Source of the DNA: Methanomassiliicoccales archaeon
Lineage (GTDB): Archaea; Thermoplasmatota; Thermoplasmata; Methanomassiliicoccales; Methanomethylophilaceae
Length of the DNA stretch: 36,806 nt
Reading direction: 5' to 3'
NCBI GenBank assembly: GCA_900767505.1
Contig: CAAFZG010000061.1
Coordinates: 1-36,806 of the forward strand
Shown: positions 1 through 36,806 of the stretch, piece by piece
How the letters are laid out: each line of letters opens with the position of its first letter
Position numbering within the stretch: the stretch's first letter is position 1
Position numbers and translations under genes: made by a program
Notes under the pieces: model-generated
What the model was told of the DNA's origin: nothing
Databases searched by the model: none
The model's input: only the letters and a program-made list of their open reading frames with translations

Positions 1-1146
1 CGGGGCGTGAAGGGTTCCGCCGCCACATTGCCAAACATAAGCGTCCAATCCTCTCGCCCTAAAGAAATTGGCACATGTGCCTCCCCCTACACCGACGGCA
101 GAGGGCTTGTTGCCTGTGACGAACTGCACGGCATCCCTCAATGCGATGAATCCCGTACTGTCGGTCGAGGACGGTTTTCCGGATTCGTGCCTCTGGATCT
201 CACTCACACAGATCTTCGCACCTGTCTTCTCCTCGTACTTCGCCGCAAGTTCGCGTGCGATGACGATGACATCATCTATGTGATACGCCGGAAGCAGCCT
301 TATGTCCATGGAGAACTCATCATAACCGGGGATGGTGTTGAGATTCTCGACCGTTGCGGGCCTCTTCGTAGGCTCGAAAGTGGACATGTGGGGAAGGTAG
401 ATGTCATCTGTCCTGCAGAACTTCTCCTCCAGAACATGAATCAGTTCGGCAAGATAGTATGTCGATACCCTGTAAGCGTTGATTCCGAGATCCGGAGTGG
501 AACCATGGGTGGTCTTCCCTTCGAAAGTGAAGTTGAGCCATACCAGATGCTTCTCCGACACCTCTATCTCCGATCCTCCGGGAGAGCCCCAATCTGGAAC
601 GATTATGACATCATCCTCTTTGAAGAACCCCTTGTCGAGCAGGTATTCGATGCCCATCCTGCTTGTGGTCTCCTCATCGGCCACATAGACGACACCCATG
701 GACATACCGTTGAGTTCCTCGCCGAGCCATGATCTCGAGGCGAAAAGAGAGGATATTATGGATTGCCCGTTGTCCTCCGTTCCCCTTCCGTACACCTTCC
801 CGTCACGGTAGACGGGATCGAACGGAGGAGTGTCCCAAAGATCGGGATCTCCGGCCGGAACGACGTCCATGTGGGCGACGACCCATACGGTTCCGTTCTT
901 CTTCCCCCTTTTCACAGCAACTATGTTAGGTCTGAGCACTGTCGGATCGGTCTCGTCGGGAACGTCCAATCTGGTGATGGAATCGAATCCTTTGAGACGT
1001 GTCATAAGAAAATCCGCTTTCTCTCCCTCTCCGACCCCGCCGTTGACCGGGGCCAATGCAGGGAAACGGATCATCTCAACCATTGTTTCTGCCATCTCGT
1101 CGACAGAAGCATCAATCAACTCCAACGCCTGCTCCAATGACCTCAT
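1..1146 (-). CDS. M20-family metallo-hydrolase (DapE/ArgE-like), 3' end runs off the window
   Basis: Hand translation from ATG 1146 (not in ORF track): MRSLEQALELID...AHMDVVP...YGRGTEDNG...ADEE...THGSTP...GGGTCA...HAP. These are M20 metal-binding motifs; no in-frame stop was found in the hand translation. Confidence 0.9.
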   Translation of the reverse strand, partial: MRSLEQALELIDASVDEMAETMVEMIRFPALAPVNGGVGEGEKADFLMTRLKGFDSITRLDVPDETDPTVLRPNIVAVKRGKKNGTVWVVAHMDVVPAGDPDLWDTPPFDPVYRDGKVYGRGTEDNGQSIISSLFASRSWLGEELNGMSMGVVYVADEETTSRMGIEYLLDKGFFKEDDVIIVPDWGSPGGSEIEVSEKHLVWLNFTFEGKTTHGSTPDLGINAYRVSTYYLAELIHVLEEKFCRTDDIYLPHMSTFEPTKRPATVENLNTIPGYDEFSMDIRLLPAYHIDDVIVIARELAAKYEEKTGAKICVSEIQRHESGKPSSTDSTGFIALRDAVQFVTGNKPSAVGVGGGTCANFFRARGLDAYVWQCGGGTLHAP

Positions 1147-1248
1147 GATACCGGAATCCCATACATAGTTGATAAAAATACCAGGCAATCCGAACGGATC
1201 GCCTGGAAGGTTTCAGAGGTCCGATACGCGATCGGACCTGAATTCAGA

Positions 1249-2427
1249 TCATTCGCTGCGGATGATCATCGTGGCCGCGTTACCGCCGCCGATACAGAAC
1301 GTCGCCAGTCCTGTCTCCTTCTTCCTGTCCTTGAGTGCGTACAGGAGCGTGGTCAGGACGCGTGCGCCGGAGCATCCGAGGGGATGACCGATGGCCAGAG
1401 CGCCACCGTTGACGTTGAATATGTCCTCGGGGACGTTCAGTGCCTTCCTGACGGCGCAGGACGCTGTGGCAAAGGCCTCGTTGTGCTCGAAGAGGTCGAT
1501 ATCATCGATCGTCATTCCGGCCTTCTTGAGGACGTGCTCGGTTGCGGGTATGGGTGCCTCCATGATGTACTCAGGCTTGACACCTCTCTCACCATATGCG
1601 ATGATGGATGCCATCGGCTTGAGTCCGTGCTCCTCTGCCCATTTCCTGGATGTGATCACCAGGGACGAAGCTCCGTCGCTGAGCTGCGAGGAGTTTCCGG
1701 CAGTCACGATTCCGTCCTTCTTGAACACGGGTTTGAGCTTGGCAAGGGATTCGACTGTGGAATCGGCCCTTACTCCCTCATCAGTGTCGACGATGATGTC
1801 TCCCTTCTTGGAGGGGATCGTGATCGGAACGATCTCGTCCTTGAACTTGCCTGCCTCTATGGCAGCGGCAGCCTTCTGGTGGGACTGTGCGGAGATGAGA
1901 TCTGCATCCTCCCTTGTGACATCGAACCTCTCGGCGACTGTCTCTGCGGTGAGACCCATGTGCTCGTTGTTGTAGATGTCCCAAAGACCGTCGTGGACCA
2001 TTGAATCAACGGCGACCTGGTTGTTCATCTTGTAACCCCACCTTGCTCCGGGAAGGAGGTAAGGAGCGTTCGACATGCTCTCCATTCCTCCGGCGACGAT
2101 GGTGTTGTACTCCCCGGCCTTGATGGCATCGGCGGCGAGCATGACGGATTTCATTCCGGATCCGCAAACGAAATTGACTGTGAAAGCACCGATCTCCATA
2201 GGAAGACCTGCCCCTACGGCAGACTGCCTGGCAGGGTTCTGGCCGAGTCCGGCGCTCAGAACGTTACCCATGATGCATTCTTCAACATCGGTAGACTGGA
2301 TGTTCGCCCTGCGAACGGCCTCTTTGACAGTTATTGCTCCGAGATCAGTGGCTTTGATACCTGCAAGGGCCTTTCCGTATTTCCCGACAGGAGTTCTCAC
2401 TGCACTAACGATGACTACCTCATCCAT
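1249..2427 (-). CDS. Acetyl-CoA C-acetyltransferase (bacterial-type thiolase)
   Basis: 392 aa; VCGSG active Cys, NEAFA, GHPLGCSG and CIGGG motifs. Confidence 0.95.
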   Translation of the reverse strand: MDEVVIVSAVRTPVGKYGKALAGIKATDLGAITVKEAVRRANIQSTDVEECIMGNVLSAGLGQNPARQSAVGAGLPMEIGAFTVNFVCGSGMKSVMLAADAIKAGEYNTIVAGGMESMSNAPYLLPGARWGYKMNNQVAVDSMVHDGLWDIYNNEHMGLTAETVAERFDVTREDADLISAQSHQKAAAAIEAGKFKDEIVPITIPSKKGDIIVDTDEGVRADSTVESLAKLKPVFKKDGIVTAGNSSQLSDGASSLVITSRKWAEEHGLKPMASIIAYGERGVKPEYIMEAPIPATEHVLKKAGMTIDDIDLFEHNEAFATASCAVRKALNVPEDIFNVNGGALAIGHPLGCSGARVLTTLLYALKDRKKETGLATFCIGGGNAATMIIRSE

Positions 2428-2475
2428 GGTTTATCCCTGTAGTGTCAATCGGAGGTCTGTATAAAAGATTGTCGA

Positions 2476-3801
2476 TTATAATATACGACCATTGACGAAC
2501 TCCACAGGTTGCGTCAATCCCATCCTCTTGAGAGGTTTGGAAAGATGGCGACGGGCCGCCGTAGGCGGTTCGTACCATCCGGGGACTATCTGTCTGGATA
2601 TCTCCTTGAGGATCGGTTCATAGGATTTGGTCCCGCATTTCTTGCATTTGTACTTCTGACCCTTCCCGGTGGATTTCATCGTACGGGAACATATCGGACA
2701 GACAGGATTGGAGATCTTGATGAATTCCTTCTCGACGGAGATGACATGGATCTTCTCGATGTTGAGCGTACGGGGCTCATCCCTGAGTTCACCCAGAATC
2801 TCAACTTTGTCGCTGGGATGCAACCAATCCAAAGTATAGCGGAATTCCTTGGAAGGCTCGTATGCTCCGCATGTGACCTTTCCGAACATCGTATCGATAT
2901 CGATGAAGACATGCCCTCCGGTTATATGACGGGAATAAGAGGAAACGGTCCCTTTGATGGAATATGACTGATTCGGGATCAATTCGGTCGGATTGTGGAT
3001 TATATGGTCATCAGTTCCCTGATTGGTCAGGAATACGAACCATCTGTCGATCGGTTCGGTGGAGATCTTCGATGATGCTTCTATGAGATCTGATTCCACA
3101 TCCCCTCTGAGACCGTACATGACTGGACACGGCGTGGCGGGTATCATCGCCACCTTCTGCATCCTGTCCTCCCAGCTGTTGAATGTCGTAGGGTATGAAT
3201 GCTCTACATACTCGATCGTCTGCGGATCGAAGATGCGCTGAGTTCCCCATCTCGATTCAGGTCTGTATGAGAGCAGCTCAAAGGTTGTGTCGCGCGGACG
3301 CCATGCCATGCCGCATGTGCATCCGATCAGACCGCGGCCGTTGCCGATCGTATAGATGATGCCTCCGATGCGTTCGATCTCTGCATCGATGACAGAACGG
3401 TCCATTATGGTCCTGACACCGTTCCAATAGAACGACTGAGATGGTTTGCGATACGATATCAACAATCCCGGATCGGCATCATCCTCGTGATGGGCTTGAA
3501 TGTGCGGGATGATCCTGTCCCTCATCATGTACGGATCGGGTTCGAATGATGTGCATGAATCATAGCAATACACATCTCTGTCGGAAAAACGACCTATGAA
3601 ACGTTTAGGTCCTTTACCTTTTCCGAATCTGAGGACCAAAGAACCGTTCCCGCGCGTCTTCCAAGGTGTGGCCGGATTCAATCTGACGAGTCTCGGATTC
3701 CCGATCAGGTCCAAATCGGAGAATTCGCGTATGATCTCTGTCGCAAGAAAGGTCGTGCAGTTACCTTTCATCGAATCCGTATCGTCCACTGCTACATACA
3801 T
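2476..3801 (-). CDS. tiaS: tRNA(Ile2) 2-agmatinylcytidine synthetase
   Basis: DDTDS..G.CTT, P.LVRLNP..PWKTRGNG, NQGTD.H, OB fold, CxxC...CxxC ribbon and RRHLSKPL; start set at ATG 3801. Confidence 0.95.
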   Translation of the reverse strand: MYVAVDDTDSMKGNCTTFLATEIIREFSDLDLIGNPRLVRLNPATPWKTRGNGSLVLRFGKGKGPKRFIGRFSDRDVYCYDSCTSFEPDPYMMRDRIIPHIQAHHEDDADPGLLISYRKPSQSFYWNGVRTIMDRSVIDAEIERIGGIIYTIGNGRGLIGCTCGMAWRPRDTTFELLSYRPESRWGTQRIFDPQTIEYVEHSYPTTFNSWEDRMQKVAMIPATPCPVMYGLRGDVESDLIEASSKISTEPIDRWFVFLTNQGTDDHIIHNPTELIPNQSYSIKGTVSSYSRHITGGHVFIDIDTMFGKVTCGAYEPSKEFRYTLDWLHPSDKVEILGELRDEPRTLNIEKIHVISVEKEFIKISNPVCPICSRTMKSTGKGQKYKCKKCGTKSYEPILKEISRQIVPGWYEPPTAARRHLSKPLKRMGLTQPVEFVNGRIL

Positions 3802-3836
3802 AGACAATCGCACCAAGGTCAATCACACTGATAACA

Positions 3837-4133
3837 TTACGGGTCTTCGTTATCGAGATCGATCATCTTCGAAACGAAGAATATGGAACCGTCCTCGGAA
3901 AAGGATCCGTTCAATCCATAATATCCGAGATGAACCGGTTCCGTATATGAGAAACATTTCTGATGGATTCCGGAACTGGTCTGCAGGAGAAACATGAAAC
4001 CGGAGGACGTCTGATCGATGTCATAGACTATGCCCGTGCAATCGAAAGAGTCCTCATCAGAGAACGTGACGAATATCGCTGCGACGACCACTATACAGAC
4101 TGCTATTGTGACATATCCGTGAGAATTCCTCAT
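3837..4133 (-). CDS. Hypothetical membrane-anchored protein (98 aa)
   Basis: N-terminal hydrophobic helix followed by a short beta-rich domain; co-oriented upstream of tiaS. Confidence 0.65.
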   Translation of the reverse strand: MRNSHGYVTIAVCIVVVAAIFVTFSDEDSFDCTGIVYDIDQTSSGFMFLLQTSSGIHQKCFSYTEPVHLGYYGLNGSFSEDGSIFFVSKMIDLDNEDP

Positions 4134-4191
4134 CGGATGATGGTTTTATGATGAATATATTAAAAGAGGAGGGTAGGAGTTACGCTGCGAG

Positions 4192-4220
4192 CCCCCCCCA
4201 CCCCTCCATTTCCACTGCAA
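4192..4220 (-). promoter_or_regulatory. Origin recognition box (ORB) with G-string
   Basis: Minus strand TTGCAGTGGAAATGGAGGGGTGGGGGGGG; 24 bp identical to the inverted copy at 5953-5976; resembles the archaeal ORB consensus. Confidence 0.9.
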
Positions 4221-4247
4221 AAAGAAAATGGTATGTGTGTTCGAAAA

Positions 4248-4328
4248 TCAGCTTCCGAGAACGTAGAGAACGCCGATAAAAGCGATGATTCCGAGAACAC
4301 AAGCTCCGATTACAAGCCAACCTTTCAT
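4248..4328 (-). CDS. 26-aa single-TM micro-protein MKGWLVIGACVLGIIAFIGVLYVLGS
   Basis: ATG..TGA ORF, GGAGTG SD 7 nt upstream, TTTTATAA box at 4371-4378(-); codons (ATC, GGA, CTC, TAC) resemble the highly expressed atp genes. Confidence 0.7.
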   Translation of the reverse strand: MKGWLVIGACVLGIIAFIGVLYVLGS

Positions 4329-4688
4329 TATTAGACACTCCAGTGAAATTGAAACTGTATTTACATCGACTTATAAAAGCTACTGATACGAGCGAAAGTC
4401 AGGAAAGGGAACGATCTCAATTTCGATTAATTGCAGAAGAAGGGTGGAAACAATAGGATGAAGAAGATTTAAACGTCATCCTACCAATGAAATTGTTGAA
4501 TGTTCAGACAATCGAAATTTTTGATGAATATATTTACAACCAAACTTCTGGTTGTAAATTTTCCACCCTTTATCTACAATTGAAAAATATTCATCGGAAG
4601 AAAAATGATAGTACAATTTTTATAACAAAAATATTCATAGAGTGGAAATGAGGGTGGAAAAAATAATTTCCACTGCAGAGGTTCAATA

Positions 4689-5924
4689 ATGACTGAGGCC
4701 AATATTTTCACACAATACGTCAAAAAAAGAAATGTGATTGTGAAAAACAAAAAGATATTGCAGTCAACATACATTCCTGAATATCTGCCTCATAGAACCG
4801 AGAAGATCAATGAGATCGTGGAAATCATTGCTCCTGCATTAACCAAAGATAAACCATCTAATATTCTCATCTTTGGAAAAACCGGTACCGGAAAAACAGC
4901 TGTCATGAATTTTGTCGGCAGAGAATTGAAGAAAGCTGATGCCGAAAAACACAATTGTGATTTTATCTATGTCAACTGTGAGGTTGTGGACACCACATAT
5001 GGAATGCTCTACAACATTTCCAATCAGATAATAACCGATCCTGCGAAAAGAGTACCTTTCACAGGATGGGGTTTGGATAAGATCCTTGCCGAACTGACAA
5101 GTTACATTGAAAAAGAAGATAAGATCTTCATAATCGTTCTGGATGAGATCGATCGTGCGTTCCAGAAGAATGGTGATGATATCTTCTATTATCTGACAAC
5201 TATCAATGAGGTTCTTCAGAATTCCAAAGTCTCGATTATCGGAATCACAAACAATGTCAATTTCACAGAACTGCTCGGACAAAGAGTAAAAAGCAGACTC
5301 GGTGAAGAGAAGATCGTTTTCCCTCCTTACAATGTCGAACAGCTTCAGGATATTCTCTATGCAAGAGCGAAAGAAGCATTCGATGACGGAATCCTCGATG
5401 ATGATGTGATCCCATACTGTGCAGCTCTTTCCGCACAGGAGATGGGAGATGCGAGAAGGGCTTTGGATCTTCTCAGATTGGCAGCCGATTTCGCTGAAAG
5501 GAATGGAGATGCACATATTACCGGAGCACATGTCCGTTATGCGAAGAACAAGATCGAATTGGATGCGGTTTCTGAAGTTGTGAAGACACTTACCATTCAA
5601 TCCAAGATCGTTCTGATGAGTATCATCCGTAACACCGAGAAGGATATGATAGTCATGACAACAGGTGAAGTGTATTCAACTTACAAGTTCATCTGCGAAG
5701 TCATAGGACAGTCCGTTCTGACTCAAAGAAGGGTTGCCGGTCTTATCTCGGAATTGGATATGCTCGGTATAATCCATGCAAGGATCAAATCATTCGGTAA
5801 AGCAGGACGTACAAAGGAGATCGAACTGAGTACTCCCAAAGAGATCATCAATCTCATCAAAAACGATGAATTGTTCTCAAATCCTGATATCTATAAGAGT
5901 AAAAATCAAACAACACTGATCTGA
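4689..5924 (+). CDS. cdc6: Orc1/Cdc6 replication initiator
   Basis: Walker A GKTGTGKT, Walker B IIVLDEID, GDARRALDLL, C-terminal winged helix (TTGEVY...ELDMLG...GRT). Confidence 0.97.
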   Translation: MTEANIFTQYVKKRNVIVKNKKILQSTYIPEYLPHRTEKINEIVEIIAPALTKDKPSNILIFGKTGTGKTAVMNFVGRELKKADAEKHNCDFIYVNCEVVDTTYGMLYNISNQIITDPAKRVPFTGWGLDKILAELTSYIEKEDKIFIIVLDEIDRAFQKNGDDIFYYLTTINEVLQNSKVSIIGITNNVNFTELLGQRVKSRLGEEKIVFPPYNVEQLQDILYARAKEAFDDGILDDDVIPYCAALSAQEMGDARRALDLLRLAADFAERNGDAHITGAHVRYAKNKIELDAVSEVVKTLTIQSKIVLMSIIRNTEKDMIVMTTGEVYSTYKFICEVIGQSVLTQRRVAGLISELDMLGIIHARIKSFGKAGRTKEIELSTPKEIINLIKNDELFSNPDIYKSKNQTTLI

Positions 5925-5948
5925 AAAACAGTGATATCCATTTTTCAA

Positions 5949-5976
5949 GTTCCAGTGGAAATGGAGGGGTGGGGGG
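5949..5976 (+). promoter_or_regulatory. Origin recognition box (ORB) downstream of cdc6
   Basis: GTTCCAGTGGAAATGGAGGGGTGGGGGG, canonical ORB core plus G-string. Confidence 0.9.
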
Positions 5977-5977
5977 C

Positions 5978-6805
5978 TTACCTCTCACACCTTTCCATGT
6001 TTTCCATTTTTTTAGATGCATTTTTCTGATTTTTGTACAGAGAAACAGCATCGAAGACCAACAGAAGCATGAATATCGAGATGAACGACATTATCAGCGA
6101 AGGTATGCTGTTCTCGACATATTTTAGATTGGAACTTCCGTTTATGAACAGTTTTATGCAACCTATCCAGGGAATCTCGAATATCGCAATGGATCTGATG
6201 TCTTCGATTCCTATGGGATGGTCAATAATTCCGACCGTTTGATCGAAGTACGTATTGGAAACGGCATTGTCTCCCATCGTCAGATAGCCGCTCTTCTTGT
6301 TGGTGATGCTGTCGAGATCGATCTTCACGGTTTTTTTAGAAATCGTTATATCCTTCAGTGTCAGGGTTCCTTTGAGATCGTACCAATTGTTCCCGTTATC
6401 GGATTTCCATTCCCCTTTGTAACCCTGAAGTTGCGGAGCACTCCAAGTTCCCGTTTCCGGGTCGTAATCTAACCACAGTATAGCGCGATGGATAACAGGA
6501 TTCTTGTTCTCGCCGCGCTCGTAGATTATTACCGATCCGTAATCTCCGAATGATGAATATCCATCTTGTGTGCCTTCGACATAGCTGTGAATCTTGGTTT
6601 TCGAAGGATCCTGAACGATGACCATATCCCCTGTATCTATGCAGCCCAGTTCTGATTGTGTCTGGTTGTGCTGCATGCTCTGGGACGTGACGACACTGAA
6701 CGGTGAACTGAATCCGGTGTATGCTACCAGTCCTGCGTAGCCTCCGATGAGAATGACTGCGATTGCAGCTAAGGCCATGTAGAATCTGCGGTCGGATCTG
6801 TTCAC
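5978..6805 (-). CDS. Signal peptidase I (S26/Sec11 type)
   Basis: N-terminal TM, VVTSQSM catalytic Ser, GD, PVIHR, TMGDN, C-terminal TM. Confidence 0.88.
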   Translation of the reverse strand: MNRSDRRFYMALAAIAVILIGGYAGLVAYTGFSSPFSVVTSQSMQHNQTQSELGCIDTGDMVIVQDPSKTKIHSYVEGTQDGYSSFGDYGSVIIYERGENKNPVIHRAILWLDYDPETGTWSAPQLQGYKGEWKSDNGNNWYDLKGTLTLKDITISKKTVKIDLDSITNKKSGYLTMGDNAVSNTYFDQTVGIIDHPIGIEDIRSIAIFEIPWIGCIKLFINGSSNLKYVENSIPSLIMSFISIFMLLLVFDAVSLYKNQKNASKKMENMERCER

Positions 6806-6947
6806 GTCGTTCTGTACTTTTTTACTTTCTTAAAGTACTTTCTAGGGAAGATTCGCACAATTATGGAATCTATAGGGATCACAGATGATTGTATGGATGA
6901 TTTTCATACGATATATCCATCCATCTTCTGTGTTCCCATTGTTTTGG

Positions 6948-7292
6948 TCAATATAATAGGAAAAAGAAAAAGAAAAAGAACATTATGGGTATCCAAATCA
7001 CCGTTCCTATTATGCTCCATACAAGGGCATGGATCGTAGGATTTTTTGTGTACGGACCATCATTTCCGTTGTAGATCAGTACCGCGATGATAACGCCGAT
7101 GACTCCGAATAACAACCCCAGTACGAACGGGATGGCAGTTGATGGTTCCTTTGGTGCCCGATCGTAAGCAGGAGCAGTTGAGGTATATGAAGAGCCAGAA
7201 TCATACGAATGGTTGGATTCAGTTCTCTTTCCGCATCCCGGACAGAATGTCGCACCGTATGGAAGTTCGTTTCCACAATGCTGGCAGTACAT
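6948..7292 (-). CDS. Zinc-ribbon domain membrane protein
   Basis: MYCQHCG...FCPGCG followed by two TM helices; start 7292 preferred, 7319 possible. Confidence 0.8.
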   Translation of the reverse strand: MYCQHCGNELPYGATFCPGCGKRTESNHSYDSGSSYTSTAPAYDRAPKEPSTAIPFVLGLLFGVIGVIIAVLIYNGNDGPYTKNPTIHALVWSIIGTVIWIPIMFFFFFFFLLY

Positions 7293-7389
7293 GTTGTTGT
7301 GATTCACTTGTTTTTTCATAAAGTTATTCTTCGTTGCTTTCAGTTCATTTTGAGGTTAGTATGATATACTATCTGTAGTATGATCATCT

Positions 7390-7848
7390 ATGGAAAGACC
7401 CAGTTCCGATGAATATTTCATGGACATGGCCAGATTGGTATCCACAAGATCCACATGTCTCAGGAGGAAGGTCGGAGCCGTCATCGTGATGGACAAACGT
7501 GTTCTTTCTACAGGATACAACGGTTCTCCCAGAGGGACCCGTCATTGCGAGGAACTCGGTTGCATACGCGTTCAGATGAACGTCCCTTCCGGCACTCGTC
7601 ATGAATTGTGCAGAGGGGTCCATGCCGAACAGAACGCGGTCACACAGGCTGCATATTTCGGCGTGAGCGTCAACGGAGCCTCGATCTACACGACCACATT
7701 CCCATGCTCCATGTGTGCCAAGATACTCATAAACGCAGGCATAAAGGAGATAATCTACGACGAGGGGTATGTGGACGATCTTTCAAAACAGTTGTTGGAT
7801 GAGACGGACATAAAAGTACGTGAATTCCATCCGAAGAACAAATTGTGA
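7390..7848 (+). CDS. dCMP deaminase (ComEB-like)
   Basis: RSTC.RR.VGA, TGYNG, HAEQNA and PCxxC. Confidence 0.92.
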
Positions 7849-7955
7849 AAATCCTTCTCCTTTTCAGGCCATTCCCGCTTTTTTATAATTATTATAGGGA
7901 TTAGGATTAAGTACACCTCCTAGAATACGTCAAGCAGGGTCGGGGAGTGTTAAAT

Positions 7956-8288
7956 TTGAGCCGAACTGACATACTTTCGGAAATAAAGAAAGCGGAGGCG
8001 GATGCTGATGCTAAAGTCGTCAAGGCTGAGGCAGACAAAAAATCCGCAATCGCTGAGGCTCGCAGAGATTCTGTGAAGAAGATTCAGGACGCTGAGGCTC
8101 AGATGCGCAGCTCTTACGAATCCGCCGTTGCCAAAGAGATGGAGACGCTTACAGCGAAGCGTAACGATATGCTTGCCGAAGGCAAAGCTACCGCCGCTGG
8201 AATCGAATCCAAATCCGAGGCAAGAATGCAGGAAGTTAGAGACTATCTCAACAAAGAATTCGAGAGGACCCTAAATGTCACTTCCTGA
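7956..8288 (+). CDS. atpH: A1AO ATP synthase subunit H (peripheral stalk)
   Basis: Charged coiled coil, first gene of the operon; likely TTG start after GGGGAGTG SD. Confidence 0.85.
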   Translation: MSRTDILSEIKKAEADADAKVVKAEADKKSAIAEARRDSVKKIQDAEAQMRSSYESAVAKEMETLTAKRNDMLAEGKATAAGIESKSEARMQEVRDYLNKEFERTLNVTS

Positions 8289-10338
8289 GTCGATGAGTAG
8301 GATTGTGATCGTGGGTACCAAAACCCATCTTGACGAGGCTATAGATGCACTTTTCGAGGTAGGCAGTATCCACCTGATCGATCAGACCGTCGACGCGGAT
8401 GAAGGTTTCACCTTGGGAACACCTCGTCCATACTCGTCCAAAGCATCCGAGAGGCTGCTCAAGGTACGTGCTATGGAAAAGGAACTCGGTATCACCAAAA
8501 AGATGAAGACCGATGTCGTTTCCGAGGCTGAGATCAAGAGCCAGATATCATCTGACAGCGTCGAGCTTGTCGAGAAGGAGATCAACTCCATCATCGACAA
8601 GAGGAATGATCTCAATCAGAGAATCACCGAGCTAAACGCTACGAAGAAGAATCTTGAGCTCCTTTCCGTTCTTCCCGTGGACCTTGAGTTGTACTCCGGT
8701 TACAGGAGTATCTACTCCGCGGTAGGAACCATTGCCGAGGATCCCACAGCAGCCCTTTCGGGAATCGACTGTGAGGTCTTCTCTTCTTTCGACAAGAAGA
8801 ACGGCAATGTCATAGCTGTTTTCGCAAGGATCGCAGACCGTGAAAAGGTCCAGGCTATCCTTTCCGAGAACGGATTCTCCGAGATCGCAGTGCCTGAGGG
8901 TACTGGTTCAGTGGTCGGAGCCCTCGAGGCCAACGCCCGCGAGATCCAGGACACCGAGGCTGCACTCGGAAACATGGAAACGGAAATCAAGAGCCTTCTT
9001 GAGAAACACAAGAACTTCCTCAGTGCGTCTGACGAGGAACTCAGGATCGAGGTCCAGAAGGGAGAGATCCCGGTTAGGATCGCGAACAGCGAGTACACAT
9101 TCGTCGTTGACGCATGGGTACCCGAGGCCAAGGCCGAGTCTGTCAAACAGAAGATCGAGACCATGGTCGAAGGTGTCTATGTGGAGCTTCAGGAGACCCG
9201 TGGCAGGTCCATGGAGGAATCCGAAGCTGCTGAGGAAAGATTCAAAGACGCTCCGACTAAGTTCAACAATGGAAAAGTCGTGAAGGAGTTCGAGTACCCG
9301 ACTAAGCTCGTGTCGGTACCGAAGTATCAGGAAATTGACCCTTCCATCCTGATAGCAATCTTCCTTCCGATGTTCTTCGGACTTATGGTCGGAGACGTGG
9401 GATATGCTATCCCGTTCATAATAATCGGTGCATACGGACTTAAGGTCACGCACCACAAGGACTGGCGCGCTATCGCGACCGTTCTCTTCTTTGGCGGAAT
9501 CTGGGCATTCGTGTTCGGACTGTTCTTCTTCGGAGAATGTCTGGGAATGCACTTTGTAACTTCAGCACACGCATTGAGTGTCGAGTATTCCTGGCAGATG
9601 CTGCTTGGACTTGACAATCTGCCCGGTGTGTTCGAAGGTATTCTGCCCCACGATACTGGAGTCGGAAAGCTCCATGATGTCGGACTTCTCCTGAAGCTGT
9701 CCGTGTATATCGGAATCGTTCACCTTATGATCGGTTACCTTTGCGCACTGTACAACAAGACCATCCAGCACGGATTCGGTCATGCATTCAAGGAGAAGGG
9801 AGGCTGGATCTTCGGATTCCTTGGAATCGTTCTCGTCTGTTATGCGCTTGCGATGTACCTCATCTACAGCACATCGATGGATGAGATCATGATCCCGCTT
9901 GCCCTTGGATTTGTGTTCATCGTGATCGAGATCGTGATGAACATCAAACACGAGGGAATCCAGGCTGTTCTCGAACTGCCCGGAATCGTCGGAAACATTC
10001 TTTCCTACACTCGTTTGGCTGCTATCGGAATGTCCAAGGCCGGTATGGCTTTGGCTTTCAACTACATTGCTCTCGGAATGGTTGCAGGTGTGGAGATCGT
10101 CGGCGGTGGTATCGTCAACACATTCGGTGTGATGGATATCGTCGGTCTGTTGCTCTTCGTCTTCCTGCATCTCATGATCTGGACCCTTGCTATCCTGTCC
10201 GCAGGTCTGCACGGTCTCAGGTTGCAGTTCGTCGAGCTTATGGCCAAATTCTATGAGGGTGGAGGTATCGAGTACAACCCCCTCAAGATCAAACGCGAAA
10301 AAACCGTTTCAAACAAGAAAACAACCACAGAGGTGTAA
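8275..10338 (+). CDS. atpI: A1AO ATP synthase subunit I (a)
   Basis: 687 aa; PKYQEIDP, GDVGY, SYTRLAA, HGLRLQFVE..KFY.GGG. Confidence 0.97.
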   Translation: MSLPESMSRIVIVGTKTHLDEAIDALFEVGSIHLIDQTVDADEGFTLGTPRPYSSKASERLLKVRAMEKELGITKKMKTDVVSEAEIKSQISSDSVELVEKEINSIIDKRNDLNQRITELNATKKNLELLSVLPVDLELYSGYRSIYSAVGTIAEDPTAALSGIDCEVFSSFDKKNGNVIAVFARIADREKVQAILSENGFSEIAVPEGTGSVVGALEANAREIQDTEAALGNMETEIKSLLEKHKNFLSASDEELRIEVQKGEIPVRIANSEYTFVVDAWVPEAKAESVKQKIETMVEGVYVELQETRGRSMEESEAAEERFKDAPTKFNNGKVVKEFEYPTKLVSVPKYQEIDPSILIAIFLPMFFGLMVGDVGYAIPFIIIGAYGLKVTHHKDWRAIATVLFFGGIWAFVFGLFFFGECLGMHFVTSAHALSVEYSWQMLLGLDNLPGVFEGILPHDTGVGKLHDVGLLLKLSVYIGIVHLMIGYLCALYNKTIQHGFGHAFKEKGGWIFGFLGIVLVCYALAMYLIYSTSMDEIMIPLALGFVFIVIEIVMNIKHEGIQAVLELPGIVGNILSYTRLAAIGMSKAGMALAFNYIALGMVAGVEIVGGGIVNTFGVMDIVGLLLFVFLHLMIWTLAILSAGLHGLRLQFVELMAKFYEGGGIEYNPLKIKREKTVSNKKTTTEV

Positions 10339-10343
10339 GTAAA

Positions 10344-10577
10344 ATGGCAGACATTGGAATAGGACTTATCGCAATCGGAGCAGGACTCGCAGTCGGACTC
10401 ACCGGTCTCGGAGCCGGTATGGCCGAGAAAGATGTCGGAGCCGCAGCCGTCGGAGCCATCACTGAGGACCAGTCTCTCTTCGGAAAGGCAATGATCTTCA
10501 TGGTTCTCCCTGAGACCATCGTCATCTTCGGACTGGTCGTCGCTATCCTCGGTATCTTCGTAATGGCTAACATGTGA
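10344..10577 (+). CDS. atpK: A1AO ATP synthase subunit K (c)
   Basis: 77-aa single hairpin proteolipid with PETIVIFG. Confidence 0.97.
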   Translation: MADIGIGLIAIGAGLAVGLTGLGAGMAEKDVGAAAVGAITEDQSLFGKAMIFMVLPETIVIFGLVVAILGIFVMANM

Positions 10578-10597
10578 GCTCGCCAAGAGGTAATCTC

Positions 10598-11155
10598 ATG
10601 GCACTAGCAAACGTGACTCAGGAGATCTTCAAGGCCGCTGACGACAGGGCCGCCGCCATCAAGGCTGAGGCCGACGCAGAGATCACAAAGATCAACGCCG
10701 ACGCGGATGCGAAGATCGCTGAGACAAAAGAGAAAGAGGACAAGAAGCTCAAAGAAGCCGTTGAGCGTCTCAACCGTCAGGAGCTGTCCAGCGCAGAGCT
10801 GGAGAGCAAGAAGATCGTCCTGGCGAAGAAGAAGGAGCTCCTCACCGAGGCATTCGACAGCACCCTCGCAGGTCTTGAGAACGCTTCCAGCGATGTTAAG
10901 CTGGAGCAGTACAAGGCAATGGTCGAGGCTGCCAAGAAGGTCATCGAGAACCCCAAGGCCATCATGTCCGAGAACGACTCGTTCTCCGCATCCGACCTCG
11001 GTGTCTCGTCGGTCGAGAAGGACAGCAGGATCAAGGCCGGTCTCATCCTCCAGAGCGAGGACGGATCCGTCGAGGTCGACATGCAGTACTCCACACTTCT
11101 TCAGGCGATCTGGGACCGTGAGATGAAGTCTGTGTCAGACATTCTCTTCGGGTGA
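10598..11155 (+). CDS. atpE: A1AO ATP synthase subunit E
   Basis: Operon position, coiled-coil N-terminus, GAGGT SD before ATG 10598. Confidence 0.92.
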   Translation: MALANVTQEIFKAADDRAAAIKAEADAEITKINADADAKIAETKEKEDKKLKEAVERLNRQELSSAELESKKIVLAKKKELLTEAFDSTLAGLENASSDVKLEQYKAMVEAAKKVIENPKAIMSENDSFSASDLGVSSVEKDSRIKAGLILQSEDGSVEVDMQYSTLLQAIWDREMKSVSDILFG

Positions 11156-12216
11156 AGCGTATGTTCATGTCCAGCGGAAGAAAAGGCAACTACGCGTACA
11201 CCGTAGCCAGGGTGAAAGCGAAGAAATCGCTTCTCCTCGGCGACGAGGACTACAACAAGATGCTGCAGATGAGCGTTCCCGAAATCTCCCGCTACATCAG
11301 CGAGTCCGGGTATCAGAAGGAGATGACCGATCTGGCCTCGAAGCTCGACGGCATCGATCTCCTTGAGCACGCCACCTACTCCAACATGGCAAAGGTGTTC
11401 AGCAGTATCCTTGCAGCCTCTCAGGGTGAGCTCCAGACGATGGTTGCGGCGTATCTCGAGAAATGGGATATCTGGAACCTCAAGGTCATCCTCCGCGGTA
11501 AGTCATACGGTCTAGATGCGGAAGCGGTCAGGGAGGATCTTGTTCCCGCCGGAAGTCTCGGCGAGGAAGAGCTGGAGAAGCTCATCGCCCTTGACAATGA
11601 TGAGGATATCCTCGCCGCATACAGCAAAATGGAGAAGGTTTCGATCCCCCAGGAGATCATGTCTTCCTACAGGGAGAAGAGAAACCTCGGAGAGATCGAG
11701 GACTACCTCGACAAGTTCCACTACACCAGGCTGCTGGCCAGCATCAAACCCGACTCAAGGCCCACGAAGATGTTCGAGGAGTACGTGAGGAAGGAGATCG
11801 ACGTCAGGAATCTCGAGACGATACTCAAGCTGAAAGCCGAGGGTATCTACGGAGAGGTCGTGATGGACTACATCATACCCGGCGGAAAGCAGGTGGACAA
11901 GAGGTTCGCCACGCAGCTCGCCAACGCGGAGACCATCTCGGCCGCCGCTTCCGACCTCCAGCAGCTCGAGTTCTACGATGTCATCAAGGACCTCGTCGAA
12001 GCGGACTCCGTGAACCTGAGACAGGTTGTCACAGAGATGAAGAAGTATGAGATCGCACAGGCGAAGAAGTTCTCCCACCTCTACCCCCTGTCCGTCGTCC
12101 CCGTGCTCGACTACATGATCCACAAGGAGATCGAAGTCGGCAACATCAGGACCATCGCCAGAGGAACAGAGAGCGGTCTCGCGAAAGACACCATCAAAGG
12201 ACTGCTGGTGATCTGA
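11152..12216 (+). CDS. atpC: A1AO ATP synthase subunit C
   Basis: YAY..ARV, NLK.ILRGK, E..NIR.IARG. Confidence 0.95.
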   Translation: MKRMFMSSGRKGNYAYTVARVKAKKSLLLGDEDYNKMLQMSVPEISRYISESGYQKEMTDLASKLDGIDLLEHATYSNMAKVFSSILAASQGELQTMVAAYLEKWDIWNLKVILRGKSYGLDAEAVREDLVPAGSLGEEELEKLIALDNDEDILAAYSKMEKVSIPQEIMSSYREKRNLGEIEDYLDKFHYTRLLASIKPDSRPTKMFEEYVRKEIDVRNLETILKLKAEGIYGEVVMDYIIPGGKQVDKRFATQLANAETISAAASDLQQLEFYDVIKDLVEADSVNLRQVVTEMKKYEIAQAKKFSHLYPLSVVPVLDYMIHKEIEVGNIRTIARGTESGLAKDTIKGLLVI

Positions 12217-12521
12217 TGGAAATCGCAGTAATTGGCAGCGACGAGTTCGTACTGGGATTCCGCCTTGCCGGAATCAGGCGCGTGTTCGTCGCAAATCCTG
12301 ACAACTACCAGGAGAAAATGCTGGAAGCTATGTCCCAGCCATCAATTGGTATCCTCGCAGTGGATGCGAAGGATCTCGACAATCTCTCCCTTGCCGTCAG
12401 GCACAAGGTCATGGATTCGATCCAGCCCGTTGTTGTGCCCGTAGGAGGCGACCAGAGCGACCTCCGCGAGAAGGTGAAGAGAGCGATTGGCGTTGACTTA
12501 TACAAAACAGAGGATGAATAA
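12216..12521 (+). CDS. atpF: A1AO ATP synthase subunit F
   Basis: [15 protein letters not shown]...RAIGVDL. Confidence 0.96.
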
Positions 12522-12523
12522 GA

Positions 12524-14254
12524 ATGAGCACTGAAGGTGTAATTTACAGGGTCGCCGGACCTGTGGTGACTGCCACCGGTATCTCCCCCAGGATGTACGA
12601 TGTCGTGCACGTTGGAGAGGAGCAGCTGATGGGAGAGGTCATCAAGATCGTCGGCGACTACTCCATCATCCAGGTTTATGAGGATACCTCGGGTATCAAA
12701 CCCGGGGAGCCGGTCACCAACACCGGTAGGCCTCTCTCCGTTGAGCTCGGCCCCGGCCTCCTTACCTCCGTTTACGACGGAATCCAGAGGCCCCTTCCCG
12801 TTCTCAGGGAGAAAATGGGAGACTTCATCTACCGTGGAGTTTCCGCACCTGGACTGGATCACAGCAAGAAATGGGACTTCGTCCCTGTAGCCAAAGAAGG
12901 AGACGTCATCTCCGCCGGACAGGTTCTCGGAACCGTCCAGGAAGGACCCATGGTCCACAAGATCATGGTCCCCGTCGACATCGCAAAGGGAAAGATCGAG
13001 TCCATCAAGGGCGGATCCTTCACCATCGATGAGACCATCGCGGTCATCGACGGAAAAGAGGTCTCCATGCTCCAGTACTGGCCGGTCCGTGTACCCAGGC
13101 CCGTTCTCGAGAAGTACCAGCCCGATGTCCCCCTCGTGACCGGACTCAGGGTCCTCGACACCATGTTCCCCCTCGCCAAGGGAGGAGCAGCGGCAATCCC
13201 CGGTGCATTCGGTACCGGAAAGACCGTTACTCAGCAGTCCCTGGCCAAATACTCCGATGCAGAGATCGTCGTCTATATCGGATGCGGAGAGCGTGGAAAC
13301 GAGATGACCGAGGTTCTGACAGAGTTCCCCGAACTGGAGGACCCCAGGACCGGAGAGTCCCTGATGAAGAGGACCGTCCTTATCGCCAACACGTCCAACA
13401 TGCCTGTCGCTGCAAGGGAAGCTTCCGTTTACACTGGAATGACCATCGCCGAGTACTTCAGGGACATGGGATACAACGTGTCTCTCATGGCAGACTCCAC
13501 CTCCAGGTGGGCAGAGGCTATGCGTGAGATCTCCTCCAGGCTCGAAGAGATGCCCGGAGAAGAGGGATACCCCGCATACCTTGCCGGACGTCTGTCCGAG
13601 TTCTACGAGCGTGCATGCCGTGCAAAGACCCTCTGCGGAGAGGACGGATCCATCTCCGTTATCGGTGCGGTTTCCCCGCCCGGAGGAGATCTTTCCGAGC
13701 CTGTTACTCAGAACACCCTCCGTATCGTCCGTGTCTTCTGGGCTTTGGACACCAAGCTGAGGGAGAGGAGGCACTTCCCCACAATCAACTGGCTTACCTC
13801 GTACACCATGTACGACAAACAGCTGATCCAGTGGTACAAGGACAATGTCGCCGAGGACTTCCCCGCACTCAGGGCATGGGCCATGCAGATCCTCCAGAAG
13901 GAGTCTGAGCTGCAGGAGGTCGTGCAGATGGTCGGTTCCGATTCACTGCCCGACGAGCAGAAGGTCACCCTCGAGGTCGCCAAGATGATCCGTGAGATCT
14001 TCCTCCAGCAGAACGCATACCACCCCGTCGACTGTTACTGCCCCATCCAGAGGCAGCACGTCATGATGACGCTGATCAAGAAGTACTCCGACCTGGCCGA
14101 CAAGGCCCTCGCCGCCGGTGTACCTGTCGACAAGATCGTGTACCTCCCCGTCAGGACCAGGTTCAACCAGGCCAAGTACGAGGAGACCATCGATCAGGAG
14201 CTGAAGGCCGTATCCGAGGATATGGACAAGCAGTTCGCTGAGCTCGGAGTGTGA
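12524..14254 (+). CDS. atpA: A1AO ATP synthase subunit A (no intein)
   Basis: [35 protein letters not shown]. Confidence 0.98.
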
Positions 14255-14259
14255 TTCCA

Positions 14260-15639
14260 ATGGCAGACATATCAAAAGAGTACAAGACAATCTCCGAGAT
14301 CGCCGGACCTCTGGTGTACGTCAAGAACACCGAGCCCGTCGGATACTACGAGATGGTCAACATCAGGATGTCCGATGGAACCATGAGGAGGGGACAGGTT
14401 CTCGATTCCTCCAACGACATCGTCGTCGTCCAGGTGTTCGAGGGAACCTCCGGTGTCGACAAAGACGCCTCCGTCCGTTTCCTCGGCGAGACAATGAAGA
14501 TGCCCGTTTCCAGGGATATGCTCGGCAGGGTCCTTTCCGGAGCCGGAGAGCCCCTCGACGGCGGAGCCAAGATCGTGCCCGAGAAGGAGCTCGACATCAT
14601 CGGAGCCGCTATCAACCCCTGGGCAAGGGACAGCCCGTCTGATTTCATTCAGACCGGTATCTCAACCATCGACGGAATGAACACGCTGGTCAGGGGACAG
14701 AAGCTTCCTATCTTCTCCCAGTCCGGTCTTCCCCACAACGAGATCGCTCTTCAGATCGCCAGGCAGGCAAAGGTCCGCGGCGAGAACGAGGAGTTCGCTG
14801 TGGTGTTCATCGCCATGGGTATCACCAACGAAGAGAAGCAGATGTTCATGAAGGAGTTCGAGAGGACCGGTGCCCTGAAGAGCGCTGTGGTCTTCCTGAA
14901 CCTCGCCGACGACCCCGCTGTCGAGAGGACCCTGACACCCCGTCTCGGTCTGACCACCGCGGAGTACATGGCCTTCGACCTGGGAATGCAGGTTCTGGTC
15001 ATCATGACCGATGTCACTAACTACTGCGAGGCTCTCCGTCAGATCGGAGCTGCCCGTGAGGAAGTTCCTGGAAGGCGCGGTTACCCCGGATACATGTACA
15101 CCGATCTGGCCCAGCTCTACGAGCGTGCCGGAAGGATCAAGGGAAAGAAGGGATCCATCACACAGATCCCCATCCTGACCATGCCCGGAGGAGACATCAC
15201 CCACCCGATCCCCGACCTGTCTGGATATATCACAGAGGGACAGATCGTTCTGTCCATGGAGCTCCACAGGAACGGTATCTACCCGCCGGTCAACGTTTCA
15301 TCATCCCTGTCCAGGCTGATGGGAGGCGGAACCGGTAAGGGCAAGACCCGTGAGGATCACAAGGGAGTGTCCGACCAGCTGTACGCTTCGTACGCCGAGG
15401 GTAAGGATCTCCGCGGTCTTGTGGCCATCGTCGGAAAGGACTCGCTGTCCGCAAAGGACAGGAAGCTCCTGGACTTCGCAGACCTCTTCGAGGACCGCAT
15501 CGTCCGTCAGGGAGTCGACGAGGACCGTTCCATCGAGCAGACCCTCGACATCGCTTGGGAGATCTTCACCGAGCTCGACCTCGACCAGCTGACAAGGATC
15601 GACCGCAAGTACATCGAGAAGTACCTGCCCAAGAAGTGA
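14260..15639 (+). CDS. atpB: A1AO ATP synthase subunit B
   Basis: [36 protein letters not shown]. Confidence 0.98.
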
Positions 15640-15644
15640 TTCCC

Positions 15645-16280
15645 ATGGCAGCACACGATGTCACCCCCAACCGTTCAGTCCTTCTGGACCTGAAGAGGAG
15701 GATCAAGCTCACACAGGGCGGATACAAGATCCTCAAGATGAAGAGAGACGGTCTCATCATCGAGTTCTTCGAGGTCCTCGAGAAGGCCAGGAAGATGCGT
15801 GAGGGAGTATCCTCCGACTACGAGTCGGCTATGGAGAAGATCACCATCGCCCGTGCGGTAGAGGGAGAGATCGCCGTGAAAAGCGCGGCATATGCCCTCA
15901 AGGCAGATCCGCAGGTGAAACTCGGAAGCAAATCCATCATGGGAATGATGGTCCCCAAAGTGGAGGCCGAGACGATCCACACCAAGATGACCGACAAAGG
16001 TTACGGTGTGATCTCCACCTCCGCATACATCGAGGATGCGGCCGCTGCGTTTGAGAAACTCCTCAACACGCTCGTCCGTGCAGCCGAAGTGGAGACCACC
16101 ATGAAGAAGCTGCTTGATGAGATCGAGAAGACCAAGAGGCGTGTCAACGCTCTGGAATTCAAGATCATCCCCGAGCTGAAGGAAGCGGAGAGGTTCGTCA
16201 AGTTCCGTCTCGAAGAGATGGACAGGGAGAACACCACCCGCCTTAAGCACCTGAAGAGCAAAGGGGCTGCGGAAGAGTGA
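15645..16280 (+). CDS. atpD: A1AO ATP synthase subunit D
   Basis: G..ILK.KRD.L and EIEKTKRRVNALE; start at ATG 15645. Confidence 0.96.
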   Translation: MAAHDVTPNRSVLLDLKRRIKLTQGGYKILKMKRDGLIIEFFEVLEKARKMREGVSSDYESAMEKITIARAVEGEIAVKSAAYALKADPQVKLGSKSIMGMMVPKVEAETIHTKMTDKGYGVISTSAYIEDAAAAFEKLLNTLVRAAEVETTMKKLLDEIEKTKRRVNALEFKIIPELKEAERFVKFRLEEMDRENTTRLKHLKSKGAAEE

Positions 16281-16435
16281 AGTCCTTAGAGGAACGCTTG
16301 AACGAGGTCCGCGAAGACCCGGTGAAAATGAAGCGCGTCTTCACTATCGCCTGGCTTTCGGCCTACTCCATGCTTGTACTCGGCGGACTGATCATTGTCT
16401 GGGTCCTGGTCCAGAGTTTTCTGGGCCAGGCATAA
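16277..16435 (+). CDS. 52-aa single-TM protein, last gene of the ATP synthase operon
   Basis: GTGA overlap with the atpD stop; MKSLEERLNEVREDPVKMKRVFTIAWLSAYSMLVLGGLIIVWVLVQSFLGQA; lies before the terminator hairpin. Confidence 0.75.
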   Translation: MKSLEERLNEVREDPVKMKRVFTIAWLSAYSMLVLGGLIIVWVLVQSFLGQA

Positions 16436-16456
16436 ACACCTTAGGAATTCTATTCC

Positions 16457-16477
16457 TGCCGGCCGTCAAGGCCGGCA
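16457..16477. terminator. GC hairpin between the atp operon and convergent DP1 gene
   Basis: TGCCGGCC-gtcaa-GGCCGGCA. Confidence 0.6.
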
Positions 16478-16562
16478 ATACCCCACTCGGAAAAAGTCGA
16501 GTAGACGTTCAAGTTAATGCAGTGTCAAAACCATCTGTGGCACTCGGAATGCGTGCGATGCA

Positions 16563-17999
16563 TCATTCCTCATGGAAGTTATGCATCCTGATCTGACCGT
16601 TCCCAAGGTCCACGACCGGCATGATTCCGGGGTCGGGATTGAAGTTGTGCTGCTTCTGATACTCGGTCTGCGACTGCCAGGTGGATGCGTTGATCATTCT
16701 GACGCCGTTGTAGATCTCCTGACCTGCTCCGTGAACGTGTCCCGAAACGAAGATGTCGGGGATGTATTCCATGACGAGATAGTCTTTCTTCTCCGGCGCA
16801 AGCGCATTCCTCTGTCCGTAGATCGGTGCCAAGTGGCGTCTCACGCACATCTGCTTCATGACGCTCAGGGGATTCTCGTAAGTCAGATTCTGGACAGATG
16901 CGATCCAATCATCCATGCTCTTGCCGTGATATGTCATCACTGTCCTTCCCTCAACGTTCAGGTACACGGGATTGCTGACCATCAGGATGTTGGAATCGAA
17001 GTACTTGGTGAATTTGGGATTCAGAGCAGGCTGAGGTTCGGCAGGACGTGCGGCATCGTGGTTACCCGGGTGGACAACGATCTTGATGTGGTCCGGAATC
17101 TCCTTCAGATATTCGGCCAACTGCTCGTACTGGAGGTTTATGTCCTTGATGTTGAGCTCCTTGTCCTGATCGGGGAACACGCCGATGCCGTCCACGACAT
17201 CTCCAGGGAATACGATGTAGTTGATCCCCTGCTCGACGGAATTGGCCTTCAGCCAGGAGATCATCTTGTGCCAATCCGATTCAAGGAATGTCGAGCTTCC
17301 GACATGGACGTCGGAAAGGAATGCGATCTTCGATGTCGAGTCGCTCGGTTCCCATGTGTGCTGTCTGGGGATATCCGGGCGGAAGATCTTCTCCGGGATG
17401 ATCATCGTCTTCTGAAGGTTCGGTTTTCCGAGGACACCGATGACTTCGTCGTTGACGAACAGTTCCGAGTTCAGCGGGGAGTCTTTGGATATGAACACCT
17501 TTGTGGTCCCCGTATCATCTTCAATCGTGACCATTGTGTGGCCGTTCTTCGTGGTGCTGCAGTCGTAGACGAGTCCTGCGATCTTCACGTCGCGGTCAAG
17601 GGTCATGGCCCTAGAGATGTCCATGGCCTTTCCGAAGTCATGGCGCTTCTCCAGCAATCTCTTCAGACTGAGGAAACGGCTCCTGAAGAATGCGGCGAAG
17701 TCGTTGATCTTCCCCTCGCAGGTGGACTCTCCCGTGATATCTGTGCCTTTCATCACCGATATGTCGGGCGTGAACCTGTTGTCCGGTCTGATGGATTTCG
17801 ATGATTCGAATATGATCTTGTCGCCCGCGATGCAATCCATGATGTCCTGTTTGTTGACGAACATCATGTTCGAGGCAAGATGAGAGAACACGGTGTTGGT
17901 GAAACCCATCGGGTCGTTGTTGGAGAGGATCATCTCGATGGCGTCTGGTGAAAAGAAAATCTTCTTCTTCGCCGCTGCGGACAGGATCTCCTCTCTCAT
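16563..17999 (-). CDS. polB: DNA polymerase D small subunit DP1 (proofreading exonuclease)
   Basis: OB fold plus calcineurin-like motifs SDVHVGS, GDVVDG, PGNHD, YHG, RRHLAP, GHVH, TWQ.QT. Confidence 0.96.
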   Translation of the reverse strand: MREEILSAAAKKKIFFSPDAIEMILSNNDPMGFTNTVFSHLASNMMFVNKQDIMDCIAGDKIIFESSKSIRPDNRFTPDISVMKGTDITGESTCEGKINDFAAFFRSRFLSLKRLLEKRHDFGKAMDISRAMTLDRDVKIAGLVYDCSTTKNGHTMVTIEDDTGTTKVFISKDSPLNSELFVNDEVIGVLGKPNLQKTMIIPEKIFRPDIPRQHTWEPSDSTSKIAFLSDVHVGSSTFLESDWHKMISWLKANSVEQGINYIVFPGDVVDGIGVFPDQDKELNIKDINLQYEQLAEYLKEIPDHIKIVVHPGNHDAARPAEPQPALNPKFTKYFDSNILMVSNPVYLNVEGRTVMTYHGKSMDDWIASVQNLTYENPLSVMKQMCVRRHLAPIYGQRNALAPEKKDYLVMEYIPDIFVSGHVHGAGQEIYNGVRMINASTWQSQTEYQKQHNFNPDPGIMPVVDLGNGQIRMHNFHEE

Positions 18000-18090
18000 G
18001 CTCTGCAGGATGTTGGTCCGACGTATATCACTTATGATGGTACGTTCCGTGCCTATCTCCGTATTTATAGCACAGAGCGATTCGGACTAC

Positions 18091-18480
18091 ATGATTTCCA
18101 TCCGCATCTACTGTCCCGTGAACCCCAGCGAGGACCCCGAGAAAGTCCGCAAGGCGATAATGTCCATCTTCCCTGATGCGGAGGTCGAGCTGGGTGAGAA
18201 GGCGTTCGAAGGGACCCTCCCGTCTCTGGACAGTTTCGGCAAGCGCATCCGCTCTCAGAAGATCCTCGATGCGGCCAGGGGAGTGCTCCTCAGGAACCTC
18301 CACGGCAGCAAGACATACATGAGCATCAACAAGCAGGTCGCGACCGTAGGCAAGATATCGTTCGCGGACCGCAACCCCGTCCTGGGAGCGATAGAGGTCA
18401 CCATCGAAGGGGACGATCTGGAAGCGCTCATCGACCGTGTATCCCCGATGACTGTGGACGGTGAGGAGGTCAGAGTATGA
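18091..18480 (+). CDS. UPF0201/DUF54 family putative RNA-binding protein
   Basis: P.EDPEKV..A...IFP, Q.ILD.AR, NKQ.A..G; TTTATA about 25 nt upstream suggests a leaderless ATG 18091. Confidence 0.85.
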   Translation: MISIRIYCPVNPSEDPEKVRKAIMSIFPDAEVELGEKAFEGTLPSLDSFGKRIRSQKILDAARGVLLRNLHGSKTYMSINKQVATVGKISFADRNPVLGAIEVTIEGDDLEALIDRVSPMTVDGEEVRV

Positions 18481-19235
18481 TCGGGGTCTCCTGCACCAAT
18501 TTCTGCAATGTTCCGATCGACCATTGGGCAGAGCCCATCTCGAAGGATTTCAAACACTGGGAGATATTCTCCGAGGCGGAGCACAGCATAATCGGGCAGG
18601 AGTCGCACATCAACGATGTTCTCAGAAAGACAGGGCTGTCCTGTTCCGTTCACGCACCGATATGCGATCTGAATCTCGGTGCGATGTCCGAACGTCTCCT
18701 CAAAGCCTCACTCAAGGAGATCATAGGGACCATATCCTCGGCTGTCGACATAGGGGCCGAGACGGTCACGGTTCATCCGGGACTCTGTTCCATGGCCGTT
18801 CACGGGACCGAAGAGAAGGCGCAGGAGCGCACGATCTCCACTCTGCGCACGATAGACAGGTTCGCGACGGATTGCGGAGCATGCGTGGTCATCGAGAACA
18901 TGCCGAACGTCCCCTTCTTCCTGGGAAGGACGGCCGAATCCCTTGCGAAGCTTGTCGATGGTACAGACCTCAAGATCTGTTTCGACATCGGCCATGCCAA
19001 CACGATGGGGCAGATCGATGCCATGATCGATCTCTTCGCAGACAGGATCTCCAACATCCACATCCACGACAACAACGGCGAACGCGATGAGCATCTCACC
19101 ATCGGCGACGGTTCGATAGATTTCGAACACGTCATCCGCAGGCTGTCCGGATACAAGGGCAACTACATCATAGAATCCAAGGATTTTCCGTCTGCGGTCC
19201 TGTCCAATCAGCGTTTGAAGAAGCTGCTGGAATGA
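18477..19235 (+). CDS. Sugar-phosphate isomerase/epimerase (AP endonuclease 2 TIM-barrel) family protein
   Basis: HAP..DLN, TVHPG, IENM, FDIGHA, HIHDN.G..DEHL..GDG. Confidence 0.88.
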   Translation: MIGVSCTNFCNVPIDHWAEPISKDFKHWEIFSEAEHSIIGQESHINDVLRKTGLSCSVHAPICDLNLGAMSERLLKASLKEIIGTISSAVDIGAETVTVHPGLCSMAVHGTEEKAQERTISTLRTIDRFATDCGACVVIENMPNVPFFLGRTAESLAKLVDGTDLKICFDIGHANTMGQIDAMIDLFADRISNIHIHDNNGERDEHLTIGDGSIDFEHVIRRLSGYKGNYIIESKDFPSAVLSNQRLKKLLE

Positions 19236-20236
19236 TCATCCGAGAATATCTTCGGGAGCTCTTTGAGAGAATCCCTGTATCCCCAGAACCTGGACAGCAT
19301 CATCGGGATGCAGAACAATCCGATGATGATCGTCCCGAGCATGAACACTCCCAGAAGATACAGCCCGAGTCCGTCCATCATCACCGATGTGAAGTCCAGG
19401 ATGAAATGAAAGATTATGCACACGTGGACTCCGAATCTGATGTAAAGGTATCCCATCAGAACTCCTCCGAGGGCTGTCGGGAGCACTTTCCAGATCCCCC
19501 ATCCGGGCAGATGGGCGAATCCGAAGACCAGCGATGATATTATCAGAAGGGCCACCGCAAGCTTGCTGAAGCCGAATCCTCCGAGGAGGTACTTCCAGGC
19601 CTTCTCCTTTTTGCACACAAGAGCTGCGACGGCCATGGGGATGCCGATGTACCCTATGCGTGTGATGACCTCCTCCCAGACCGCTGCATCCGCGAATTCG
19701 AATATGGCCTGAGGGGCGAATCCCGTCTCGAACTCGGGTATGTCTCCCGAAGAAGAGGTCATGGCGAGTACGATGCTGATCAGCATGTCCGCGCAGAACA
19801 GCATGACCAGCCAGTAGATGGACGAGTTTCTGAACGCTGTTGCGTTCCCGGATCTCTCCTCTCCGACGGTCTGGATCAGCTCTTTGACCAGGATTATGGC
19901 CGAGACGGTTATCGCCAGGATTATGAATACCCACAACAGCTGGAGGGCCAATCCGCTCAACTGGAACGGGCTCACAAGCATGGGTACGAGAAGCAGTATG
20001 TCCACGCTCTTGCCGGACAGCCAATCGAAGGTCATGACCGATCCCGCCCACAGATAGGCGAACTCGACGGTCAGCACCAGAAGTATCAGCGGTGCGATGA
20101 GCTTTATCAGAACATCCATGCCGGATGTCCCGGCATCATGACGCGAAGGTTCGGGGTCCGAACCCAGTATCTCACCGCAGTACGGGCAGAATCTGCAACC
20201 GTTCCGGGCCGATTCGTAGCATCTGTCGCATGTCAT
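19208..20236 (-). CDS. CPBP (CAAX/Abi) intramembrane glutamic protease with N-terminal zinc ribbon
   Basis: CxxC...CPYC, multiple TMs, EExxxR, FxxxH, HxxxD; ATG 20236 overlaps the upstream stop (ATGA). Confidence 0.85.
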   Translation of the reverse strand: MTCDRCYESARNGCRFCPYCGEILGSDPEPSRHDAGTSGMDVLIKLIAPLILLVLTVEFAYLWAGSVMTFDWLSGKSVDILLLVPMLVSPFQLSGLALQLLWVFIILAITVSAIILVKELIQTVGEERSGNATAFRNSSIYWLVMLFCADMLISIVLAMTSSSGDIPEFETGFAPQAIFEFADAAVWEEVITRIGYIGIPMAVAALVCKKEKAWKYLLGGFGFSKLAVALLIISSLVFGFAHLPGWGIWKVLPTALGGVLMGYLYIRFGVHVCIIFHFILDFTSVMMDGLGLYLLGVFMLGTIIIGLFCIPMMLSRFWGYRDSLKELPKIFSDDHSSSFFKR

Positions 20237-20853
20237 GCGTGTTTCTCCAGATTCCTGATGATGCCGTTTACCCTCTCGATCTCGACGACGGCCAGGAGGC
20301 TGTTGCGGTACTTCGCGACATCGGCGATCTGCTCCGCGATGAATGACTCCCTCTTGGAGGAGACTTCGCGGTAGCCTTTGACGGTGTTTATGTAAGCATC
20401 CCATTCCAGGGCGAACTCCTCCGGTGTGGATGCATGGAACTTCTTCTTCATCCCTTTCTTGGCGAGACGGTGCTCTTTGACGAAATCCCATGTCTTCACG
20501 GTGTCGCAGTACATCTCGGTGAAATCGGAATCGTTCATGTCCAGGGCTATGACGTTCATGCCGTTCCCAGAGCATTCGTCGATAAGTGCGCACATGGCGG
20601 GCGAAGGCATCTCGACCGCCTGTCCGGTTATCTGCTCCATGCGGTGGGCATAGGCGAGGTCCAGCTCACTCACTTCGAATTCGTCGTTGAGCTGGATCCT
20701 GTTCTTGATGGCCTGTATCCCTTCGATGCCGAGTGTGGTCCCGTAGGCCTCGTAGTCTCCGAAGGCCTCCTTCACCCTGTCCGCCTCGGACTGGAGTCCG
20801 TTGACTATCGGTAACAATGACACATCGCAGTTGCCGATCCGGAGGTTCCTCAT
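20233..20853 (-). CDS. Hypothetical protein, possibly a divergent TraB/TIKI-like fold
   Basis: 206 aa, coupled on both sides; C-terminal RE.FIA..I......LLAVVE..RV.GI resembles the TraB C-terminus. Confidence 0.7.
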   Translation of the reverse strand: MRNLRIGNCDVSLLPIVNGLQSEADRVKEAFGDYEAYGTTLGIEGIQAIKNRIQLNDEFEVSELDLAYAHRMEQITGQAVEMPSPAMCALIDECSGNGMNVIALDMNDSDFTEMYCDTVKTWDFVKEHRLAKKGMKKKFHASTPEEFALEWDAYINTVKGYREVSSKRESFIAEQIADVAKYRNSLLAVVEIERVNGIIRNLEKHA

Positions 20854-21797
20854 TTGCGCGTTCCCCTTTCGGCGACGAGGTTGGTCAGCTCTTCCGGAGC
20901 ATCGATCTTCTTGAGCTCGTCGTTGGAGACGACGGCCGTGGAATCGATGTTGTCGCGGTCATGCTTCTGTTCCACTATGAGGATCGAGAATCTGTCCACT
21001 ATGCGGGCGATGTCGGACGCGACGATCGCCTTCTGGACCAGTTTCGCATCATCGCTCGTTCCGATACCCGTGAGCATCGCGGTGCTGTCGTTGTGGCTGA
21101 CGGCTTCGAACGGGCTCTTCAATACGGGCCTTACGGAGAATCCCAGGTTGCACAGCTGGTTCACAGCGAACGTGTCTATGCGTTCCTGTCCGGTGCGCTG
21201 TTCCTTCTTGCGTTCGTCGCTCTTGAACTCGAACGGATCGATGGGTTCGATGACCGGGAGTCCCAAGCATTCCTCTATGCGCAGGGCGGCGTCGATCATG
21301 GCGCCCATGCCGGATTCGTACATTTGGATGGTCCTTCTGGACACACCTGCGTAATCCGCAAGCGTCCCCAGGCTGATCCCGCGGTCCTCACGGACCGATC
21401 TGAGCAGTTCGCTATCCAGTTTGACGTACAGTCCGCCGGGTGCGGCGAATATGAACGGCGGGGCATCCTCCAGGAGGAGGTCCGCAAGCGTCTCATTGGA
21501 GACGATCGATATGTTGAACCTTGAATAGACGATGCTCGGCTCTAGGGCTCCGGCGCTGGACCTCTCGCCTACAACAAGCGGGGTGGCCTGCAGCGTGTCT
21601 GCCAGGACCTTCATCTCCTCGGAGTTCTCCTTGGAGAACGCATCGATGTTGCTGAGCACCTTGATTATGAGGACCCTCTCGTCCAATCTGGCTACAACAT
21701 CGAAGCAAACGCCTCTCAGGGTCAAGGCAGAGGACACATCGAACCCGGCTTTCGCTAGGATCGCGCGGGTGGTGTTGATAAGGTCGTTTCTGCCCAT
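20850..21797 (-). CDS. Archaeal putative HTH transcriptional regulator (MJ1164/AF1787-like)
   Basis: FD..AR, KVL.NID, GGLYV, Cro-type HTH (GISLGTLA..GVSRRTI..YE), PF.A; start 21797 or 21806. Confidence 0.85.
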   Translation of the reverse strand: MGRNDLINTTRAILAKAGFDVSSALTLRGVCFDVVARLDERVLIIKVLSNIDAFSKENSEEMKVLADTLQATPLVVGERSSAGALEPSIVYSRFNISIVSNETLADLLLEDAPPFIFAAPGGLYVKLDSELLRSVREDRGISLGTLADYAGVSRRTIQMYESGMGAMIDAALRIEECLGLPVIEPIDPFEFKSDERKKEQRTGQERIDTFAVNQLCNLGFSVRPVLKSPFEAVSHNDSTAMLTGIGTSDDAKLVQKAIVASDIARIVDRFSILIVEQKHDRDNIDSTAVVSNDELKKIDAPEELTNLVAERGTRK

Positions 21798-21843
21798 GCT
21801 TTTCATAGTGTCAGAACTTCTATTTAAGAAATTATCTAGGTGT

Positions 21844-21878
21844 GTCGGTTGCCGGTGGCCCGAGGCCACCGGTCCGAC
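21844..21878 (-). terminator. GC hairpin after hsp20
   Basis: CCGGTGGCC-cga-GGCCACCGG, extended by GTCGG/CCGAC. Confidence 0.6.
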
Positions 21879-21888
21879 TTCATCCGCA

Positions 21889-22377
21889 TCACTCGATTGA
21901 GATGGTCCTGCCTTTCTTGGTAGGGGACTTCTTGTTGAGCACCACTTCCAAGAGTCCGTTGTTGTACTGGGCCTTGGCGGTGTCCATATCGACCTCGCAG
22001 GGCAGTGCCAGGTCTTTCTCGAAGGATTTTCCGGGAGTGTTCACGCTGATGGACAGCGTGCTGCCTGTGCAGCTCAGGGAGATGTCCTCTTTCGCCACGC
22101 CGGGGATCTCGGCGACGGCCCTGACGATGTCGCCCTCGTCGGTCACGTCTGTGAACGGGTCCCTTGCATCGCCTGCGGGCAATGAGTTGAACCTGCTTCC
22201 GGTGTTGCCGAATTCCTTCACGTGTTTCACTCCGTCTGGACCCTGATACATAGTGTATCCGTATGTCTGGACCCCGGGTCCGGTGAGATTCATCTGCGAG
22301 AACATGTCCTCCATCCTCTTGCTGAGGCTGTCGAACCCTCCGAACAGGTCGTTCCAGATATCATCAGCTGCGCTCAT
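21889..22377 (-). CDS. hsp20: Archaeal small heat-shock protein Hsp20
   Basis: YGY....GPDG...V.EFGN, AEIPGV.KEDI, A.YNNGLLEV, C-terminal IxI. Confidence 0.93.
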   Translation of the reverse strand: MSAADDIWNDLFGGFDSLSKRMEDMFSQMNLTGPGVQTYGYTMYQGPDGVKHVKEFGNTGSRFNSLPAGDARDPFTDVTDEGDIVRAVAEIPGVAKEDISLSCTGSTLSISVNTPGKSFEKDLALPCEVDMDTAKAQYNNGLLEVVLNKKSPTKKGRTISIE

Positions 22378-22453
22378 CTTTGCATTCCTCCTTTCCTATA
22401 TTCTGATTGTTTGCTGTTTTCAATTGGTTTTCAAAGGGGTTTGGGGGGAAGGA

Positions 22454-25106
<2,653 letters not shown>

Positions 25107-25117
25107 GTTATCTCTCA

Positions 25118-25140
25118 GTTGTCAACCTTTGGTTCACAAC
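25118..25140. promoter_or_regulatory. Palindromic operator of the heat-shock operon
   Basis: GTTGTcAACC-ttt-GGTTcACAAC just downstream of the minus-strand TTTATAAA box (25160-25167). Confidence 0.65.
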
Positions 25141-25205
25141 CACAATATATGTCAGAACTTTTATAAATAATTATGTGAGCATACAGGTAGTTTAAAGTTG
25201 ACTGA

Positions 25206-25241
25206 TGTATTTTTATGTACACTACTATACCAATATGTACA
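25206..25241 (+). promoter_or_regulatory. Four TRP-box-like hexamers (TrpY-type operator) upstream of trpB2
   Basis: TGTATT-N4-TGTACA-N4-TATACC-N4-TGTACA downstream of TTTAAA (25191-25196). Confidence 0.65.
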
Positions 25242-25266
25242 AATACTAGGGCCCTGATGACCAAGC

Positions 25267-26592
25267 ATGACCATTCCAAAAGACGCATGTATCAGACTGA
25301 TGCCGGACGACGTTCCGAAGCATTGGTACAACCTTGCGGCCGATCTCCCTGAGCCTGTTGCTCCGCCCCTCAACCCCTCCACGGGGAAACCGGCGGCGCC
25401 CGAGGACTTCTCGCCAATCTTCTGCAAAGCGATCATCGAGCAGGAGGGATCCACCAAGAGGTACATCGACATCCCCGAGGAGGTGAGGGAACAGCTCGTC
25501 TACCTGAGCCGTCCGTCCTACCTCCAGAGGGCGTACCATCTGGAGAAGTACCTGAAGACCCCTGCGAAGATCTACTTCAAGAGGGAGGATATGAGCCCAC
25601 TCGGAAGCCACAAGGGGAACACAGCCCTTGCTCAGGCATACTACAACGCCGAGGCCGGAATCCACACCCTGACCACCGAGACCGGTGCCGGACAGTGGGG
25701 AACCGCTCTGTCGATGGTGTCCAACATGTTCGACATCGACACCACGGTCTTCATGGTCCGCGGAAGCTACGATCAGAAGCCGTTCAGAAAGACGATCATG
25801 AACATGTACGGGGCGAAATGCTACGCATCCCCAAGCGAGTACACGGAGTTCGGAAGGAAGGTGCTCAAGGAGCACCCGGACACCAGCGGATCCCTGGGGA
25901 TCGCGATCTCCGAGGCATGCGAGATGGCCGTCAAGGACGAGCACACATGCTACTCGCTCGGAAGCGTCATGAACCATGTGATGCTCCATCAGACCGTCAT
26001 AGGTCTCGAGGCCATGGAACAGATGAAGATGGCCGAGATCGAACCGGACTACATGATCGCATGTGCCGGAGGAGGTTCCAACTTCGCTGGATTCACCTTC
26101 CCGATGATCGCAGAGAAGATCAAGGGCAAGAGCGATTGCCAGATCATCGCAGTGGAGCCCAAGGCATCCCCATCCCTCACCAAGGGCGAGTACAAGTACG
26201 ACTTCGGAGACACGGCCGGAATGACGCCCCTGCTGATGATGTACACCCTCGGTCACGAGTTCATACCGAAGTCCATCCACGCCGGAGGTCTGAGGTACCA
26301 CGGAATGTCCCCGCTTGTCTCTGCGGCGTACAAGCAGGGTCTGGCGACCGCGGTCTCGTACGATCAGCCCGACACCTTCCAGGCCGGAGTGACATTCGCC
26401 CGTACCGAGGGCATCGTCCCCGCACCCGAGTCGTGCCATGCCGTCAAGGCGGCCATCGACAAGGCCCTGGAATGCAAGGCCACCGGAGAGGAGAAGACGA
26501 TCGTCTTCTGTCTGTCCGGACACGGCATGCTGGACCTCTACGGATACCAGCAGTTCATCGACGGCACGCTTCCGTCCTCGTCCGTGTGCTGA
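25267..26592 (+). CDS. trpB2: Tryptophan synthase beta-like TrpB2 (PLP enzyme)
   Basis: P..WYN, GSHK.NTA, TETGAGQWG, GSLGIAISEA, GGGSNFAG, IHAGGLRYHG, PAPES.HA; no trpA nearby. Confidence 0.95.
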   Translation: MTIPKDACIRLMPDDVPKHWYNLAADLPEPVAPPLNPSTGKPAAPEDFSPIFCKAIIEQEGSTKRYIDIPEEVREQLVYLSRPSYLQRAYHLEKYLKTPAKIYFKREDMSPLGSHKGNTALAQAYYNAEAGIHTLTTETGAGQWGTALSMVSNMFDIDTTVFMVRGSYDQKPFRKTIMNMYGAKCYASPSEYTEFGRKVLKEHPDTSGSLGIAISEACEMAVKDEHTCYSLGSVMNHVMLHQTVIGLEAMEQMKMAEIEPDYMIACAGGGSNFAGFTFPMIAEKIKGKSDCQIIAVEPKASPSLTKGEYKYDFGDTAGMTPLLMMYTLGHEFIPKSIHAGGLRYHGMSPLVSAAYKQGLATAVSYDQPDTFQAGVTFARTEGIVPAPESCHAVKAAIDKALECKATGEEKTIVFCLSGHGMLDLYGYQQFIDGTLPSSSVC

Positions 26593-26669
26593 TCCAAACC
26601 GCCCCTGTCCGCTGCGGCGGGGGCTTTCTATTCTTCCCTTTTTTATAATCAAACCCTCTACTCCGTCCG

Positions 26670-27722
26670 ATGGTCGGAATATTAGTCGATGACATCGTGG
26701 AGGTCCGCGATCAGAGCGAAGGGAGCAGGCTCTATACCAGGGGCAATTTCGGATATCCCCGCAGCGGAGGCGGTGTCGATCTCGACCTCATAGAGGCCAC
26801 ATACCTCATGGAGAACCGCAGGGTCGAGGTCACCGGTCCGAACGGACCTATGACGTACGACGAGATGTTCTGCTATTCCGCATCGATCTTCGAAGGATTC
26901 GATATAAAATATCTTGTCTACAGGGATCTGAGGCAGAGGGGATTCATAGCCAAGTACGAGACGGGCGACTACGATCTGTCCGTTTTCCCCCGCGGGAAGA
27001 CCATGAGCAACTCCAGGCCGGAGTTCATGGTCAGAGCCGTATCGGAGAGGAACGCCATCGACATCTCCACATTCATACGCGAGGCCCTGGACACCGCCAA
27101 GAGGAAGAAGAAGCTGCTCTACGGCGTGGTGGACGAGGAAGGGGACCTGACATACTACATGATGTCGATGAGGGATCCCGCAGGGAAGGTGTTCCCCGAA
27201 CCCATATCCGAGAAGCCCGTCGGCAGGCTGATCCGCGACAGGGTTTTCGTCTTCGACCGCATGCAGACCGAGGCGCTCCGCGACTACGGGTACTACGGAA
27301 GGTCTTTCGTGGATGCTCTTCAGCTTTCCCTCATCGAGAGCTGCCATCTCGTGTCGAAGGGACGTCTGACCGTCTTGGGGCAGGACGGGGAGGTCCTCTC
27401 ATACGACGATCTGGTCGAGTTCGGTGTCTCCATGCAGGACGAGTTCGACATCCGTCTCCAAGTGTACTCCGATATGAGGGAGCGCGGACTCGTCGTCAAG
27501 ACCGGATTCAAGTACGGGACCCATTTCAGGGTCTATCAGGAATCGCCGGACGACTGTCACGCAAGATATCTGGCCCATGCCGTCACAGACGACGGCATCA
27601 GGATGTGGCCCGAGATCTCCAGGACGGTCAGGCTTTCAGGCGGCGTGAAGAAGGAGATCCTCTTCGGCCGCGTGAAGAAGAGCAGCGTGGACTATCTGGA
27701 ATTCAGATGGTTCAAGCCTTGA
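26670..27722 (+). CDS. endA: tRNA-splicing endonuclease (two-repeat homodimeric type)
   Basis: Two repeats (VY.DLR.RG / VY.DMR.RG); KTGFKYG..FRVY, catalytic H, VKK. Confidence 0.93.
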   Translation: MVGILVDDIVEVRDQSEGSRLYTRGNFGYPRSGGGVDLDLIEATYLMENRRVEVTGPNGPMTYDEMFCYSASIFEGFDIKYLVYRDLRQRGFIAKYETGDYDLSVFPRGKTMSNSRPEFMVRAVSERNAIDISTFIREALDTAKRKKKLLYGVVDEEGDLTYYMMSMRDPAGKVFPEPISEKPVGRLIRDRVFVFDRMQTEALRDYGYYGRSFVDALQLSLIESCHLVSKGRLTVLGQDGEVLSYDDLVEFGVSMQDEFDIRLQVYSDMRERGLVVKTGFKYGTHFRVYQESPDDCHARYLAHAVTDDGIRMWPEISRTVRLSGGVKKEILFGRVKKSSVDYLEFRWFKP

Positions 27723-28047
27723 TCATTTCCTGAAGGAAACGGATCAGATCCCTGAAGCGGCCTGCGTTGAGATAGTAGACATGGTCGTTCCCGTCTCTGC
27801 GGGAGCATATCAGTCCTGCGGATTTCATCTTCCTTATGGCAGCGTTGGTGCGTGCCCCATCCATCCCGAAGAGTCCGTCCGGGAACGGCGAGCGGGCCTC
27901 CTGTTCCGAGAGTCCTCTGACCAACGTCAGTACATCCTTATCGGACAATGCCGACAGGATATCGTATTCCGGATCGTCCGAGATGCCAAGGGCGTTCCTG
28001 TTCGTGAGACAAATGTGACGGCTCGGTCTCTGCTGTTCGTCTGCCAT
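27712..28047 (-). CDS. Small ArsR-like winged-helix protein
   Basis: ILSALSD...L.LV..L...M..AGLI.SRR.G....Y.LN...F. Confidence 0.7.
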   Translation of the reverse strand: MADEQQRPSRHICLTNRNALGISDDPEYDILSALSDKDVLTLVRGLSEQEARSPFPDGLFGMDGARTNAAIRKMKSAGLICSRRDGNDHVYYLNAGRFRDLIRFLQEMIKA

Positions 28048-28117
28048 GGACGTTCATGCGTCACAGCGTAGAAATAAAGTATGTAGGTGGAAAGGGGGTG
28101 GGGGACCCCACCCTTGT

Positions 28118-29050
28118 TCAAAGCTGGATCTCGATTCCCAGTTTCTCCGTCAGTTCCTTGTAGCGGTTCCTGATGGTGACCTCTGTCACTCCGGCGACGT
28201 CGGCTACTTCCCTCTGTGTCCTGCGCTCGTTGCAGAGGATCGAGGAGATGTAGATGGCGGCGGCAGCGACGCCGGTAGGTCCCCTTCCGGATGTCAGCTC
28301 CTTCTCGGAGGCATCCTTGAGGATCTCGGCGGCCTTGCTCTGGACCTCTCCGTTGAGCTTGAGCTCGGAGCAGAACCTCTGGACATAGTCCTGGGGCTTC
28401 GTGGGCATGAGCTTCAGTTTCAGCTCGCGGGTCATGAACCTGTAGGTCCTTCCGATCTCCTTTCTTCCGACACGGCTGGATCCGGCGACCTCGTCAAGGG
28501 TCCTGGGCACTCCGCACTGCCTGCATGCGGCATACAGCGATGCGGCGACGACGCCCTCGATGGACCTTCCCCTGATCAGGTTCTTGTTGACGGCTTTCCT
28601 GTAGATCATGGCGGCGGTCTCCCTGACGTTCCTCGGCAGACCCATGGCAGATGCCATCCTGTCGAGTTCGGACAGGGCGAACGCAAGGTTCCTCTCGGTA
28701 GCATTCGAGACACGGATCCTTCTCTGCCATTTCCTTAATCTGTACAGCTGGGCGCGGTTCCTGGTGGGGATGCTCTTCCCATAGCTGTCTTTGTTCTTCC
28801 ACGAGATCTCGGTAGAGAGACCTTTGTCGTGGATAGTGTAGGTCATCGGAGCACCTGTACGGGCGCGTTTTTCGCCCTGCTCCACATCGAATGCCCTCCA
28901 TTCGGGACCTTGGTCGATAAACTGGTCATCCAGGACCAGTCCGCAGTCCTCGCATAACAATTCGCCGCGCTCGTAGTCGCGGACAAGATGGTGGCTTCCA
29001 CACTCGGGACAGACCTCAATTTCTTCTGTTCCTTCTCTTACCTTTGGCAT
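28118..29050 (-). CDS. tfb: Transcription initiation factor IIB
   Basis: CPECG...CEDCG zinc ribbon, GPEWRAF, two cyclin repeats, [14 protein letters not shown]. Confidence 0.98.
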
Positions 29051-29294
29051 TCTGCTTGTTCCCCCTGAAAAACACTTCCATTCCAATCCTCACGCCGGCG
29101 TCTTCGGGTTTGACCGAAGCGTAGGGATTGTCGACAGGACCGAAGACCCTGCCTACCGTTCCAAGGCGTTTTTCATTTTTCGAATACACGGTCGAACCGA
29201 TGTCTGGGAGTTCCGAACAGCAGATGATCAGTCTGCCGTCACACGTGATCTCTTCTATTGTACCGAGAATTTCCATGAACCGTGTTCGCTCCAT
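29016..29294 (-). CDS. gar1: H/ACA RNP subunit Gar1
   Basis: LG.V..VFGPV..PY..VK motif; conserved gar1-tfb linkage; start 29294 or 29276. Confidence 0.88.
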
Positions 29295-29598
29295 ATATAC
29301 GAGGTTAAATAGTCTATTTAAGTCATATTATATAAATGTATGGCTATAATTAATAAACTTTGATGAATTTTATGCTCATTCACTATATAGTTTACGCTTA
29401 TTGATGTAGAGCAGTGGATTATCCAACCATCCATGATGCCACGTTCAACAGGCGGTCGATCGCAGGTCGGATGACGCCCATGCCGGGCGAGGGTGCCGTT
29501 CGGGCCAGAGTGCGAATTCGATGAAAGAACCTAAATAATGTCATAGTCTACCAGTGACAAATTCCCGCATAGCGGGTTTAAAAATCGGAGGCAAAATA

Positions 29599-29901
29599 AT
29601 GGATGCTATGTCCTTCCTGACCCTTGTGGTCTTCGCATTCGCCCTCGTCATGCTTGTGGCAGGGCTCTTCTCCGCGTACTTCGGCTCTGGAAAGAGCAAG
29701 GCCGCAGGAGTTGCGATGGCCCTCATCGGTCTCGTTGTCGGCGTCGTCTGGGCCTATCTCGTAGGTTTCAGCGATGTTTCGCCGTTCTGCGAGGTCGCGG
29801 CCTGGGATACAGTCTACAATGCCATCATCGACCTGCTCGGTATCATAATCGGTGCCCTCGTCGCTGTCGGTATCTTCCTCGTCGTTGTTCTCAAGAGCTG
29901 A
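29599..29901 (+). CDS. Hypothetical 3-TM membrane protein (100 aa)
   Basis: GGAGG SD before ATG 29599, three hydrophobic segments, host-like codon usage. Confidence 0.8.
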   Translation: MDAMSFLTLVVFAFALVMLVAGLFSAYFGSGKSKAAGVAMALIGLVVGVVWAYLVGFSDVSPFCEVAAWDTVYNAIIDLLGIIIGALVAVGIFLVVVLKS

Positions 29902-29983
29902 ACGACAAGGAACGAAACCTTTTACCAAACCCCACTCAAACCCCACCCTTCGCTTTTTATAACATTATGATGTCGGCTATGTG

Positions 29984-30463
29984 ATGTCAAGGGTCACCAT
30001 TATCATGGGGAGCAAAAGCGACATGCCCGTGGCCGAGAAGGCGATAGGCATTCTGAGGAAATTCGGTATCGAATTCGATATCGCGGTGGCATCCGCACAC
30101 CGCACGCCCGCAAGGGTCGAGTCCCTGGTAGAGGAGAGCAAATCCGATGTGTTCATCGCCATCGCAGGTCTCTCCGCCGCACTTCCCGGGGTCGTCGCAT
30201 CCTTCACGGTCAAGCCCGTGATCGGTGTCCCCGTCAGCGGTGCGCTGAACCTCGATGCTCTCCTGTCCGTCGTCCAGATGCCCCCGGGAGTCCCGGTGGC
30301 CGCCGTAGGGCTGGACCGCGGGGACAATGCAGCGGTTCTCGCAGCGGAGATCCTTGCAATTAACGATGATTCTGTGAGACAGGCCCTGCTTTCATACAGG
30401 AAGGAGCAGGCCGACAAGGTCTGTGCAGACTCTGAGAAGGTGGTTTCAGATGTTGGGTGTTGA
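29984..30463 (+). CDS. purE: N5-CAIR mutase / AIR carboxylase PurE
   Basis: [36 protein letters not shown]. Confidence 0.96.
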
Positions 30464-31397
30464 AGATTTCATCAACGATTCGATCGAGGACATAAAGTCC
30501 AAGATCCAGGGAAAGGCGATCATCGCCTGCTCCGGCGGTGTTGACAGCATGGTTGCTGCCACCCTCGCCAGCAAGGCTATCGGCGACAGGCTGCTCGCAG
30601 TCTACGTCGACAGCGGACTCATGAGGAAGGGCGAGACCGCGGAGGTCGAGTCCATGCTCAAGGAGATGGGCATCAACTACAGGATCGCAGACGCAGGGGA
30701 GGAGTTCTTCGGAGCACTCAAAGGGGTCACAGATCCCGAGCAGAAGAGGAAGGCCATCGGAGAGAAGTTCATACGCGTCTTCGAGAGGATCGCCAAGGAG
30801 TTCGGAGCCGAGTACCTCGTGCAGGGTACCATCGCACCCGACTGGATCGAGTCCGGAGACGGTGTCCGTGACACCATCAAGTCCCACCACAACGTCGGAG
30901 GACTTCCCAAGGATCTCGGAATGACTCTGGTCGAGCCCCTCAGGGACCTCTACAAGGACGAGGTCCGCGAGGTCGCCAGGAAGCTCGGAGTCAGATCCTC
31001 CGAGAGGCAGCCGTTCCCCGGCCCCGCACTCGCAGTGAGGTGCCTCGGAGAGGTCACCCCCGAGAACATCGCGATCGTCCGTGAGGCATGCTTCATCGTC
31101 GAGGACGAGATCGCAAAGGCCGCTTCCGCAGGCAAGATGGAGCTCCCGTGGCAGTACTTCGCGGTGCTCCTCCCCTCCAAATCCGTCGGTGTCCAGGGAG
31201 ACCGCAGGGCATACGGCCGCACCATCGTGATCAGGGCCGTGCTGTCCGTGGACGGCATGACCGCCACATACGCGAAGATCCCCCTCGACGTGCTCGATCA
31301 GATATCTTCCCGTATCACCAACACGATGAAGGATTCCATCAACCGTGTTGTATACGATATCACTAACAAGCCCCCAGCGACAATCGAGTGGGAGTGA
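30450..31397 (+). CDS. guaAB: GMP synthase subunit B (ATP pyrophosphatase)
   Basis: [38 protein letters not shown]. Confidence 0.96.
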
Positions 31398-31409
31398 AAA
31401 CGGTTTAAT

Positions 31410-31429
31410 GCCGGCGGGGGACCGCCGGC
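31410..31429. terminator. GC hairpin between convergent genes
   Basis: GCCGGCGG-ggga-CCGCCGGC. Confidence 0.6.
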
Positions 31430-31433
31430 CGCG

Positions 31434-31811
31434 TCAGTCGAGCATGCGCTCGCTGATGCATCTCATAATTTTCGTGATATTGGCCCTGGTCGTGAATTCG
31501 AAGTCGATCTGTCCGACCCCGCTGAACCACAGCGTCAGGCTGCTGTCGATGTCGAAGACCGCAGGGGTCTCGATCTCGAATGCCTGGATCTTGTCGTAGG
31601 GCAGGACGCTGAGCGATTTCTTCTTCCCGGTGATGCCCTGGATGTTGATCGCGATCAGCCTTCTGTCGGTGAAGACAAGTCCGTCGCGTCCGGATTTGAA
31701 CGTCTGCACGACCGTCTCGCCGGACACCATTATGCCGTCCACAAGGTCTGAAAATGCTTTGTCTTCGACCGGGGCGAGTTTGAGGTACTTCTTGTTCTCG
31801 AAGTTGATCAT
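31434..31811 (-). CDS. Bacterial PH-domain (bPH_1-like) protein
   Basis: GE.....FK..RD..VFT.RRLI....QG.TGKK.....LPY..I..F.IET...FD.D..L.LW. Confidence 0.85.
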   Translation of the reverse strand: MINFENKKYLKLAPVEDKAFSDLVDGIMVSGETVVQTFKSGRDGLVFTDRRLIAINIQGITGKKKSLSVLPYDKIQAFEIETPAVFDIDSSLTLWFSGVGQIDFEFTTRANITKIMRCISERMLD

Positions 31812-31902
31812 GAGGTTAGGATACACGGGGATGTTCTTATGATGATGGGCTCGTGTCGTATTTCCGTATAGTTCTTATCCAACCTGTCTAATCGGAGGTT
31901 CG

Positions 31903-32478
31903 ATGAAAGTCTATATCGTCGACAACGGGGGCCAATGGACCCATCGTGAATGGCGTGTTTTAAGATACCTCAAGGTGGAAACCAAGATCATCCCCAATAC
32001 GACCCCGTTCGATGATATCAAGGATGTCGACGGACTGATCCTCTCGGGCGGTGCTCCCAACGTGGCCAATGATGCCGCGCGCATGGGCAACAACGGCGAG
32101 TATCTGGACAAAGCAGACTTTCCCATCTTCGGCATCTGCGCAGGTATGCAGTTCCTCTGCGAGCACTTCGGCGGCAAGCTCGGCCCCGGCTCCACACCGG
32201 AATTCGGCGGAGTGGATCTGAAGATTACTTCTCACGACGATCTTTTCAAGGGTCTGCCTGACGAGTTCAAGGTCTGGGCATCCCATAACGACGAGGTCAA
32301 GGTGGTCCCCGAGGGATTCGAGGTCACTGCTTATTCGGAATCGTGTCCCCACGAGGCGGTCCGTTGCATCAACCGTCCGATATTCGGAGTCCAGTTCCAT
32401 CCCGAGGTGGAGAACAGCGAACACGGTTCGGAGATATTCCAGAATTTCTTGGATATAGTGGCCGACTGGCGCCGTTGA
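31903..32478 (+). CDS. guaAA: GMP synthase subunit A (glutamine amidotransferase)
   Basis: DNGGQWTHR, ILSGG, GICAG.Q, SH.DEV, GVQFHPEV. Confidence 0.95.
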   Translation: MKVYIVDNGGQWTHREWRVLRYLKVETKIIPNTTPFDDIKDVDGLILSGGAPNVANDAARMGNNGEYLDKADFPIFGICAGMQFLCEHFGGKLGPGSTPEFGGVDLKITSHDDLFKGLPDEFKVWASHNDEVKVVPEGFEVTAYSESCPHEAVRCINRPIFGVQFHPEVENSEHGSEIFQNFLDIVADWRR

Positions 32479-32510
32479 TCCAACAGCGCCAATCCGGCCG
32501 AAAAAGGAAA

Positions 32511-32768
32511 TCAGTTCTGCTGGCTGATGACCTCAAGCTGGCTGATGATGTTCCAGATGATGGTCCTGCCGTGAAGAGGTATGTTTGGATCGTTGGCGAG
32601 GTCGTCGAGGATGACGATCGCACCGGTTGCGCGGACATCCATGGCTTCCTTGGTGTCAAGGAGCTTTGTCTTTGCGTCAGTCGCGCCTTTCCTGATGTTT
32701 CTGGGGATGGAAGTATCCTCGGCAAGCATGTCGAGGGCATCCGCGATTTGTTTGATCTTGTCGGCCAT
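32511..32768 (-). CDS. UPF0147 family protein
   Basis: DTS.PRNIR..A.......L.........RA..AI..LDD...DPN.P.H.RT.IW...S.LE. Confidence 0.9.
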   Translation of the reverse strand: MADKIKQIADALDMLAEDTSIPRNIRKGATDAKTKLLDTKEAMDVRATGAIVILDDLANDPNIPLHGRTIIWNIISQLEVISQQN

Positions 32769-32782
32769 AGGATCCACTCCGT

Positions 32783-32947
32783 TCAAAGTGTCTCGAACTC
32801 TTCCTGGAGGTCCTGCACGAGCTGTTCGAGTACCTCTTCGAAACTGTTGGATTTATATTCCCTGACGCCTCCGAGGTCGCTCTGAATCCTGATAACGAAA
32901 TCGTTGTTCTCTTTCACGATTTCAACGTTACAAAGTAGTTCTTCCAT
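32783..32947 (-). CDS. 54-aa acidic small protein
   Basis: MEELLCNVEIVKENNDFVIRIQSDLGGVREYKSNSFEEVLEQLVQDLQEEFETL; AGGGGG SD; ends 14 nt before the UPF0147 start. Confidence 0.75.
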   Translation of the reverse strand: MEELLCNVEIVKENNDFVIRIQSDLGGVREYKSNSFEEVLEQLVQDLQEEFETL

Positions 32948-33258
32948 ACAAACAAGCCCCCTTTAAGGTTCTATATGGAACCGTACTAGCATCTCATATA
33001 AAAGTGGTTGCTTATTATTCGAGACTGGAGACTCACTTCCGCGATGATTGTCATGGAGGTACCATCCAACCATGCAGTCTTGGACGTCCGTGGTGTCATC
33101 CTTCCATACACGTCTCAATACCTTTGTCCACAGGGTCCCGGATGGAAAAAACCGTCGGAAAGATTTATAATGATAATAGGGTTGAGGGGAATATCCCTGC
33201 GTTATAGCTATCAGTGGTAACGAGGGAAAAATCCGCTGCGCGGAAGGAGAACGATACA

Positions 33259-33483
33259 ATGGCTGAAGAAGATTCATCCGTCTACGATCTGCAGGACGAG
33301 TTCGAGTCCAAGGCACGTGGCTTCGGAAAGGGTAAGTACGGCAGGATACTGAAGATGGCGCGCACGCCTAGCAGGGAAGAGTACGTCAAAACGCTGTACA
33401 TCACCGGAATCGGAATCATCATTATCGGAGCTGTCGGTTTCGCTATTTGGTGGCTTATGGACATCCTCCCCCACTACTTCTGA
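33259..33483 (+). CDS. secE: Protein translocase SecE (Sec61-gamma)
   Basis: Y.RILKMARTP..EEY.......GIG..IIG..GF; AGGAG SD; upstream of spt5. Confidence 0.93.
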   Translation: MAEEDSSVYDLQDEFESKARGFGKGKYGRILKMARTPSREEYVKTLYITGIGIIIIGAVGFAIWWLMDILPHYF

Positions 33484-33492
33484 GGTGGATCC

Positions 33493-34311
33493 ATGGCATC
33501 GATGATATCTGGCGACAACGGCATGAAGAAGGTACACGCCGGCGAAATTGTCGGTTGGCCCTTCTCAGTCTCAGCAGATGCGCCCAAGGTGACGATTTCG
33601 TTCTCCATCACCACTGGTCCGGATGCAGAGAATGCGCCCGAGTGGACGGTAACGCTCAAGGATTCGTCGGTCGGAGTGGTATGGGGCAATTTCAGCAACA
33701 CAACCTCGCTGGTCGTGGATCTTCCCGGCAAGTCCCCGAAGGAGTTCACGCTCGAAGTCGAGTGCCCCTATGGAGCCAGGTACGGCGACACCGTAGAGAC
33801 CGAGGTATCGGTCGACACCGGTTCCGAATATGACACCATGAGCTTCAAGGCCATGGCATCACAGTCCATTATGGTCCTTAAGACCCAGATCGACCAGGAG
33901 AGGAGTGTCGCAGACACTCTGTTCGTCAAAGCCCAGGCCGAGACCAAGGAGAAGGACATATATGCGATCCTGAGTCCCGCAGGACTCAGAGGATACGTGT
34001 TCGTCGAAGGAATGAACACGGACCGTCTCCGTGAGAAGACCCGTGACATAAAGAAAGCGAGGTCTTTCATCGACGGAGAGACAAGCATCGAGGAGATCGG
34101 ACCCTATCTAGTCCCGATGTCCGCCGTTGTGGGAATCGTGGAGGGAGACATAGTCGAACTCATCAACGGTCCCTTCAAGGGTGAAAAAGCAAGGGTCCAA
34201 CAGATAGACCAGGCCAAGGAGGAGATCACAGTTGAGCTCACCGAGGCAATGGTCCCCATACCCGTCACTGTCAAAGGAGACAGCGTGAGGGTCTTAGAGA
34301 AGGAGAGATGA
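33493..34311 (+). CDS. spt5: Transcription elongation factor Spt5 with N-terminal extension
   Basis: C-terminal ~148 aa are NGN (T...QE..VA, GYVFVE) and KOW (GD.VELI.GPFKGEKARV); N-terminal ~125 aa are extra. Confidence 0.93.
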   Translation: MASMISGDNGMKKVHAGEIVGWPFSVSADAPKVTISFSITTGPDAENAPEWTVTLKDSSVGVVWGNFSNTTSLVVDLPGKSPKEFTLEVECPYGARYGDTVETEVSVDTGSEYDTMSFKAMASQSIMVLKTQIDQERSVADTLFVKAQAETKEKDIYAILSPAGLRGYVFVEGMNTDRLREKTRDIKKARSFIDGETSIEEIGPYLVPMSAVVGIVEGDIVELINGPFKGEKARVQQIDQAKEEITVELTEAMVPIPVTVKGDSVRVLEKER

Positions 34312-34314
34312 GCA

Positions 34315-34785
34315 ATGGTAGATACTGTTGAGGCATTGGTAGATGGAGGCAGAGCCTCCGCAGGTCCGCCCCTGGGCCCCGCACTTGGACCCAAAGGCGT
34401 GAACATCGGCCAGGTTATCGCTAAGATCAACGAGAAGACAAAGGCATTCGAGGGAATGAAGGTCCCCGTCAAGGTCCTTATCAACGATGATAAGACCTTC
34501 GACATCAAGGTCGGAACACCCCCCATGTCTGCTCTTATCAAGGGCGAGCTGGGAGTCGGATCCGGAGCACACAACGCCAAGACCGAGAAGGTCGGCAACC
34601 TGACTCTGGACCAGGCCAAGAAGGTCGCCACCATGAAGCAGGATGATCTTCTCGGTGCCGACATGAAGGCAAGGGTTCTCGAGGTCGCAGGAAACTGCGT
34701 GTCCGTCGGAGTCACAATCGACGGAAAGGACCCCCGCGTCTTCACAAAGGACGTCAAGGCCGGCGTCTACGACGGCCAGTTCTGA
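34315..34785 (+). CDS. rpl11: 50S ribosomal protein L11
   Basis: GG.A..GPPLGPALGP.G.N, F.G..VPV, G.PP.SALIK. Confidence 0.97.
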   Translation: MVDTVEALVDGGRASAGPPLGPALGPKGVNIGQVIAKINEKTKAFEGMKVPVKVLINDDKTFDIKVGTPPMSALIKGELGVGSGAHNAKTEKVGNLTLDQAKKVATMKQDDLLGADMKARVLEVAGNCVSVGVTIDGKDPRVFTKDVKAGVYDGQF

Positions 34786-34792
34786 AACAATC

Positions 34793-34817
34793 GTGGGGGC
34801 TTCCCCCACACTTTTCT
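34793..34817 (+). terminator. Hairpin plus T-tract after rpl11
   Basis: GTGGGGG-ctt-CCCCCAC-acttttct. Confidence 0.65.
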
Positions 34818-34958
34818 CACACGTCGCAGCCGAATGAATCCGGCTGTCTGTACGGTTTTTCTTCTACGAAGTCGGTCGAAGATCACATCGATGTTCGCAC
34901 GTCATCGATCAGGATCGGAGAACAGAAGGGAATATGGCCCCGAAGGGCCGGTTTATGA

Positions 34959-35441
34959 TCAGCTGGTGTATTTGCCAGCGACGTCCAGGATACCGCCCAG
35001 GATGAGCAGCACAGATCCCGCAAGGGAGATCCAGAGTCCTGTGGCCGCGCTGATGCCGTAGCTTGCGAGGCCGCCGATGCTGATGCTGTCCATCTGTCCG
35101 TTGAACAGGATTATGAAGACAAGGGCGACGACTCCGAGGATCAGGGAGAGAACTCCGAGGAACCTGTTGACACCCGGGTTCTTCAGGGCGATAGGGGCGA
35201 CTGCTGTGAAGAATGCGACAATTCCCGCAACGAGTGCGACAAGGGGAGCGTAGTTGTACTCTGCATCTTCGAACATCTCTTCCGAATAAACGTCCCATCC
35301 TGTGTAGTCTGTGCTGGAGACAACGTATCCCAGCGCGGTGACATCCACGGTGACCCATGCGACGAACACTCCGATGATCATAAGGAGTGCTCCGAGGAGG
35401 GCCACAACGCCAAGGACGTTTCCTTTGCTGACGTTTGACAT
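34959..35441 (-). CDS. Hypothetical 4-TM membrane protein
   Basis: GAGGT SD before ATG 35441; G.F..W...TG / G.W..L.G pattern with four hydrophobic helices. Confidence 0.8.
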   Translation of the reverse strand: MSNVSKGNVLGVVALLGALLMIIGVFVAWVTVDVTALGYVVSSTDYTGWDVYSEEMFEDAEYNYAPLVALVAGIVAFFTAVAPIALKNPGVNRFLGVLSLILGVVALVFIILFNGQMDSISIGGLASYGISAATGLWISLAGSVLLILGGILDVAGKYTS

Positions 35442-35519
35442 TTCAATTACCTCTCGGTTTTTGACCGTGCTCAAGTATTGGAACGGCCAGTACTTATGCA
35501 TATGCTTGATGGTTTTTAA

Positions 35520-36806
35520 GGACTGTGTGTCATAAGTCCGCCATCACCTCCTGCCGATTGATGACCTCTAGACGTTCGTCTAATTCGCAATGTTCGTCAA
35601 CAAACCTCAGGATGTAGCCGCGGCGGATGTTGTAGAGGGTGTACCTGATCGTCATCGATATCGCCATCATCCTGAACAGACGGTCCTTCACACGCTCCCC
35701 GTACAGCTTCTTGATGACGGAGAAGAATGATTCCACGAGCCACCTCATGTTGTACCCGCTGATCCTGTGATGGCGCTCCTTCCCCAAGGCCTCCTCTATC
35801 ATCCTCAATGCGTGTCTGGTCACCAGATCCTTGTCATCTTTGAACTTCTCCTTGAGATTCGGATTGAAATCCAGGTCGACCTCCTCGATCAGCATCCAGT
35901 TGGCGACGGTGTCGTAGGCACCGTCGGCCAGAAGCCTCACCAGGCATACGCCCATCTTCAGTGTGCCTCTGACGATCGCCGGCATGACCCGGGCATCGCC
36001 CGGGGCTTCCGGCGTTATGGAGAACGAGACGACCTTCTGTGTCCGGACATCGAGGAGGACATGCTGTTTGATGAAGTTCCTCTTGTTGAGCGACCAGACC
36101 AGCTCGATGTAGATCCCGCTGCCCTTCGTTCCCACTCCCGAGCCGTCCAGGGCGCATTCCGCCTCCTTCCCGATATACTCCTTGTTCACCTTGACGGCCA
36201 TCGATCTGTGTATCTCCGCCGCCTTGGCATCCTTCTCGGCTTGTTCCAAGACATCGGCTTCGCATACGGGGATCTTCTGAGGCGCCGAATACTCCGGACA
36301 GATTTCGGAATCCAGGAACATGGTCGGATCGAAATCCCCTCTTCTTCCGCCGAGAAGCCTTTCGGCCTCCATCATGATCTCCATGCCCTTCCCGCCGGGT
36401 CCGAAGAACCGGTCCTTGTTGCGTTGGATCGTCTTGTATGACGGCATCGGCAGGTTCAATGCCGACAGGGTGGCTTTCATATCTCCGACGATCTCGCGAT
36501 AGCTCTGGTCCTTGGCCTCCTTCTGCATGGTCAGGAACAGTATGGTGGACGGGGGATATTCGAAGGGCCTTCCCGGTTTGTTCCTGTTGATCAGCTCCAG
36601 TTCGAGGATGCAATGCTCGAGATCGACCCATGCCGACAGATCCTCCTGAAACAGTATGACGGCCTTATCGTACAACCCCCAGTATCCGCTACGGGAATCG
36701 TACCTATTCCCGTAGATGTCGTGTCCTTGTTGCGTCTGGCCTGTGCGTTCGTATTAACTACTTCTGAGGCTATCTTCGATTCGGAAGTCATGCTATCTTG
36801 GCTCCA
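35520..36806 (-). mobile_element. IS5-family insertion sequence (other end outside the window)
   Basis: DDE transposase; candidate terminal repeat GGACTGTGTGTCATAAG (35520-35536) overlaps the transposase stop and is preceded by TTAA. Confidence 0.7.
35530..36675 (-). CDS. IS5-family DDE transposase, possibly frameshifted at the 5' end
   Basis: K.GRPF.YP, SYR, P.Y.TI, ALDGSG, ADGAYD, Y..R..VES.FS.IK; the frame stays open about 26 codons upstream of TTG 36675 without an ATG. Confidence 0.85.
   Translation of the reverse strand: MYDKAVILFQEDLSAWVDLEHCILELELINRNKPGRPFEYPPSTILFLTMQKEAKDQSYREIVGDMKATLSALNLPMPSYKTIQRNKDRFFGPGGKGMEIMMEAERLLGGRRGDFDPTMFLDSEICPEYSAPQKIPVCEADVLEQAEKDAKAAEIHRSMAVKVNKEYIGKEAECALDGSGVGTKGSGIYIELVWSLNKRNFIKQHVLLDVRTQKVVSFSITPEAPGDARVMPAIVRGTLKMGVCLVRLLADGAYDTVANWMLIEEVDLDFNPNLKEKFKDDKDLVTRHALRMIEEALGKERHHRISGYNMRWLVESFFSVIKKLYGERVKDRLFRMMAISMTIRYTLYNIRRGYILRFVDEHCELDERLEVINRQEVMADL

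Follow-up and report, generated by a model that had tools for sequence, protein, structure and literature searches.

We analyzed a 36,806-nucleotide contig (the window) from a Methanomassiliicoccales archaeon, whose assembly amounts to 1.23 Mb and is 79% complete. Around the initiator gene orc1/cdc6.1 (cdc6 from here on), the window contains the following features:

3837-4133, minus strand: 98-aa protein with an N-terminal membrane anchor, outside the ORB pair, conserved in the order and without a family match
about 4192-4221, minus strand: left full ORB, with its G-string directed away from cdc6, fitting the consensus in Table 2 of PMC4153887
4219-4228, minus strand: U-rich tract running into the left ORB, a candidate terminator
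4248-4328, minus strand: small ORF of 26 aa, ATG to TGA, with a single predicted transmembrane helix, N terminus inside
4336-4341, minus strand: Shine-Dalgarno (SD) site GGAGTG
4371-4378, minus strand: TATA box TTTTATAA
4441, 4560 and 4651: exact AGGGTGGAAA boxes, candidate Orc1 sites (0.05 expected by chance)
4460-4688: AT-rich divergent spacer, GC 0.26-0.34, a candidate unwinding element
4668-4678: ORB half-site within the spacer
4689-5924, plus strand: orc1/cdc6.1 initiator gene (NF001625 above the cut-off), divergent from the small ORF
about 5949-5976, plus strand: second full ORB, on the right, just past cdc6 and inverted relative to the left one
5978-6805, minus strand: S26 signal-peptidase-like protein, outside the ORB pair, with a weak TIGR02228 match

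Separated by 1713 nt, the two full ORBs make up an inverted pair of 35 nt, which encloses the small ORF and cdc6. The left one lies 27 nt beyond the stop codon of the small ORF; the right one had been omitted from the sequence-only reading of this DNA that we followed up. No other full match to the ORB pattern was found in the 1.23-Mb, 79%-complete assembly. An inverted ORB pair adjoining orc1/cdc6, with AT-rich DNA between, is present with an unusually wide spacing, and we refer to the region as a predicted origin. Neither the GC skew within the window nor a scan for bacterial promoters and terminators was informative. To the left of the pair lie the 98-aa anchored protein, tiaS and a thiolase gene; to the right, the S26-like peptidase, whose Ser-Met and His-Arg motifs are kept in relatives, a dCMP deaminase and the A-ATPase operon. 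The 98-aa protein has a small, beta-rich-looking domain and adjoins tiaS throughout the order. The window also holds the ordinary neighbours DNA polymerase D small subunit (16563-17999), TFB (28118-29086) and, at the contig end, a DDE transposase (35530-36675). Borrel et al. (2014; PMC4153887) predicted, as a prediction only, an oriC at orc1/cdc6.1 with the same ORB consensus, the same initiator and a nearby A1A0 ATPase operon. The part of that article covered here mentions no small ORF, whereas in the loci that we analyzed inverted ORBs 1.5-1.75 kb apart enclose both cdc6 and a small gene.

The ORF, its TTTTATAA TATA box and its GGAGTG SD site were confirmed where the sequence-only reading had placed them. 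Among the ATG-started ORFs of 20-40 aa in the 1.23-Mb assembly, this ORF alone passes a combined filter of hydrophobicity, SD site and TATA box. It is intact in 20/20 same-genus cdc6 loci having upstream sequence (21 loci in all), and no such ORF was seen upstream of cdc6 in nine loci from other families, one of them with just 65 nt upstream. A family profile built from 42 sequences and run over 250 genomes of the order matched (E < 0.001) in 127 of the 153 genomes from 14 genera of Methanomethylophilaceae, a family of gut methanogens. Many of the 26 genomes missed by the profile gave no cdc6.1 match either, so the contig was probably unassembled in these. The remaining genomes gave weak matches only (E 0.006-0.03), in 1/10 other genomes of the family and 2/87 of other families. 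In a class-wide draw, the profile matched 23 of the 24 genomes of the family and none of 176 genomes from the class's other families.

We then compared 69 loci from distinct genomes, 67 of which carry an intact ORF of 25-37 aa. An SD-like word is present in 65/69, and a TATA-like word lies 40-63 nt before the start in 63/69. The two exceptions are L077, with no standard start codon although a good SD site precedes, and L091, in which the second half is altered, the frame changes midway and runs to 64 aa, and no ORB lies behind. Without these two, the codon model (IQ-TREE MG+F3X4, 24 codons in 66 unique sequences) gave an omega of 0.14, and same-genus pairs, counted with correction, one of 0.17; both values indicate purifying selection. 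Differences by codon position follow the same pattern, with 0.63 at the third position versus 0.35 and 0.27 at the others. One could argue that what is conserved here is an origin element at the DNA or RNA level, open only by chance, as the two aberrant copies among the 69 loci might suggest. This is extremely unlikely in view of the codon-position pattern, the low omega and the conservation of SD site, start and stop at a fixed length; besides, Rfam gives no match at E up to 1. On these sequence grounds, the small ORF is a genuine protein-coding gene. Profile matches, conserved signals, omega and a structure model all strongly support the earlier proposal of a real single-helix micro-protein gene between ORBs.

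The claim that the gene is unannotated is mostly true, although 3 of 10 looked-up family members had already been called as proteins, with cluster names that read 'hypothetical protein' or an automatic membrane-protein label. The window's own micro-protein is absent from the protein collection searched. Among 1.84 billion representatives we obtained 31 matches, each of 28-62 aa, none fused and all plainly of the micro-protein family. Pfam, NCBIfam, the PDB sequences and the ESM Atlas gave no usable match, with very short queries such as these having low power, and of 50 pattern matches in viral contigs none was confirmed as the micro-protein. Regarding codon usage, which had been said to resemble that of the highly expressed atp genes, the small ORF does shift from the genome average towards the A-ATPase operon, with a log-ratio of 0.26 that exceeds 99% of 584 long ORFs and was reached in 0/10000 draws under genome usage. 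However, usage taken from cdc6 shifts equally (null means of 0.084 and 0.094 for cdc6 and atp usage, treated as the same shift), so the local AT bias confounds the claim. The CAI is also ordinary: 0.57, near the genome median of 0.54 and below the 0.77 of ahaA/B.

The predicted product is compact. AlphaFold2, run on a 30-aa member, models a single helix with a pLDDT of 90, and the best 17-residue hydropathy of 2.9 fits a helix long enough to cross the membrane. The first eight residues are net positive in 65/69 loci and the last eight neutral in 59/69, a charge pattern that favours a topology with the N terminus inside and the C terminus outside; in the usual short form, about three residues would then face the cytoplasm. 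Positions 3, 7, 10, 14, 17 and 21 belong to the least variable ones and share one face of the helix (G3-I7-C10-I14-F17-L21 in the window's ORF), which suggests helix-helix packing. In G141, the same slot is occupied by a longer version of 61-62 aa (the long form), whose N terminus is extended by a lysine-rich stretch of 35 residues, and close relatives of it are found among ten database matches (P0036-P0045). The extension carries 9-12 K/R within its 35 residues, is predicted to form a basic cytoplasmic helix and could bind nucleic acid. At L151:103-288, the long form is apparently read from a leaderless or short-leader transcript. Both forms align with a probability of 94%, and further divergent forms may have been missed, since the short-form profile overlooks the long one. 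Several known classes were considered and rejected. A stand-in for Sec61beta/SecG is not supported, given that PF03911 does not match and that a separate Sec61beta gene is present in 5/5 genomes. A class III (pilin) signal peptide was rejected because Trp at +1 departs from the motif of such peptides and no pilin domain follows. The similarity to the anchor of the 98-aa neighbour, which might suggest a duplicate, is that of a generic helix only.

Cdc6 is divergent from the small ORF in 67/67 loci with cdc6 in view, at 116-361 nt, and in the remaining two of the 69 the ORF lies at the end of a single-contig record with cdc6 starting at the record's beginning. The GC content of the divergent spacer varies from 0.22 to 0.51 among loci. 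Past the stop codon, an ORB follows after 5-212 nt in 65/69 loci, with a median of about 30 nt; on the other side, the cdc6 end lies 4-240 nt from its ORB. Homologues away from the origin, named beforehand as the observation that would count against an origin link, are nearly absent: in loci found by the peptide pattern only, a set overlapping the 69, a divergent cdc6 lay within 500 nt in 55 of 57. Of the other two, one has an inserted AAA ATPase gene in between, and one has an IS110 transposase and rps3Ae on the upstream side. A U-rich tract stands ahead of the ORB on the small-gene side in 44/60 loci and ahead of the other ORB in 39/60 (9 of the 69 loci were left out, with no ORB seen or under 15 nt). 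Because it also precedes the other ORB, the tract may act as a terminator, belong to the ORB unit, or do both. A complete archaeal tiaS-ORB-cdc6 locus also occurs in eight records titled as bacteria (L179, L183, L186, L190, L192, L195, L196 and L197), whose titles are probably wrong.

The block bounded by the ORBs, with the small ORF and cdc6 inside, is inverted relative to its flanks in L069, L152, L153, L154, L159 and L231, which span at least three genera, as expected for origin-centred inversions or recombination between ORBs. These inversions partly explain the tight linkage of small ORF and ORB, a link that also survives the loss or shuffling of other neighbours (L083, L156). Insertions occur as well. 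An AAA ATPase gene (404 aa, AAA_14/DUF4143, L187:1066-2280) lies between the small ORF and cdc6 in a 1.4-kb insertion; in L165, an IS110 transposase (L165:1237-2421) and rps3Ae, not cdc6, lie upstream of the small ORF, in what may be a misjoin; elsewhere, a PCC-domain gene or other membrane-anchored genes are found in the interval of the ORBs or in the spacer ahead of cdc6. Finally, two reduced genomes of 0.7-0.8 Mb (G137 and G132) keep cdc6 and the ORB next to it but carry no ORF between the two. These genomes are related and count as one event (79% complete, 6% contamination). Searches of both for the small protein, the anchor protein, the S26-like peptidase and TIGR02228 found no match, and incompleteness may explain the absence of the peptidase. 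G137 keeps Sec61beta, and its second ORB is degenerate (viewed in this genome only).

To place the origin of the gene, we built a cdc6 tree from 46 chosen rows by a quick method, in which one branch with an SH-aLRT of 100 splits ORF-positive from ORF-negative genomes. The usual order outside the ORF-positive branch is tiaS, anchor protein, DUF3198, ORB, hflX and cdc6. In the sister genera, hflX sits in the same slot and direction as the small ORF and a second ORB is already found behind cdc6. HflX, a widespread ribosome GTPase, is ORB-adjacent upstream of cdc6 in basal genera (L119:7000-8397, L116, L114 and L115). It was detected in 6/120 family genomes, all from ORF-negative genera (one query, E 1e-20). 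PF11433 (DUF3198) is found in 0/153 genomes of ORF-positive genera versus 81/97 others, and an order-specific profile run on 120 genomes gave full-strength matches only in 6 genomes of four ORF-negative genera. Taken together, the tree, the gene order and the counts of absences lead us to conclude that the small gene took the slot of hflX on the branch where hflX and DUF3198 vanish, and they indicate a single gain in the ancestor of crown Methanomethylophilaceae. That the gene arose from a duplicated ORB, which can read MKGW, was rejected as unsupported, several genera beginning differently.

In the examined loci across the order, DUF3198 genes lie a few kb from cdc6 and often end at the ORB (L112:2488-2829 and orthologues); a search of the literature for the term returned no paper. 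Like the small gene, DUF3198 is a membrane-protein gene ending at the same ORB, and its second helix aligns ungapped with the micro-protein, sharing the GW-x14-G-x2-W spacing and ranking first of 13 membrane helices tested. Together with the mutual exclusion of the two genes, this could mean that the micro-protein is a cut-down replacement of DUF3198 and that a membrane function beside the origin is old and continuous. We find this quite unlikely. A single branch is a single event, and hflX is excluded alike, in the same genera; the hhalign probability for the second helix is 18-27%, nearly equalled by the 14-15% of the anchor of the 98-aa protein used as a control, and the long form fails to align (1%). 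Moreover, the genes lie on opposite strands and on opposite sides of the ORB. DUF3198 proteins differ in having about 115 aa, two helices and a soluble tail; none of the 42 micro-protein members matches the soluble C-terminal domain of PF11433, and the similarity stays below any homology threshold. A broader version seems improbable as well: DUF3198 in most of the order, then a helix of 26-30 residues, would be the dedicated membrane-protein gene kept at the origin box, the micro-protein or its membrane-bound mRNA would, via a partner, link the origin with the membrane or its growth, and the lysine-rich long form would re-supply a cytoplasmic arm that binds nucleic acid.

We favour, as somewhat the more probable reading, that the gene encodes an accessory helix of the membrane that is lodged in the origin, rather than a tether of the origin. 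Following a single gain in the ancestor of crown Methanomethylophilaceae, a gene that is probably monocistronic and expressed would supply a single-pass helix of 25-37 residues, which would leave the ribosome and enter the membrane after translation. There, its conserved face would pack on a membrane protein or on its own copies, making it an accessory subunit or modulator with, presumably, no core role in initiation. The gene would stand at the origin because it filled the divergent slot beside cdc6 that was formerly that of hflX and because inheritance keeps the ORB-bounded segment together as one block. The reduced genomes support this reading, having lost the ORF in place plus both flanking membrane-protein genes and kept cdc6 and the ORB. 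Counting against it are the very tight ORB link, surviving neighbour shuffling and inversion, which a functional link would also give, and the long form of one lineage, if its lysine-rich extension does bind nucleic acid.

Among known systems, the closest in form are bacterial small single-pass proteins such as E. coli YohP, which share the length, the single helix and the transcription unit of their own (PMC7549839, PMC12542507). YohP, of 27 residues, is described as inserting post-translationally (PMC7549839), and the micro-protein would probably share this route. They differ in that there is no sequence relation (1/42 members touches PF25659, at E 0.69) and that the micro-protein is archaeal and fixed at the origin. 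By position, the comparison is with oapABC (arvABC) of Haloferax volcanii, which are likewise conserved next to an archaeal origin and were at first suspected of acting in replication; they form a GTPase operon of unrelated sequence, unlike the gene described here. As reported in PMC10927574, the origin-linked OapA protein of Haloferax was shown to be a driver of vesicle formation, an analogy that advises caution against inferring function from position.

The sequence-only reading had proposed that oriC could be tethered to the membrane by the gene or its product, whether by coupling transcription and translation to insertion or by way of Orc1. Its placement of a gene between ORBs stood, and that position, held in nearly all cases, speaks for a tether, as do the basic cytoplasmic helix of the long form and the account in PMC7549839 that yohP mRNA reaches the E. 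coli membrane without translation, which would open an RNA-based route. The tether itself we consider improbable. According to PMC7549839, the SRP engages nascent chains at about 40-45 residues, of which 30-35 are hidden in the tunnel, a bacterial figure that would probably extend to archaea; the chain here is shorter than the tunnel, and the example of YohP inserting after translation leaves co-transcriptional insertion unsupported. With almost nothing in the cytoplasm, the micro-protein would hardly be able to contact Orc1 or DNA. An ORB-like site is found within 60 nt of the small-ORF start in just 9/67 loci, and control of the small-gene promoter by Orc1 was rejected, as no ORB-like site is conserved there. 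Furthermore, the rest of the order and the two reduced genomes keep the cdc6-ORB locus without the ORF, and L165, if not misjoined, has the ORF without cdc6 upstream; the interval is also open to genes unrelated to this one.

It is also conceivable, though unlikely, that the transcription unit rather than the protein serves the origin, with two promoters firing outward from the AT-rich spacer towards both ORBs. Such transcription might underwind the spacer or position loaded MCM; any short gene would suffice, the protein being selected separately, and the idea can hold together with an accessory helix lodged in the origin. Transcription of mioC and gidA at the oriC of E. coli is a precedent. 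On either side of the gain, the slot holds a gene in the same direction (hflX, then the small ORF), both units stop just inside an ORB, and MCM is described as loading between opposing ORBs (PMC6742236). Against it stand the slot without an ORF in the reduced genomes, the wide variation of the spacer in length and GC, and the 1.4-kb insertion that is tolerated. Transcription into the ORB, which the sequence-only reading had put forward, is doubtful because a U-rich tract precedes it.

According to these results, the Methanomassiliicoccales lineage that dominates in the gut gains a near-universal, mostly uncalled gene in its core genome; the gene belongs to an undescribed family of small membrane proteins whose position inside a predicted archaeal origin is fixed. 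We found no description of this ORF in the literature searched; subscription papers lay outside the search, and Figure 2 or the supplements of PMC4153887 might show it. Rather than an empty spacer, the predicted origin of these archaea forms an invertible block, about 1.6 kb long, in which genes stand between the ORBs. An origin-encoded membrane link, if true, would have no described counterpart in archaea in the literature searched. The locus allows one to ask separately whether the protein, its transcription or neither affects initiation. Were the protein to play a part there, it would constitute a minimal link between an archaeal origin and the membrane; otherwise, the gene would define a new family of small proteins.
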